DNA of 41,078 bases from Candidatus Eiseniibacteriota bacterium. Its GTDB lineage: Bacteria; Arandabacterota; Arandabacteria; Arandabacterales; Arandabacteraceae. The first letter of the stretch is position 1, and the number at the start of each line of letters is the position of its first letter. The DNA lies in the NCBI GenBank assembly GCA_043810925.1, contig JBDRNT010000038.1:1-41078 (forward strand), given 5' to 3'. Made by a program: the position numbers and the translations under genes. This document shows, in pieces, positions 1 through 41,078 of the stretch. The notes under the pieces were generated by a model, which saw only the letters and a list, made by a program, of their open reading frames with translations, ran no database searches and was not told where the DNA came from.

Positions 1-9
1 ATTTCCTCC

Positions 10-1515
10 TTGATCTGTTACCTCTACCAGTGTATCCTTCCTCACAAGGCGTATCCTTTCTGCCTGCATATAGCAGGGTCTTCTGGTTACAAGAAGGATA
101 CGCCTCTTCCTTATCCCGTCCACAACTTTCGGTTATACCCCGCATTGGTAAGAAGTCCGACCACATACGCGGATTGGTACAGGCGCCCGGCTCTGGGTCT
201 GGCTTACCTTTGCAGCTATCTCCGTGCCAACTCGTTAGAGTGTAGGATATTCGACGCCTATTACAACTCGTGGTCTGAGGATGAGCTGTGCGACAGAGTA
301 ACTGCCTACAGCCCCGGTCTCGTGGGTTTGACTGCTATGACGCATGAGATAGTCACCGCCGCGCGAATAGCTTCACGCGTAAGGATGCATCTGCGTATGA
401 CCGCAGTCATCGGAGGCTGCCATTGCACGGCACTTCCGGAGAGAACCCTCAGTGAGTTCCCGGTCTTCGATTACGGGATATGCGGTGAGGCAGAAGCAGC
501 TCTTCTGGCCCTCGTCCGCTGCTTGGAACATGCTGATTCCAGGGGACTAGAAGCCGTAGACGGAGTGGTCTTCAGGCGCGGGCAAGAAGTTGTGACCAAC
601 GGTCGTGCTGTCCCGCTTGATCATGACGATCTCGATTGCTATCCGATGCCGGCGTTTGACGATTACTATGGCAATCACAAAGTGCTTAGGAAGCGGAACG
701 CTGCCTACGTTCTGATAAGTAGCAGGGGGTGTCCCTTCAGTTGCGCTTTCTGTATGCGTGTGCTTGGCTCGAAGGTGCGGCGGCGCTCGGCGGAAAGCGT
801 CTGCGATGAAATGGAAGTTGCGATCGAAAGATACGGGGCACATACCTTTGACTTCTGTGACGACACTCTCCTGTACCGCGATGGGAAAACCAGGGACCTT
901 CTGGACCTGATGGTTGCTCGGGGTCTTCAGGTTAAAGCAAGTTGGTGTGGAGTAACCCGTGCCGACCAGGTCGATCGGACCACGGCTCGCATGGCGAAAG
1001 CCTCCGGCTGCTTTCGCCTGGGTATCGGGGTTGAATCGGGTGACGACACCGTACTTGAGACGATCAACAAAGGCATAACCGTTGAGCAAGTCAAGAGCGC
1101 CGTCGCGATCCTGAAGGAAGCGGGCATAGCAGTGGATGCTTATTTCATAGTCGGTCACCCCAATGAGACCGAGGAGAGCCTGCGGAAGACCCTCGAGCTT
1201 GCCGTCGAACTCAACGCTGATACGATAGCTGTTGGCCTGATGGTGCCGTACCCCGGTACGAGAATCCATCAAATGGCTACTCGTGGTGAGGGAGGGTATC
1301 GTCTTCTTACCGAGGATTGGACGAAATACGACAAATATGGTGGAAGGGCGCTCGAACTTGAAGGATTGCCGCATGAAGATTTGGTGAGATGGCAGCGGCG
1401 GATCGTGCTCCGCCCGTATATCAAGAACCGCAGGTTTCTTGACCTTGCCCGATATGTCTGGGTACGAAGACGGGCGCTGTCTTTCTTCGCAAAGCGCCAT
1501 CTTGCAGGCCCGTAA
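10..1515 (+). CDS. B12-binding domain radical SAM protein (5' end may extend upstream of the window)
   Basis: N-terminal B12-binding-like segment (LVGLTAMTHEIVTAARIASRVRMH...VIGGCH). Radical-SAM CxxxCxxC motif SRGCPFSCAFC. The frame is open back to base 1 and the annotated start is TTG. Confidence 0.8.
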   Translation: MICYLYQCILPHKAYPFCLHIAGSSGYKKDTPLPYPVHNFRLYPALVRSPTTYADWYRRPALGLAYLCSYLRANSLECRIFDAYYNSWSEDELCDRVTAYSPGLVGLTAMTHEIVTAARIASRVRMHLRMTAVIGGCHCTALPERTLSEFPVFDYGICGEAEAALLALVRCLEHADSRGLEAVDGVVFRRGQEVVTNGRAVPLDHDDLDCYPMPAFDDYYGNHKVLRKRNAAYVLISSRGCPFSCAFCMRVLGSKVRRRSAESVCDEMEVAIERYGAHTFDFCDDTLLYRDGKTRDLLDLMVARGLQVKASWCGVTRADQVDRTTARMAKASGCFRLGIGVESGDDTVLETINKGITVEQVKSAVAILKEAGIAVDAYFIVGHPNETEESLRKTLELAVELNADTIAVGLMVPYPGTRIHQMATRGEGGYRLLTEDWTKYDKYGGRALELEGLPHEDLVRWQRRIVLRPYIKNRRFLDLARYVWVRRRALSFFAKRHLAGP

Positions 1516-1530
1516 TATTGATCATCCCGG

Positions 1531-1559
1531 TTGACAGTAAGGCCAAAAACGCTTATATT
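1531..1559 (+). promoter_or_regulatory. candidate sigma70-type promoter upstream of acs
   Basis: TTGACA (1531-1536), 17-nt spacer, then TATATT (1554-1559). A 16-bp palindrome ATCTGATTCATCAGAT (1650-1665) and a direct repeat GTTGTAAATCAT x2 (1687-1698 and 1702-1713) lie between this promoter and the acs start. Confidence 0.3.
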
Positions 1560-1777
1560 ATCACGATCTATCTTGACACATCTGAAGTAACCAATTAACG
1601 CTGTATCGTGATGTGCGAAAGGAGGATCTATAGCCGGGGGCCGAAGAGCATCTGATTCATCAGATACGCAGTTTGAGAGACGGCAGTTGTAAATCATATA
1701 GGTTGTAAATCATCAGGATGTTATCAAAAAGAAGCACAAGTGTGTCAGATCTACACCGAAGGGAGGAAGGAAGGACG

Positions 1778-3763
<1,986 letters not shown>

Positions 3764-3906
3764 ATCAGATTTTGAGTATGAGGAGTATCCGGGAAACAAA
3801 GTACTTGAATCTCGGGTACTCTTCTCTTATGACTAAGGCGTGTTGGTAGCGCGGCCGGACTCGATGTGTGCCGGTTTCCGTCGGGAATCAGTATAGGAGG
3901 TCTTTT

Positions 3907-5151
3907 GTGGAACAGAAGGTTATGAATCGCTGGTTGGTTGTGGTCGGTGCTCTTCTGGTGCAACTGTGCCTTGGCGCCATCTACGCCTGGGGTGCCTTCA
4001 CGACGGCACTGCAGGATCCGAATGGTCCGTTTCAGTACTCTGCCTCACAGACCTCATGGATATTCTCGGCAGGACTGGCATCTTTCGCCTTCACCATGAT
4101 ACTTGCCGGCCGGCTTCAGGACAGGTTCGGTCCGCGTATCATCGCGGTGATCGGCGGGCTCACGCTGGGAGTAGGTTATTGTCTTGCAAGTCTCACCGGG
4201 ACATCTTTCCCGTTGATGCTGTTCTTCATCGGTATCGTCGGTGGTGCCGGTATCGGCATGGGCTATGTGTGTCCCATCGCTGCATGCGTTAAGTGGTTTC
4301 CGGATCTCAAGGGTCTTATCACAGGTCTTGCCGTGGCAGGATTCGGTGCCGGGGCCTTCATATTCGTCAAACTCGCCGGTTCGTGGATGAACCTGATCGA
4401 GGTCCACGGTGTCAACGGAACATTCCTGGTGTTCGGTATCATCTTTGCGATTTCCGTAGTCATCGGCGGGCTTTTGCTGTCAAATCCTCCGAAGGGCTGG
4501 AAGCCTGCAGGCTGGAATCCTCCGACGGCTAAAGACGGCTCGGTTCTGGCGACGGTCAAGAATCTCACCCAAAACCAGGTGGTCAGGACGGCGCAATTCT
4601 GGATGATCTGGCTCGCCTTTGTGTTCAGTGCCGGATGCGGGCTGATGGTCATAAAGAGCCTCAAGAACTTCGGTGTGCTTCAGGGCGGTCTCACGGCTGC
4701 GGCCGCGGGCTCTGCCCTGGGTCTTCTGGCCCTCTTTAACGGTCTCGGCAGGATCGTCTGGGGAACGCTCTCTCACAAGCTAACCGCCAAAGGTGCGGTC
4801 ATTCTCATGTGTGTGCTTCAGGGCGCGATGATGTTCCTGCTCATCCGGATGGGTTCGAGTGCGATGACGCTGACAGTTGCGGCGTGCTGGCTGGGCTTCA
4901 ATTTCGGCGGCAACTTCGCCCTGTTCCCGCTTCTCACGCTTGAAAACTTCGGCCCGAAGAACCTTGGTGCCAATTACGGCGTGGTCTTTTCGGCCTACGG
5001 CGTCGGCGGGATACTCGGCCCGGTCATGGCAGGTCGGGTGTGGGACACAATGGGGACATTCTATGTTGCGTTCATTATCGCAGCGGTTGCTTGTCTGCTT
5101 GCTGCGGGACTGGCGCTGATGCTTAAACCGATAAAAGCAGAGGTTGCGTAA
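3907..5151 (+). CDS. MFS transporter, oxalate/formate antiporter (OFA)-like family
   Basis: About 12 predicted TM helices. The N-terminal region LVVVGALLVQLCLGAIYAWGAF is typical of OFA/MFS_1 proteins. A GTG start at 3907 sits 6 nt after AGGAGG, and an ATG at 3922 is an alternative. Confidence 0.8.
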   Translation: MEQKVMNRWLVVVGALLVQLCLGAIYAWGAFTTALQDPNGPFQYSASQTSWIFSAGLASFAFTMILAGRLQDRFGPRIIAVIGGLTLGVGYCLASLTGTSFPLMLFFIGIVGGAGIGMGYVCPIAACVKWFPDLKGLITGLAVAGFGAGAFIFVKLAGSWMNLIEVHGVNGTFLVFGIIFAISVVIGGLLLSNPPKGWKPAGWNPPTAKDGSVLATVKNLTQNQVVRTAQFWMIWLAFVFSAGCGLMVIKSLKNFGVLQGGLTAAAAGSALGLLALFNGLGRIVWGTLSHKLTAKGAVILMCVLQGAMMFLLIRMGSSAMTLTVAACWLGFNFGGNFALFPLLTLENFGPKNLGANYGVVFSAYGVGGILGPVMAGRVWDTMGTFYVAFIIAAVACLLAAGLALMLKPIKAEVA

Positions 5152-5199
5152 GCTTAAATATACCTGACAGGTTCACAGCGTAAGGAGTGAGAGAAAGCC

Positions 5200-6318
5200 A
5201 TGAAGAAGAGTATGTGTGTCTGCTTAAGTTTACTGGTAGTGTTCGCGGCATCGGGTCTGTTTGCGGGTCCCAAGGTGGAGTTCGGGGACGATTCATATCT
5301 CCAGTTTAGTTTTCTCGGCCAGTTCCACGGCCGGTTCGTTGACCAGGAGGACGCTCTCGAAAACGATGACATCTTCATGAAGCGGGGGAGATTCATCGTG
5401 GCGGGTCAGATAGCGGACGGCATCAAGGTCTTCGTGGAGACGGATAACGCCAACGCCGGCATGATCGGATCCAGTTCATCCACGGTGATCCAGGACGCGT
5501 TTATCGACCTGGGTATCGGTGGGTCCGGCCACTGGGTAATGGCGGGTCTTATCCTGCTTCCGTTCTCATTTGAAAACGGCTCGTCAGCTGCAAGCCTGCT
5601 GGGCATCGACTATAACTCCGAAGCAGTGAAGTTCACCAACCACTTCGTGTGGAGAGACTACGGGGCGATGCTGCACGGTTCTATCGCCAACAAGTTTGCC
5701 TACAGCGTAGGTGTTTTTGACGGATATGATAACGTCAGTACTTCCGTCACCCGGACGGATGTCACAACGGTGACTACGGTCAAGGGGAAGAACCCCGAGG
5801 CCGGCGCACGCCTGACGGGCCACGTACACTATGCCCTTCTGGGTGCGGCCCAGTCCGGCTGGTTCTACGCCCAGGACAGGCTTGGAAAGGCCGGGGATTA
5901 TGTTCTCGTTGGGGCGGGTCTCGACATGCAGACGGACGCGACCTTTGAGTCCGTGGTGACCGTTGGAGACGGCACAACGCTCACGAGCACGACGATAATG
6001 GATTCAGAAAACTGGGTGGTTGACTGTCAGGCAGGCATGGATCTCGGCAGTGTGGACGGCGTGTTGAACGCCGGTTTCTATGAATGGGACAGCACGTACA
6101 AGGGCAACACGTTCTTCACTGAGGCTGGAGTGAGAAAGCGTAACGCTATGCTCACGCTTAAGTACTCCCAGCAGAGCCCGGACGAGGGAGACGACACAAC
6201 GGACTTCACGTACGGTCTTCACTACTTCCTTAAAGGGCACTCAACCGTGGCGGGTATCGAATACCGGACTGGGGATTCCATCTCACAAGCACTGTGTGCA
6301 ATCAAGTTCCTGCTGTAG
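5200..6318 (+). CDS. secreted beta-rich protein, phosphate-selective porin O/P-like (putative outer-membrane porin)
   Basis: Signal peptide MKKSMCVCLSLLVVFAASGLFA. The FMKRGRFIVAGQ...VIQDAFIDLG...LPFSFEN pattern resembles the porin O/P family. Confidence 0.5.
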   Translation: MKKSMCVCLSLLVVFAASGLFAGPKVEFGDDSYLQFSFLGQFHGRFVDQEDALENDDIFMKRGRFIVAGQIADGIKVFVETDNANAGMIGSSSSTVIQDAFIDLGIGGSGHWVMAGLILLPFSFENGSSAASLLGIDYNSEAVKFTNHFVWRDYGAMLHGSIANKFAYSVGVFDGYDNVSTSVTRTDVTTVTTVKGKNPEAGARLTGHVHYALLGAAQSGWFYAQDRLGKAGDYVLVGAGLDMQTDATFESVVTVGDGTTLTSTTIMDSENWVVDCQAGMDLGSVDGVLNAGFYEWDSTYKGNTFFTEAGVRKRNAMLTLKYSQQSPDEGDDTTDFTYGLHYFLKGHSTVAGIEYRTGDSISQALCAIKFLL

Positions 6319-6397
6319 AATCACGGTGTACGTGTACCCATTTGGGGCCCAAGAGACATCTTAAGTAAGTACGTGCTCTGACGATTGGGGAACCTGC

Positions 6398-8251
6398 ATG
6401 GGGTTCATCAAGACGATTCTCAAGTTTGGTGCCGCTCCGGCCGCATTCCTAGGCCTCCTTGTCGGTTTCGAACTTGCCGGAGTCAACTACGTCTGGGAAG
6501 TGCCGCGTGATCTTTTCTTCCTGCTTTTCTGGTCGGTGCTACTGTTCGCTTTGGTGGGGTTCATACTGGGGACAATCGGCGCAGTCCTGGGTGCCCTGAG
6601 AAGCCTCGGTACGGGTGGACTGGCTTTTCTCATTGTCACAATCTCAGCAGGCGTTTTCATTTTCGCTGACAGGTTTGCGGCATGCTACCACTGTCACCAG
6701 TTTCTTGATCACCGTGCACCCCACCTGATATACCATCCGTTTAAGAGTTTCATGTTGGCGGCGGCGGTTGCACTGGCCTCGGCGGCTGCAGGCGCCCTGG
6801 CAGGTCTCATCGCGCTTGTGATTGTCCGCAGGTGGTCTTCGCGCAAGGTCAGGATAGGCTTCTTCGGAGCCGTGGCCGCCGTAGCCATAGTAAGTTGTGT
6901 CTGGAGTTATCTATCCGTTCCCACACGGGGCGTGGCAGCATATGCCGATCCAAAGACCGGTGCCCCCGAGCGGATTGGCGGTATCGATAAGGTTCTTCTC
7001 ATCATTGACGACGGCGTTACATGGGATATCATCGATCCCCTGATGCGTGAGGGAAGACTCCCCGCATACCGCAGGCTCACGAAAGAAGGTACGAGGGCGG
7101 ACCTGGCAACGCTTTCGCCGACCGTTTCCCCCCCTGTTTGGACCACGCTGGCCACAGGACACTCACCTGAGCGGCACGCCGTCGGCGGCTTCATCAATTA
7201 CGCGTTCCCCGGTATGAAGAACGGCATAGCCAAGTTTCCGTGCCCGACGCGGATGATGCTGCCCGACATCTTCATAAAACTTCATGCCCGAGGCTTCGGA
7301 AGTTCGCGCCCGCTCGGCCCGAGTCATCGGAGAGTTAGGGCTGTCTGGAACATAGCCGGCGACGCCGGCGCGGATGTGGGAATAGTGGGGTGGCGGTATA
7401 CCTGGCCGGTGGAAGGAGTCCGTGGGTTCATGGTTTCCGACCGGCTTCACGCCGATGAACCAAGAGATCATGTCCACCCTCCCGAGCTGGCCTCCTATAT
7501 CTCCGACATTACCGGCGGGCTTCCCGAACCCAGCCTGTCAAGGTTCATAGGCTGCCCGGCAGAGAGTCTCGAGGCATACCCGAAAGCGAGCGACAGGATC
7601 AACATGCTCAAGTGGCATCTCAAATCGGACCTCAGGTACCAGGCCGTAGCGGAGAGCCTGTTCGGCACGATGCACGCAAGTCTTATGGCCATGGGACTTA
7701 CAAGCATAGACGCGATTGAACATCTTTTCTACTACGAGCACTCCCTGAAGCGTCATCCGGAGGAGTATCCCATGACCGACTACCTGTCGAGATTTACGTC
7801 GGAACCTCTGGTCAAGTGGCTGGGTGACACGATAGAAAACACCTATGTCTTCCACGACAGTCTGATGGGGTTCTGGATGGACTGGTTGGGTGACGACTAC
7901 GCCCTTATCATTGCGTCCGATCATGGTCACGCTATGGACGGGGATGCACATCATTATCCTGAGTCCGGCATCCTGATTCTGTGGGGTAGGCCTTTCAGAC
8001 AGGGTGTGACTCTGACGGAGGCGTCGGTCTATGACATTGCCCCCACGGTCCTCTACCTGCTGGGCCTGCCGATTGGTGAGGACATGCCGGGAAGGGTTCT
8101 AACGGAAGCTTTCCGCGACACCTGGCTTGCACGCCACTCGATTGCGACAATCGAGACCTACGAGATCGGGCGGCTTCATGCAGGCAAAGCTCCCCCTGAG
8201 GTCGATGACCAGCTCCTGGACAGGCTCAAGGCGCTGGGATATATAAACTAA
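6398..8251 (+). CDS. membrane-anchored alkaline-phosphatase-superfamily protein (type I phosphodiesterase / nucleotide pyrophosphatase-like)
   Basis: About 5 N-terminal TM helices with a CYHCHQFLDHRAPH loop. It then has LIIDDGVTWD...PTVSPPVWTTLATGHSPERHAVGGF and ASDHGHAMDG, which match the PF01663-type metal-site pattern. It is paralogous to the central domain of the 17237-20080 protein. Confidence 0.75.
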   Translation: MGFIKTILKFGAAPAAFLGLLVGFELAGVNYVWEVPRDLFFLLFWSVLLFALVGFILGTIGAVLGALRSLGTGGLAFLIVTISAGVFIFADRFAACYHCHQFLDHRAPHLIYHPFKSFMLAAAVALASAAAGALAGLIALVIVRRWSSRKVRIGFFGAVAAVAIVSCVWSYLSVPTRGVAAYADPKTGAPERIGGIDKVLLIIDDGVTWDIIDPLMREGRLPAYRRLTKEGTRADLATLSPTVSPPVWTTLATGHSPERHAVGGFINYAFPGMKNGIAKFPCPTRMMLPDIFIKLHARGFGSSRPLGPSHRRVRAVWNIAGDAGADVGIVGWRYTWPVEGVRGFMVSDRLHADEPRDHVHPPELASYISDITGGLPEPSLSRFIGCPAESLEAYPKASDRINMLKWHLKSDLRYQAVAESLFGTMHASLMAMGLTSIDAIEHLFYYEHSLKRHPEEYPMTDYLSRFTSEPLVKWLGDTIENTYVFHDSLMGFWMDWLGDDYALIIASDHGHAMDGDAHHYPESGILILWGRPFRQGVTLTEASVYDIAPTVLYLLGLPIGEDMPGRVLTEAFRDTWLARHSIATIETYEIGRLHAGKAPPEVDDQLLDRLKALGYIN

Positions 8252-8287
8252 GCATCTCCGCGCACCTCGGAACCTCGCCGGCAGGGC

Positions 8288-8875
8288 TTAGATCACAAAC
8301 CGCATGATGGGTCTATGCTCGGAGCGGCGGGCAACCTCCTTGAAACCGGCATCAAGGTATGCCGATGCCAACCCATGAAATGCGAACGCGTCCGGGGTCT
8401 TGCCTTTTTTGGGCTCCACCGGGTAGCCCTCGACGATTTTACCACCCTGCTTCCTGACATGCTCTATGGCGGCCCGGAGGAGCTGCGTTGAGACACCGGT
8501 TCGCCTGTAACGCTTTGCTACAAACAGACATACGATGGACCATACCGCTCTGTCATCGACAGGTCTGAGTATCCTCGAGGTCTTGAGCCTCGTATATTCT
8601 TCCCGTGGAGCCACCGAGCACCAGCCCACGGCATGACCCTCGTAATAGGCGAGAATCCCGGGGACAATGCCGGATCTCACCAGCGCCTGCATGGCCTTTC
8701 GGTTGGCGTCACCCTTGCGGGCCTCGAATTCTTTATGAGTGAGCCTGAACCACATGCACCAGCAGCCCCCACAGGCCCCTCGCTTCCCGAAGAGGTCTTC
8801 AAAGTCAGCCCATTCCTTCGGTGTGAGTTGTTTGAACTTAAGTTGCGCGCTTGCGTGCCTGCCGGCTGCCGTCAT
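8288..8875 (-). CDS. GNAT family N-acetyltransferase
   Basis: Acetyl-CoA-binding region VAKRYRRTGVSTQLLRAAIEHVRKQG. Its ATG overlaps the upstream gene's stop (ATGA), which suggests an operon. Confidence 0.75.
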   Translation of the reverse strand: MTAAGRHASAQLKFKQLTPKEWADFEDLFGKRGACGGCWCMWFRLTHKEFEARKGDANRKAMQALVRSGIVPGILAYYEGHAVGWCSVAPREEYTRLKTSRILRPVDDRAVWSIVCLFVAKRYRRTGVSTQLLRAAIEHVRKQGGKIVEGYPVEPKKGKTPDAFAFHGLASAYLDAGFKEVARRSEHRPIMRFVI

Positions 8876-9426
8876 TCCCCGAACCCTAGGGTGATGTTCA
8901 AGACCCCATCTTCAACGAGGACACTCTTAAGCACCATCTTGGCGATCGCCTGCTTGATCCCGGATAACTCCAGCCTGTAGACCTCGTAGTCATCCAGGTA
9001 CTCCTTGGCGACGATGGTCGCCGCGAGCATCACCTCATCATGATACTTCTCGGGTAGAAGTGAGATATCCAGGGTCTCAACAAGCGGATCGACGAGCGAG
9101 AGTGAGGCCTCCTCCGGGTCAAACCTGATTCCGGCCGTCATATGCGCTCTCCCGGCGAGGTCCGTGTCACTTACGCTGACATTGGTTGCCGCGGTTACGC
9201 CGAACCCGATGCGGTTGGATCCCTCCTTGAGGGACACGGTAGGGTCCTTCAGAGTCAGTTTGAATACTGCAAGATACCTCTTGGAAATCGGAAATACCGG
9301 ATTGAGTTTCTCCTGAATCTGCTCCGGTGTGATCTTGATGACATAGCCTTCCCGCGTCAGATTGCAGCCCGAAATGCCTGAGCACACGATAATAGCGATT
9401 CCCGCAAGTGCCAGGGTCTTTTTCAT
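8872..9426 (-). CDS. lipoprotein (DUF1439/YceB-like)
   Basis: Signal peptide plus lipobox ISGC. The start was moved to ATG 9426, which is preceded by GGGAGGAG. Confidence 0.6.
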   Translation of the reverse strand: MKKTLALAGIAIIVCSGISGCNLTREGYVIKITPEQIQEKLNPVFPISKRYLAVFKLTLKDPTVSLKEGSNRIGFGVTAATNVSVSDTDLAGRAHMTAGIRFDPEEASLSLVDPLVETLDISLLPEKYHDEVMLAATIVAKEYLDDYEVYRLELSGIKQAIAKMVLKSVLVEDGVLNITLGFGE

Positions 9427-9591
9427 GGCTCCTCCCATTTGATCTGTCTTCCGTATGATGGATCAACCAACCCGGCTGTGTCAACCACCGGTTGCAGCCG
9501 GCAGGGTGAATGCCCCCCACGTTTCCGCATATGCTGGGAATCGGGTTCTGAGGACTATAATAGTCGTAAGCGCTTGATTAAGGTAGAGTTG

Positions 9592-10239
9592 TCAACCACG
9601 AACCTGCTTGAGAATCTGATCGGTGGTGGTCACGTAGGCGAACGCGTAGGCAAGATTCTTGAGTGTTGCCGCCTGGAACTCCGGTTCTGAGGTCGCCGTG
9701 GCATCCGCAAGGAAAAAGACCCTGAAATCACGGAAGAAGGCGTCTCGGGCCGTCGATTCGCAGCAGACATTTGTCAAGACACCGGTGATTATAAGATCGG
9801 TGACCCCCATCCCCCTTAAAGTTATCTCTAAGTCGGTGTTATAAAAAGCGCTATATCGATGCTTCCAGATCACCTTCTCGCTCTTCCGGGGCTTTAGCCC
9901 GGCATAGATGCGGGCACCTGTCGATCCTTTGATCAGACACCTGCCCTCCTTTATCTGGGGCCACCACTCGGCCGTCATCCCTCCGTCGATTGCCGGGTCT
10001 TCGTGGATATGTCCCGTGAAGACGACGTGTATCGATGCATTCCTGCATGCGGAAATGAGCCTTTTCACGTTGGGGACGATCTCGGAGGCGTAATGGAAGA
10101 ATATCGCGCCATCTTCCGCCAGGAACTCATTCTGCATGTCTATTACAAGGAGACAAGCCTTCCTGCTTCTGAGTCTCAGCGTGTGGGAATTGAAGTGTTT
10201 TATCTCTCGGAGCCATTTCTCTGTCTGGTCGGTCCACAT
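9592..10239 (-). CDS. isochorismatase-family cysteine hydrolase
   Basis: Motifs LLVIDMQNEF, HVVFTGH and ITGVLTNVCCESTARDA. The start was set to ATG 10239, which is preceded by GAAGGAGG 9 nt upstream. The ORF-track N-terminal extension to 10425 is not supported. Confidence 0.85.
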   Translation of the reverse strand: MWTDQTEKWLREIKHFNSHTLRLRSRKACLLVIDMQNEFLAEDGAIFFHYASEIVPNVKRLISACRNASIHVVFTGHIHEDPAIDGGMTAEWWPQIKEGRCLIKGSTGARIYAGLKPRKSEKVIWKHRYSAFYNTDLEITLRGMGVTDLIITGVLTNVCCESTARDAFFRDFRVFFLADATATSEPEFQAATLKNLAYAFAYVTTTDQILKQVRG

Positions 10240-10394
10240 GCTTGCCGGTGCCTCCTTCAGATCACTGTTCCAAGTTAAGGATATGCTACGAGGGGATGAT
10301 TTCAAAGCAGATTCTCGGTCGGGGTATACCACCCCCGACCTTATGCCCAAGGTGCGTCCTTGTGTCTCTGTATCCTTCGGGTGATCCTGACTGC

Positions 10395-10709
10395 CTACTT
10401 CCTGCGCATAGGATGACCGCAGCACATAAGCCTGCTGATACCAAGCCCTTCCTTGCTTACACCGACCTCAACACCGCAGAGCACGCATGTGAACTTCGGC
10501 TTAGGCTTGCTCCTTGGTTTGGCCTTCGCAGCCGGCTTCCGTTTTGTGGCTTTCTTCTTCGCGACCTTCTTCTTAGCGGTTTTCTTGGTCATCCTCTTTT
10601 TCACCGTCTTCTTGACTGCCTTCCGAGCCGTTCGCTTTTTCACGGTCTTCTTGGCCTTTTTACTTGCCGGTTTCTTCTTCGCTGCCTTCTTGGCCCTCCT
10701 GACTACCAT
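10395..10709 (-). CDS. small histone-H1-like Lys/Ala-rich protein with C-terminal Cys4His cluster
   Basis: About 70 aa of KKxxKK/AKK repeats, then CVLCGVEVGVSKEGLGISRLMCCGHPMRRK. A strong ribosome-binding site GAGGAGGTGA sits 5 nt upstream of the ATG. Confidence 0.65.
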   Translation of the reverse strand: MVVRRAKKAAKKKPASKKAKKTVKKRTARKAVKKTVKKRMTKKTAKKKVAKKKATKRKPAAKAKPRSKPKPKFTCVLCGVEVGVSKEGLGISRLMCCGHPMRRK

Positions 10710-10832
10710 CGAATCACCTCCTCTCTGTGAATTTGGTTTTACCCAACTGTTGAGTATATTAGGACTGGAAATCCTGTCAAGGGTTTCTTTAATATGTTGC
10801 TATAAGCTTAATAGATCTAAGAGGAGGTCCAG

Positions 10833-12221
10833 ATGGTACCGTTTTCATCCGGGTTTGGCGGTGGACTACTGGTCCGGGTCTTGAGCCTTGTCCTTGCCTT
10901 GTGCCTCATGGCAACTCTGGCAGAGGGAGAAGAGAACAAACATTCCGGGTCAAACCAACTGGAAGGGATAAACCCGTTCCCGCTTGACTACGACTCGGGC
11001 TCCATGGCGCTATATGCACTGAAGTCATCCCTGGATGCCTATGATGTCAGTACGGCCTACCAGCGCCTGACAGGGCTTTCAGGGACTGCCTTCAAGTTTG
11101 TTTATGACTCCACAGAGGCCTATGAGCCCCTGCGTGATCTGTATCCCATGGACGCTTTGGCTGAGGCTGCGACGGCGCTGGGGTTTTATGATGCGAAGTG
11201 GGTAACCGGCAAGCCGATCGGGGCTGTCAAGGATATCATCAAACATGAGATCGACAGTGGGCGGCCGGTGCTTGCCCCGTTTCTAAAGGCGGATGCCTAT
11301 CGCGGGTTCTTCATCGTGACCGGTTACGATTTTGACCGGGATCTCCTTTACCTGCAAGGGGCCTTTGAGGGCGACTCGGCGTATGTGACCGTACCGATCC
11401 CTGAGACGTGGGACGGCCCGACTGTGAGTCCCGCGGGATGGGCCACCAATCCCGTTTTCGTGATCGGGGAGGCCAAACGCCTGGACCAGAAGACTCTTGA
11501 GGCCGGGAAGGAGCCGGTAGAACGTGCCATCAGCGCGATGAAGGGAGGCAGCCTGCCCTATGGGCTGCATCCGGGTGAGCGTGCATATATGGGACAGCCG
11601 GGTCCACACGAGGCCCTGTATGGTTTCCCCGCCTATGACCTGCTTTCACATGAGATAGAGCACCGCGAATTGATAGACCGGACCGACGGAGGGGCCCAAC
11701 TCGACTTCGCCTTTCTATGGCGGATCAACTCGCAGGTCGGGCAACTCGAGCATGATAGGAGGAGCGCCAGGTTTTTTGCAAAACTCCTCTCCAGGGAACT
11801 TCCGGACGAGAAGCGTGCTGATGTCAGCGACGTCATGCAGAGCCTCGCAGAGACGGCCGACGATGCCGGGATCCTTCGGAAGTTCTTCTGGCATGTGATC
11901 ACAGATACGATGACGGCCGGTGACGTGGCCGGCTATGTGAAGGCAAACACTTCCATGGTATTCAGACTTCCTGATGTCGAGCCTTTGCTGAATGAGCTTC
12001 AGGCAGACGGTTTCGAGATCTTCGAGACCGCATGGGGCTGGCTCCTGGTGGATGACACACCTCGGAAACGCACGCTCGCAAAGACGGCACTCAGGAGTAT
12101 AATTGTGCGGGAGAGACGGTCACTTGACCTTCTCGAGGGAATTGCCGATCACATCGGGATCAAGCCGTCCGGCTCTAGACCGGAGGGCAAACCCAGGCGC
12201 CCGCCGCGCGGGAAGAAATAG
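10833..12221 (+). CDS. secreted BtrH_N (peptidase C39-like)/DUF4872-like protein
   Basis: Signal peptide. The segments GSMALYALKS...GLSGTAFKFVY and GRPVLAPF...GFFIVTGYDFDRDLLYLQG match the BtrH_N pattern, but Ser replaces the usual Cys. Ribosome-binding site AAGAGGAGG. Basic C-terminal tail. Confidence 0.5.
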   Translation: MVPFSSGFGGGLLVRVLSLVLALCLMATLAEGEENKHSGSNQLEGINPFPLDYDSGSMALYALKSSLDAYDVSTAYQRLTGLSGTAFKFVYDSTEAYEPLRDLYPMDALAEAATALGFYDAKWVTGKPIGAVKDIIKHEIDSGRPVLAPFLKADAYRGFFIVTGYDFDRDLLYLQGAFEGDSAYVTVPIPETWDGPTVSPAGWATNPVFVIGEAKRLDQKTLEAGKEPVERAISAMKGGSLPYGLHPGERAYMGQPGPHEALYGFPAYDLLSHEIEHRELIDRTDGGAQLDFAFLWRINSQVGQLEHDRRSARFFAKLLSRELPDEKRADVSDVMQSLAETADDAGILRKFFWHVITDTMTAGDVAGYVKANTSMVFRLPDVEPLLNELQADGFEIFETAWGWLLVDDTPRKRTLAKTALRSIIVRERRSLDLLEGIADHIGIKPSGSRPEGKPRRPPRGKK

Positions 12222-12264
12222 GCCGGGTGCCGGTGATGCTTAAAGGTTTCAGGAGGTAGATGAC

Positions 12265-13254
12265 GTGGAGAATAAAAGGGAGATAGGATCGATATCTGAA
12301 AAACTGGCCGGGATATGCCGGGCCAGTGAGTTCTTCAGGTGCGCCAGCAAGTATGCTGTTCCCTCGGATGAATCCGTGAAGGAAATACTCTTGCGCTTCC
12401 AGGAAGTGCTGCTCATCGGCTATTTCGGCAAGCAGAATATCCCCGATTGGGAGCTTGAAAGCCACCTGCATGTACTCCTGTCCAACCTGTTTGACTTGCT
12501 CGCAGGCCAGATCGCCAAGAGCCTCCGGCATGAATGCGAAGGCCTGCACGAAATATGCGACAACTGCAGGGCTCGAGGCGAAGAGCACGCACTTAAGACT
12601 ATGCGGGAGATCCCGAAGGTGAGAAAGACACTCGAGGGGGATGTCCAGGCGGCGTTCGACGGCGATCCGGCCGCCAAGAGCTTTGATGAGATCATCTTCA
12701 GCTATCCCTGTATCAAGGCGATAATGGTGCACCGTGTGGCCCATGAGCTCTACCTTCAGGGTATCCCGCTGCTGCCGAGGATCATGTCGGAGTATGCACA
12801 TGCCCATACGGGGATTGACATACACCCGGGAGCCAAGATCGGGAAGAACTTCTTCATCGACCATGGTACGGGTGTGGTTATAGGCGAGACGACTGTGATC
12901 GGCAACAACGTGAAGATCTACCAGGGTGTGACTCTTGGCGCGCTGAGTTTTCCCAAGGATGACAAGGGTAACCTCCTGAGGGGTATCAGGCGCCATCCGA
13001 AACTTGAGGATGACGTGACGATCTACTCCGGGGCCACGGTGCTGGGGGGGGATACAGTTATCGGCAAGGGATCGACGATCGGGGGCAATGTCTGGATTAC
13101 GAGAAGCGTGCCGCCCGGGACCAAGGTCGCAATCGAGCCGCCGGAATTGTCAATCAAGGGCGAGCTCACAGGGCGCGTCAAGGACGGGCGCGGTGTTGCC
13201 CACGACGCGAAGCCTAAGCGGAAGAGCAAACCCAAGACCAAACCGAAGAAGTAG
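12265..13254 (+). CDS. cysE: serine O-acetyltransferase with Lys/Pro-rich C-terminal tail
   Basis: Left-handed beta-helix hexapeptide repeats (DIHPGAKIGKNFFIDHGTGVVIGETTVIGNNVKIYQGVTLG). The start is a GTG preceded by AGGAGGT. The tail reads KPKRKSKPKTKPKK. Confidence 0.85.
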   Translation: MENKREIGSISEKLAGICRASEFFRCASKYAVPSDESVKEILLRFQEVLLIGYFGKQNIPDWELESHLHVLLSNLFDLLAGQIAKSLRHECEGLHEICDNCRARGEEHALKTMREIPKVRKTLEGDVQAAFDGDPAAKSFDEIIFSYPCIKAIMVHRVAHELYLQGIPLLPRIMSEYAHAHTGIDIHPGAKIGKNFFIDHGTGVVIGETTVIGNNVKIYQGVTLGALSFPKDDKGNLLRGIRRHPKLEDDVTIYSGATVLGGDTVIGKGSTIGGNVWITRSVPPGTKVAIEPPELSIKGELTGRVKDGRGVAHDAKPKRKSKPKTKPKK

Positions 13255-13265
13255 CGCCGGATCAA

Positions 13266-13391
13266 AGTTTCGGTGACACCACACTTAATTATGGTAGAGT
13301 TTCGGTGACACCACACTTAATTGTGGTGGAGTTTCGGTGACACCATACTCAATTAGGTGGAGTTTCGGTGACACCATACTCAATTATGGTT
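13266..13391. repeat. 4 tandem ~32-bp direct repeats (AGTTTCGGTGACACCAYACTYAATTRKGGTRG)
   Basis: Read directly from the sequence: units at 13266-13297, 13298-13329, 13330-13360 and 13361-13391 are contiguous with no spacers. The last unit is followed by the inverted partial copy GGTGTCA. Confidence 0.85.
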
Positions 13392-13427
13392 CGGTGTCAT
13401 CGCTGGCATAGATTGGCGATCTGTAGA

Positions 13428-13571
13428 GACTGCCGCGTCGCTCCAGTCCTCGCAGCGACACATCCCTGTGTCGGACTGCAGCGTCACTGCGCTTCCCGCA
13501 GCGGCATCTCCTTGTGTCGGATTGCCACGGCTCCTCCGAAGCCTCGCAACGGGCATGACGCCCACAATGAC
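13428..13571. repeat. REP-like structured repeat, locus 1 (units A 46 bp, B 46 bp, C 52 bp)
   Basis: The units GACTGCCGCGTCGCTCC..., GACTGCAGCGTCACTGCG... and GATTGCCACGGCTCCTCCGAAGCC...GGGCATGACGCCC recur at 23964-24062. The small stems GGCT/AGCC and GGGC/GCCC are conserved between the two loci. Confidence 0.7.
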
Positions 13572-13600
13572 AGAGAGTATTCAAGAGAGTATGCATCAGA

Positions 13601-15529
13601 TCAACCGACGGATTTCTTCACGTGATTTAAGAGCCCGCCGTCAAGCAGTGTTTCACGCTGGCGGTCGGACAGGTCGTAGACGACCTTGATTTCCTTCCCC
13701 TTCGTCTCGTTCTTAAGCACCAGGGGCTCATTTGCCTCGATGCTCTTCCGGACACCCTCAAGCCGGATCTGATCACCGCTTTCGATCCTGCCGTAGTCGC
13801 CTGCGTCTGCGAATGTCAGGGGGATGATGCCGAAATTGACGAGATTCGCTTTGTGTATCCTGGCAAATGACTTGGCAAGCACCCATTTGACCCCGAGGAA
13901 CATGGGCGCCAGGGCCGCATGCTCCCGGCTTGAGCCCTGGCCGTAATTCTCGCCGCCCACGATGAAGCCCCCGCCCGCCTGTTTGGCGCGATCGGCAAAC
14001 GTGGGATCGACCACCTCGAAGACGTGCTCGGAGATTGCTGGAATGTTGGATCTTAAGGGCAGGATCTTCGCCCCGGCCGGCATGATGTGGTCGGTTGTTA
14101 TGTTGTCCTCGACCTTGAGGAGCACCGTCCCCTCAATCGTATCCTGCAGCGGTTCGGGCACGGGGAGCGGCTTTATGTTGGGGCCCCGGATCACCTCGAC
14201 CTTGCTCCCGTCCTCGGGTGGCATCACGAGCATGTTATCGTTGATCAGGAACTTCTCAGGCAGATCTATGACCGGATGCTTACCCAGTTTTCTCGGGTCC
14301 GTAATGACCCCGTTCAAGGCCGCTGCCGCGGCAGTCTCAATGCTGGCGAGATAGATGTCGGCATCCTTGGTTCCACTGCGTCCGAGGAAGTTGCGATTAA
14401 ACGTCCTTACCGTGGTCGCACCCGATGGTGGGGCCTGGCCCATGCCGATACAGGCTCCGCATGCCGATTCAATGATCCGTGCGCCGGCGCCTGCGATCTT
14501 GGCGAGGGCCCCGCTGCGGGCAAGCATCTCCAATACCTGCTTCGATCCCATACCCACGGAAAGGCTTGAACCGACTTTTACTGTCTTACCCGCGAGCACC
14601 TCGGCAAGCAGGAGCATGTCGCTTAAGGACGAATTGGTGCAGCTTCCGATGACAACCTGGTCGACCTTCTTACCCTCGATCTCGCTCACCTTGACAACGT
14701 TATCGGGACTGTGAGGCTGGGCTATCAGAGGTTCAAGTGCGGAGAGATCAAGATCGATGACCTCATCATATTCGGCATCACTGTCGGCGGTGATCTCCTT
14801 CCAGTCCGATCCCCGGTCCTCGGCCTCAAGAAAGGCACGCGTGATTTCATCACTTGGAAAGACGGATGTCGTGGCACCGAGTTCGGCGCCCATGTTGGTT
14901 ATGGTTGCCCGTTCGGGGATGCTTAAGTTCTTCACGCCCTCGCCGCCGTACTCCATTATCTTACCCACGCCCCCTTTGACCGAGAGCCTTCTCAAGAGCT
15001 CGAGGATCACGTCTTTGGCCGCAACCCAGTCCGGGAGTTTTCCCTTAAGGTTGACAAGCACGATCTTGGGCGCCGGCAGGTAAAACGGGTAACCGGCCAT
15101 GGCTGCGGCAACGTCGAGCCCCCCGGCACCGATTGCTATCATGCCGATGCCGCCCCCTGTAGGCGTGTGGCTGTCAGAGCCAAGGAGGGTTCTCCCCGGA
15201 ACACCGAATCGCTCGAGGTTTACCTGGTGGCAGATGCCGTTTCCGGGCCGCGAGAATACTATCCCGTGCCTGGCTGCCACGGTGCGAAGGAACCTGTGGT
15301 CATCGGCATTCTCGAACCCGGTCTGAAGCGTGTTGTGATCGACATAGCTCACCGAGAGATCGGTCTTTACTCTCTGTATCTTCATGGCTTCGAATTGCAG
15401 GTAGGCCATTGTGCCCGTAGCATCCTGGGTGAGGGTCTGATCGATCTTGATGGCAATTTCATTTCCGGGTTCCAACTTGCCGGACACGAGGTGGCTCTCA
15501 AGTATCTTGTGTGCGACTGTCTTTCCCAC
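13601..15529 (-). CDS. aconitate hydratase (aconitase family)
   Basis: Aconitase catalytic and swivel domains (IAIGAGGLDVAAAMAG, SCTNSS, GGENYGQGSSREHAALAP). The start was set to GTG 15529, which is preceded by GAGGGAGGT and gives MGKTVAHKILESHL. The ORF-track extension to 15769 is rejected. Confidence 0.9.
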   Translation of the reverse strand: MGKTVAHKILESHLVSGKLEPGNEIAIKIDQTLTQDATGTMAYLQFEAMKIQRVKTDLSVSYVDHNTLQTGFENADDHRFLRTVAARHGIVFSRPGNGICHQVNLERFGVPGRTLLGSDSHTPTGGGIGMIAIGAGGLDVAAAMAGYPFYLPAPKIVLVNLKGKLPDWVAAKDVILELLRRLSVKGGVGKIMEYGGEGVKNLSIPERATITNMGAELGATTSVFPSDEITRAFLEAEDRGSDWKEITADSDAEYDEVIDLDLSALEPLIAQPHSPDNVVKVSEIEGKKVDQVVIGSCTNSSLSDMLLLAEVLAGKTVKVGSSLSVGMGSKQVLEMLARSGALAKIAGAGARIIESACGACIGMGQAPPSGATTVRTFNRNFLGRSGTKDADIYLASIETAAAAALNGVITDPRKLGKHPVIDLPEKFLINDNMLVMPPEDGSKVEVIRGPNIKPLPVPEPLQDTIEGTVLLKVEDNITTDHIMPAGAKILPLRSNIPAISEHVFEVVDPTFADRAKQAGGGFIVGGENYGQGSSREHAALAPMFLGVKWVLAKSFARIHKANLVNFGIIPLTFADAGDYGRIESGDQIRLEGVRKSIEANEPLVLKNETKGKEIKVVYDLSDRQRETLLDGGLLNHVKKSVG

Positions 15530-15714
15530 AGGACTACCTCCCTCGCTGGAATGGTTCACGATAAATGGATTTCTAGAGCGCATCATACCACGAATGCTCG
15601 CTCCAACGCAACGCTCTCTCCCCCCAGGGTCAGGCCTTGAAACTTGGGATTCGCAATGTCGCTTCCGGTCTCGGTGCCCGATAAAAGAGGATCGTTGCGG
15701 ATGGAACCCAGAAG

Positions 15715-17205
15715 TTACGGCCCGCCGAAGCGGCCGGTGTTCTTGTTGTCGTGGCGGTAGCAGGGCCACGGTGAGGTCGCATAGCCCATGCTTGTCGTCT
15801 CAAGTGCCCATAGAAATCCGTGGGGGCCCGGGTTGTTCTTGTGGGTACCGATATAGAGGGTTCCGTCGCTAACGATAGCGGGCGATGACCAGTTGATTCC
15901 TCCAAGCACCGTCTTCCAGTTGAGTGTGCCGTCGGGATTGAGGGCATAGAGACACGCTGTCTCGGCACCGAAGTAGATCAGGCCGTCGGCTCCGACTGTC
16001 GGTGTGCAGTAGACGTCATCCAGAGGGGCCGTGCTCGAATCCTCCTCGACAGAGTACACCCACTTCTCAGTCCCCCACGGGGTCAGGGCAATCACGCTGC
16101 CGCACTTCTCCTGGCAGGCCTTTGTCGATACGTATATCGTGCCGTCAGAGCCGATCGTAGGTGAGCCCCGGACATAACAGTAGTAGCCGTCTACGAAATA
16201 CTTCCACCTGACCGATCCATCCGGGTTGAAGGCCCAGACCCAGGATTCGCCCTGGGCTTCAGTCCCGAGGTAGATGGCGCCGTCATCGTCGATTGCCGGG
16301 GAGGTAAAGGACATCTCGTATTCGTAGGCGAACTTGACATGCCATTTCTCGGTGCTGTCGGGATTCACCGCATAGAAATCGTCCTGGTGTATCGAGAGAT
16401 AGATGGTGCCATCGGCGCCGATCACCGGTGACTGGCGGCAGTTCCTCCACGGTGTCGGGTTAAACCACCAGAGTCGCTCGCCCGTATCCGGGTCCACTGC
16501 ATAGAGCCCGTCAGCGGCGACATAGACTGTGCCATCGGCCCCTATTGCGACCGTTCTTTGGCCCACGGGGTAACCCGAATGATCGGGATTCTCGAAGTCG
16601 TTGAATTTCCATCTCAGTTCGCCTACAGGGGACAGAGCGTAGACATTGCTTCGATAGTCCTGGACGTATACCGTGCCATCCGGGCCGATCGCAGGTGAAT
16701 AGGCGTTGTGTTCGAGATCGTACGACCACTGGATGAAACCTAAGGGGCTCACAGCATAGACCGTACCATAGTCTGTAATCGAGTAGGCCCCGGTGCTTAT
16801 GTATATCGTGCCGTCATCCCCGACGGCCGGTGAGCAGTAATAGACTTCCTTTTCAACCTCGACGGTCCAGAGCACCCTTCGTCGGCATAGCGCCAGCAGC
16901 GTATGGTCTTGCGTGTCCATTACGAAACTGCCGCTGTCCGGCACGATCTCATCGTCCAGAGTGACTACAAGATCGCTGTAGCCCTCCTTGAGAGCATACT
17001 GGTAGTTGATCGTGTCCACCCAGGTGTACTCGGTCTCCTGCGACTCAGGATAGCCCCAGAGACCCCCACACTTGTCCACGGTCAGGGTGTATGACTCCGG
17101 GCCCCCGTTGGACGTATCGGTGGTCTTGTCGCTGCAGCCCGTGATCAAGAGAAGACAAGCTGTAAGGGCGAGCGGAACAACGCTCACCGGACGCCCGACG
17201 TTCAT
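15715..17205 (-). CDS. PQQ-repeat beta-propeller lipoprotein
   Basis: Lipobox LITGC. Repeated G(A/P/D)DGT(I/V)Y(V/I) blades occur more than 8 times. Ribosome-binding site GGAGG. Confidence 0.8.
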   Translation of the reverse strand: MNVGRPVSVVPLALTACLLLITGCSDKTTDTSNGGPESYTLTVDKCGGLWGYPESQETEYTWVDTINYQYALKEGYSDLVVTLDDEIVPDSGSFVMDTQDHTLLALCRRRVLWTVEVEKEVYYCSPAVGDDGTIYISTGAYSITDYGTVYAVSPLGFIQWSYDLEHNAYSPAIGPDGTVYVQDYRSNVYALSPVGELRWKFNDFENPDHSGYPVGQRTVAIGADGTVYVAADGLYAVDPDTGERLWWFNPTPWRNCRQSPVIGADGTIYLSIHQDDFYAVNPDSTEKWHVKFAYEYEMSFTSPAIDDDGAIYLGTEAQGESWVWAFNPDGSVRWKYFVDGYYCYVRGSPTIGSDGTIYVSTKACQEKCGSVIALTPWGTEKWVYSVEEDSSTAPLDDVYCTPTVGADGLIYFGAETACLYALNPDGTLNWKTVLGGINWSSPAIVSDGTLYIGTHKNNPGPHGFLWALETTSMGYATSPWPCYRHDNKNTGRFGGP

Positions 17206-17236
17206 CAGCAGCCTCCGGGAAAGGGTTCGTATGTCA

Positions 17237-20080
17237 TCATCTCAGTGTCTCGATGAGTGCTCTTGCCTGGTCATTCGCCGGATCGATCTTTAGAATGGCC
17301 TCGAGCTCCTTACGGCCCTTCTCCTCGTCCCCATTGGCAAGGTAGAGATTGACGAGATCGAATCTGGCCGGAAGATAGTGTGCATCGATCCTTATGGCTT
17401 CCTTGAAGTGTTTCTCCGAAGCCTTGAAATCCCCGAGCTGACGGTTCAGTATACCCAGGTTGATGTGCACCATGTGCACTTCATGCTCGTAGCCAAGACC
17501 CTCTTCGAGCTCGCGCTTGGCATCTTCGAATTGCCCGCCGCTTGCCAGAATGACCGCGAGACTTGTACGGGCGGGATTGAAACCGGGGTGTATCTTAAGA
17601 GCTTCCCGGTAACACTCGATCGCCTTATCGTTGTCACGCAGGCCCTGATACACCTTTCCAAGGCTGTGCCATCCCTGCAGGCTCAAGGGGTTTATCTCAA
17701 GCGCGGTCTCGAGCTGGGTCTTTGCCGGATTGAATGCGCCTCTGCGGATGTACTCGCCGGCCAGATTGATCCTTGATTCATCATAATCCGGTCTGAGCTC
17801 AACCGATCGCTTGAAAGCGGATAGGGCCTGGTCATGGGACCCCTGCTGGTGGGACACAACCCCCAGATTGAAATAGGCCTCGGCATTTCGTGGGTCCTTC
17901 GCAATGATCTCTCGCGACACTCTGGTTGCATCCGAAAGCCTCCCCAGGTTTATATAGGAGATCGCAAGCATGTTCTGTGCATCTAGAAAGTTCGGATCCT
18001 TCTCAATGGCTTCCTTGAGAACGCTAACAGCCTCTTCCGGCTCACCCTTGTGCACCAATGCATCAGCGATTGATGTCATCACGGTAGCGTTGTCGGGGTC
18101 CTGTGACAGCACTTCCCTCCAGATCTCGATGGCCTTGTCGAACTCAGCGTTTGCGAAGTGGGATGAAGCCAATCTCATCAGGCCGGTTGATCCACTGCCA
18201 CTCCCGCCGATGTAGCCCAGTGCTCTTAAGCGTTCAAGAATCGCCTCTTGTTCGTCCTCGCGTCTGATGACTGATCCGGTGGCTGCCATCGTTCCGTATG
18301 AGTCTATCTCTCCGATTCCGGATGTCGATGCAACCCAGCCTTCATCCAGGGCCTCCTCAAGAATTCTGCCCGGCATGTCGGTGGATGCCGGCAGCCCAAG
18401 GAGTCTCAAGAGGGTGGGGGCGACATCCAGCACCGATGCGTCCGTGAACCTTACACCCCGCTTGATTCTGTTACCGTAGAGCGCAATCGCACCGGCCAGT
18501 CTGTGCCACTTTATCGGCTGACCTCCGCCGATTGCAGAAGGTCCCGCTGGGCGGATATCCCCGCTCTTAAATCCATGATCCGATAGAAGAACGAGCGTGG
18601 TCTCGTCGTCTATGGTGTCAAGCCACTCGCCGATCAGGCTATCCGTGTGGAGGTAGGCCGCCGCCACGGCATGGCCGTATTTCGCAGCGTCCTCATCTGA
18701 GATGTCACTCGTGTGTGGCTCCATATGCTTTATGAAGAGATGGCACACGTTATCGACCATATCGAGATAGACCGAAAAGAGGTCGGGACGGAACTTCTGG
18801 TAGAGATATATGCCTGCTCGCTCATAAGTGATATTGGAGGCTAAGATCAGCCTTAAGTTCCTTATGGGATCAAGCGGATCAAATGTCTTGGCCGTCGGTG
18901 CGATCTCCTCCGGAGTCACATCGATGTATCTCCGGAGTGTCTCGTATGACACGTCCTCATAACCTACTATCATCGGTCTCAGCTCATAGATCAGGCTCTC
19001 GGGAAACGCCAGCCCCGCCACGTCTTCTGTCTCATCGTGAGCACTTTCGTCGTACTCGGCGCTCGTCCAGCGCGGATCGAAGGTGTGAAACACGATTCTG
19101 TCGGATACCATGAACCCTGAGACCGGCTCGGCAGGATAGGTTCCGAGCCACCCTATAAAGCCCGAGGACAGCCCGAACCTCGTTGCGATATTCCAGAGGG
19201 CCGGAACCCTGCGCATGGAACTTGTTATGGGTACGTCTTCACCCGTTGCTTCGTCCTTCTGGAGAAAGTCGATTATGCCGTGGACATGCGGCTCCACACC
19301 TGTGGCCATGGTCGTCCAGATCATTGGGGAAACGAGCGGGTCCATCGAAACAAGATCACCCGTGGCGCCTTCCTGGATAAGCCGTTCAATATTGGGCATG
19401 GGTGTATGCTCTGAGACCTGCTTATAGATCTCCCAGTCGAGCGCATCGCTGCCTATTATGACGACCTTGCCGCCGAGCCGCTCGGCGACCTCGATAATGG
19501 CCGCATCCTGTTCGTCAATGACGAGATCGAGGGACTTAAGCGATACGCTGTGGAGATTGACGCCATAGGTAGCGAGTGACGGCGTCAGCGTCTCGAGCAT
19601 CCCCTGCTCAATCCTCTGGTTATCATCTTCTTTGGAATAGCTGTCAAACACACTGAGATGCCGCCGGAGGTAATCGCTCACCAGCGGGGCGACCAGGTCT
19701 TCCTCATATCTTCCCTGGTAGGATCTATGAAGGGGGCCGACGCGGTCCCGCTCGACGGAAATCTCAAGCACAAGCCCGGCAGCAAGTGTGCCACCGGGGG
19801 TCTGCGATTCCACCTTGATATCTGTGCTGACGGGTTCAACAGGATAGACCGCCGCCCGCTTCCATGGGAGGCGGAGATGAGGTCCAGGCTCAAGGTACTC
19901 CAGTGCCCCGCCGGTCTCAACGACCCCGATCTTCCCACCCGGCACGATCTGGACCGATGCAACAATACCCGCTGCAACTGCAAGAGCCACCACGGCCAGA
20001 ATGCCCATCTTGCGTCCTGAATCTCTCAGAATCTCACCCTCCCGAGGAAGTGCGTCCTCATCATTATAGTCAATGCTCAC
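17237..20080 (-). CDS. multidomain membrane protein: SPFH/band-7-like, then alkaline-phosphatase-superfamily phosphodiesterase-like, then TPR repeats
   Basis: N-terminal TM helix plus a VVETGG...PGPHLRLPW SPFH-like segment. The central domain is paralogous to 6398-8251 (GFMVSDR, SDHGF, LLGLP..DMPGR..EEA, RLRALGYI). The C-terminus has at least 10 TPR motifs. The start codon is uncertain: AGGAGG abuts the GTG. Confidence 0.75.
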   Translation of the reverse strand: MSIDYNDEDALPREGEILRDSGRKMGILAVVALAVAAGIVASVQIVPGGKIGVVETGGALEYLEPGPHLRLPWKRAAVYPVEPVSTDIKVESQTPGGTLAAGLVLEISVERDRVGPLHRSYQGRYEEDLVAPLVSDYLRRHLSVFDSYSKEDDNQRIEQGMLETLTPSLATYGVNLHSVSLKSLDLVIDEQDAAIIEVAERLGGKVVIIGSDALDWEIYKQVSEHTPMPNIERLIQEGATGDLVSMDPLVSPMIWTTMATGVEPHVHGIIDFLQKDEATGEDVPITSSMRRVPALWNIATRFGLSSGFIGWLGTYPAEPVSGFMVSDRIVFHTFDPRWTSAEYDESAHDETEDVAGLAFPESLIYELRPMIVGYEDVSYETLRRYIDVTPEEIAPTAKTFDPLDPIRNLRLILASNITYERAGIYLYQKFRPDLFSVYLDMVDNVCHLFIKHMEPHTSDISDEDAAKYGHAVAAAYLHTDSLIGEWLDTIDDETTLVLLSDHGFKSGDIRPAGPSAIGGGQPIKWHRLAGAIALYGNRIKRGVRFTDASVLDVAPTLLRLLGLPASTDMPGRILEEALDEGWVASTSGIGEIDSYGTMAATGSVIRREDEQEAILERLRALGYIGGSGSGSTGLMRLASSHFANAEFDKAIEIWREVLSQDPDNATVMTSIADALVHKGEPEEAVSVLKEAIEKDPNFLDAQNMLAISYINLGRLSDATRVSREIIAKDPRNAEAYFNLGVVSHQQGSHDQALSAFKRSVELRPDYDESRINLAGEYIRRGAFNPAKTQLETALEINPLSLQGWHSLGKVYQGLRDNDKAIECYREALKIHPGFNPARTSLAVILASGGQFEDAKRELEEGLGYEHEVHMVHINLGILNRQLGDFKASEKHFKEAIRIDAHYLPARFDLVNLYLANGDEEKGRKELEAILKIDPANDQARALIETLR

Positions 20081-20316
20081 CTCCTGTTCCAGTGATTCCC
20101 TTAATGCCTGCGGAAGCCCCGGGAGGTCAAAGCCCTCGGGGTCAGGTCTTGAAATTAAGCGTTTTCGATGGCCGGCTCCGCTCCACCGAGTTCAAGTCCT
20201 GCCAGGCCTGCCAGAATCGCGCCGCTCTCGGTTCCCACCGGCAACCTATTTCTATTGTAAACATCCAAAACATATGGTAAAATAAGGTATCGCAAAACAT
20301 TCTACAGGGGGATCTA

Positions 20317-21552
20317 ATGACTATGAGACAGTACATACGCGCCGCCACAGTGGCGGTGATCGCGGTTCTTCTACTTGTTCCTATTGCCGCCCGATGCCAG
20401 GGGAATCTTGAGATTCACTGCATTGACGTCGGTCAGGGTGACTGCACCCTTGTAATCTCGCCCACCGGCGGGACGCTGCTCTTTGACGCGGGCTGGAACG
20501 CCATGGGGAATTCGGTTGTAATCCCCTATCTTCAGAGCCTGGGCATTACCGGGCTCGATTATGTCTGTTGCTCCCACTATCATGCCGATCATATCGGCGG
20601 CCTGGACGAAGTGGTCAACTCTCTCGGTATAGACTCGCTGAGGGTGGCGGCGCTTGACCGGGGCTGGTCCTATACAACTCTGACGTACTCGGACTACGCT
20701 GCTGCGGTCGCCCCCAAGCGTACGACCATCTTAGACGGCCAGATTATAGACCTGGGTGGCGGCGTGACGGTCACCTGTATCGGCGTGAACGGAAACGGCG
20801 CGCTCTCACCACCGTTTGCAGGATCGGATGACGAGAATGATTACTGTGTCTCGTTGCTTGTCGAGTACGGGGACTTCGAGTTCTTCGTAGCAGGTGATCT
20901 CTCGGGTGTGAACTCATCGAGTTACACCGACATAGAGACTTCAGTAGCTCTTGAAATCGGCGACCTGGATGTTTACAGGGTGGATCACCACGGGAGTGCA
21001 AGCAACTCGAATGCCAATCTCGTATCGACGTTTCAACCCGAGGTTTCTATAATCTCAGTCGGCAGCAACTCTTATGGTCACCCTACCCAGACCGTGCTCA
21101 ATAGACTGGTCTCCTACGGGAGTTACATCTATCAGACCGAAGTTGGCAGCGGCGGCACCATACCGCCGGGTGAGGGAGAAGTCGTCGGTGGACATGTCGT
21201 CATAGTAGTCGGGGCCGGCCAGTATACGGTGGACGGAGACCCTTATGATCTCGGTTCATCCGGTGTCCGGATTGCCGGCCGTGAGATCTCCCTTAAGGTC
21301 TTCCCCAATCCCTTTACCAGTCAGACTACATTCGGATTCAGCGTGCCCGAGGAAGGTCGTGTCACGCTTGATGTCTTTGACACTACCGGCCGGTTCATTA
21401 ACGGGTTCTCAACTCCGGGATCTGCCAGCTCCTCCGGAACGCTGACCTGGGACGGCCGCACGTTCTCGGGTGAGAGTGTGTCTCCCGGAGTCTATTTCGT
21501 GCGTCTCCGGGGTGCATCCGCGGTGACGGCTCACAAGGTCGTAAAGAGGTAA
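20317..21552 (+). CDS. secreted MBL-fold (ComEC-C-terminal-like) hydrolase with T9SS-type C-terminal sorting domain
   Basis: Signal peptide. Motifs IDVGQGDCTLV and HYHADHIGG. C-terminal FPNPFTSQT...VTLDVFDTTGR...WDGR...GVYFVRL...KVVKR, which is FlgD-Ig / T9SS CTD-like. Confidence 0.8.
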   Translation: MTMRQYIRAATVAVIAVLLLVPIAARCQGNLEIHCIDVGQGDCTLVISPTGGTLLFDAGWNAMGNSVVIPYLQSLGITGLDYVCCSHYHADHIGGLDEVVNSLGIDSLRVAALDRGWSYTTLTYSDYAAAVAPKRTTILDGQIIDLGGGVTVTCIGVNGNGALSPPFAGSDDENDYCVSLLVEYGDFEFFVAGDLSGVNSSSYTDIETSVALEIGDLDVYRVDHHGSASNSNANLVSTFQPEVSIISVGSNSYGHPTQTVLNRLVSYGSYIYQTEVGSGGTIPPGEGEVVGGHVVIVVGAGQYTVDGDPYDLGSSGVRIAGREISLKVFPNPFTSQTTFGFSVPEEGRVTLDVFDTTGRFINGFSTPGSASSSGTLTWDGRTFSGESVSPGVYFVRLRGASAVTAHKVVKR

Positions 21553-21688
21553 GACCGCTCGCCACATCGCCGGGGATTGACCCCAGTTTGTGCCTGCCTA
21601 CCCGTGCGGCTTGACATCACGCCCGCCGATACCGTATAACCACTATGAGTTGGGGATGTTGGGACCGATGAGGGAGGAGATAAGGGAG

Positions 21689-22894
21689 ATGCCTACATAC
21701 TCGCATTCGAGACTTGAGACCTATCAGAATTGCCCCATGCAGTACAAGCTTCAGTATATCGACAAGATTGAAGTTGAAGAGCGGGACTCCGTCGAGGCCT
21801 TTCTCGGGAGCAAGGTCCATGAAACGCTCGAGAAACTCTATCGGGATGTCCGCATGATGAAGATCCCTACCCTCGAAGAGGTGATCTCGCATTTCGACAC
21901 GCTCTGGGATGAGGAATGGCATGACGGAATCAAGATCGTTAAGAAGGACTATACGGCTGCGAACTACAAAGAGGTGGGGCACCGCTGCATAAAGGACTAC
22001 TACGAGCAGCACTATCCCTTTGACGAGTCCCGCACAATCTCGCTTGAAAACCTGATCTTCTTCCCGCTTGATGAAGAGAAGGATTACTGGCTGAGAGGTG
22101 TGATAGACCGGCTTGCAGTTGCCAAAGACGGGATATATGAAATCCATGACTACAAGACCTCAAGCCGGCTGCCTTCCCAGAATAAGGTGGACAAGGACCG
22201 GCAACTCGCGCTTTACCACATAGCGGTCCAGGGGATGTGGCCCGACGTGAAGGACATAGAGCTCGTCTGGCACTATCTTGCCTTTGGCAAGGAAATGAGG
22301 TCACGAAGGACCCCTGAGCAACTGGAAGATACGAAGAAGCAGGTTATGGATCTCATCGGCGAGATTGAAAAGGACACGCAGTTTCGCCCCAAAGAGACTG
22401 CACTCTGTGATTGGTGTGCCTACACGGAGCACTGCCCGGCGAAAAGACACAGCAGCCTTACCGAGAACCTCCCGCCGAACGAGTACCTCAAGGAGCCCGG
22501 TGTCAAACTGGTGAGCAAGTTCGCGGAGCTCGACAAGCAGAAACGCGAAGTCGAAAGTGAGATCGCGCGTGTCAAGGACGCGCTCATTCATTATGCGAAG
22601 AAGAACAATGTCCAGGCCGTGAAGGGGAGCGGTCACAGGGTTATCGTCCGCTTCTACAGGGGACTTGGGTTTCCGGGAAAGGACGATCCGGCAAGGCCTG
22701 AACTCGAGAATCTTGTGAAGGAACTCGGGCTCTGGGAGAGAGTGTCGGTCTTTAGCCCGGTGAGTCTCGCCAAACTCGTCGAGGGTGGAGCGCTTGATCC
22801 GGATGTCGCAGAGAGGCTGAGCCGGATGGGGAAAGAGGAAGAGCGGCCGTGGGTCAAGCTCTCCAGGTTCGGCCGTGGGGGCGAGGGGTTCTAG
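21689..22894 (+). CDS. PD-(D/E)XK nuclease family protein, Cas4/AddB-like with Fe-S Cys cluster and a ~150 aa C-terminal extension
   Basis: Motifs YSHSRLETYQNCP (N-terminal Cys), VIDRL...EIHDYK (D...ExK), QLALYH (QxxxY) and CDWCAYTEHC (Cx2Cx5C). The start was set to ATG 21689 with AGGGAGGAG 9 nt upstream. ATG 21668 is an alternative. Confidence 0.75.
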   Translation: MPTYSHSRLETYQNCPMQYKLQYIDKIEVEERDSVEAFLGSKVHETLEKLYRDVRMMKIPTLEEVISHFDTLWDEEWHDGIKIVKKDYTAANYKEVGHRCIKDYYEQHYPFDESRTISLENLIFFPLDEEKDYWLRGVIDRLAVAKDGIYEIHDYKTSSRLPSQNKVDKDRQLALYHIAVQGMWPDVKDIELVWHYLAFGKEMRSRRTPEQLEDTKKQVMDLIGEIEKDTQFRPKETALCDWCAYTEHCPAKRHSSLTENLPPNEYLKEPGVKLVSKFAELDKQKREVESEIARVKDALIHYAKKNNVQAVKGSGHRVIVRFYRGLGFPGKDDPARPELENLVKELGLWERVSVFSPVSLAKLVEGGALDPDVAERLSRMGKEEERPWVKLSRFGRGGEGF

Positions 22895-22952
22895 CTGCGA
22901 CGGTTGACAACCCTGTGGTTCCATGAGACAATGAATTGAAGCCGGTGGCGCC

Positions 22953-23909
22953 GTGATCCCTATGATCAAATCGAAACCATTCTCAGCCTTGATATTTGCC
23001 GCAGTCTTAATCACATTCTACGTGTCTTGCTCCCACCTTGATGTCAGGATGGGGATGGGTGACGGCAACGGCGTCGGGCTCTCCTACAGGATAGTGGGCA
23101 AGGGCAATCCTCTGGTTGTAATCCACGATGGCCCCGGCTATGAGAAGTCGCTGATGTACGCCGGTTTTGACAACCTTGCGTCTGATCTGAGGGTCATATA
23201 CTACGATCAGCGTGGATGCGGGAGGTCTGAGCCCCTTTCTCCCGTGACCTCATCGACCATCGCCGATAACATCGAGGACCTGGAAGCCCTGAGACGCTAT
23301 TTCCATCTTGAGAAGTTCTCGATCGCCGCGCACGGATGGGGTGCCGTCATCGCTCTTGAATATACCCGGAAGTACCAGAAGTACATTGACTCGATCGTGC
23401 TCTTGACGCCCATATCGCCGTTCTCACCTCAGCCTCGTGATGAGACCATACTGGAGAGGCTTCCGGCCGAGGTTCAGCAATCGGTGGCGGAAGTGCTCAG
23501 TCAGCCGACCATGTCGATGCTGGAACGTAAGGAAAGGATCATGAAACTGGTGATGCCTTCACTCTTCTACCGGTCGGAGGCTTCAAGATCCATCGATTTC
23601 AGGCGACTCAGATACTCGGCCGATGTGAACATCAGGTTGAGTGATGAGCTGGGATCGCTCAATCTGTTCCCGGTGCTCGGTGAGATAACAGTCCCCACAC
23701 TTGTGGTCATAGGCAGGCATGATATCACGACGCCTGTAAGGGACCAGATGGCGTATGCTGATGGCATTCGCAGCGCGAGCGCCGTCGTGTTCAATGGAAG
23801 CGGTCACTTCCCGTTTGTCGAGGAGCACGCGTTCTTCACGAACGTAGTGAGAGAGTTCCTGCTTAACGGGCGTATACCTGCCCTGGTCCACGCCGTGGAC
23901 GTGCGCTAA
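22953..23909 (+). CDS. alpha/beta hydrolase, prolyl aminopeptidase-like, with Gly in place of the nucleophile Ser
   Basis: VVIHDGPGYEKS and YYDQRGCGRSEP match the prolyl-aminopeptidase N-terminus. The nucleophile elbow reads AAHGWGA where GGSWGS is expected. Asp (GRHD) and His (SGHFPF) are retained. Confidence 0.8.
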   Translation: MIPMIKSKPFSALIFAAVLITFYVSCSHLDVRMGMGDGNGVGLSYRIVGKGNPLVVIHDGPGYEKSLMYAGFDNLASDLRVIYYDQRGCGRSEPLSPVTSSTIADNIEDLEALRRYFHLEKFSIAAHGWGAVIALEYTRKYQKYIDSIVLLTPISPFSPQPRDETILERLPAEVQQSVAEVLSQPTMSMLERKERIMKLVMPSLFYRSEASRSIDFRRLRYSADVNIRLSDELGSLNLFPVLGEITVPTLVVIGRHDITTPVRDQMAYADGIRSASAVVFNGSGHFPFVEEHAFFTNVVREFLLNGRIPALVHAVDVR

Positions 23910-23963
23910 GGTCGGGCACGGAGGCCCGAAGCTACGCTCTATTTCATCGCGGCCCTGTCTGGA

Positions 23964-24062
23964 GATTGCCGCGTCACTGCGTTCCTCGCAACGACACCTC
24001 CATGTGCCGGATTGCCGCGGCTTCTTAGGAGCCTCGCTATGGGCACTGCGCCCGCAATAACC
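23964..24062. repeat. REP-like structured repeat, locus 2 (units A' and C')
   Basis: GATTGCCGCGTCACTGCGTTCCTCGCAACGACACCTCCATGTGCCG followed by GATTGCCGCGGCTTCTTAGGAGCC...GGGCACTGCGCCCGCAATAACC. Homologous to 13428-13571. Confidence 0.7.
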
Positions 24063-24141
24063 CTGGTCATGGAATATGGCGGTTGCGGATGCACCTTCAA
24101 TGAGGTAATCTCTTCTTAAGATTCACGAGCGAGGTTAATCT

Positions 24142-25143
24142 GTGACACGCGCGGTAGGATGGGCAACAGCTGTCTTAACGGCCTGGATGCTGCTGTCCTG
24201 TGGAGTATCCGTTGCTTCGAGTCCCCTTGTCGAAAAGGCAAGAACGCTTGTAGATAAGCGGCAGGACACCGAGGCCGAGACGCTTCTCCTCGAGGCCATC
24301 GAGGAGGGCGCCCGGGAGCATGAAGCGTACTTCCTCCTGGCCAAAATCCACCTGAGGCGACAGGATCACAAAACGGCCGTGAAATTCGCAGAGCGGGCGA
24401 TCAAGATCGATGATTCCATCTCAGAGTACCACCTCTGGCTTGCACGGTCCTACCTGGCCAAGGCAATGGAATCGGGGATGGTCAGCGCCTTCCGGTATGC
24501 GAGAAGGGGCAAAGGTGAATACGAGAAGGCAATTGAGCTCGATTCGACCAACACGGAGGCGAGGTTCGAGCTTTGCATGTACCTGGTCGCGGCCCCGGGA
24601 ATGGTCGGTGGTGACAAGGATAAAGGTGTCGAGCAAGCGACCATAATAGAGAAACAGGACTCGCTCTTCGGTGCCTACGCGTGGGCGGGCATCTGGGAAC
24701 AGGATGATGAATTCGAGAAGGCGGAGGCATCACTCAGGAGCGCCGTGGTGCTGGACACATCATCGTCTCACTACGCCATGTATGCGCTCGGCTTCTTCTT
24801 TGAGCGCAGGGAGAGATACGACGAAGCCGAGGGTGTCTTCAAAGAGATCTTAGAGATAGAACCCGATGACATGGGAGCTCTCTTTCAGGTCGGCAGGATC
24901 TATGTTCTGGCCGAACGGAATCTCGACGAGGCCGAAACTTGTTTCAAGCGGTACCTCGAGGTGGAACCGCGTCCCAATTCTCCTGATTGGGCAGCTGCAC
25001 ACTGGCGGCTGGGGATGGTCTATGACCTGCAGGGCATGACCGATCCGGCACTCACCGAGCTCAGGAAGGCGGTCGAGATGGCGCCGGACAATAAGGAGTA
25101 TCAGAAGACCCTCAAGAACGTGGAGAAAAAGCAAGAAGGCTGA
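24142..25143 (+). CDS. TPR-repeat protein with signal peptide
   Basis: Signal peptide MTRAVGWATAVLTAWMLLSCGVSVA. Multiple TPR-like helices (AYFLLAKIHLRRQDHKTAVKFAERAIKID, HWRLGMVYDLQGM). Confidence 0.75.
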   Translation: MTRAVGWATAVLTAWMLLSCGVSVASSPLVEKARTLVDKRQDTEAETLLLEAIEEGAREHEAYFLLAKIHLRRQDHKTAVKFAERAIKIDDSISEYHLWLARSYLAKAMESGMVSAFRYARRGKGEYEKAIELDSTNTEARFELCMYLVAAPGMVGGDKDKGVEQATIIEKQDSLFGAYAWAGIWEQDDEFEKAEASLRSAVVLDTSSSHYAMYALGFFFERRERYDEAEGVFKEILEIEPDDMGALFQVGRIYVLAERNLDEAETCFKRYLEVEPRPNSPDWAAAHWRLGMVYDLQGMTDPALTELRKAVEMAPDNKEYQKTLKNVEKKQEG

Positions 25144-25170
25144 CATCTGATTTCTTAAAGGGGGACTGAG

Positions 25171-26382
25171 GTGGAGAAACGGCAGCTATCCTCAGCCGAT
25201 CTGATTCGGTTGGCTGAAACCTACAGCGCCCACAATTACCGCCCCCTGCCGGTTGTACTATCCAGGGGGGAGGGCGTTTGGGTATGGGATGTCGAAGGTA
25301 AGAAGTACATGGACATGTTGAGCTCATATTCCGCGCTCAACCAGGGACATGTTCACCCGGCGATCATCAAGGCCGCGAGCGAGCAGATGGGGAAACTCAC
25401 TCTGACATCCAGGGCTTTTCACAATGACCGGTTCGGCGTTTTCTGTGAGCTTATCTGCAAGGTCGCCGGCCAGGAAAGCGCGCTCCTCATGAACACGGGT
25501 GCTGAAGCCGTGGAGACGGCAGTCAAGGCGGTGAGAAAGTGGGGCTACAAGGTCAAGGGTGTTCCCGCGGATGAGGCCGAGTTAATCGTGTGTAAGAACA
25601 ACTTCCACGGGAGGACGACGACGATCGTGGGCTTCTCCTCGGAAGAACGGTACCGCGATGGTTTCGGGCCGTTCTCTCCGGGTTTCAAGATGATTCCCTA
25701 TGATGATATCGAGGCACTCCGGAATGCCATAACTCCGAACACTGTAGGCTTCCTGGTCGAACCCATCCAGGGTGAGGCAGGCATCATCATGCCGGCCGAT
25801 GGTTATCTCAAGCAGGCAAGTGAAATCCTCAAGGCCAACAACGTGCTCCTGATGCTCGATGAAATCCAGACGGGTCTCGGGCGAACGGGAAAACTCTTCT
25901 GTTATGAGTATGAAGATGTGAAACCCGACATATTGATCGTGGGGAAGGCCCTCGGAGGAGGAGTCTTTCCCGTCTCCGCAATGCTGTCCGGCAAAGAGGT
26001 GATGGATGTATTCACACCGGGTGATCACGGGAGCACCTTCGGTGGCAACCCTCTGGCATGTGCGATCGGAATCGCGGCACTCAATGTGATTGTCGGTGAG
26101 GATCTGCCGCGCAAAGCCGAGGAGTCGGGCCGCTACTTTATGGACAGGCTCGCGCAAGTGGAATCTCCGCATATCAAGGAAGTAAGAGGTAAGGGACTCC
26201 TGGTCGGTGTGGAGGTCAAAGAGAGTTCAGGAACTGCCAGACCATTCTGCGAACGCCTGATGGACCTTGGCATCCTGGCCAAAGAGACCCATCGCCAGGT
26301 GATTAGATTTGCCCCCCCGCTTGTGATCTCGAAGCCTGAGATCGACTGGGCGCTGGAACGTATCGAGAAGGTGCTCCGATGA
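25171..26382 (+). CDS. rocD: ornithine aminotransferase (class-III PLP aminotransferase)
   Basis: Motifs NFHGRTTT, DEIQTGLGRTGK and GKALGGG. Length about 400 aa. GTG start after AAGGGGGA. Confidence 0.75.
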   Translation: MEKRQLSSADLIRLAETYSAHNYRPLPVVLSRGEGVWVWDVEGKKYMDMLSSYSALNQGHVHPAIIKAASEQMGKLTLTSRAFHNDRFGVFCELICKVAGQESALLMNTGAEAVETAVKAVRKWGYKVKGVPADEAELIVCKNNFHGRTTTIVGFSSEERYRDGFGPFSPGFKMIPYDDIEALRNAITPNTVGFLVEPIQGEAGIIMPADGYLKQASEILKANNVLLMLDEIQTGLGRTGKLFCYEYEDVKPDILIVGKALGGGVFPVSAMLSGKEVMDVFTPGDHGSTFGGNPLACAIGIAALNVIVGEDLPRKAEESGRYFMDRLAQVESPHIKEVRGKGLLVGVEVKESSGTARPFCERLMDLGILAKETHRQVIRFAPPLVISKPEIDWALERIEKVLR

Positions 26383-27779
26383 GATATCTTCACCGGCTGC
26401 CGGCGGTGTTGGCCTGCGTAGCCCTTATCCTTTGCCAATACCCGACGATAGCACTCGCTACGAGACCGGCCGAATTCCAACCGGTGAGCCATCCGGAATG
26501 GAGTCGAAACGCGAGCATCTATGAAGTCAATATAAGGCAGTATTCCCCCGGCGGGACCTTCGCGGAGTTTGAGGAGCATCTCCCGCGGCTTAAGGACATG
26601 GGGGTCGATATCCTCTGGTTGATGCCCATACACCCGATCGGGGAGCAGAACCGCAAGGGTACGCTTGGAAGCTATTACTCGGTCAAAGACTACAGAGCCG
26701 TGAACCCGGAGTTCGGGACAATGGCCGACTTCGAAGCCCTGGTCAAGCGGATCCATAACATGGGGATGTATGTGATCATCGACTGGGTGGCCAACCACTC
26801 CGCCTGGGACAACCCACTTACGCTTGACCATCCCGACTGGTTCGCAAGAGATGTTCACGGGAACTTCGTTCCGCCGAACAAGGACTGGACGGATGTGATC
26901 GATATCGACTTCTCTAACCCCGAACTTCGACGGTACATGATCGATGCCATGAAATTCTGGGTGGAGGAGGTGGGCATCGACGGCTTCAGGTGTGATGTTG
27001 CGGGCATGGTCCCAATCGATTTCTGGAATGCGGCACGTGCCGAACTGGATGAAGTCAAACCCGTCTTCATGCTGGCCGAGTGGGAATCACCCGAGCATCA
27101 TCAATATGCTTTTGACATGACCTATGCGTGGGGTCTGCACGATCTCATGAAGAAGCTTTCCAGGAGAACGCTTCCTGCGAGCGCCCTGGGGGTCTACCTT
27201 GAAAAGGAAGCCGGTACATATCCTGAGGATGCGTACCGGATGTACTTCACATCCAACCATGATCTGAATTCCTGGGATGGCACGGTCTCCGAGCGCCTGG
27301 GCAGTGCAGGCGAGGTCCTGGCCGTGATGAGCGCCACCCTCGGTGGCATGCCTCTCATATACAGCGGCCAGGAGGCGGGCCTCGACAGACAACTAGCGTT
27401 CTTCGAAAAGGACGAGATCGTCTGGAAAGAGCATCGCATGGCGCAGGTCTATTCAGCCCTTTTTCATCTCAAGCACCACAACAGGGCGCTCTGGAACGGT
27501 GCGTCGGGCGGGGGTGTGACGTGGGTTCATACGTCCAATGACGGGGCCGTGTTTGCCTTTGTAAGGGAGCGCGCCGGGGATAAGGTCTTCGTTGTCCTCA
27601 ATCTTTCGGATACCGACCAGAAGGTCGAACTCACGGGGTCGGGCTTCGCAGGTGGCTATGCTGAAGTGCTTACGGCGAATGCTCAGGAGAAAGCACCGGT
27701 TGATGTATACTTCGCCGGCGGAGAGATGATTAATCTCTCTCCCTGGGATTACAGGGTTTATACAGCTTCAGAGAGGTGA
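26379..27779 (+). CDS. GH13 alpha-amylase family glycoside hydrolase, secreted
   Basis: Signal peptide. Motifs DWVANHS, GFRCDVAG, EWESPE and FTSNHD. The start overlaps rocD's stop (ATGA). Confidence 0.85.
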   Translation: MRYLHRLPAVLACVALILCQYPTIALATRPAEFQPVSHPEWSRNASIYEVNIRQYSPGGTFAEFEEHLPRLKDMGVDILWLMPIHPIGEQNRKGTLGSYYSVKDYRAVNPEFGTMADFEALVKRIHNMGMYVIIDWVANHSAWDNPLTLDHPDWFARDVHGNFVPPNKDWTDVIDIDFSNPELRRYMIDAMKFWVEEVGIDGFRCDVAGMVPIDFWNAARAELDEVKPVFMLAEWESPEHHQYAFDMTYAWGLHDLMKKLSRRTLPASALGVYLEKEAGTYPEDAYRMYFTSNHDLNSWDGTVSERLGSAGEVLAVMSATLGGMPLIYSGQEAGLDRQLAFFEKDEIVWKEHRMAQVYSALFHLKHHNRALWNGASGGGVTWVHTSNDGAVFAFVRERAGDKVFVVLNLSDTDQKVELTGSGFAGGYAEVLTANAQEKAPVDVYFAGGEMINLSPWDYRVYTASER

Positions 27780-27837
27780 GACAGGACTCTGAAACAGACC
27801 GGCATTTGACTGTTCCCGACTGGCAGGAGGTAGCGAC

Positions 27838-28116
27838 ATGGAAAATCCAAGCACGTACGACAAGGCCAAAGAGCGGGTGGAGGAGAAACTGGGTTTTTAC
27901 AGCCACATCGCAGCCTATGTGGTAGTCAACCTGATTCTCATCTTCGTCAATCTCACGCAGTCCCCGAATGAACTGTGGTTCTACTGGCCGCTTGGAGGCT
28001 GGGGGATCGGCGTGTTCTTCCACGGGATGAGCACGTTCGTGTGGGGTGAGGGCTCGTCGATCAAAGAACGCATGATCGAGAAGGAGATGGAGAAGCGGGG
28101 GGCTGCGAAAGAATAA
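27838..28116 (+). CDS. 2TM-domain small membrane protein
   Basis: FYSHIAAYVVVNLILIFVNL and WFYWPLGGWGIGVFFHG motifs. Strong ribosome-binding site GGCAGGAGG. Confidence 0.75.
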   Translation: MENPSTYDKAKERVEEKLGFYSHIAAYVVVNLILIFVNLTQSPNELWFYWPLGGWGIGVFFHGMSTFVWGEGSSIKERMIEKEMEKRGAAKE

Positions 28117-28176
28117 GGCCCTGGCGTTGTGCGGTGTGAGGCGAAGTGGTCCCGCCGGATGAAGGGAGTTCCCCTT

Positions 28177-29820
28177 ATGAAGGAGCATCCTGCTATATCG
28201 TTGCTGCTAATCTGGACTTTGGTTCTATCCGTGTGCGGCGGCGCCTTTGCCTGCACCAATTTGCTGGTCACAAAGGGGGCGTCTGCCGACGGTTCGGTGA
28301 TGATCACTTACACCTGCGACGGTGAGTTTCATCCCCACCTTGAGTATGAACCGGGGGCGGATTACGAACCCGGCGATTCGCTCGACATAACCGATTGGTA
28401 CGGTAACATGAAGGGCAGGGTGGAGCAGGTTCCGCACACGTATTCGATTGTGCATCTCATGAATGAGCACCAGCTCGCCATAGGTGAGACGACCTTTGGT
28501 GGCCGTGAGGAGCTCAAGAACCCGGGGGGTATCCTGCATTACTGGGACCTTATGTATCTGGCCCTTCACAGGGCAAGGACCGCGCGTGAAGCCATAAAGG
28601 TCATAACCGGTCTGGTTGCCGAATATGGTTACAGATCTGAAGGCGAATCCTTCTCGATCGCCGACACCGAGGAGGCCTGGATACTCGAGATGATAGGGCC
28701 CGGCGAGGGTGGGGAAGGAGCGGAGTGGGTGGCGGTGAGGGTGCCGGACGGGTACATTTCCTGCCACGCCAACAAGGCCCGGATAGGTGAATTTCCGCTG
28801 GATGATCCTTCCGCCTGTGTCTATTCAGACAACGTGATATCGTTTGCCGTCGAGAGGGGTTACTACGATCCGGAGTCGGGCGAGCCCTTCCGCTTCTGTG
28901 ATGTCTACTGCCCTCCGACACCTGAGAACCGCAAGTACTGTAGCTCACGCGTCTGGAGCATCTTCCGCCGTGCGGCTCCGTCCAGAGACTTTTCTTCCGA
29001 CTACCATCGCAGCGTTGAAGGTTCCGAACCCTATCCGCTCTGGATAAAGCCGGATACAAAGCTCTCACTCGGAGATGTCTTCTCACTGATGCGTGATCAC
29101 TATGACGGGACATCTTATGATATGACTGAGGGAGTCGACGCAGGACCCTACGGCAACCCCAATCGTTGGAGACCGATAACCTGGAGCGTGGATAGCGTCG
29201 AGTGCGCATGGGAACGTCCTATCTCGACCCAGCAGACCGGATTTTCGATAGTGTCACAGTCAAGATCATGGCTCCCGGATGCCGTGGGTGGGGTTCTCTG
29301 GTACGGGGTCGACGATACTTATACGACCTGCTATGTACCGCTCTACTGCTGTATCGACAGCCTGCCCGGGTCTTACACTGTCGGAAGCCTGCAGGAGTTC
29401 TCGTGGGATTCGGCGTGGTGGATCTTCAATCTCGTGGCAAACTACGCATGTCTTAAATATTCATACATGGTCCCCGAGATTCAGGCCGTCCAGAGCGATA
29501 TCGAAGGCACATTCATGGCGCTTCAACCGTCGGTTGAGCAAACAGCACTTCAGCTTGCGAAGTCCGATCCGGCGCTCATGAAACGCTACCTGACCGGGTA
29601 CTCGATCACACAGGCCGAAATGGTGATGTCACGCTGGCAGGACCTGGCCGGACACTTAATAACAAAGTATAACGACGGCTATGTGAAGAACGCCGAAGGA
29701 GAAGCCGAGGAGAAGGGATATCCCGATGCCTGGCTGCGCGATGTTTTCAGGTTGCGTCCGGAACAGTTCATACTCAAACCCGAAGAAAACGAAGACACCG
29801 ACTGGGATCTTGTCGACTAA
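28177..29820 (+). CDS. peptidase C69 family dipeptidase, secreted
   Basis: Signal peptide ending AFA, then CTNLLVTKGASADGSVMITY, which is the C69 N-terminal Cys nucleophile. Start ATG 28177 after GAAGGGAG. Confidence 0.8.
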   Translation: MKEHPAISLLLIWTLVLSVCGGAFACTNLLVTKGASADGSVMITYTCDGEFHPHLEYEPGADYEPGDSLDITDWYGNMKGRVEQVPHTYSIVHLMNEHQLAIGETTFGGREELKNPGGILHYWDLMYLALHRARTAREAIKVITGLVAEYGYRSEGESFSIADTEEAWILEMIGPGEGGEGAEWVAVRVPDGYISCHANKARIGEFPLDDPSACVYSDNVISFAVERGYYDPESGEPFRFCDVYCPPTPENRKYCSSRVWSIFRRAAPSRDFSSDYHRSVEGSEPYPLWIKPDTKLSLGDVFSLMRDHYDGTSYDMTEGVDAGPYGNPNRWRPITWSVDSVECAWERPISTQQTGFSIVSQSRSWLPDAVGGVLWYGVDDTYTTCYVPLYCCIDSLPGSYTVGSLQEFSWDSAWWIFNLVANYACLKYSYMVPEIQAVQSDIEGTFMALQPSVEQTALQLAKSDPALMKRYLTGYSITQAEMVMSRWQDLAGHLITKYNDGYVKNAEGEAEEKGYPDAWLRDVFRLRPEQFILKPEENEDTDWDLVD

Positions 29821-30158
29821 CCCTCAAACACATTGAGTGGCAACCAGCCGTACCGGCCATCGGGTTTGCGGCACCAGGCCCAACCGTTTTGTGTCTTAAG
29901 CACCTCTACCTCGTCGCCCGCCTCCACGGTCAGCTCGGTTGCGTCATAATCAACGAGTAGCGCTCCGGTATCGCCGCTACGTTCGACGTAGAGGCCGGGT
30001 ATCCATCCGGCGTTTCCGTTGCTATCGCTACACCACAACCATCCCGGCCATTCGCTCTTCTTATCGGCCACCTTGACTTCATCGCCGGCCCTGAGTCGGA
30101 GCGGGTCAGGATATGCCGACTGATAGACTGAGCTTGCTTTGCGCGTCTTGCTAGTCAC
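29817..30158 (-). CDS. tandem bacterial SH3-like domain protein
   Basis: Two W(L/A)WC...G..GW(I/L)P...V(E/F) SH3-like units. The start is uncertain: either GTG 30158, which overlaps the upstream stop by 8 nt, or TTG 30212. Confidence 0.45.
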   Translation of the reverse strand: MTSKTRKASSVYQSAYPDPLRLRAGDEVKVADKKSEWPGWLWCSDSNGNAGWIPGLYVERSGDTGALLVDYDATELTVEAGDEVEVLKTQNGWAWCRKPDGRYGWLPLNVFEG

Positions 30159-30837
30159 CCTTCTCTTCCGGTTCCTTGACCTGGGTCTTAGGGTAACCGA
30201 CGGTCTGGGCAAGGATTACCTTCTTATCCTCGCCGAGTCCCATTGTCTTTGCCAGAGCTTCCTTATCCACGTACCCCCGGACAACAGTTGCGAGACCCTC
30301 CGAAGCACAGAAGAGATAAACGTTCTGGCTGATGAAACCCGTGTCGCATCCCGAATAGAAGTCCTGCATGTCCCCGGGTATCCGGGTCATCTTCGAGTAG
30401 TCGGCCACGTATACGAGGTTGACGGGAGCATCCTTGACAAATGGCTGTGGCCCCGTGTCGGCACGGATGTCGGCTTCAAGGACCGGGTTGAGTGTGTGGT
30501 CTTCTGCGTCGTAGACATAGAGTCCCTGTCTTAAGGCCACGTAGATATCGATCTCCTGCATGTTCATCGCCGACGGCGCCGTGCGCTTTCCGGTTTCGGC
30601 GCGGTTGATGCCGAACACCGCCCAGAGCATGTCGGACATCACCTGCATGGGAAGTTCTTCAGGGCCGTATTCACGCTGGGTCTGTCTTTCCTTCAGTGCC
30701 TCCATGAGGGGTTTCCCGCCCTCCGTCCTGGGCTCGGGCAGTTTGATCGACGTGAAACCCTCTCCGTAGGTCAGTACCGAAGCAGTGAGGATCAAAGCCA
30801 GCATCAGCCCCGCAACTCTAACCAGTCTTGTCTTCAT
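30151..30837 (-). CDS. nitroreductase-family protein (SagB-type dehydrogenase domain), signal-peptide-bearing
   Basis: PLMEALKERQTQREY...MLWAVFGINRAETGKRTAPSAMN...LYVYDAEDHTL is the SagB/ThcOx-like pattern. N-terminal signal peptide. Confidence 0.7.
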   Translation of the reverse strand: MKTRLVRVAGLMLALILTASVLTYGEGFTSIKLPEPRTEGGKPLMEALKERQTQREYGPEELPMQVMSDMLWAVFGINRAETGKRTAPSAMNMQEIDIYVALRQGLYVYDAEDHTLNPVLEADIRADTGPQPFVKDAPVNLVYVADYSKMTRIPGDMQDFYSGCDTGFISQNVYLFCASEGLATVVRGYVDKEALAKTMGLGEDKKVILAQTVGYPKTQVKEPEEKGD

Positions 30838-30899
30838 AGTGTTCCTCCATTCTTTACTGTGACCGCCACCTTTAGTATCTTACTCTATAGGGGAATGTG

Positions 30900-33107
30900 A
30901 TGAAACCTATTTACCTCGACTACAACGCGACCACGCCGATCGACCGGCGTGTGGCAGATGCGATGTTGCCCTTTATCACCGAACACTTCGGCAACCCTTC
31001 GAGCGGTCACGCCTACGGCGTCGCTACGAGAAAGGCTGTAGAGAAGGCCCGCGGGCAGGTGGCGGGTTTCCTGGGGTGTGAGGTATATGAAGTGGTCTTC
31101 ACAAGCGGCGGTTCAGAGAGCAACAACCACGCGATAAAGGGAGCGGTCCTCGCATATGCCGACAAGGGCAACCACATCATCACCTCAGCGGTTGAACACC
31201 CGGCCGTGATCGAAGTCTGCAGGTATCTGGAAAAGCACCACGCATGTGACGTCACCTATCTTCCCGTTGACGCACATGGTCTGGTGGACCCCAAAGAGGT
31301 TGAAGCTGCGATCACGCCGCGCACTCTGCTAATCACAATCATGCATGCCAATAACGAGGTGGGCACGGTTGAGCCCATAAAGGAAATTGCCTCGATCGCC
31401 CGCGCTCATGATGTTTTCCTCCACACGGATTGTGCGCAGTCTGCGGGGAAGATACCCGTTGACGTGGACGAACTTGGTGTCGACCTGCTTTCGTTGGCGG
31501 GTCACAAGATTTATGCGCCGAAGGGCGTTGGTGCACTTTATGTACGCAGCGGCGTCCGCCTTGAAAAACTGATCCACGGGGCAGCACAGGAGATGAAATG
31601 GCGGGCCGGTACCGAGAATGTGATCGAGATAGTCGGCCTCGGTGAGGCCTGCGACTTGATTGCCGGCGACCTCGACGAACACAGTGACCGGATGAAGCAG
31701 ATGCGTGATCGGCTTGAGAAGGGAATCAAGGACAGGTTTCCGGACATCAGGATCAACGGGCATCCGGAGAAGCGTTTGCCCAATACTCTGAGTGTGAGTT
31801 TCAGGGGGCTTGAGGCCAACACCATTCTCTCGGAACTCTCCGGTGTGGCCGCTTCTGCGGGAGCGGCCTGCCATAGTGACCGGGTGGAGATCTCAGATGT
31901 GCTTGCCGCGATGCGGGTGCCGATGGACTATGCGATGGGGACCATCCGGTTCTCGGTGGGCCGCTTCACGACACCCGACGAAATAGACCGGGCGATTGAG
32001 GAGATCACGAAGGTTGTGGGAGGAATGGCCCGCGGAGAAGCCCTCATCTCAGCCGAGCCGGTCACCGGGAAGGTGAAGCTGACTCAATTTACACACGGGC
32101 TTGGGTGTGCGTGCAAACTCCGGCCACAGGTTCTTGAAAAGATCCTGGCAAAGATACCGGTTTCACATGATGAGAATGTGCTGGTGGGGACGGACACTTC
32201 CGACGATGCGGCCGTCTACCGGATCGATAAGAAGACCGCGATTGTACAGACGGTTGATTTCTTCACGCCGGTCGTCGACGATCCGTTTCAGTTCGGTGCG
32301 ATCGCGGCGGCAAATTCACTTAGCGATATCTATGCGATGGGTGCGAAGCCCCTTTTCGCTTTGAGTGTTGTCGGGTTTCCGAGTAACCGGCTTCCGGTTG
32401 AAGTGCTGGAAGAGATCTTGAGCGGGGCACGATCAAAAGCCGGTGAGGCGGGAATAGACATTATCGGCGGTCACACCGTGGATGACACCGAGCCCAAGTT
32501 CGGTCTGGCGGTCAGCGGTGTCGTCGATCCCGAAAGGATCGTGACCAATCGAGCTGCCAGACCCGGTGACGTCCTCGTTCTGACCAAACCGATTGGGACG
32601 GGCATACTTGCCACGGGTCTCAAACAGGGGCTGCTGGATGCCTGCCAGATCGACACGCTTGTGGAGACCATGGCGACCTTGAACATGCGTGCCGCCGAAG
32701 CGATGCTGGATGTTGGCGTCAACGCCTGCACGGATGTCACCGGTTTCGGCCTCCTGGGGCACCTGCTGGAGATGATGACCGGTTCGGGTACTGCGGCTGT
32801 GTTAGAGGTAAGCAACGTCCGGTTTCTGCCGGGCGCCGTGGAACTCGTCACGTCCGGCGTCATCCCGGGTGGAACGCGCAACAATATGGAGTATACGGCC
32901 CCGTCGGTGAAGTATGCAGACGGGGTCCCCGAGATCAAGCGCGTGCTCTTAAACGACGCCCAGACCTCGGGTGGGCTTCTGATATCGCTCCCGGCCAAAC
33001 AGGTTGAGGCCTTGATGGATCGGCTCCGCGAAAAGGGTGTGGAAGGGGCAAGTGTGGTGGGCAGGGTTGTTACGGGAGGCGGCCCGAAGATCACGGTCGA
33101 AAGGTAG
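30900..33107 (+). CDS. selD: fusion protein: cysteine desulfurase/selenocysteine lyase (NifS-like) joined to selenophosphate synthetase (SelD)
   Basis: Residues 1-~385 carry SLAGHKIYAPKG (PLP Lys) and SAGAACHSD (active-site Cys). From about residue 395 the sequence KVKLTQFTHGLGCACKLRPQVLEKIL...VLVGTDTSDDAAVYRI matches the E. coli SelD N-terminus ([20 protein letters not shown]). There is no stop between the two domains. Ribosome-binding site AGGGGA. Confidence 0.85.
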   Translation: MKPIYLDYNATTPIDRRVADAMLPFITEHFGNPSSGHAYGVATRKAVEKARGQVAGFLGCEVYEVVFTSGGSESNNHAIKGAVLAYADKGNHIITSAVEHPAVIEVCRYLEKHHACDVTYLPVDAHGLVDPKEVEAAITPRTLLITIMHANNEVGTVEPIKEIASIARAHDVFLHTDCAQSAGKIPVDVDELGVDLLSLAGHKIYAPKGVGALYVRSGVRLEKLIHGAAQEMKWRAGTENVIEIVGLGEACDLIAGDLDEHSDRMKQMRDRLEKGIKDRFPDIRINGHPEKRLPNTLSVSFRGLEANTILSELSGVAASAGAACHSDRVEISDVLAAMRVPMDYAMGTIRFSVGRFTTPDEIDRAIEEITKVVGGMARGEALISAEPVTGKVKLTQFTHGLGCACKLRPQVLEKILAKIPVSHDENVLVGTDTSDDAAVYRIDKKTAIVQTVDFFTPVVDDPFQFGAIAAANSLSDIYAMGAKPLFALSVVGFPSNRLPVEVLEEILSGARSKAGEAGIDIIGGHTVDDTEPKFGLAVSGVVDPERIVTNRAARPGDVLVLTKPIGTGILATGLKQGLLDACQIDTLVETMATLNMRAAEAMLDVGVNACTDVTGFGLLGHLLEMMTGSGTAAVLEVSNVRFLPGAVELVTSGVIPGGTRNNMEYTAPSVKYADGVPEIKRVLLNDAQTSGGLLISLPAKQVEALMDRLREKGVEGASVVGRVVTGGGPKITVER

Positions 33108-33173
33108 CGTGAACCCCGGTCAAACCGTAGAGATCCGGGGCAGGGTCTCGAGGTCAGAATTCCAGGATTTGCT

Positions 33174-33203
33174 TGATTCTTTTGACCCACAAATGGCATC
33201 GTA
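33174..33203 (+). promoter_or_regulatory. candidate promoter for rubrerythrin
   Basis: TTGACC (33174-33179), 18-nt spacer, then TATAAG (33198-33203). Confidence 0.25.
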
Positions 33204-33259
33204 AGTATAAGAGTTTTCATTCGAGTATTGGTCGTTTAGAGAAGGGAGAGTGATTTCAC

Positions 33260-33754
33260 GTGCCATCAGCAGAGGATCATCTGAAAGACGCATTTGCAGG
33301 CGAGTCACAGGCAAATCGTAAATACCTGGCGTATGCCGAGAAGGCGGACCGCGATGGACAGCCCCAGGCTGCCAGGCTCTTTAGAGCTGCCGCGGCGGCT
33401 GAAACCGTGCATGCCCACAACCACCTGCGAGCACTTAAGGCGATAGGAAGCACCGAAGCCAATCTCAAGGACGCGATCGCGGGTGAGACTCATGAATTCA
33501 AGAGTATGTACCCCGAGATGATCGAGCAGGCCAAGGCCGAAGGCCACAAGGACGCGGAAAGGTCTTTTCACTTCGCTCTTGAAGTAGAGAAGATCCACGG
33601 CGCACTCTACCAGAATATGCTCGACAATCTTGGCTCTGTGGGTGACTTCCCCTACTATGTATGCCCCGTCTGCGGCTTTACTGCCGAGCGAGGTGCGCCT
33701 GATACGTGCCCCGTATGTGGAACCAAGGGCACTATGTTTAAGAAGGTCGAGTGA
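33260..33754 (+). CDS. rbr: rubrerythrin
   Basis: Diiron ferritin-like EAxxH motifs (AAETVHAHNH, ALEVEKIHGALY) plus a C-terminal rubredoxin-like CPVCG...CPVCG. GTG start after AAGGGAGAG. Confidence 0.9.
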   Translation: MPSAEDHLKDAFAGESQANRKYLAYAEKADRDGQPQAARLFRAAAAAETVHAHNHLRALKAIGSTEANLKDAIAGETHEFKSMYPEMIEQAKAEGHKDAERSFHFALEVEKIHGALYQNMLDNLGSVGDFPYYVCPVCGFTAERGAPDTCPVCGTKGTMFKKVE

Positions 33755-33798
33755 CGGTTGCGGGGCTCGGCCCTGTGACAAGAAAGGGATAGGCCGGA

Positions 33799-34293
33799 AT
33801 GGATGCCGAGGGCCGGGACCGCGTGATTCAAGACGAGGTCGTCGTGGAGGCCGGTCTTGATGCCGTCTGGGACGCGTGGACCACCAGTGAGGGTATTAAG
33901 TCGTTTTTCGCGCCGGCATGTAGCATCGATCTCCGGGTGGATGGTGCCTATGAGATGCTGTTCGATCCGGGCGCTGAGCCGGGGAGCCGTGGCGGCGAGG
34001 GTGTGCGGATACTCGCGATCGAGCCGAAGACGATGCTCTCGTTTACCTGGAACGCCCCGCCTCATCTTGCGAATGTGCGAAAACAGTGGACCCACGTGGT
34101 TATCCGGCTTGAGGCTGCGGGTGCGGGCCGGACCAGGGTGAGGATGATCCATGACGGCTGGGGAGAGGGCGAGGAGTGGGATCAGGCATTTGAGTACTTC
34201 ACACGGGCGTGGAAGCAGATGGTGCTGCCACGCCTCAGGTATAGATTCTCCACAGGTCCTGTTGACTGGGAGAACCCGCCCAGGTTCGAGTAG
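33799..34293 (+). CDS. SRPBCC (AHSA1/polyketide-cyclase-like) domain protein
   Basis: About 160 aa with the pattern EAGLDAVWDAWTTSEGIKSFF...KTMLSFTW... Confidence 0.6.
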   Translation: MDAEGRDRVIQDEVVVEAGLDAVWDAWTTSEGIKSFFAPACSIDLRVDGAYEMLFDPGAEPGSRGGEGVRILAIEPKTMLSFTWNAPPHLANVRKQWTHVVIRLEAAGAGRTRVRMIHDGWGEGEEWDQAFEYFTRAWKQMVLPRLRYRFSTGPVDWENPPRFE

Positions 34294-34307
34294 GAGGCAC
34301 TTCACAG

Positions 34308-34898
34308 ATGTTTCACAATATGCCGAAGCAGATTCTCAAACGGATGCAGTATCTCGAGCGTCTGGATGCCCGCCACAGGAAACAGGATATCTCCCACCTT
34401 AAACGGCTTCGCCAGATACCACCCGCGACGGGCAAGTTCCTTGCCCTGGTGGCGGCGAGTGCCCCGGATGGGACCTATCTTGAGATTGGGACGAGCGCGG
34501 GGTATTCCACGCTCTGGCTTACCCTTGCATGCCGGGAAGTGGGGAGGAAGATAACAACGTTCGAGGTGCTCGAAGAGAAAGCCTCGCTGGCGATGGAGAC
34601 TTTCAAGCAGGCGGGTGTTGAAGCCATTGTCGATCTCGTGACAGGTGATGCGCGTCAGCACCTTGCTGGTTACAAGGATGTCGCATTCTGCTTTCTCGAT
34701 GCCGAGAAGAAGTACTACAACGAATGCTTTCAAGCCGTGGTCCCCAACATGGTTCCCGGCGGGATCCTCGTCGCCGATAACGTGATCACCCACCAGGAGA
34801 TTCTCAAGGGTATGGTGGCGAAGGCCCTCAAGGATAAACGCGTCGATTCGATGATCGTCCCCATAGGATCGGGCCTACTCATGTGCCGGAAATTCTGA
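34308..34898 (+). CDS. class I SAM-dependent O-methyltransferase (family 3, caffeoyl-CoA OMT-like)
   Basis: LEIGTSAGYSTLWLTLA (SAM-binding motif I), FCFLDAEKKYY and GGILVADNV. Confidence 0.75.
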   Translation: MFHNMPKQILKRMQYLERLDARHRKQDISHLKRLRQIPPATGKFLALVAASAPDGTYLEIGTSAGYSTLWLTLACREVGRKITTFEVLEEKASLAMETFKQAGVEAIVDLVTGDARQHLAGYKDVAFCFLDAEKKYYNECFQAVVPNMVPGGILVADNVITHQEILKGMVAKALKDKRVDSMIVPIGSGLLMCRKF

Positions 34899-35050
34899 CG
34901 GGGGATCCAGCCATTTTGCGAACCTGCTCACATATGGCACTATCCCACACAAAGCCAACTTTCCCGTTGCAAGTCGGCCCGAAAAATGGTAACATTAATG
35001 GTAACTATTAAGTAAGCAGTGGATCATTTTGCTTCGGAAGGAGGCAGCCT

Positions 35051-36184
35051 ATGCGTATAGGCATCATTATGGGTCTGGCGGCGCTACTGCTCCTGGCCCT
35101 ACCCGTTCTGGCAGTACAGCGTGCGGTCCTCATCGAGGACTTCACGAACTCTGGGTGACCTGGCTGTGACGCCATCAAAGATGAGATGAACGTTATCTTT
35201 GATGAGTATCCGGGGCAGGTTGTCCCGATTCGAATTCACACCTGGTGGCCAAGTTCTGTCGATCAGTTCTTTGTTTTCGCGTACCCGGAAGACTCCCTGC
35301 GGGTAAGGTTCTACGGCGGGCTTACTCCGTGGACTGCGTATTACTACACACCCAGTTTCCGGTTTGACGGCAAGTATGTCTCGGACCCATCGGATAGTAC
35401 AAGTACTGGGGGCGATATGTGGCCGACGTATGCTTCCTGGTACGCCCGGACCCGAGAGGTAATCGACAGTCTTCTCACCGTTCCGAGTCCGCTGAGGATA
35501 AGCGTCACACGGAATTGCTTCAGTCCTGACAGTGATTCAGTCTACGTGGATTTCGATGTTGTCGCCGAGGATGACGCCGACTACAATCAGAATCTGTATC
35601 TCGCGGTGACCGAGTGGAGGCATCGATATACTTTCCCGACCGGAACGCACGATCACGCCCTGAGAGACTATGTTCCGGATCAGGACGGTATGGCAATAGG
35701 CCCGATGCTTTCCGGTGACTCACTCCACTTCGAGTGGGACTACATCGTCTACCCGGAGTACTGGCATGCAGCGAGTGGTACCTCACGCGTGAATACCAAC
35801 CTCTTCGTCCAGCGAGCGGGTACGAGAAAGGTCCAGCAAGCGTGGACCGGACATCCGGGAGAGTTTGAAGACCCGGTTTCCGGTGTCGCCATTCCCCGTT
35901 TGGCAGACGCGATCTGGCTGGGCAAGAACTCGCCTAATCCATTCAGCGAGCAGACGAGTATAGCGTACAACGTCAGGCGTGCCGGACATGTTCGTCTGTC
36001 GGTCTATACGCTTGAAGGAAGGCTTGTGGCTGATCTCGTCGACGGCCAGGTTGACCCCGGCTCTTATGCAGCTGATTGGGATGGTCGAGACCGCTTCGGA
36101 CACGAAGTCGGAAGCGGGGTCTATTATTTCAGTCTGAAGCAAGACAAGTCTGCCCAAACAGGTAAGATGATCGTACTTCGCTAG
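35051..36184 (+). CDS. candidate selenoprotein: exported thioredoxin-fold protein (U-P-G-C) with T9SS-type C-terminal domain; in-frame TGA at 35156-35158 read as Sec
   Basis: ATG 35051 is preceded by GGAAGGAGG. It encodes signal peptide MRIGIIMGLAALLLLALPVLA and runs to TGA in the same frame as the 35186 ORF. The context EDFTNSG-U-PGCDAIKDEMNVIFDEYPGQ is thioredoxin-like. The C-terminus LGKNSPNPF...WDGRDRFGHEVGSGVYYFSL...MIVLR is a T9SS CTD. Confidence 0.5.
35173..35204 (+). promoter_or_regulatory. stem-loop 14 nt downstream of the in-frame UGA (candidate bacterial SECIS)
   Basis: Perfect 10-bp inverted repeat CATCAAAGAT (35173-35182) / ATCTTTGATG (35195-35204). It extends by a G-U and an A-U pair to give an 8-nt apical loop GAUGAACG. 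Confidence 0.4.
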
Positions 36185-36195
36185 GAAAGAAGAAA

Positions 36196-36230
36196 AGAGC
36201 TGGGGGCCAGGGGTCTCCAGCTCTTTCTAT
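36196..36230 (+). terminator. candidate intrinsic terminator after the 35051-36184 gene
   Basis: AGAGCTGG (36196-36203) / CCAGCTCT (36217-36224) form an 8-bp stem with a 13-nt loop, followed by TTTCTAT. Confidence 0.45.
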
Positions 36231-36367
36231 ACCTTGCGGAACGGGCCCGGTACGGCTTAGGACAGGGACAGGCATTTAGGTGGTTGGCGTGGACGCCACA
36301 AGGTCTTATACTTAGGGTAATGGGTAGATTGGAAGACACAGTGAAAGCAAGACTCTTACCTGCGCAT

Positions 36368-36886
36368 ATGGCCGCCATGGGCTTTGTCGTATTGCTCATG
36401 GTTGCGGCCGCGGTCTCGCCGTTAAGAGCGGGACCGGCCCCCGACTTCACGCTTCCCAACATCGATGGAAAGGATGTCACGCTTTCCGAGGCGTTGTCGG
36501 AGGGTCCGGTGATCATCGACTTCTGGGCGACATGGTGTAAGCCCTGCATCAAAGGGTTCCCGAGTCTCCAGGGGATTTATGACAAGTACCGCGAGCGTGG
36601 ACTCAGGGTGTTTGCAATCTCTGTTGACAGTCCCCGGTCGCGGGCGCGTGTAGGTCCGCTGATTCGATCGAAGAAGTACACCTTCGAAGTTCTTCTGGAC
36701 ACGCAGGGCCGCGTCGCCAAGAAGTATAACGCGGTCGCACTTCCACGGACGGTGCTCCTTAATACTGACGGCGAGATCGTGCTTGCGACGGTGGGTTACC
36801 GGCCGTCAAATCATGAAAAGCTCGAAGAAGCACTGCTGCCAATCCTGCAAGCCAAGGCCGGCGAGGATACCAAAGGTGCCGACTGA
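36368..36886 (+). CDS. TlpA/ResA-like thiol:disulfide oxidoreductase (thioredoxin fold, WCKPC), membrane-anchored or exported
   Basis: VIIDFWATWCKPCIKGFPSLQGIYDKY and VFAISVDS motifs. N-terminal hydrophobic anchor MAAMGFVVLLMVAAAV. The start is uncertain: GTG 36341 and TTG 36284 are alternatives. Confidence 0.8.
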   Translation: MAAMGFVVLLMVAAAVSPLRAGPAPDFTLPNIDGKDVTLSEALSEGPVIIDFWATWCKPCIKGFPSLQGIYDKYRERGLRVFAISVDSPRSRARVGPLIRSKKYTFEVLLDTQGRVAKKYNAVALPRTVLLNTDGEIVLATVGYRPSNHEKLEEALLPILQAKAGEDTKGAD

Positions 36887-38360
36887 TCGTTTTCTCCCCA
36901 CGGTATGTCTGGTCATTGTTATAGCGGCGGTATCTGTCGTATGGACCAGTCCGGTTGGTGCCCTTGAGACGGGTGCGAGGGGCGCAGTATCAGGTGAAGG
37001 TCTCCTCAACACCGATGAGGGGGCGAGAGTTGTCGATGCGAGAGTCGACTTCGATATAGATGTAGACTTCCTGACCTTCGGAGGGGCCTACCGGTTCTAT
37101 GATTTCGGAAACAAGAACTACAACCCTGCGGGCATAGATGCCGTCGATCATCTGAAGCACCGGTACTTAGCGGGCGAGATCCGCGGCCTCTTCTTCAGGG
37201 CGGGTCACTTCTTCTCGACCTTCGGCAGGGGACTCACGCTGAGGAGTTTCGAAGATCCCGGTCTTGAACACGATACATCACTCGACGGCATCATAGCGGA
37301 GTACGAGACCGGACCCGTGAGAGTCACCGGGCTTACCGGTATGATAACCGAGCGGCTGACGGGCCTGCAATCCCGGGAGCACAATGTGCGGGGTGGAAGA
37401 GCCCGGGCCGGTGTCGGTGACATACTTGCTGTTGCGGTAAGCGGTCTCGACCGGAGCACAAAGAGACGAGATGAACAGGTAGTTTTGCCCGATAGTCTTA
37501 CGAGCTTCAGCGACAACGTGATTGGGGCCGAAGTCGAGGTCTGGCATGGGCCGCTGTCGCTGGTCGGTGAATATGCCCGAAGAGACGGTGACTACTATCA
37601 CGGACTCGAGCAAGACGGTGAAGGCGGCAGCGCAACATATCTCTCCGGGAGTCTGGCTACGAACCTGCTCACGCTGCTTGGGGAATACAAGGACTATGAC
37701 AGGTTTGAAAATACACTGGTGAATCCCCCCATCTGTGTCAAGGAACACGTGTGGATTTTGATGAACAGGGTGACGCACCAGGTCAGCTTTGATAACGAAA
37801 GAGGGTTTCTGCTTGAGGGCACGCTTTCTGCGAGCGAGAACGTACAGCTTACCGGTGGAGCCTCTGAAGCTCGGACCCAGGGAGGCAGTCTCGGACACTG
37901 GGAGATCTTCGGCCAGGTCGATCAGCCGCTTCCGGGTTGGGGGATCAGATCGTTTGCCGGATCGTGGTCGAGGGAATACCTGTACGGCAAGTTCACCGAA
38001 AACATCAGTTGTGGGCTCGATCTCGAGATTTCATTGCCCTCCCAACACGTGGTGGAGGTGGGGATCGAGGCACAGACAATAAAGGAGCCTTCACTGGACT
38101 CGCATGAGAATTACATGGCATCGGCTGCGCTTTATCCCTGGCCGAGCGTGACGCTTGCCGCCACTGGAGAGCTGACCACCGAGGAAGGGCTCGAACGCGA
38201 CAAGTGGCTCTTCGGTGAGGCCAGGGTATCGGTAGGGGGAGATTTCGAGGTATCTCTTGGTGCCGGGAGCGAACGTGGCGGTAAGAAGTGTAGCGGTGGC
38301 ATTTGCTACACGGAACCTGAGTTCGCAGGCGTTAGACTGCGCTTCTCGGCCTTCTTCTAG
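36876..38360 (+). CDS. putative outer-membrane beta-barrel protein
   Basis: Signal-like N-terminus FLPTVCLVIVIAAVSVVW. Alternating beta-strand pattern. The C-terminus ends ...VRLRFSAFF with an aromatic final residue. A GTG start at 36876 after GAGGA overlaps the TlpA-like stop, which suggests translational coupling. Confidence 0.5.
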   Translation: MPTDRFLPTVCLVIVIAAVSVVWTSPVGALETGARGAVSGEGLLNTDEGARVVDARVDFDIDVDFLTFGGAYRFYDFGNKNYNPAGIDAVDHLKHRYLAGEIRGLFFRAGHFFSTFGRGLTLRSFEDPGLEHDTSLDGIIAEYETGPVRVTGLTGMITERLTGLQSREHNVRGGRARAGVGDILAVAVSGLDRSTKRRDEQVVLPDSLTSFSDNVIGAEVEVWHGPLSLVGEYARRDGDYYHGLEQDGEGGSATYLSGSLATNLLTLLGEYKDYDRFENTLVNPPICVKEHVWILMNRVTHQVSFDNERGFLLEGTLSASENVQLTGGASEARTQGGSLGHWEIFGQVDQPLPGWGIRSFAGSWSREYLYGKFTENISCGLDLEISLPSQHVVEVGIEAQTIKEPSLDSHENYMASAALYPWPSVTLAATGELTTEEGLERDKWLFGEARVSVGGDFEVSLGAGSERGGKKCSGGICYTEPEFAGVRLRFSAFF

Positions 38361-38428
38361 GGGCCCGGAATAATGGCGGCTACCGGATGGAGTTTGATGC
38401 ATCGTAATGAAAGAGGGATAGAAGGGTG

Positions 38429-39481
38429 ATGAAAGTACTCAGATTGGTGCTGGTTGCGGCGGTTTGCATTCCTGCCGCGTGTGACTGGTTCGAGGAGCCG
38501 GTCGAGGCCAATCTACACCCGGAAACGAGATTCCTTGCATGCGCCTCCGGCTTGGAGGTGTTTGAGGGTGATGACGTGAGGTTTGAGTGGGTGGGTAGTG
38601 ACGTGGACGGCACGGTAAACCGTTATGAGTGCGCTTACGATGGCTCACCATGGACATCCACTGCCGGGCTGGATACCATCATCTCAGATGTAACACTGGG
38701 CGAACACACCTTGCGGGTGAGATCTGTTGACGACCACGGGGATGTGGATCCCACACCGGCTGAATGCAGTTTCACTGTGACTGAACCCGGAAGCTCTGTC
38801 GATAGAGTCGTCCATCTGGAGCTCTTCACCGCGACCTGGTGCAGGTTCTGCCCCAAGGCGGAAATCGCCCTGAATAGCCTGCTTGATGAGTATGGTCCGG
38901 ACAGGCTCAGCGTTATCGCTTTCCACGGTACGCCGGACCGGGATCCGTTTGCCACTGAAGAAACAGAGGCACGAATCATCTGGCATTTCAGCGATCCCAG
39001 CTTCCCGGGCGATCGAGACGTAATCCCGACGGTTGTCATCGACGGGCTGAGATATGTGCAAGGGGCGGCCACGGCCGAAGAGGCTGAGGCCTACTACCGG
39101 GCGGAGATCGAGTTGCGTATGGCACTCGGATCGCCGCTTTCGATCAGGACGGTGGGAGAGATAGGGTCGAGCACAGGATTGGTGAGCGCCGTGGTAAAGG
39201 TCGAGGATCATCTTGAGGAGGGTGATCGCCTGGTCCGCTTTGCAGTGATAGAGGATGACATATTCTACATAGGTCCATACTCGCTTGAGTATGACTTCGT
39301 TTCGCGGGATCTGCCCGCCGATGAGCCCTTTGACCTTGTTGTGGTCGGGGACTCGATGACGGTCGAGAGGCAATTCTCGGTGGACGGATCATGGAACCCT
39401 GAGCACATGGATGTGATTGTATTTGTGCAAGATATGACCACGAGAGAGGTCTTGCAGTCAGCCAGGCTGCGGCGTGAATGA
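38429..39481 (+). CDS. exported Ig-like plus thioredoxin-like (WCRFC) domain protein; Cys-paralog of the 35051-36184 candidate selenoprotein
   Basis: Signal peptide. LELFTATWCRFCPKAEIALNSLLDEYGPDRLSVIAFH aligns with LIEDFTNSGUPGCDAIKDEMNVIFDEYPGQVVPIRIHT. Downstream, SPLSIRTV in this protein matches SPLRISV in the other. Confidence 0.7.
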   Translation: MKVLRLVLVAAVCIPAACDWFEEPVEANLHPETRFLACASGLEVFEGDDVRFEWVGSDVDGTVNRYECAYDGSPWTSTAGLDTIISDVTLGEHTLRVRSVDDHGDVDPTPAECSFTVTEPGSSVDRVVHLELFTATWCRFCPKAEIALNSLLDEYGPDRLSVIAFHGTPDRDPFATEETEARIIWHFSDPSFPGDRDVIPTVVIDGLRYVQGAATAEEAEAYYRAEIELRMALGSPLSIRTVGEIGSSTGLVSAVVKVEDHLEEGDRLVRFAVIEDDIFYIGPYSLEYDFVSRDLPADEPFDLVVVGDSMTVERQFSVDGSWNPEHMDVIVFVQDMTTREVLQSARLRRE

Positions 39482-39567
39482 GACCTGGGAGCGCGATTCC
39501 GGGCTGTCATAATGGCTGAAATTGTGATATAATAGATGCGGTTTATAACGCGGAGGGAACGAACCAC

Positions 39568-40944
39568 ATGAGACTGGGAGATTCGGGACGGTCTGCAGTG
39601 ATTGCTGCCGGCGTGATGATCGCGCTGATGGCCGGAGCAGCTTCTGAAGCCTTAGCGGTGCGTGATATCGAGATGACCACCGTAGATTACGCGGGCACGA
39701 TGATCTACTGGTTTCCGGTAGTCTTCTACACGGCAATCGAGAACACGGGAACGGAAGGCAGCACGGTTGATCTTCATCTTGAGAAGAACCTGCCTGGTGG
39801 ATGGGCTTCGGACATGTGTATTGACGGCGACTGCATTCCAAATGATGGGTTCCTCTATCTGGCACCGGGAGAAGTGGAGACGGTGTTGGTAGATGTGACT
39901 GTGGGTGGTTCGCAGAATATGGGTCTTGAGACGATGACGGCGACGGTGCGCCAGGAGCCTTCGATAGTCAAGAGCCAGACCTACGCCGCATTTGCCCAGC
40001 TCCCGTCGTTTTTGCTCGTGGATGATGATAACGGTGCCGGCTACGAAACCTATTTGAAAACGGCCATCGAGGCTGCGGGCTACAAGGTGCGTGTCTGGGA
40101 TGCCGACTCACTCGGTAGACCGGGTCCGATACAGCTCCTGTCCTACTGGGGGGTGTTCTGGACAACGGCCGACGGTAATGCCGGTTACATAACCTCGGGT
40201 GACGAGCAGGACATGATGACATATCTTGATAGCGGTGGGAGACTCTTCCTGGCGAGCATGGACCTTCTGAGCAGCCGGGGCGGGGCCACGACTTTTACGA
40301 CCAACTACCTTCATGCCGCATCGTGGATGAATAACACCGGCGCTGCGACCGTATCGGGCATATCCGGTGACCCCATCTCCGACAGTATGGTACTTCCGCT
40401 TACCGCAGGACCGTTTTCGGCGGGTAACACCGACAACATGACCCTTAACTCACCGTCGGATTCGATTTTTGTGGGTGCAACCGGCATAAGCGGGCTCAAG
40501 GTGGAGGAGAGCGCCCACCAGCTCGTCTTCCTGTCCTATCCTTTTGAGGACGTAAGCACGAGCGCACCCGATCCTGATAACCAGGCGACTCTGATATCCC
40601 GTGTGATCGGCTGGTTCGATCCGCCGACAGCCGGGGTGGATAGCAAGCCCGATCTTCCCCAGGATGAACTTGTGCTCGGACAGAACAGTCCGAACCCGTT
40701 TAAGACCTCGACCGGGATCTCGTTCGCTGTTCCGAGGGGAAGCCGGCATACCGAGTTGGTGGTTTACGATGTCAAGGGGCGGGTGGTTAAGACGCTGATT
40801 AACGGTGCACCTTCGGCGGCAGGGAGCCGGATTGCATGGGATGGCAGAGATGATGCCGGAGCACCTGTCGCATCGGGCGTCTATTTCTATAAGATTACAG
40901 CCGACCGGGCCAGCGCCATAAAAAAGATGGTGATGCTGAGATAG
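39568..40944 (+). CDS. secreted protein with T9SS-type C-terminal sorting domain (function unknown)
   Basis: Signal peptide ...AASEALA. C-terminal LGQNSPNPFKTSTGISF...VVYDVKGR...WDGRDDAGAPVASGVYFYKI...MVMLR. Confidence 0.75.
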   Translation: MRLGDSGRSAVIAAGVMIALMAGAASEALAVRDIEMTTVDYAGTMIYWFPVVFYTAIENTGTEGSTVDLHLEKNLPGGWASDMCIDGDCIPNDGFLYLAPGEVETVLVDVTVGGSQNMGLETMTATVRQEPSIVKSQTYAAFAQLPSFLLVDDDNGAGYETYLKTAIEAAGYKVRVWDADSLGRPGPIQLLSYWGVFWTTADGNAGYITSGDEQDMMTYLDSGGRLFLASMDLLSSRGGATTFTTNYLHAASWMNNTGAATVSGISGDPISDSMVLPLTAGPFSAGNTDNMTLNSPSDSIFVGATGISGLKVEESAHQLVFLSYPFEDVSTSAPDPDNQATLISRVIGWFDPPTAGVDSKPDLPQDELVLGQNSPNPFKTSTGISFAVPRGSRHTELVVYDVKGRVVKTLINGAPSAAGSRIAWDGRDDAGAPVASGVYFYKITADRASAIKKMVMLR

Positions 40945-40969
40945 TATCATATGACCCCATGAGGCTTCT

Positions 40970-41010
40970 GATCCCCCTGGTGGGGATCGGGGGCCTTCTG
41001 GGATTTTATT
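40970..41010. terminator. candidate bidirectional terminator hairpin
   Basis: GATCCCC (40970-40976) / GGGGATC (40983-40989) form a GC-rich stem, followed by CTTCTGGGATTTTATT. It sits between the 39568-40944 stop and an apparent minus-strand stop at 41010-41012. Confidence 0.4.
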
Positions 41011-41078
41011 CATACGCACTCCTTTTGGCAACGCAATTGCTCCTTTGGCATGAGGTCGAGGTACTGCTGGACGACCTT

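What the first reader, a model, noticed from the sequence alone, without database searches (positions are those of the whole stretch)
30900..33107. NifS-type cysteine desulfurase fused to selenophosphate synthetase SelD in one polypeptide
The two halves are joined without a stop codon:
- The N-terminal ~385 aa carry the PLP-Lys motif (SLAGHKIY) and the active-site Cys (SAGAACHSD) of NifS/IscS/CsdB-type desulfurases.
- The C-terminal ~345 aa start with the diagnostic SelD N-terminus HGLGCACKLRPQVLEKIL, where the catalytic residue is Cys rather than Sec.

It is established biochemistry that NifS-like selenocysteine lyases can deliver selenium to SelD, so a covalent fusion would channel Se directly. 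The fusion also marks this organism as a selenium utiliser, which supports the selenoprotein call about 2 kb downstream.
Basis: partly seen in the sequence, partly recalled or inferred. Interest (0 to 1): 0.75.

Follow-up and report, generated by a model that had tools for sequence, protein, structure and literature searches.

The report
Known NifS–SelD selenium-activating fusion enzyme
One real 735-residue gene joins a cysteine-desulfurase/selenocysteine-lyase-type enzyme to selenophosphate synthetase, most likely passing selenium directly from one half to the other; this fusion type has been in the literature since 2008 and is common in uncultured bacteria, so this is a correctly read but ordinary member of it.

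Summary
Window 30900..33107 (+) is one uninterrupted ORF whose N-terminal half is a group-I NifS/IscS-like PLP enzyme (Pfam Aminotran_5, 6.8e-82). Its C-terminal half is a full-length SelD: TIGR00476 scores 393 bits against a cutoff of 125, and it aligns end to end with E. coli SelD. The catalytic residue is Cys, not Sec.

It is not an assembly artefact. More than 120 independent protein clusters and 80 of 80 species genomes from at least eight phyla keep the same 730-755-aa ORF.

In other genomes the fusion occupies the selD slot. One has tRNA-Sec, selA, selB, then the fusion; about 20 have selU directly upstream; two have yedF, selD, selU, then the fusion. The TGA-containing gene 2 kb downstream in the window has Cys-containing full-length homologues, so the organism very probably makes selenoproteins.

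The architecture is already published (Zhang 2008; Mariotti 2015: Geobacter FRC-32, Caldithrix abyssi, two protists), including the idea of internal selenium hand-over.

Modest additions here:
- The fusion is far more widespread than reported.
- The desulfurase Cys loop (SAGAACHS) copies the mammalian selenocysteine-lyase loop rather than the IscS/NifS consensus.
- All three published Se/S-specificity positions differ from IscS-type enzymes.

Channelling itself remains untested.

The parts
30900..33107 (+). Complete nifS-like/selD fusion gene (735 aa from the ATG; the GTG at 30897 is an alternative start; stop TAG 33105-33107)
   Evidence: Identical to NCBI protein P0001. An SD-like AGGGGA lies at 30889-30894.
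30909..32024 (+). Group-I NifS/IscS-like PLP-dependent desulfurase / selenocysteine-lyase domain (aa 5-376)
   Evidence: Pfam Aminotran_5, 6.8e-82. Aligns with residues 2-380 of E. coli IscS 1P3W and with human NFS1. TIGR03402 NifS scores 482.8 bits, below its cutoff of 530.75.
31197..31202 (+). His101-Pro102: the PLP-stacking His, followed by the position equivalent to hSCL Asp146 / IscS-type Lys
   Evidence: Alignment to NFS1 (EH-K against EH-P). Pro is invariant in 78/78 fusions. Position defined in PMC3266270.
31497..31508 (+). Ala201-Gly-His-Lys204: the PLP-binding lysine, with Ala at the hSCL Val256 / IscS Ser position
   Evidence: K204 and A201 are invariant in 78/78.
31857..31880 (+). 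Mobile catalytic loop SAGAACHS, with the persulfide/perselenide-carrying Cys325 and His326
   Evidence: Invariant SAGAACH(S/A/T) in all relatives. The only PDB matches to the loop peptide are human and rat selenocysteine lyase. AF2 confidence is low here.
32025..32069 (+). Inter-domain linker (aa 377-391)
   Evidence: This is the least conserved stretch (0.42-0.50 mean column identity). The Cys325-to-Cys404 spacing is held at 78-84 aa in all but one sequence (one regex outlier at 60). AF2 pLDDT is below 50.
32070..33098 (+). Full-length SelD (selenide, water dikinase) domain (aa 392-734)
   Evidence: TIGR00476, 392.8 bits (cutoff 125). 285 bits to residues 5-344 of E. coli SelD 3U0O. Pfam AIRS and AIRS_C.
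32097..32117 (+). SelD N-terminal glycine-rich catalytic loop GLGCACK: Cys404 (= E. coli Cys17, the Sec/Cys position) and Lys407 (= Lys20)
   Evidence: Alignment. G(L/M)GCACK occurs in 76 of 78 relatives (one GGGCACK and one spurious regex match make up the rest), always with Cys. AF2 confidence is low at 404-409.
35051..36184 (+). Context, not part of the enzyme: a secreted Omp28-like/T9SS-tailed selenoprotein candidate with an in-frame TGA at 35156-35158 (FTNSG-U-PGC), a likely consumer of the selenophosphate pathway
   Evidence: 12-bp hairpin 17 nt after the UGA. (362-aa homologues have Cys at the aligned position; the closest homologues are annotated as truncated after it).

Best explanation
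The gene encodes a bifunctional selenium-activating enzyme.

- The N-terminal group-I NifS-like PLP domain removes selenium from free L-selenocysteine (and perhaps sulfur from cysteine). This gives alanine and an enzyme-bound Cys325-S-Se(-) on its mobile loop.
- The loop hands the selenium to Cys404 in the flexible glycine-rich N-terminal loop of the covalently attached SelD domain. Because both parent enzymes are homodimers, the hand-over may be within one chain or across a dimer.
- The SelD domain then uses ATP to make selenophosphate, AMP and Pi.
- Selenophosphate feeds SelA (Sec-tRNA, hence selenoproteins such as the one 2 kb downstream) and, in many relatives, SelU (2-selenouridine in tRNA).

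Shown here:
- Both domains are present and intact, and every catalytic residue is invariant.
- The fusion is conserved across phyla.
- It sits in sel operons.

Inferred:
- That selenocysteine is the preferred substrate.
- That selenium passes loop to loop without release.
For: Domain identity:
-.
- SelD residues equivalent to E. coli Cys17, Lys20, Asp51, Asp68, Asn87, Asp91 and Asp227 are all present and invariant.
- PLP-Lys204, His101 and Cys325 are invariant. In total 146 residues spread over both halves are invariant in 78 sequences.

The fusion is real and selected:
- More than 120 clusters at 66-87% identity are all about 734 aa.
- 80/80 species genomes are intact.
- 17 of 18 fused SelD domains fall in one NJ clade.

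Selenium context in relatives:
- L011 has tRNA-Sec, then selA (552 bits) and selB (362 bits), with the fusion starting 3 nt after selB.
- selB is adjacent in L005.
- selU/MnmH (380 bits, cutoff 241) lies directly upstream in 19 of 80 loci and within three genes in 22. Of those 22, 17 lie within 40 nt of the fusion or overlap it.
- L027 and L045 have yedF-selD-selU-fusion clusters.

The window has a Sec/Cys-paired TGA gene 2 kb downstream.

Hints of selenium specialisation:
- The loop ASAGAACHSD matches human SCL ASVGAACHSDH, and no other PDB protein.
- The three specificity positions of PMC3266270 read P/A/H here, against K/S/T in NFS1 and IscS-type enzymes and D/V/H in hSCL.

Structure: AF2 models both domains well and leaves the Cys loop, the linker and the SelD loop at low confidence, as expected for mobile relay elements.

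Established knowledge:
- E. coli NifS-like proteins supply Se from selenocysteine to SelD in vitro (Lacourciere 2000, cited).
- T. brucei SCLY binds SEPHS2 (PMC7595633).
Against: - No biochemical data exist for any NifS-SelD fusion in the literature I could search.
- The position that actually confers Sec specificity in human SCL (Asp146) is Pro here, so Sec specificity is not established. A Pro at this position is, from my memory of A. vinelandii NifS (not tested here), also found in ordinary NifS.
- Overall the domain is closer to IscS/NFS1 (about 350 bits) than to SCL (about 240 bits).
- The window itself has no selA, selB, selC or selU, so the pathway link in this organism rests on the downstream selenoprotein and on relatives.
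- AF2 gave no coordinates, so no Cys-Cys distance is known. Low pLDDT is not proof of mobility.
Confidence: 0.72

Rival explanations
1. Sub-functionalised recycling enzyme. The fused SelD is not the cell's general selenophosphate synthetase. It is a second, specialised copy that can only phosphorylate selenium delivered by its own NifS domain (salvage of selenocysteine from degraded selenoproteins), while a separate free SelD elsewhere in the genome handles selenide. This refines the main explanation rather than contradicting it.
For: - Mariotti et al. found a second SPS in every NifS-SPS host and proposed exactly this (Supplement S2).
- Here, three of 80 loci carry a free SelD within 10 kb of the fusion: L031 has a Sec-type copy with an in-frame TGA, and L027 and L045 have Cys-type copies in the same gene cluster.
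Against: - In L011 the fusion is the only selD in a selC-selA-selB-selD operon.
- About 20 genomes have selU then the fusion, with no other selD within 10 kb.
- All SelD catalytic residues are intact, so use of free selenide is not excluded.
- Whether the window's genome has a second selD cannot be told from 41 kb.
Confidence: 0.35
2. General cysteine desulfurase that merely happens to be fused. The N-terminal domain mobilises sulfur for Fe-S clusters or thio-cofactors, and the two activities are functionally independent.
For: - The best profile matches are NifS and IscS (483 and 416 bits).
- The best structural relatives by sequence are IscS and NFS1.
- Group-I enzymes generally accept both Cys and Sec (PMC3266270).
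Against: - Scores fall below the NifS and IscS equivalog cutoffs.
- The SSGSACTS consensus and the K/S/T positions of IscS-type enzymes are all replaced, invariantly.
- The domain ends at about IscS residue 380, so the IscS C-terminal tail is absent.
- No iscU, nifU, suf or second nifS-like gene lies near any of 81 loci.
- The recurrent neighbours are selenium genes.
- The inter-domain spacing is tightly constrained.
Confidence: 0.08
3. Assembly chimera or sequencing frameshift that artificially joins two adjacent genes.
For: None found. The window is from a metagenome-assembled genome.
Against: - The same single ORF occurs in more than 120 independent clusters from NCBI, JGI, ENA and Logan assemblies, including 3.8-4.3 Mb contigs.
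- It occurs in 80/80 species genomes.
- Base composition is even across the gene.
Confidence: 0.01
4. Selenium detoxification device. The enzyme scavenges free selenocysteine or selenide to prevent misincorporation and toxicity, and selenophosphate is a sink rather than a biosynthetic precursor.
For: - An N-terminal extension on a Naegleria SPS was reported to give partial selenium resistance (summarised).
- The window neighbours are redox proteins: nitroreductase, rubrerythrin and a TlpA-like protein.
Against: - The window neighbours are not conserved with the fusion.
- The conserved neighbours are biosynthetic: selA, selB, selU and yedF.
Confidence: 0.05

Closest known systems
NifS-SPS (NifS-SelD) fusion of Caldithrix abyssi, Cys form (Mariotti et al. 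2015, Genome Res, PMC4561486, Supplement S2)
   Same: - Same order of domains: NifS-like at the N-terminus, SelD at the C-terminus.
- Cys at the Sec/Cys position.
- The host uses selenocysteine.
- Calditrichota genomes in my scan carry orthologues 60-64% identical to the window protein (L004, L008, L010, L026).
   Different: The host phylum differs (Candidatus Eisenbacteria MAG). The published description is comparative only, with no residue-level or biochemical analysis.
NifS-SelD fusion of Geobacter sp. FRC-32, Sec form (Zhang et al. 2008, PLoS Genet, PMC2398784; Mariotti 2015)
   Same: Same two-domain architecture and the same presumed role in selenophosphate synthesis.
   Different: The Geobacter SelD domain has Sec in a CxxU motif. 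The window protein and all 80 relatives scanned have Cys in GLGCACK, with no Cys at position -3.
E. coli SelD working in trans with the NifS-like proteins CsdB/SufS, CSD and IscS (Lacourciere et al. 2000, J Biol Chem; cited in PMC4561486 and PMC3266270)
   Same: Same chemistry is proposed: a PLP enzyme takes Se from L-selenocysteine and SelD converts it to selenophosphate. The SelD half aligns end to end with E. coli SelD at 285 bits, with all catalytic residues kept.
   Different: In E. coli they are separate proteins and the donors are general desulfurases. Here the donor is covalently attached and has a distinctive SAGAACHS loop.
Eukaryotic selenocysteine lyase (SCLY) with SEPHS2 (human SCL 3GZC, rat 3A9X; the T. 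brucei SCLY-SEPHS2 complex, PMC7595633)
   Same: - Group-I NifS-like fold.
- A near-identical Cys loop: ASxGAACHSD.
- His after the catalytic Cys, as in hSCL H389.
- Physical partnership with the selenophosphate synthetase.
   Different: - The specificity-conferring Asp146 is Pro here, and Val256 is Ala.
- Overall similarity to SCL (about 240 bits) is lower than to IscS/NFS1 (about 350 bits).
- The eukaryotic partnership is non-covalent.
Ndh-SelD (NADH-dehydrogenase-like/SelD) fusion; NCBIfam TIGR04369 'oxidoreductase/SelD-related fusion'
   Same: An N-terminal extension on a Cys-type SelD; the commonest SelD fusion.
   Different: - The N-terminal domain is different.
- The window protein scores 158.9 bits against a cutoff of 700 for TIGR04369.
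- It lacks the CxxC motif typical of Ndh-SelD.
SclA, the group-II bacterial selenocysteine lyase of Enterococcus faecalis (bioRxiv 10.1101/2020.02.07.939272; NCBIfam NF040779)
   Same: A bacterial NifS-like enzyme dedicated to selenium and linked to selD.
   Different: SclA is group II (RxGxHCA loop) and free-standing. The window domain is group I and scores 129.8 bits against a cutoff of 525.

Membership tests
SelD / selenophosphate synthetase (selenide, water dikinase) | Full-length match to the curated SelD equivalog models, above cutoff | tested here: met
   TIGR00476 scores 392.8 bits (cutoff 125) and NF002098 scores 382.8 bits (cutoff 299), over aa 392-727. The half aligns with residues 5-344 of the 347-residue E. 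coli SelD.
SelD / selenophosphate synthetase (selenide, water dikinase) | Catalytic Cys or Sec in the N-terminal glycine-rich loop (E. coli Cys17) followed by Lys20 | tested here: met
   HGLGCACK aligns with HGAGCGCK, so Cys404 = Cys17 and Lys407 = Lys20. Both are invariant in relatives.
SelD / selenophosphate synthetase (selenide, water dikinase) | PurM-superfamily ATP/metal-binding acidic residues (E. coli Asp51, Asp68, Asn87, Asp91, Asp227) | tested here: met
   DDAAVY, TVDFF, AANSLSD and TDVTGFG are all aligned. D436/D437, D454, N473, D477 and D613 are invariant.
SelD / selenophosphate synthetase (selenide, water dikinase) | ATP-dependent formation of selenophosphate | not testable with these tools
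   Needs an enzyme assay or complementation of an E. coli selD mutant.
Group-I NifS/IscS-like cysteine desulfurases (class-V aminotransferase fold) | Aminotran_5 fold with a PLP-binding Lys and a PLP-stacking His | tested here: met
   PF00266, 6.8e-82. His101 and Lys204 align with NFS1 and IscS and are invariant.
Group-I NifS/IscS-like cysteine desulfurases (class-V aminotransferase fold) | Catalytic Cys on the long group-I mobile loop | tested here: met
   Cys325 aligns with the NFS1/IscS loop Cys with no gap.
Group-I NifS/IscS-like cysteine desulfurases (class-V aminotransferase fold) | Group-I consensus loop SSGSACTS | tested here: not met
   The loop is SAGAACHS, invariant as SAGAACH(S/A/T). 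The consensus is as quoted.
NifS proper (TIGR03402) / IscS (TIGR02006, NF010611) equivalogs | Score above the curated equivalog cutoff | tested here: not met
   NifS 482.8 bits (cutoff 530.75); IscS 416.3 (cutoff 548) and 410.8 (cutoff 643.2). The domain is NifS-like, not a NifS or IscS orthologue.
Sec-specific selenocysteine lyase of the eukaryotic type (hSCL) | Asp at hSCL position 146, the residue shown to confer Sec specificity | tested here: not met
   It is Pro102, mapped by the adjacent invariant His (H145 in hSCL). It is invariant in 78/78. The Lys of IscS-type enzymes is also absent.
Sec-specific selenocysteine lyase of the eukaryotic type (hSCL) | His immediately after the catalytic Cys (hSCL H389), and the GAACHSD loop | tested here: met
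   Cys325-His326. The loop peptide hits only human and rat SCL in the PDB, but the peptide is short (E = 0.6-0.85).
Sec-specific selenocysteine lyase of the eukaryotic type (hSCL) | Val at hSCL position 256, three residues before the PLP-Lys (Ser/Thr in non-specific enzymes) | tested here: inconclusive
   It is Ala201: not the Ser of desulfurases and not the Val of SCL. It is invariant.
Published NifS-SelD (NifS-SPS) fusion family | NifS-like domain at the N-terminus and a complete SelD at the C-terminus of one ORF | tested here: met
   Definition taken.
Published NifS-SelD (NifS-SPS) fusion family | The SelD domain groups with those of other NifS-fused SelDs (single origin) | tested here: met
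   17 of 18 fused representatives plus the window fall in one 23-leaf NJ clade. The tree is a rough distance tree with no bootstrap. Calditrichota orthologues are 60-64% identical.
Published NifS-SelD (NifS-SPS) fusion family | The host has Sec machinery and/or selenoproteins | tested here: inconclusive
   A well-supported selenoprotein gene lies at 35051-36184. No selA, selB, selC or selU lies in the 41-kb window, and the rest of the genome was not available.
SclA (group-II bacterial selenocysteine lyase, NF040779) | Score above cutoff; RxGxHCA loop | tested here: not met
   129.8 bits against a cutoff of 525. The loop is of the group-I type.

The most novel reading that the evidence does not exclude
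The N-terminal half is not a generic desulfurase. It would be a bacterial group-I, selenium-dedicated selenocysteine lyase, defined by an invariant Pro/Ala/His signature at the three published Se/S-discrimination positions and by a GAACHSD loop shared with mammalian SCLY. On this reading the fusion is a widespread, obligate selenium-channelling machine found in at least eight phyla. It would sometimes be the only SelD of a sel operon, and it might be evolutionarily related to the eukaryotic SCLY active-site loop.
Probability: 0.25. Interest if true: 0.55.

Novelty: new member of a known kind. Interest (0 to 1): 0.3.

Why it matters
How cells deliver reactive, toxic selenide to SelD while discriminating it from far more abundant sulfur is still not settled. 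A natural covalent donor-acceptor pair is a convenient model for that hand-over, and it is a reliable genomic marker of selenium use in uncultured phyla.

For this window, the practical value is in annotation:
- The public name, 'selenide, water dikinase SelD', omits the N-terminal enzyme.
- The gene corroborates that the TGA at 35156 encodes selenocysteine, so the annotated 332-aa 'FlgD Ig-like' ORF is a truncated selenoprotein.

The concept itself is already published, so the find does not change understanding. The wider distribution and the SCL-like loop are incremental.

Tried and rejected
- **Whole-window RNA scans.** tRNA and Rfam scans found nothing relevant: no tRNA-Sec and no annotated SECIS family.
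- **First regex pass.** My first pass over the 80 loci returned zero hits because I required [SG]GHK, and the family has AGHK. I redid it. The three apparent exceptions were regex misses for two loci (L049 and L060 have TDVSGFG). L019 has a full-length tblastn match (query residues 1-735), but its ORF was never inspected.
- **Sec (TGA) forms.** I looked for them among relatives. There were none among the 80 species or the 120 clusters.
- **Window neighbours as conserved partners.** I tested nitroreductase, rubrerythrin, AHSA1, O-methyltransferase and the Sec-protein/TlpA/DUF6029/Omp28-like cluster. They are not conserved partners: only the nitroreductase recurs, in L001, and a TlpA-like gene recurs in L011.
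- **Second NifS-like gene.** None was found near any fusion.
- **Promoter/terminator scan.** The scan of 30100-35200 gave counts at or below shuffle expectation and was uninformative.
- **Literature searches.** One search was wasted because the term 'scla' matched sclareol. Two later searches for post-2015 work on the fusion found nothing relevant.
- **Free-standing relatives of the NifS half.** I considered a homologue search with the NifS half alone, to find free-standing relatives with the P/A/H signature. I dropped it because the top 120 listed hits would all be fusions.
- **Fold search.** I did not run one on the AF2 model, because the sequence search already showed that no solved structure contains both halves.
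Full report

Yes. The ORF listing gives one ORF at 30897..33107 on the + strand, 736 aa from a GTG. The next codon, the ATG at 30900, follows an AGGGGA Shine-Dalgarno-like motif by 5 nt. It yields the 735-aa protein already in NCBI for this very contig, 'MAG: selenide, water dikinase SelD [Candidatus Eisenbacteria bacterium]' (P0001, 100% identity, contig length 41078).

Pfam finds three domains:
- Aminotran_5 at aa 5-365 (E = 6.8e-82).
- AIRS at aa 436-543 (9e-30).
- AIRS_C at aa 555-734 (5e-20).

NCBIfam places aa 392-727 in the SelD equivalogs, well above cutoff: TIGR00476 at 392.8 bits against 125, and NF002098 at 382.8 bits against 299. The N-terminal half is best matched by NifS (482.8 bits) and IscS (416 bits), but both fall below their equivalog cutoffs.

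Base composition is even across the region.

**2. Is it an artefact?**

No.
- A search of 5.8 billion proteins returned more than 120 separate 90%-identity clusters at 66-87% identity. Apart from one truncated 626-aa hit (P0053), all are about 732-775 aa. All carry PF00266 plus PF00586 plus PF02769, except truncated P0053, which lacks PF02769. They come from NCBI, JGI, ENA and Logan assemblies, including 3.8-4.3 Mb contigs.
- A scan of one genome per species returned 80 loci with full-length matches. Of these, 79 were confirmed to carry a single open frame of 730-755 aa. L019 has a full-length tblastn match, but its ORF was not inspected.
- The hosts span Latescibacterota, Calditrichota, Acidobacteriota, Chloroflexota (Anaerolineae), Bacteroidota (including MAGs assigned to Paludibacter propionicigenes and Draconibacterium orientale), Cloacimonadota, Planctomycetota and Krumholzibacteriota.
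- Across 78 aligned sequences, 146 residues spread over both halves are invariant. The least conserved stretch is the junction (aa 361-400, mean column identity 0.42-0.50). Even so, the spacing between the two catalytic cysteines is held at 78-84 residues in all but one sequence.

This is the signature of a true inter-domain linker under geometric constraint.

**3. Anatomy of the SelD half**

It aligns with residues 5-344 of E. coli SelD (3U0O) at 285 bits. SHGAGCGCK aligns with THGLGCACK, so Cys404 is the Cys17/Sec position and Lys407 is Lys20. The DDAAVY, TVDFF, NxxSD and TDVTGFG motifs are kept and are invariant in relatives. None of the 80 relatives has TGA at this position. The loop is G(L/M)GCACK in 76 of the 78 sequences parsed, always with Cys.

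**4. Anatomy of the NifS-like half**

It aligns with E. coli IscS residues 2-380 and with human NFS1. It is therefore a group-I enzyme lacking the last ~24 residues of IscS.

Its catalytic loop is not the group-I consensus SSGSACTS (quoted). It is SAGAACHS, invariant as SAGAACH(S/A/T). A 24-residue loop peptide searched against all PDB sequences hit only human and rat selenocysteine lyase: ASVGAACHSDH and ASVGASCHSDH, against ASAGAACHSDR here. The E-values are weak (0.6-0.85) because the peptide is short, but the match is nearly literal.

Collins et al. (PMC3266270) named three positions that separate Sec-specific SCLs from non-specific desulfurases:

| Position (hSCL) | Other group-I enzymes | hSCL | This fusion |
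|---|---|---|---|
| D146 | Lys | Asp | Pro102 |
| V256 | Ser/Thr | Val | Ala201 |
| H389 | Thr/Ala | His | His326 |

I mapped these by the adjacent invariant His, Lys and Cys anchors and by the NFS1 alignment, in which NFS1 shows K/S/T. All three fusion residues are invariant in 78/78.

So the domain has left the IscS state at all three positions and shares one of them with SCL. It lacks the Asp that was shown experimentally to confer Sec specificity. From memory, and not tested here, Pro after the His also occurs in Azotobacter NifS, so that position alone is not diagnostic.

Overall similarity is higher to IscS/NFS1 (about 350 bits) than to SCL (about 240 bits). The group-II bacterial lyase SclA is excluded (129.8 bits against a cutoff of 525).

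**5. Genomic context**

In the window, the neighbours are:
- a divergent nitroreductase/SagB-like gene (30151-30837, minus strand);
- rubrerythrin (33260-33754);
- an AHSA1/SRPBCC protein;
- an O-methyltransferase.

None of these is a conserved partner in the 80 loci. No selA, selB, selU or tRNA-Sec lies in the 41 kb.

In relatives the picture is clear:
- The commonest neighbour is tRNA 2-selenouridine synthase MnmH/SelU (NF008750, 380 bits, cutoff 241). It lies directly upstream on the same strand in 19 loci and within three genes in 22. Of those 22, 17 have gaps of -25 to +38 nt.
- L011 (Cloacimonadota) has tRNA-Sec, selA (TIGR00474, 552 bits) and selB (TIGR00475, 362 bits), with the fusion starting 3 nt after selB.
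- L005 (Acidobacteriota) has selB directly upstream.
- L027 and L045 (Lentimicrobiaceae) have yedF (TIGR03527, 197.5 bits), a free Cys-type selD (369 bits), selU and then the fusion.
- L031 (Krumholzibacteriota) has a free SelD about 6 kb away with an in-frame TGA at the catalytic position, SSCLG*ASKL.

The fusion therefore sits in the selD slot of both the selenocysteine and the selenouridine pathways, and sometimes sits next to a second selD.

**6. The downstream selenoprotein**

The ATG at 35051 opens a signal peptide followed by VLIEDFTNSG-TGA(35156)-PGCDAIKDEM. The frame then continues into the annotated 332-aa ORF, ending at 36184. A 12-bp hairpin begins 17 nt after the UGA.

A database search shows two classes of homologue:
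- 362-aa proteins that read FTNSG-C-PGC at exactly this place.
- Closer relatives (65-74% identity) annotated as truncated ORFs that start just after it.

That is the classic Sec/Cys pair. A Cys paralogue (FTATWCRFCPKAE) lies at 38426-39481 and weakly matches NCBIfam 'Omp28-related selenoprotein' (62 bits, below the cutoff of 200). The organism very probably decodes UGA as Sec and so needs selenophosphate.

**7. How it most likely works**

Shown:
- Both enzymes are intact and every catalytic residue is conserved.
- The fusion is conserved and linked to sel genes.

Established knowledge:
- NifS-like enzymes form a Cys-S-Se(-) adduct on a mobile loop, and can supply selenium from selenocysteine to SelD in vitro (Lacourciere 2000, as cited).
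- SelD's N-terminal Cys/Sec loop is the proposed selenium acceptor.
- Trypanosome SCLY binds SEPHS2 (PMC7595633).

Inference:
- Here the Cys325 loop hands selenium to Cys404 of the attached SelD, in cis or across a dimer.
- SelD then makes selenophosphate for SelA and SelU.

AlphaFold2 (45-sequence alignment; mean pLDDT 78.4; pTM 0.78) models both domains well. Besides residues 1-35 and 225-254, its low-confidence segments are 322-331 (the Cys loop), 378-389 (the linker) and 404-409 (the SelD loop), in 735-aa numbering. This is compatible with three mobile elements, but it is not proof.

**8. Comparison with what is known**

The architecture is published:
- Zhang et al. 2008 noted a NifS-SelD fusion in Geobacter sp. 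FRC-32 with a CxxU Sec motif.
- Mariotti et al. 2015 added Caldithrix abyssi (Cys form), Naegleria gruberi and Acanthamoeba castellanii. They inferred a single bacterial origin with transfer to protists. [quoted passage not shown]

My rough NJ tree of SelD domains agrees with a mainly single origin. It used the top 150 representatives at 50% identity, and 17 of 18 fused forms fall in one 23-leaf clade. It has no support values. The window protein is 60-64% identical to the Calditrichota orthologues and so belongs to the Caldithrix-type Cys family. I found no biochemical study of any such fusion.

**9. What is new here, modestly**

- (a) The family is far commoner than the two bacterial instances reported in 2015. 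It occurs in at least 80 species-level genomes and at least eight phyla.
- (b) It often forms a selU-fusion operon, and at least once it is the selD of a selC-selA-selB operon. This argues against it always being a mere second copy.
- (c) It has an invariant SCL-like loop and a P/A/H signature.

None of this changes the basic reading.

**10. Verdict**

- Observation: confirmed.
- Interpretation: supported, but channelling is unproven and the novelty was overstated.
- Novelty: a new member, in Candidatus Eisenbacteria, of a known fusion family.
- Interest: about 0.3.

Noticed in passing
window 35051-36184 (+), TGA at 35156-35158: A selenoprotein gene is mis-annotated as a 332-aa 'FlgD Ig-like' ORF. 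It has a signal peptide, FTNSG-U-PGC, and a T9SS-type C-terminal tail. A 12-bp hairpin starts 17 nt after the UGA. The 362-aa homologues have Cys at the aligned position, and the closest homologues are truncated in the same way.
   Followed up: partly
window 38426-39481 (+): A Cys-form paralogue (FTATWCRFCPKAE) weakly matches NCBIfam NF045500 'Omp28-related selenoprotein' (62 bits, cutoff 200). It lies in a run of secreted redox/T9SS genes: a TlpA-like gene at 36284-36886, DUF6029 at 36783-38360, and a T9SS-tail protein at 39568-40944.
   Followed up: partly
L011 6303-12202 (Cloacimonadota, CAYNOU010000002.1): A compact sel operon runs tRNA-Sec, selA, selB, then the NifS-SelD fusion. No other selD lies within 10 kb.
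   Followed up: yes
L027 2863-7920 and L045 3377-9229 (Lentimicrobiaceae): A selenium gene cluster runs yedF, free Cys-type selD, selU, then the NifS-SelD fusion. L045 has an extra 271-aa ORF of unknown family between selD and selU. These genomes therefore have two SelDs side by side.
   Followed up: partly
L031 17990-19021 (-) (Krumholzibacteriota): A free-standing SelD has an in-frame TGA at the catalytic position (SSCLG*ASKL, a CxxU-type Sec SelD). It lies about 6 kb from the Cys-type fusion.
   Followed up: partly
proteins P0228 and P0136 (representative search): Other SelD architectures turned up. P0228 (708 aa) is a SelU(rhodanese/P-loop)-SelD fusion. P0136 (534 aa) is a SelD with a C-terminal extension of about 140 aa. 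P0159 (737 aa) has an N-terminal region with no Pfam match.
   Followed up: no
representative search: Most of the nearest free-standing SelD representatives are about 320-330 aa and begin at query residue 23-42, just after the Sec/Cys codon. This suggests they are Sec-type SelDs truncated by gene callers.
   Followed up: no
window 5200-6318 (+): An outer-membrane-type ORF has a weak match to the ExtI 'selenite/tellurite reduction operon porin' (46.8 bits, cutoff 150).
   Followed up: no
window 36783-38360 versus 36284-36886: The mechanically called TTG start of the DUF6029 ORF overlaps the end of the TlpA-like gene by about 100 nt. The true start is probably further downstream.
   Followed up: no

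Follow-up and report, generated by a model that had tools for sequence, protein, structure and literature searches.

Work on Porphyromonas gingivalis has established that HBP35 (PDB 5y1a) contains a thioredoxin motif and is secreted as T9SS cargo (PMC2907840, PMC3120885). Its reduction of insulin depends on the CxxC motif (C48/C51), and the same gene also gives internally initiated cytoplasmic forms of 29 and 27 kDa (PMC2907840). Among selenoproteins, the nearest described family is GOS_C, found as a hypothetical protein in marine surface-water reads (Zhang & Gladyshev 2008, PMC2398784) and equated with the NCBIfam model NF045500, "Omp28-related selenoprotein", in a 2026 review (PMC13188914, Table 1). 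Exported Sec oxidoreductases and outer-membrane selenoproteins have already been catalogued (PMC13188914). The former include DsbA-like and DsbG-like proteins, a thiol:disulfide interchange protein and Sec-thioredoxin, and have in common a thioredoxin fold with UxxC at the start of helix 1, the occurrence of both Sec and Cys versions, and a SECIS hairpin immediately past the UGA (PMC13188914). Full-text literature searches linking selenoproteins to T9SS, to Omp28 or to Eisenbacteria/Eiseniibacteriota returned nothing relevant.

Our results point to a selenoprotein gene at positions 35051-36184 of a 41,078-nt stretch of DNA from a Candidatus Eiseniibacteriota bacterium, the whole of which is referred to here as the window. 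On comparative sequence grounds, we consider it highly probable that this gene is a genuine selenoprotein gene. It lies on the + strand, as do all the other elements of the gene, its cluster and the selenophosphate synthetase gene discussed below, and it is complete, with 377 codons including Sec36 and a TAG stop at 36182-36184. A Shine-Dalgarno-like GGAAGGAGG at 35036-35044 is placed 6 nt 5' of the ATG at 35051, in agreement with the ribosome-binding site proposed in the initial annotation. The N-terminus, MRIGIIMGLAALLLLALPVLA|VQR, reads as a Sec-type signal peptide of typical kind (residues 1-21, 35051-35113) with an A-x-A site and a predicted cleavage at VLA|VQR, again as had been suggested, and the alignment of homologous copies indicates that this 34-35 residue N-terminal layout is common to nearly all family members. 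The in-frame TGA at 35156-35158 corresponds to residue 36, for which we propose Sec, and takes the first position of the expected U-P-G-C motif (35156-35167). Its context is IEDFTNSG-TGA-PGCDAIKDEMNVIF, and the frame beyond it is open up to the TAG.

A mechanical list of open reading frames contains just two fragments of this gene, 35051-35158 (35 aa) and 35186-36184 (332 aa). The second of them starts at ATG 35186 and has no signal peptide, which is the anomaly that the initial annotation had singled out. A public record from a Candidatus Eisenbacteria MAG (P0001) annotates the 332-aa ORF and bears the title "FlgD immunoglobulin-like domain containing protein". Nearly all relatives of the TGA form have been deposited in the same way, as truncated proteins of ~320 aa under the labels FlgD Ig-like or hypothetical, with both the signal peptide and the active site cut off.

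A protein search with a query in which Cys replaced the stop yielded 72 homologs. Those of ~362 aa cover 100% of the query and have a signal peptide followed by FTNSG-C-P-G/Y-C, some of them reading FTNSGCPGC, and those of ~316-330 aa cover 88% of the query, with an N-terminus that is the first Met past the position of the TGA. The full-length Cys orthologs (P0008-P0032), also of ~362 aa, are 52-60% identical and align end to end. The DNA of 15 genomic and 29 metagenomic loci (44 in total) was compared with that of the window, and the codon aligned to 35156-35158 was read in each copy. The initial annotation had called for homologs to be sorted by Cys or Sec at this position, and these two account for all of them: TGA was found in 50 of 61 readable gene copies (45 distinct sequences) and TGC or TGT in the remaining 11. 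The 34-35 codons 5' of the TGA are kept in frame, with the Met, the hydrophobic core, the A-x-A site and QRxVxxExFTNxG, and xxC...QVVP is kept on the 3' side in the 50 homologous TGA copies. Two loci (L002 and L023) have a Sec copy and a Cys copy side by side in tandem.

The initial annotation had also described a 10-bp hairpin 14 nt past the TGA. It is present within the coding region at 35173-35204, where it starts 14 nt past the UGA, with an apical loop that starts 26 nt past it, and consists of 10 Watson-Crick pairs plus a G-U and an A-U pair around the 8-nt loop GAUGAACG. Its folding energy is -15.4 kcal/mol (z = -4.0), and equally good folds were obtained in 0/200 shuffles. In the bSECISearch-type model, the bacterial SECIS is a stem-loop right downstream of the UGA with its apical loop ~16-37 nt away. 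The hairpin of the window lies in this range, and so does the family, in which the apical loop begins 25-31 nt past the UGA. In two loci (L037 and L044) the motif is D-TGA-R-F-C, the TGA being one codon earlier, and the hairpin is found correspondingly further downstream. A conserved G in the apical loop is a further mark of bacterial SECIS elements. The predicted apical loop contains a G in 38/45 sequences, including that of the window, and the minimum-free-energy loops of 7/45 are without G.

Covariation was evaluated in 31 distinct TGA-form sequences whose stem, an 11-pair helix, aligns without indels. In this set, 78% of helix cells are paired, a figure that falls to 32-52% if the partners are shifted by 1-3 columns, and the covariation score is 0.32, against 0.18 for column shuffles (reached by 0/500) and at most 0.19 for slid partners. 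Pair 24-43 is A-U in 17 sequences, G-C in 11, G-U in two and mismatched in one, and thereby ties a synonymous Lys codon (AAA/AAG) to Phe/Leu (UUU/CUU) in the partner codon. Such a link between codons would be hard to explain by protein constraint alone, although the hairpin sits in coding sequence and its conservation partly reflects that constraint. Folding of nucleotides +10 to +57 gave -17.8 +/- 3.5 kcal/mol in 45 Sec forms vs -9.0 +/- 4.1 kcal/mol in 8 Cys forms (Mann-Whitney p = 6e-5), a difference that is indicative rather than exact, as are the other hairpin statistics, given that the sequences share phylogeny. Thus, the hairpin is kept with compensatory changes in the TGA forms and lost in the Cys forms. 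RNAalifold recovered only five central pairs from the 31-sequence alignment, since the upper stem shifts register between sequences, and the support for the hairpin was taken from explicit pair counts instead. An Rfam scan of the window gave no matching family, and no SECIS family was found in the 44 loci either.

Given that TGA is one base away from TGC and TGT, an assembly or sequencing error could in principle have hidden a Cys codon, or the gene could be a recent pseudogene and dead. This explanation would have to hold, however, for 45 distinct TGA sequences that come from separate metagenomes and MAGs and diverge to as little as 38% protein identity; in all of them the TGA falls in one column and the frame is intact before and after it. 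A dedicated hairpin co-occurs with the TGA. The comparative data effectively refute it, and we have rejected it as having practically no chance of being correct. It has also to be considered that the UGA may end a 35-residue peptide and that a separate 332-aa protein, cytoplasmic and without the active site, may start at ATG 35186 or, in a milder version, be made as an additional product when selenium is scarce. NCBI and JGI callers annotate the gene in this manner, in P0001 and in many homologs, and the 29 and 27 kDa cytoplasmic forms of HBP35 are an example of internal initiation in a protein of similar architecture (PMC2907840). Yet the PGCDAIKDE codons between the TGA and ATG 35186 are conserved in frame and homologous to those of the Cys forms, the product would lose strand 1 of the thioredoxin domain together with CxxC, and, lacking a signal peptide, a T9SS cargo would have no access to its secretion system. 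Moreover, many of the 61 copies read have no Met or start codon shortly past the TGA, so that independent downstream initiation cannot account for those copies. The initial annotation had considered that homologs might all stop at this position and start again downstream; the conservation of the 35 codons before the TGA and the many homologs without a later Met led us to reject independent downstream initiation, and we regard production of two separate proteins as very unlikely.

If the UGA is indeed translated, it might still be read without selenium, either through genome-wide reassignment to Trp or Gly or through local, SECIS-independent read-through inserting Cys or Trp. UGA reassignment occurs in some uncultured bacteria, and tRNA-Sec, selA and selB were not observed, either in the window or across the 273 kb of related loci: ARAGORN did not find tRNA-Sec in the window and the 44 loci, and tblastn with E. 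coli SelA and SelB gave no matches in the DNA of the window and related loci. Against this, TGA is an ordinary stop in 11 of the 30 window genes, for which reason genome-wide reassignment was rejected, and it also ends several genes of the family itself. A scan of the window for further UGA-split genes with redox motifs found none that was convincing besides 35051-36184, which leaves a single convincing in-frame TGA in 41 kb. In addition, copies without the TGA invariably have Cys in its place, as part of a redox-active CxxC, a structured element travels with the TGA, and SelD is encoded close by. Taken together, these points make selenium-free decoding improbable, and the insertion of Sec at the UGA is the reading that we follow below.

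The selenophosphate synthetase that the initial annotation had recognised in the window is present, not as a plain enzyme but as a NifS-like cysteine desulfurase fused to SelD (30897-33107; Aminotran_5 plus AIRS/AIRS_C; TIGR00476, 392.8 bits). Its SelD part is of the Cys type (GLGCACK). The fusion is encoded 2 kb upstream of the selenoprotein gene, and it is also found upstream of the cluster in another locus (L001). The gene that it adjoins there is a Cys-form ortholog, so the SelD neighbourhood is supportive but not specific for Sec. SelD also feeds selenouridine synthesis.

Pfam and NCBIfam models score above threshold only in the C-terminal domain of the window protein. This T9SS type A sorting domain, FlgD-Ig-like, spans residues ~292-377 (35924-36181), and the T9SS-type C-terminus claimed in the initial annotation stands on two models, TIGR04183 (24.5 bits, cut-off 23) and Pfam FlgD_ig (27.9 bits, cut-off 27). 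TIGR04183 was matched at E <= 0.01 by 66/66 aligned family members. A sequence-profile search of the PDB gave matches confined to the same C-terminal Ig/T9SS domain (PorU, FlgD Ig domains). The window protein combines a Sec signal peptide with a TIGR04183 domain, the pair of features by which T9SS type A cargo is recognised, and the same T9SS domain is present in two further window proteins (20317-21552 and 39568-40944). Genes for the T9SS machinery (PorU/V, SprA, GldK-N) were not recognised among the window genes scanned, and nothing relevant was found in the literature on T9SS in the Eisenbacteria phylum.

The remaining domains were assigned with the AlphaFold2 model (pLDDT 86.5) of a Cys ortholog, P0012, which is 56% identical to the window protein. 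Three parts can be told apart in the model: a thioredoxin fold whose CxxC stands at the start of helix 1, a beta-sandwich and a C-terminal Ig-like domain. Its first domain displays the beta-alpha-beta-alpha-beta-beta-alpha core, the helix-1 CxxC and the cis-Pro loop before strand 3 that characterise thioredoxin folds. In the window protein, the thioredoxin-fold domain would comprise residues ~24-143 (35120-35479), where UxxC stands at the start of helix 1 and strand 3 is preceded by an invariant Pro101, and the Omp28-type, Ig-like beta-sandwich residues ~147-268 (35489-35854). The thioredoxin fold postulated in the initial annotation is thus borne out by the structure model, and not by Pfam, which does not detect it.

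HBP35 was the top Foldseek match to the P0012 model (E = 3e-12), and both proteins have a Trx-like domain, an Ig-like domain and a T9SS C-terminal domain. In architecture, the window protein can therefore be described as a counterpart of HBP35 in which Sec replaces the nucleophilic Cys. The two belong to different phyla, however; HBP35 has Cys where the family of the window has Sec, their sequence identity is 13-15%, and the sequence-profile search of the PDB did not retrieve HBP35. The relationship to GOS_C/NF045500 is one of remote homology. The model was matched by 22 of the 66 members of the present family, with E = 9e-8 for the best of them; the window protein scores 20.6 bits, far under the 200-bit cut-off, and is thus a remote relative, not a member. 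No T9SS domain is reported for GOS_C (PMC2398784, PMC13188914), whereas the present family has one. The window protein also falls under the gathering or curated cut-offs of the Omp28 family (PF11551/NF033782). Members of that family (PDB 2r2c) and DUF1223/Atu2684 proteins (PDB 2axo) have Cys or are without the active site; they are either lipoproteins or periplasmic, and none has the T9SS domain of the window family. The Sec oxidoreductases compiled in the 2026 review, which resemble the window family in their UxxC thioredoxin fold, Sec/Cys pairing and downstream hairpin, are periplasmic or cytoplasmic and single-domain, and none is described there with a T9SS sorting domain (PMC13188914). It was therefore fair of the initial annotation to call the architecture unusual; with HBP35 and GOS_C as precedents, and with exported bacterial selenoproteins already known, it is not unprecedented.

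The family is apparently an undescribed, small selenoprotein family of uncultured, Eisenbacteria-like sediment bacteria, and it appears to be missing from the current catalogue of prokaryotic selenoproteins (Table 1, PMC13188914). Among 1.84 billion representatives, 78 clusters at 50% identity were matched with E <= 1e-3 and 23 with 1e-10, and the named sources are all Eisenbacteria MAGs or unclassified MAGs.

The selenoprotein gene is the head of a cluster that is conserved in the majority of the loci that extend far enough. The family itself, as a single copy or as two or three copies in tandem, is followed there by a TlpA-like redoxin, a DUF6029 protein, a Cys-type Omp28-like lipoprotein and a 458-aa protein with a T9SS domain. 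The redoxin (36284-36886; Pfam AhpC-TSA and Redoxin) is TlpA/ResA-like and membrane-anchored, contains FWATWCKPC, and comes after the selenoprotein gene or genes in 24 loci; its true start is probably an internal Met. The DUF6029 protein (36783-38360; Pfam DUF6029) ends in ...RFSAFF, and this C-terminal Phe signature suggests that it is probably an outer-membrane beta-barrel. Overlap with the redoxin ORF makes its start codon uncertain.

The Omp28-like lipoprotein (38426-39481) has a lipobox-like N-terminus and the motif FTATWCRFCP, and scores 62.2 bits with NF045500 and 42.8 bits with NF033782, both under the cut-offs. The initial annotation had regarded it as a downstream paralog with Cys at the equivalent position, and its CxxC does align on the UxxC of the selenoprotein, which makes it a distant paralog (24% identity, pairwise E = 0.038). 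The last conserved gene of the cluster (39568-40944) encodes the 458-aa protein, in which a signal peptide and the T9SS C-terminal domain accompany a domain of unknown function. Upstream of the cluster there are often genes for rubrerythrin and an O-methyltransferase, in addition to NifS-SelD in the window and L001, and the flanks further out vary. Pfam scans of the flanks of three loci (L001, L006 and L013) found no CcdA/DsbD beside the cluster, only unrelated genes.

From the comparative evidence, we propose that the ribosome starts at ATG 35051 and inserts Sec at UGA 35156-35158 instead of terminating. The mRNA hairpin at 35173-35204 would act as a bacterial SECIS element, recruiting SelB with Sec-tRNA(Sec), and the NifS-SelD fusion would be the source of selenophosphate. 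Judging from its domains, the protein would be exported through the Sec translocon by means of its signal peptide and then guided through the outer membrane by its T9SS type A domain, ending up at the cell surface or in the medium. By analogy with HBP35, the mature protein is most likely a selenol/thiol-disulfide oxidoreductase, a function in which we place less confidence than in the selenoprotein reading itself. It is speculative that reducing power arrives via the products of the cluster; electrons might pass from the TlpA-like redoxin to the Omp28-like CxxC lipoprotein and the DUF6029 barrel, and from these to the Sec enzyme at the surface. Candidate substrates would be oxidised surface proteins, peroxides, polysulfides, heme and metal(loid)s. 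We advance only tentatively, as an idea that may well prove wrong, that these are the first selenoproteins shown as T9SS cargo: surface-bound or released selenol/thiol oxidoreductases, in one to three tandem copies, that make up the outer end of a dedicated reducing pathway across the envelope of Eisenbacteria-like bacteria in anoxic sediments and act on extracellular substrates.

Sec located on or outside the cell surface via T9SS would extend the known sites of bacterial selenium chemistry, and the conserved operon, together with the HBP35-like fold, makes an extracytoplasmic redox system a concrete hypothesis. The family is limited to poorly known candidate-phylum bacteria, and its chemistry follows the familiar theme of the UxxC thioredoxin fold. 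The tandem Sec and Cys copies in single genomes (L002, L023) offer a direct comparison of what Sec adds. Just past the stop of the selenoprotein gene, at 36191-36228, a strong hairpin (-26 kcal/mol, z = -3.8) is followed by UUUCU and is a probable terminator. The consensus terminator scan made no call at this position; the hairpin nevertheless suggests that the selenoprotein gene may be transcribed alone.

The family occurs as two or three tandem copies at the related genomic and metagenomic loci L002 (genes at 3481 and 4744), L023 (1753 and 3106), L012 (4899, 6106 and 7384) and L025 (1946, 3106 and 4421). At L002 and L023 a Sec copy adjoins a Cys copy in a single genome. The Cys copies at the tandem loci have a helix-1/strand-2 segment that is longer by 1-2 residues (ILTEEYDG, FQDLIDQGK), and the SECIS-like hairpin found downstream of the internal UGA is absent from them.

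Two further relatives, L037 (gene at 380) and L044 (gene at 710), exhibit a variant active site, EEFVG-x-D-U-R-F-C, in which the TGA lies one codon earlier than in the other family members. The hairpin is correspondingly farther downstream, with its loop 30-31 nt past the UGA. In L013, L014, the 4421 gene of L025 and the 3481 gene of L002, TGA not only encodes the internal Sec but also terminates the gene itself. This dual use shows that decoding within one mRNA depends on context.

A desulfurase-SelD fusion of 736 aa is encoded upstream of the selenoprotein gene (window 30897-33107), with the NifS/IscS-type cysteine desulfurase at the N-terminus and a SelD part of the Cys type (GLGCACK). L001 also has this fusion upstream of the cluster (1-2166), with rubrerythrin next after it, and the family member there is a Cys form. 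Given that the fusion accompanies a Cys form at this locus, the NifS-SelD linkage is not specific to the Sec state.

On the 3' side of the selenoprotein gene or genes, a five-gene envelope cluster is conserved in the window (36284-40944) and among loci L001-L033. It includes a TlpA-like redoxin, a DUF6029 protein that probably forms an outer-membrane barrel, an Omp28-like lipoprotein of the Cys type, and a T9SS-domain protein of 458 aa whose central domain is unassigned. Directly 3' of the selenoprotein stop codon, a 38-nt stem-loop (36191-36228; -26 kcal/mol, z = -3.8) is followed by UUUCU. It is probably an intrinsic terminator separating the selenoprotein and redoxin genes; a consensus terminator scan did not call it. 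The redoxin and DUF6029 ORFs, as listed, share about 100 nt (36783-36886). Since DUF6029 homology begins only at residue 24-56, the true initiation codon of this protein is probably a GTG or TTG in the region of 36876; for the redoxin, the probable start is an internal Met at 36320 or 36368.

A metallo-beta-lactamase-fold protein (20317-21552) has the same FlgD-Ig/Por_Secre_tail C-terminal domain, and the sorting signal is common to at least three proteins of the 41-kb window. The reverse strand (17237-20080) encodes an unusual 947-aa fusion of SPFH/Band 7, type I phosphodiesterase/nucleotide pyrophosphatase and a long TPR array; a second protein with a phosphodiesterase domain is encoded at 6398-8251. 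Several relatives carry, between their O-methyltransferase and selenoprotein genes, a fusion of an alpha-amylase with a CpeT/CpcT (DUF1001) domain (L006, 3739-5817), a pairing that is odd outside cyanobacteria.

What the first reader, a model, noticed from the sequence alone, without database searches (positions are those of the whole stretch)
35051..40944. Co-directional cluster of exported thioredoxin-fold proteins plus an outer-membrane barrel: possible cell-envelope or surface thiol/selenol redox module
Five consecutive plus-strand genes:
- The Sec-Trx-like T9SS protein (35051-36184).
- A TlpA/ResA-like WCKPC oxidoreductase (36368-36886).
- A putative OM beta-barrel ending ...FSAFF, whose start overlaps the TlpA stop (36876-38360).
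- An Ig-like plus WCRFC Trx-like exported protein that is the Cys paralog of the first gene (38429-39481).
- A second T9SS-CTD protein (39568-40944).

An intrinsic-terminator-like hairpin follows gene 1 and another follows gene 5. This looks like a dedicated extracytoplasmic disulfide/selenenyl-sulfide redox system whose terminal components are displayed on the cell surface via T9SS. I do not recognise it as a described system.
Basis: inference. Interest (0 to 1): 0.7.

Follow-up and report, generated by a model that had tools for sequence, protein, structure and literature searches.

The report
Conserved envelope thiol/selenol redox gene cluster
An uncultured Eisenbacteria genome carries a gene cluster, conserved across at least three bacterial phyla, that pairs a periplasmic disulfide reductase and an outer-membrane barrel with thioredoxin-like proteins destined for the cell surface, one of which uses selenocysteine; it looks like an undescribed way of putting redox chemistry on the outside of the cell.

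Summary
All five plus-strand genes are at the stated coordinates, in a Candidatus Eisenbacteria MAG contig.

- **Gene 1:** a real selenoprotein. Its in-frame UGA aligns with Cys in orthologues and is followed by a covarying SECIS-like hairpin.
- **Gene 2:** a TlpA/ResA-type reductase with a WCKPC motif.
- **Gene 3:** a DUF6029 outer-membrane barrel.
- **Gene 4:** a lipoprotein. Its model folds like P. gingivalis HBP35, a thioredoxin-active T9SS cargo.
- **Gene 5:** an Ig domain, a non-catalytic GATase1-like domain and a T9SS-type CTD.

The neighbourhood is conserved in 49 non-redundant loci from Eisenbacteria, Gemmatimonadota, TA06 and unclassified MAGs:

| Feature | Loci |
|---|---|
| TlpA directly upstream of the barrel | 44/44 |
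| CxxC lipoprotein directly downstream | 41/42 |
| Gene-5-type protein | 34/34 |

In many lineages the gene-1-type domain is fused to the gene-5 architecture. That CTD-bearing member repeatedly alternates Sec and Cys, whereas the lipoprotein is always Cys.

The best reading is a dedicated envelope thiol/selenol redox module with an HBP35-like surface end. The substrate, the barrel's role and the electron route are inferred only. The parts are known families; the module is not described in the literature I could search.

Verdict: new variant of a known kind, interest about 0.62.

The parts
35051..36184 (+). Gene 1, a secreted selenoprotein of 377 aa. It has a signal peptide, an HBP35/Omp28-like thioredoxin plus beta-sandwich module with a U-P-G-C redox motif, and a T9SS-type C-terminal domain (about 35921-36181).
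   Evidence: Translation. TIGR04183 24.5 bits against a cutoff of 23, and FlgD_ig 27.9 bits. hhalign to the gene 4 domain gives 99.5% probability, E 1.8e-22. Orthologues carry either TGA or Cys at the same codon.
35156..35158 (+). In-frame UGA read as selenocysteine.
   Evidence: TGA is conserved in orthologues in L001, L002, L003 (three copies), L014, L016 (two), L020 (two) and L053. Cys occupies the position in L002b, L004 and L009. Public gene calls split the gene into 35 aa plus about 327 aa.
35171..35206 (+). Core of a SECIS-like hairpin, starting 13 nt after the UGA. The extended helix spans 35153-35225.
   Evidence: MFE -33.3 kcal/mol, z -4.85, 0 of 200 shuffles as stable. Across 11 Sec-containing orthologues, 6 of 13 pairs show compensatory changes.
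36191..36228 (+). Stable hairpin after gene 1, followed by UUUCUAU. It may be a terminator or attenuator separating gene 1 from genes 2-5.
   Evidence: -26.5 kcal/mol, z -2.7. A 135-183 nt gap and a weak promoter-like site at 36284-36312 follow.
36320..36886 (+). Gene 2, a membrane-anchored periplasmic TlpA/ResA-like thiol-disulfide reductase with the motif DFWATWCKPC.
   Evidence: Pfam AhpC-TSA 2e-25 and Redoxin 9e-21. NCBIfam ResA subfamily 97.6 bits, below its cutoff of 170. The alignment shows invariant WCKPC and cis-Pro, with the N-terminus shared with L001. WATWCKPC occurs in 41 homologues.
36876..38360 (+). Gene 3, a DUF6029 outer-membrane beta-barrel of 494 aa. It has a signal peptide, a C-terminal F, and an invariant GGKKC-SGG-IC-YTEPEF motif just before the last strand. 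Its start overlaps the gene 2 stop.
   Evidence: PF19494 85.2 bits. 100% match to an NCBI 'DUF6029 family protein' from Candidatus Eisenbacteria. The Cys pair is invariant in 47 barrels, including TA06. HHpred similarity of DUF6029 to Wzi-type 18-strand barrels is reported in PMC9603273. No structure was predicted here.
38429..39481 (+). Gene 4, a lipoprotein of 350 aa. It has a lipobox Cys (AAC|DWFE), a PKD/FN3-like Ig domain, and an HBP35/DUF1223/Omp28-like thioredoxin plus beta-sandwich module with W-C-R-F-C-P.
   Evidence: Alignment A2 shows invariant C18, C138, C141 and P142. AF2 pLDDT 89. Foldseek hits: 5Y1A HBP35 at 3.5e-12, 2AXO DUF1223 at 8e-10, 2R2C Omp28 domain. Profile against PDB sequences: 2AXO at 3.3e-9, 5Y1A at 1.4e-3.
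39568..40944 (+). Gene 5, a secreted protein of 458 aa. It has a signal peptide, an Ig-like domain (about residues 30-145), a non-catalytic class-I glutamine-amidotransferase-like (A4 beta-galactosidase middle domain / ThuA-like) domain (about 148-350), and a T9SS-type CTD.
40956..41002 (+). Intrinsic-terminator-like hairpin after gene 5, followed by AUUUUAUU.
   Evidence: -36.9 kcal/mol, z -3.86, 0 of 200 shuffles as stable.

Best explanation
This is a dedicated cell-envelope thiol/selenol oxidoreductase module built around HBP35/Omp28-like thioredoxin-fold proteins.

**Shown**
- Gene 2 encodes a membrane-anchored periplasmic TlpA/ResA-type CxxC protein.
- Gene 2 is translationally coupled to a DUF6029 outer-membrane barrel.
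- Next comes a lipoprotein with an HBP35-like CxxC thioredoxin module.
- The cluster also encodes T9SS-type cargo proteins that carry the same module with U/C-x-x-C (gene 1) and an Ig plus GATase1-like module (gene 5). In many lineages these two are one polypeptide.

**Inferred mechanism**
1. TlpA draws reducing equivalents from a CcdA/DsbD-type membrane protein encoded elsewhere.
2. TlpA passes them to the CxxC lipoprotein and/or to the U/CxxC cargo while these are in the periplasm.
3. The cargo is then exported by a T9SS and held on the cell surface.
4. There, the selenol/thiol pair reduces or isomerises external disulfides or other oxidised substrates. Sec provides nucleophilicity and resistance to over-oxidation.
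5. The barrel is the outer-membrane partner, acting as a docking site, a conduit for substrate or reductant, or a relay through its invariant Cys pair.
6. The GATase1-like and Ig domains act as a non-catalytic scaffold or binding module.
For: **Gene order.** It is conserved in 49 loci across three named lineages with different flanks: TlpA 44/44, lipoprotein 41/42, gene-5-type 34/34.

**Coupling.** The TlpA stop overlaps or abuts the barrel start.

**Domain fusion.** An Omp28-like U/CxxC domain fused to Ig, GATase1-like and CTD domains occurs in about 20 loci, which links genes 1 and 5.

**Fold.**
- The gene 4 model matches HBP35 (5Y1A, E 3.5e-12) and DUF1223.
- HBP35 reduces insulin in vitro in a Cys-dependent way and is a surface T9SS cargo (PMC2907840).
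- CxxC sits at a helix N-terminus, and the P-x-V/F-x-F/I-D-G cis-Pro motif is conserved in all three paralogue types.

**Selenocysteine.**
- Sec and Cys alternate only at the first redox position, and only in CTD-bearing members.
- Hairpins are SECIS-like, with covariation in the gene-1 type.
- The fused type has a fixed mini-hairpin in 16/16 Sec forms.
- A SelD gene lies 2 kb upstream.

**TlpA.** The motif DFWATWCKPC is invariant.
Against: - No biochemical evidence exists for any of these proteins.
- No CcdA/DsbD gene is conserved in the cluster; one was seen in 1 of 49 loci.
- No T9SS machinery, selA, selB or tRNA-Sec lies in the window, so surface display and Sec insertion rest on signals only.
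- No known mechanism carries thiol reducing power across an outer membrane. A surface enzyme might therefore be single-turnover, or might depend on external reductants.
- The physiological role of HBP35's thioredoxin domain is itself unknown, and its best-supported phenotype is hemin utilisation.
- The window proteins fall below the curated cutoffs of Pfam Omp28, DUF1223 and NCBIfam Omp28_seleno.
- The barrel structure was not modelled.
Confidence: 0.55

Rival explanations
1. This is a ligand-capture and uptake system rather than a catalytic redox system. The HBP35-like modules bind a ligand such as heme, a thiophilic metal (Cu, Hg, Zn, Cd), or selenium or sulfur species, through the U/CxxC pair or the beta-sandwich. 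TlpA only keeps the ligand-binding Cys/Sec reduced, as Bradyrhizobium TlpA does for ScoI and CoxB. The DUF6029 barrel is the import channel.
For: - HBP35, the closest solved structure, binds hemin, and its mutant grows poorly under hemin limitation.
- A surface lipoprotein paired with a barrel is the usual layout of FCB-group uptake systems (established knowledge).
- Copy number of the cargo genes varies from 1 to 3 in the cluster, with tandem arrays elsewhere, e.g. L051.
- A SelD gene is nearby in some loci.
Against: - Hemin binding by HBP35 maps outside the CxxC region, and the His residues proposed for it are not a conserved feature here (alignment).
- The canonical Trx active-site geometry, with CxxC plus cis-Pro, is strictly conserved in all paralogues.
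- The barrel has no detectable TonB-dependent plug or receptor domain.
- Recurrent Sec use is typical of catalytic redox sites (established knowledge).
Confidence: 0.2
2. TlpA and the lipoprotein are maturation or quality-control factors for T9SS cargo. They keep the U/CxxC cargo, or cargo in general, correctly reduced or isomerised in the periplasm before export. The barrel is an anchoring or attachment partner. No redox turnover occurs outside the cell.
For: - T9SS cargo fold in the periplasm before export (established knowledge).
- TlpA/ResA/CcmG-type proteins are typically dedicated reductants for specific maturing substrates (established knowledge).
- This reading needs no trans-outer-membrane electron path.
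- The gene order and fusion data fit equally well.
Against: - It does not explain why the exported protein itself keeps a canonical, often Sec-containing, Trx active site under selection.
- It does not explain why the barrel carries an invariant Cys pair.
- Fused-type selenoproteins also occur far from any TlpA or barrel.
Confidence: 0.12
3. The barrel belongs to a polysaccharide export or surface-assembly function (Wzi-like), and the neighbouring redox genes are only syntenic passengers. On this reading there is no functional module.
For: - DUF6029 was noted to resemble Wzi-type barrels by HHpred, and a polysaccharide role was speculated (PMC9603273).
- Glycosyltransferases flank the cluster in L002 and L053.
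Against: - The four-component order persists at 26-30% barrel identity in different phyla with unrelated flanks.
- TlpA and the barrel are translationally coupled.
- No OPX, Wzx or Wzy genes are conserved next to the cluster.
- Domain fusions link the non-barrel members to one another.
Confidence: 0.05

Closest known systems
HBP35 (PG0616/PGN0659) of Porphyromonas gingivalis, PDB 5Y1A
   Same: - It has a thioredoxin-like domain with CxxC, a beta-sandwich and a T9SS C-terminal domain.
- It is surface-located.
- It is the best structural match of the gene 4 model (E 3.5e-12, TM 0.54/0.60).
- Gene 1 has the same overall architecture.
- In-vitro thioredoxin activity needs both Cys (PMC2907840).
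   Different: - HBP35 has Cys, not Sec.
- Sequence similarity is marginal (profile E 1.4e-3, and only around the CxxC).
- HBP35 is not known to me to sit in a TlpA-barrel-lipoprotein cluster; this was not tested.
- Its hemin-binding role may not apply here.
CcdA/DsbD to TlpA/ResA/CcmG extracytoplasmic reducing pathways
   Same: - Gene 2 has the membrane-anchored periplasmic Trx fold with a WCxPC-type motif and cis-Pro.
- It scores best against the ResA, StoA, DsbE and TlpA models.
- Such proteins are dedicated reductants for specific envelope targets (established knowledge).
   Different: - Known targets are apocytochrome c, ScoI/CoxB and spore-cortex proteins.
- Here the partners are an outer-membrane barrel, an HBP35-like lipoprotein and T9SS cargo selenoproteins.
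- The score is below the ResA cutoff (97.6 against 170).
- No ccdA/dsbD gene is in the cluster.
NCBIfam NF045500 'Omp28-related selenoprotein', NF033782 'Omp28 family outer membrane lipoprotein', and Pfam PF11551 Omp28 / PF06764 DUF1223
   Same: - They belong to the same superfamily, with an N-terminal Trx-like CxxC/UxxC module plus a beta-sandwich.
- Weak but consistent hits are seen for genes 1 and 4 and for the fused homologues.
- Some fused homologues hit Pfam Omp28 at 1.4e-27.
   Different: - Every window and locus protein tested scores 20-62 bits against the NF045500 cutoff of 200, so they are not members of that equivalog.
- These models describe single proteins, not the four-component cluster.
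Neisseria PilB (Trx-MsrA-MsrB outer-membrane protein)
   Same: It is an envelope or outer-membrane-associated enzyme with its own TlpA-like thioredoxin domain supplying electrons. It was cited as a parallel by the HBP35 authors.
   Different: - It is a single fused polypeptide facing the periplasm, with a methionine-sulfoxide reductase as the catalytic end.
- It has no barrel, no T9SS and no Sec.
DUF6029 / Wzi-like 18-stranded barrels
   Same: Gene 3 is a clear PF19494 member (85 bits) with a signal peptide and a C-terminal aromatic residue.
   Different: - Function is unknown for the family.
- The Pfam match covers mainly the N-terminal half (residues 58-280).
- Whether the invariant C-terminal C-x-G-G-x-C motif and the strict pairing with TlpA are general to DUF6029 could not be established.

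Membership tests
Bacterial selenoprotein (gene 1) | In-frame UGA at a position occupied by Cys in homologues | tested here: met
   TGA is found in 12 gene-1-type orthologues and Cys in 3 (L002b, L004, L009). The same alternation occurs in the fused type, 16 Sec against 9 Cys.
Bacterial selenoprotein (gene 1) | SECIS-like stem-loop immediately downstream of the UGA | tested here: met
   -33.3 kcal/mol, z -4.85. 6 of 13 pairs show compensatory changes in 11 sequences. No Rfam family matched, although a protein-specific bacterial SECIS would not necessarily have one.
Bacterial selenoprotein (gene 1) | Sec-insertion machinery in the genome (SelD, SelA, SelB, tRNA-Sec) | tested here: inconclusive
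   SelD, as a NifS-like fusion, is present at 30897-33107. No tRNA-Sec, selA or selB lies in the 41 kb window. The rest of the MAG was not available.
TlpA/ResA/DsbE thiol-disulfide reductases (gene 2) | Redoxin/AhpC-TSA-type Trx fold with a W-C-x-x-C active site, a cis-Pro and an N-terminal membrane anchor | tested here: met
   Pfam AhpC-TSA 89.6 bits and Redoxin 74.6 bits, both above cutoff. DFWATWCKPC and the Pro of LPRTV are invariant, and the N-terminus is hydrophobic.
TlpA/ResA/DsbE thiol-disulfide reductases (gene 2) | Score above the curated cutoff of a named equivalog or subfamily (ResA, StoA, DsbE, TlpA) | tested here: not met
   ResA 97.6 against 170; StoA 78.4 against 210; DsbE 47.8 against 123; TlpA 45.6 against 230. 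It is a family-level member, not a named orthologue.
DUF6029 (PF19494) outer-membrane barrel (gene 3) | Pfam gathering threshold | tested here: met
   85.2 bits against a cutoff of 27. All 120 listed homologues carry PF19494.
DUF6029 (PF19494) outer-membrane barrel (gene 3) | Beta-barrel fold in the outer membrane | tested here: inconclusive
   There is a signal peptide, and the terminal F/Y is conserved in 47 homologues. A crude beta-moment scan finds at least 12 amphipathic segments. No PDB sequence relative was found. The Wzi-like similarity comes only from the literature.
HBP35 / Omp28 / DUF1223 thioredoxin-like superfamily (genes 1 and 4) | Trx fold with CxxC followed by a beta-sandwich domain | tested here: met
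   The gene 4 AF2 model (pLDDT 89) matches 5Y1A at 3.5e-12, 2AXO at 8e-10 and 2R2C at 3.9e-5. The profile hits 2AXO at 3.3e-9 over both domains. Gene 1 is linked by hhalign at 99.5%; its own structure was not modelled.
HBP35 / Omp28 / DUF1223 thioredoxin-like superfamily (genes 1 and 4) | Curated family cutoffs (Pfam Omp28 34.9, DUF1223 30.7; NCBIfam Omp28_seleno 200, lipoprot_Omp28 150) | tested here: not met
   Gene 4: Omp28 24.6, DUF1223 18.2, Omp28_seleno 62.2, lipoprot_Omp28 42.8. Gene 1: Omp28_seleno 20.6, lipoprot_Omp28 21.9. Fused homologues: Omp28_seleno 45-58.
HBP35 / Omp28 / DUF1223 thioredoxin-like superfamily (genes 1 and 4) | Thioredoxin (disulfide reductase) activity and hemin binding | not testable with these tools
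   Known only for P. gingivalis HBP35 (PMC2907840).
T9SS cargo (genes 1 and 5) | C-terminal type A sorting domain | tested here: met
   TIGR04183: 24.5 and 29.3 bits against a cutoff of 23. FlgD_ig: 27.9 and 46.7 against 27. Pfam Por_Secre_tail is below cutoff at 18.6 and 24.3 against 27.
T9SS cargo (genes 1 and 5) | T9SS machinery (SprA/PorV/PorU etc.) present in the organism, and actual surface localisation | not tested
   No such genes lie in the window. No literature was found on T9SS in Eisenbacteria.
Class I glutamine amidotransferase (gene 5 central domain) | GATase1-like alpha/beta fold | tested here: met
Class I glutamine amidotransferase (gene 5 central domain) | Catalytic Cys-His-Glu triad | tested here: not met
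   No invariant or near-invariant Cys or His in 47 homologues. The conserved residues are VDDD151-154, W198, GG223-224 and E327. It is fold-like only, as in the A4 beta-galactosidase middle domain and ThuA-like proteins.

The most novel reading that the evidence does not exclude
The cluster encodes a trans-envelope thiol/selenol relay. Reducing equivalents would pass from a cytoplasmic-membrane CcdA/DsbD to TlpA, then to the CxxC lipoprotein. They would cross the outer membrane through, or on, the DUF6029 barrel, whose C-x-G-G-x-C pair next to the last strand is invariant in all 47 homologues. They would end at a T9SS-anchored selenocysteine thioredoxin module that turns over on extracellular substrates. 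This would be the first dedicated system supplying disulfide-reducing power to the outer face of a diderm cell, and the first surface-displayed bacterial selenoenzyme with its own recharging pathway.
Probability: 0.12. Interest if true: 0.9.

Novelty: new variant of a known kind. Interest (0 to 1): 0.62.

Why it matters
**Envelope redox biology**
- Extracytoplasmic reducing pathways are known only as far as the periplasm.
- This conserved operon couples a TlpA-type reductase to an outer-membrane barrel, a lipoprotein and secreted HBP35-like modules. That points to organised redox chemistry at or beyond the outer membrane in several poorly known FCB-group phyla.

**HBP35**
- The cluster gives a genomic context and testable partners for the HBP35/Omp28 thioredoxin domain, whose physiological role in P. 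gingivalis is still unknown.

**Selenoproteins**
- It identifies a family of secreted, probably surface-displayed, bacterial selenoproteins with many natural Sec/Cys pairs.
- Current gene callers systematically split them into a 35-39 aa piece and a roughly 320-630 aa piece.

**DUF6029**
- It attaches a first strong functional association to DUF6029: pairing with TlpA in 44 of 44 loci.

Tried and rejected
**Searches that found nothing useful**
- The Rfam scan of the window gave no hits, so there is no curated SECIS family to lean on.
- ARAGORN found no tRNA-Sec in the window.
- A PDB sequence search with the barrel profile gave zero hits even at E 10.
- A search of all loci for a CcdA/DsbD_TM gene as electron input found one locus only (L003, which is the same contig as L011). 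It is therefore not part of the module.
- These literature searches gave nothing relevant: 'Omp28 + selenoprotein', 'selenoprotein + type IX secretion', 'Eisenbacteria + selenocysteine', 'Eisenbacteria + T9SS'.

**Analyses that were uninformative or weak**
- The consensus terminator scanner missed both hairpins. Direct folding was used instead.
- A crude beta-moment count for the barrel found 12 segments, too rough to give a strand number.

**Readings considered and rejected**
- The TGA is a true stop with re-initiation at ATG 35186, or the gene is a pseudogene. Against this: the upstream signal peptide and FTNxG motif are conserved, Cys orthologues exist, and the hairpin covaries.
- Gene 5 is an active amidotransferase. 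Against this: there is no catalytic triad.
- The window proteins are members of NCBIfam Omp28_seleno. Against this: the scores are far below the cutoff.
- The conserved order is mere phylogenetic inertia. Against this: it persists at 26-30% identity in other phyla with unrelated flanks, and from an independent anchor, the gene 5 homologue P0229 in TA06.

Full report
**Origin and observation**

The window is a complete 41,078-bp contig of a Candidatus Eisenbacteria MAG held at NCBI. The gene 3, 4 and 5 products match NCBI proteins from a contig of exactly that length at 100% identity.

Family scans give the following:
- Gene 2 is an AhpC-TSA/Redoxin-type TlpA/ResA-like protein (2e-25).
- Gene 3 is DUF6029 (85 bits against a cutoff of 27).
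- Gene 4 gives weak Omp28, DUF1223 and 'Omp28-related selenoprotein' hits.
- Genes 1 and 5 have C-terminal domains that pass the TIGR04183 T9SS sorting-domain cutoff.

Both hairpins exist. One lies after gene 1 (36191-36228, -26.5 kcal/mol). The other lies after gene 5 (40956-41002, -36.9 kcal/mol, then AUUUUAUU).

Minor corrections:
- Gene 2 most likely starts at 36320, giving 188 aa with an N-terminus identical to the L001 orthologue.
- Gene 4 is a lipoprotein with an invariant lipobox Cys.

**Gene 1 is a genuine selenoprotein**

- The single in-frame TGA (35156-35158) sits in FTNSG-U-PGC, 14 residues after a signal-peptide cleavage site.
- Orthologues in other contigs keep the upstream signal peptide. 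They have TGA at the same codon in L001, L002, L003 (three copies), L014, L016 (two), L020 (two) and TA06 L053. They have Cys in L002b, L004 and L009.
- The sequence after the UGA folds into a strong hairpin (-33.3 kcal/mol, z -4.85). In 11 orthologues, 6 of 13 stem pairs show compensatory changes.
- A NifS-like/SelD fusion gene lies 2 kb upstream (30897-33107).
- Public gene calls split these genes into a 35-aa and a roughly 320-aa piece.

**Neighbourhood conservation**

I used the barrel as anchor. I fetched six contexts by exact protein look-up and 44 loci from one-genome-per-species contigs. I then annotated all of them with the window proteins as phmmer queries.

Among 49 non-redundant loci:

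| Feature | Loci | Notes |
|---|---|---|
| TlpA homologue directly upstream of the barrel | 44/44 assessable | The script scored the window and L001 negative only because the genes overlap |
| Lipoprotein with Ig domain(s) and an Omp28-like CxxC module directly downstream | 41/42 | Four divergent cases were checked by eye; the exception is TA06 |
| Gene-5-type domain plus CTD | 34/34 | |

The set includes a distant group with only 26-30% barrel identity. It comprises Gemmatimonadota (L042, L045-L048) and unnamed MAGs (L039-L041, L043, L044, L050). The flanks across the set are unrelated: SelD/rubrerythrin, glycosyltransferases, or HTH-Trx-Prx-YkuD-dNK.

An independent anchor, the gene 5 homologue P0229 from candidate division TA06, again landed next to TlpA, DUF6029 and a gene-1-type selenoprotein.

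The TlpA stop overlaps or abuts the barrel start throughout.

**Two architectures and a fusion**

- In the window's clade, one to three gene-1 copies (Omp28-like module plus CTD) precede TlpA. Gene 5 is Ig plus an alpha/beta domain plus CTD.
- In a second Eisenbacteria clade and in the distant group there is no gene 1. Instead the gene 5 homologue is 670-700 aa and begins with an Omp28-like module.
- Profile-profile comparison confirms that all three module types are homologous: gene 1 against gene 4 gives 99.5% and E 1.8e-22; gene 1 against fused gives 99.8%; fused against gene 4 gives 100% and E 1.5e-49.
- The fusion ties gene 5 functionally to the redox module.

**Where selenocysteine occurs**

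A census of redox motifs shows:
- The lipoprotein is always C-x-x-C(P).
- The CTD-bearing members alternate TGA and Cys at the first position: gene-1 type G-[U/C]-x-x-C, fused type W-[U/C]-G-Y-C-P.
- In the fused type, a mini-hairpin (for example CGCC-CGUGC-GGCG) sits at a fixed distance from the UGA in 16/16 Sec forms. It is less consistent in 9 Cys forms: mean -9.6 against -7.4 kcal/mol, one-sided Mann-Whitney p = 0.011, not corrected for phylogeny.
- Correspondingly, Sec forms almost always encode A-R-[A/E]-A-L at that spot, whereas Cys forms vary.

**Structures**

*Gene 4.* The model (25-sequence alignment, pLDDT 89) has an N-terminal Ig domain followed by a thioredoxin core. C138-x-x-C141 sits at the N-terminus of helix 141-155, and the conserved Pro200 precedes strand 201-204. 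A beta-sandwich follows.
- Foldseek against the PDB puts HBP35 of P. gingivalis first (5Y1A, E 3.5e-12, 247 columns). The DUF1223 protein Atu2684 (2AXO) comes next, with the Omp28 domain 2R2C further down.
- A sequence profile also finds 2AXO (3.3e-9) and, marginally, 5Y1A.
- HBP35 is a T9SS cargo anchored on the cell surface. It reduces insulin in vitro in a manner that needs both active-site Cys. It binds hemin through another region. Its authors proposed a role in surface redox status without obtaining a phenotype (PMC2907840).

*Gene 5.* The model (pLDDT 88.5) is Ig plus an alpha/beta domain plus CTD.
- No Cys or His is conserved in 47 homologues, so it is not a catalytic amidotransferase.

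**The barrel**

- It has a signal peptide and a conserved terminal F/Y.
- It carries a striking invariant motif just before the last strand, GG-x-x-C-x-G-G-x-C-x-x-E-P-x-F. This is present in all 47 homologues, including the independently found TA06 one.
- A third Cys (C287) is not conserved in the distant group.
- There is no PDB sequence relative.
- The only paper mentioning DUF6029 reports HHpred similarity to Wzi-type 18-strand barrels and speculates on polysaccharide export (PMC9603273).

**Lipoprotein sorting**

The residues after the lipobox Cys are acidic: C-D-W-F-E-D/E in Eisenbacteria, and C-K-D-E, C-R-D-D, C-Q-D-K or C-F-E-D in the distant group. This resembles the Bacteroidota lipoprotein export signal K-(D/E)2 or S-D-D-D-D that drives surface exposure (PMC5080379). 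It is a resemblance in other phyla, not a test.

**Interpretation**

Shown:
- A conserved, co-directional, partly translationally coupled set of genes encodes a periplasmic TlpA-type reductase, an outer-membrane barrel, a CxxC lipoprotein, and T9SS-type cargo carrying the same thioredoxin module with Sec or Cys.

Inferred:
- TlpA, fed by a CcdA/DsbD encoded elsewhere, reduces the lipoprotein and/or the cargo.
- The cargo acts at the cell surface.
- The barrel is the outer-membrane partner.

Reasons to favour a catalytic redox role:
- The thioredoxin active-site geometry is strictly conserved in all paralogues.
- Sec has been recruited repeatedly in the exported member.

Other readings:
- The main rival is ligand (heme or metal) capture and uptake with TlpA as a maintenance reductant. 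It draws on HBP35's hemin phenotype and the barrel-plus-lipoprotein layout.
- A maturation-only role for TlpA and a passenger-gene reading are less likely.
- Unknowns are the substrate, the route by which a surface enzyme would be re-reduced, and whether these organisms have a T9SS.

**Novelty**

- Each part belongs to a known family, and NCBIfam already recognises an 'Omp28-related selenoprotein'. However, every protein tested here scores far below that model's cutoff.
- I found no description of the module, nor of any T9SS-linked selenoprotein, in the searchable literature.
- I therefore rate it a new variant of a known kind: an extracytoplasmic TlpA-type reducing pathway extended to the outer membrane and cell surface, with a selenoprotein terminus.

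Noticed in passing
window 30897-33107 (+): A fused cysteine-desulfurase/selenocysteine-lyase-like (Aminotran_5) and SelD (AIRS/AIRS_C) protein of 736 aa. Cys, not Sec, sits at the SelD active-site loop (GLGCACK). The same fusion lies upstream of the cluster in L004 (246-2447).
   Followed up: partly
L001 12083-15494; L002 10853-14469; L004 12822-16439: In window-type loci, a xanthine-dehydrogenase-family molybdoenzyme operon (FAD_binding_5, Fer2, Ald_Xan_dh_C/MoCoBD) and often a radical-SAM gene follow gene 5. With SelD upstream, this could mark a selenium-utilisation neighbourhood (selenium-dependent molybdenum hydroxylase). The window contig ends at 41078, just after gene 5, so this cannot be seen here.
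   Followed up: no
L051 5545-18049: A tandem array of at least four fused-type genes (Omp28-like, Ig, GATase1-like, CTD) on a 2.45 Mb contig. Three are called as a 38-39 aa piece plus a 617-629 aa piece, so they are probably split selenoproteins. They lie away from any TlpA or DUF6029 gene. I did not check the junctions for TGA.
   Followed up: partly
L005 4624-5984 and the equivalent region in L006, L017-L019, L021, L023, L025, L027-L032, L034-L036, L049: Clusters of the second Eisenbacteria type are preceded by a conserved ArsR-type HTH regulator, a thioredoxin, a second AhpC/TSA-family protein, a YkuD transpeptidase and a deoxynucleoside kinase. The regulator, Trx and Prx trio may be a linked oxidative-stress unit.
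   Followed up: no
window 20317-21552 (+): A metallo-beta-lactamase-fold protein with a T9SS-type C-terminal domain. It is a third CTD-bearing secreted protein in this contig.
   Followed up: no
window 33260-34898 (+); L001 1-1279: Rubrerythrin, an AHSA1/SRPBCC-like protein and an O-methyltransferase lie immediately upstream of gene 1. They appear in the same order in L001, and rubrerythrin also in L004.
   Followed up: no
L043 10593-11357; L044 10874-11719; L039 10670-11545: In the Gemmatimonadota-type clusters, an extra small protein of about 250-290 aa sits between the lipoprotein and the fused selenoprotein. It consists of an Ig-like domain plus CTD and has a conserved C-x(4-6)-C (e.g. QVCLRQICFPDS, AVCIGTVCTPDS).
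   Followed up: no
L035 10863, L037 1991, L025 9965: Some Cys forms of the fused protein still carry the SECIS-like mini-hairpin seen in the Sec forms. This suggests recent Sec-to-Cys replacement.
   Followed up: partly
L003 1-272 (same contig as L011 595-1233): A CcdA/DsbD_TM-type membrane protein lies about 5 kb upstream of the cluster in one Eisenbacteria contig only, next to CdhD-like and ferredoxin genes. It is a candidate electron donor for TlpA but is not conserved in position.
   Followed up: yes
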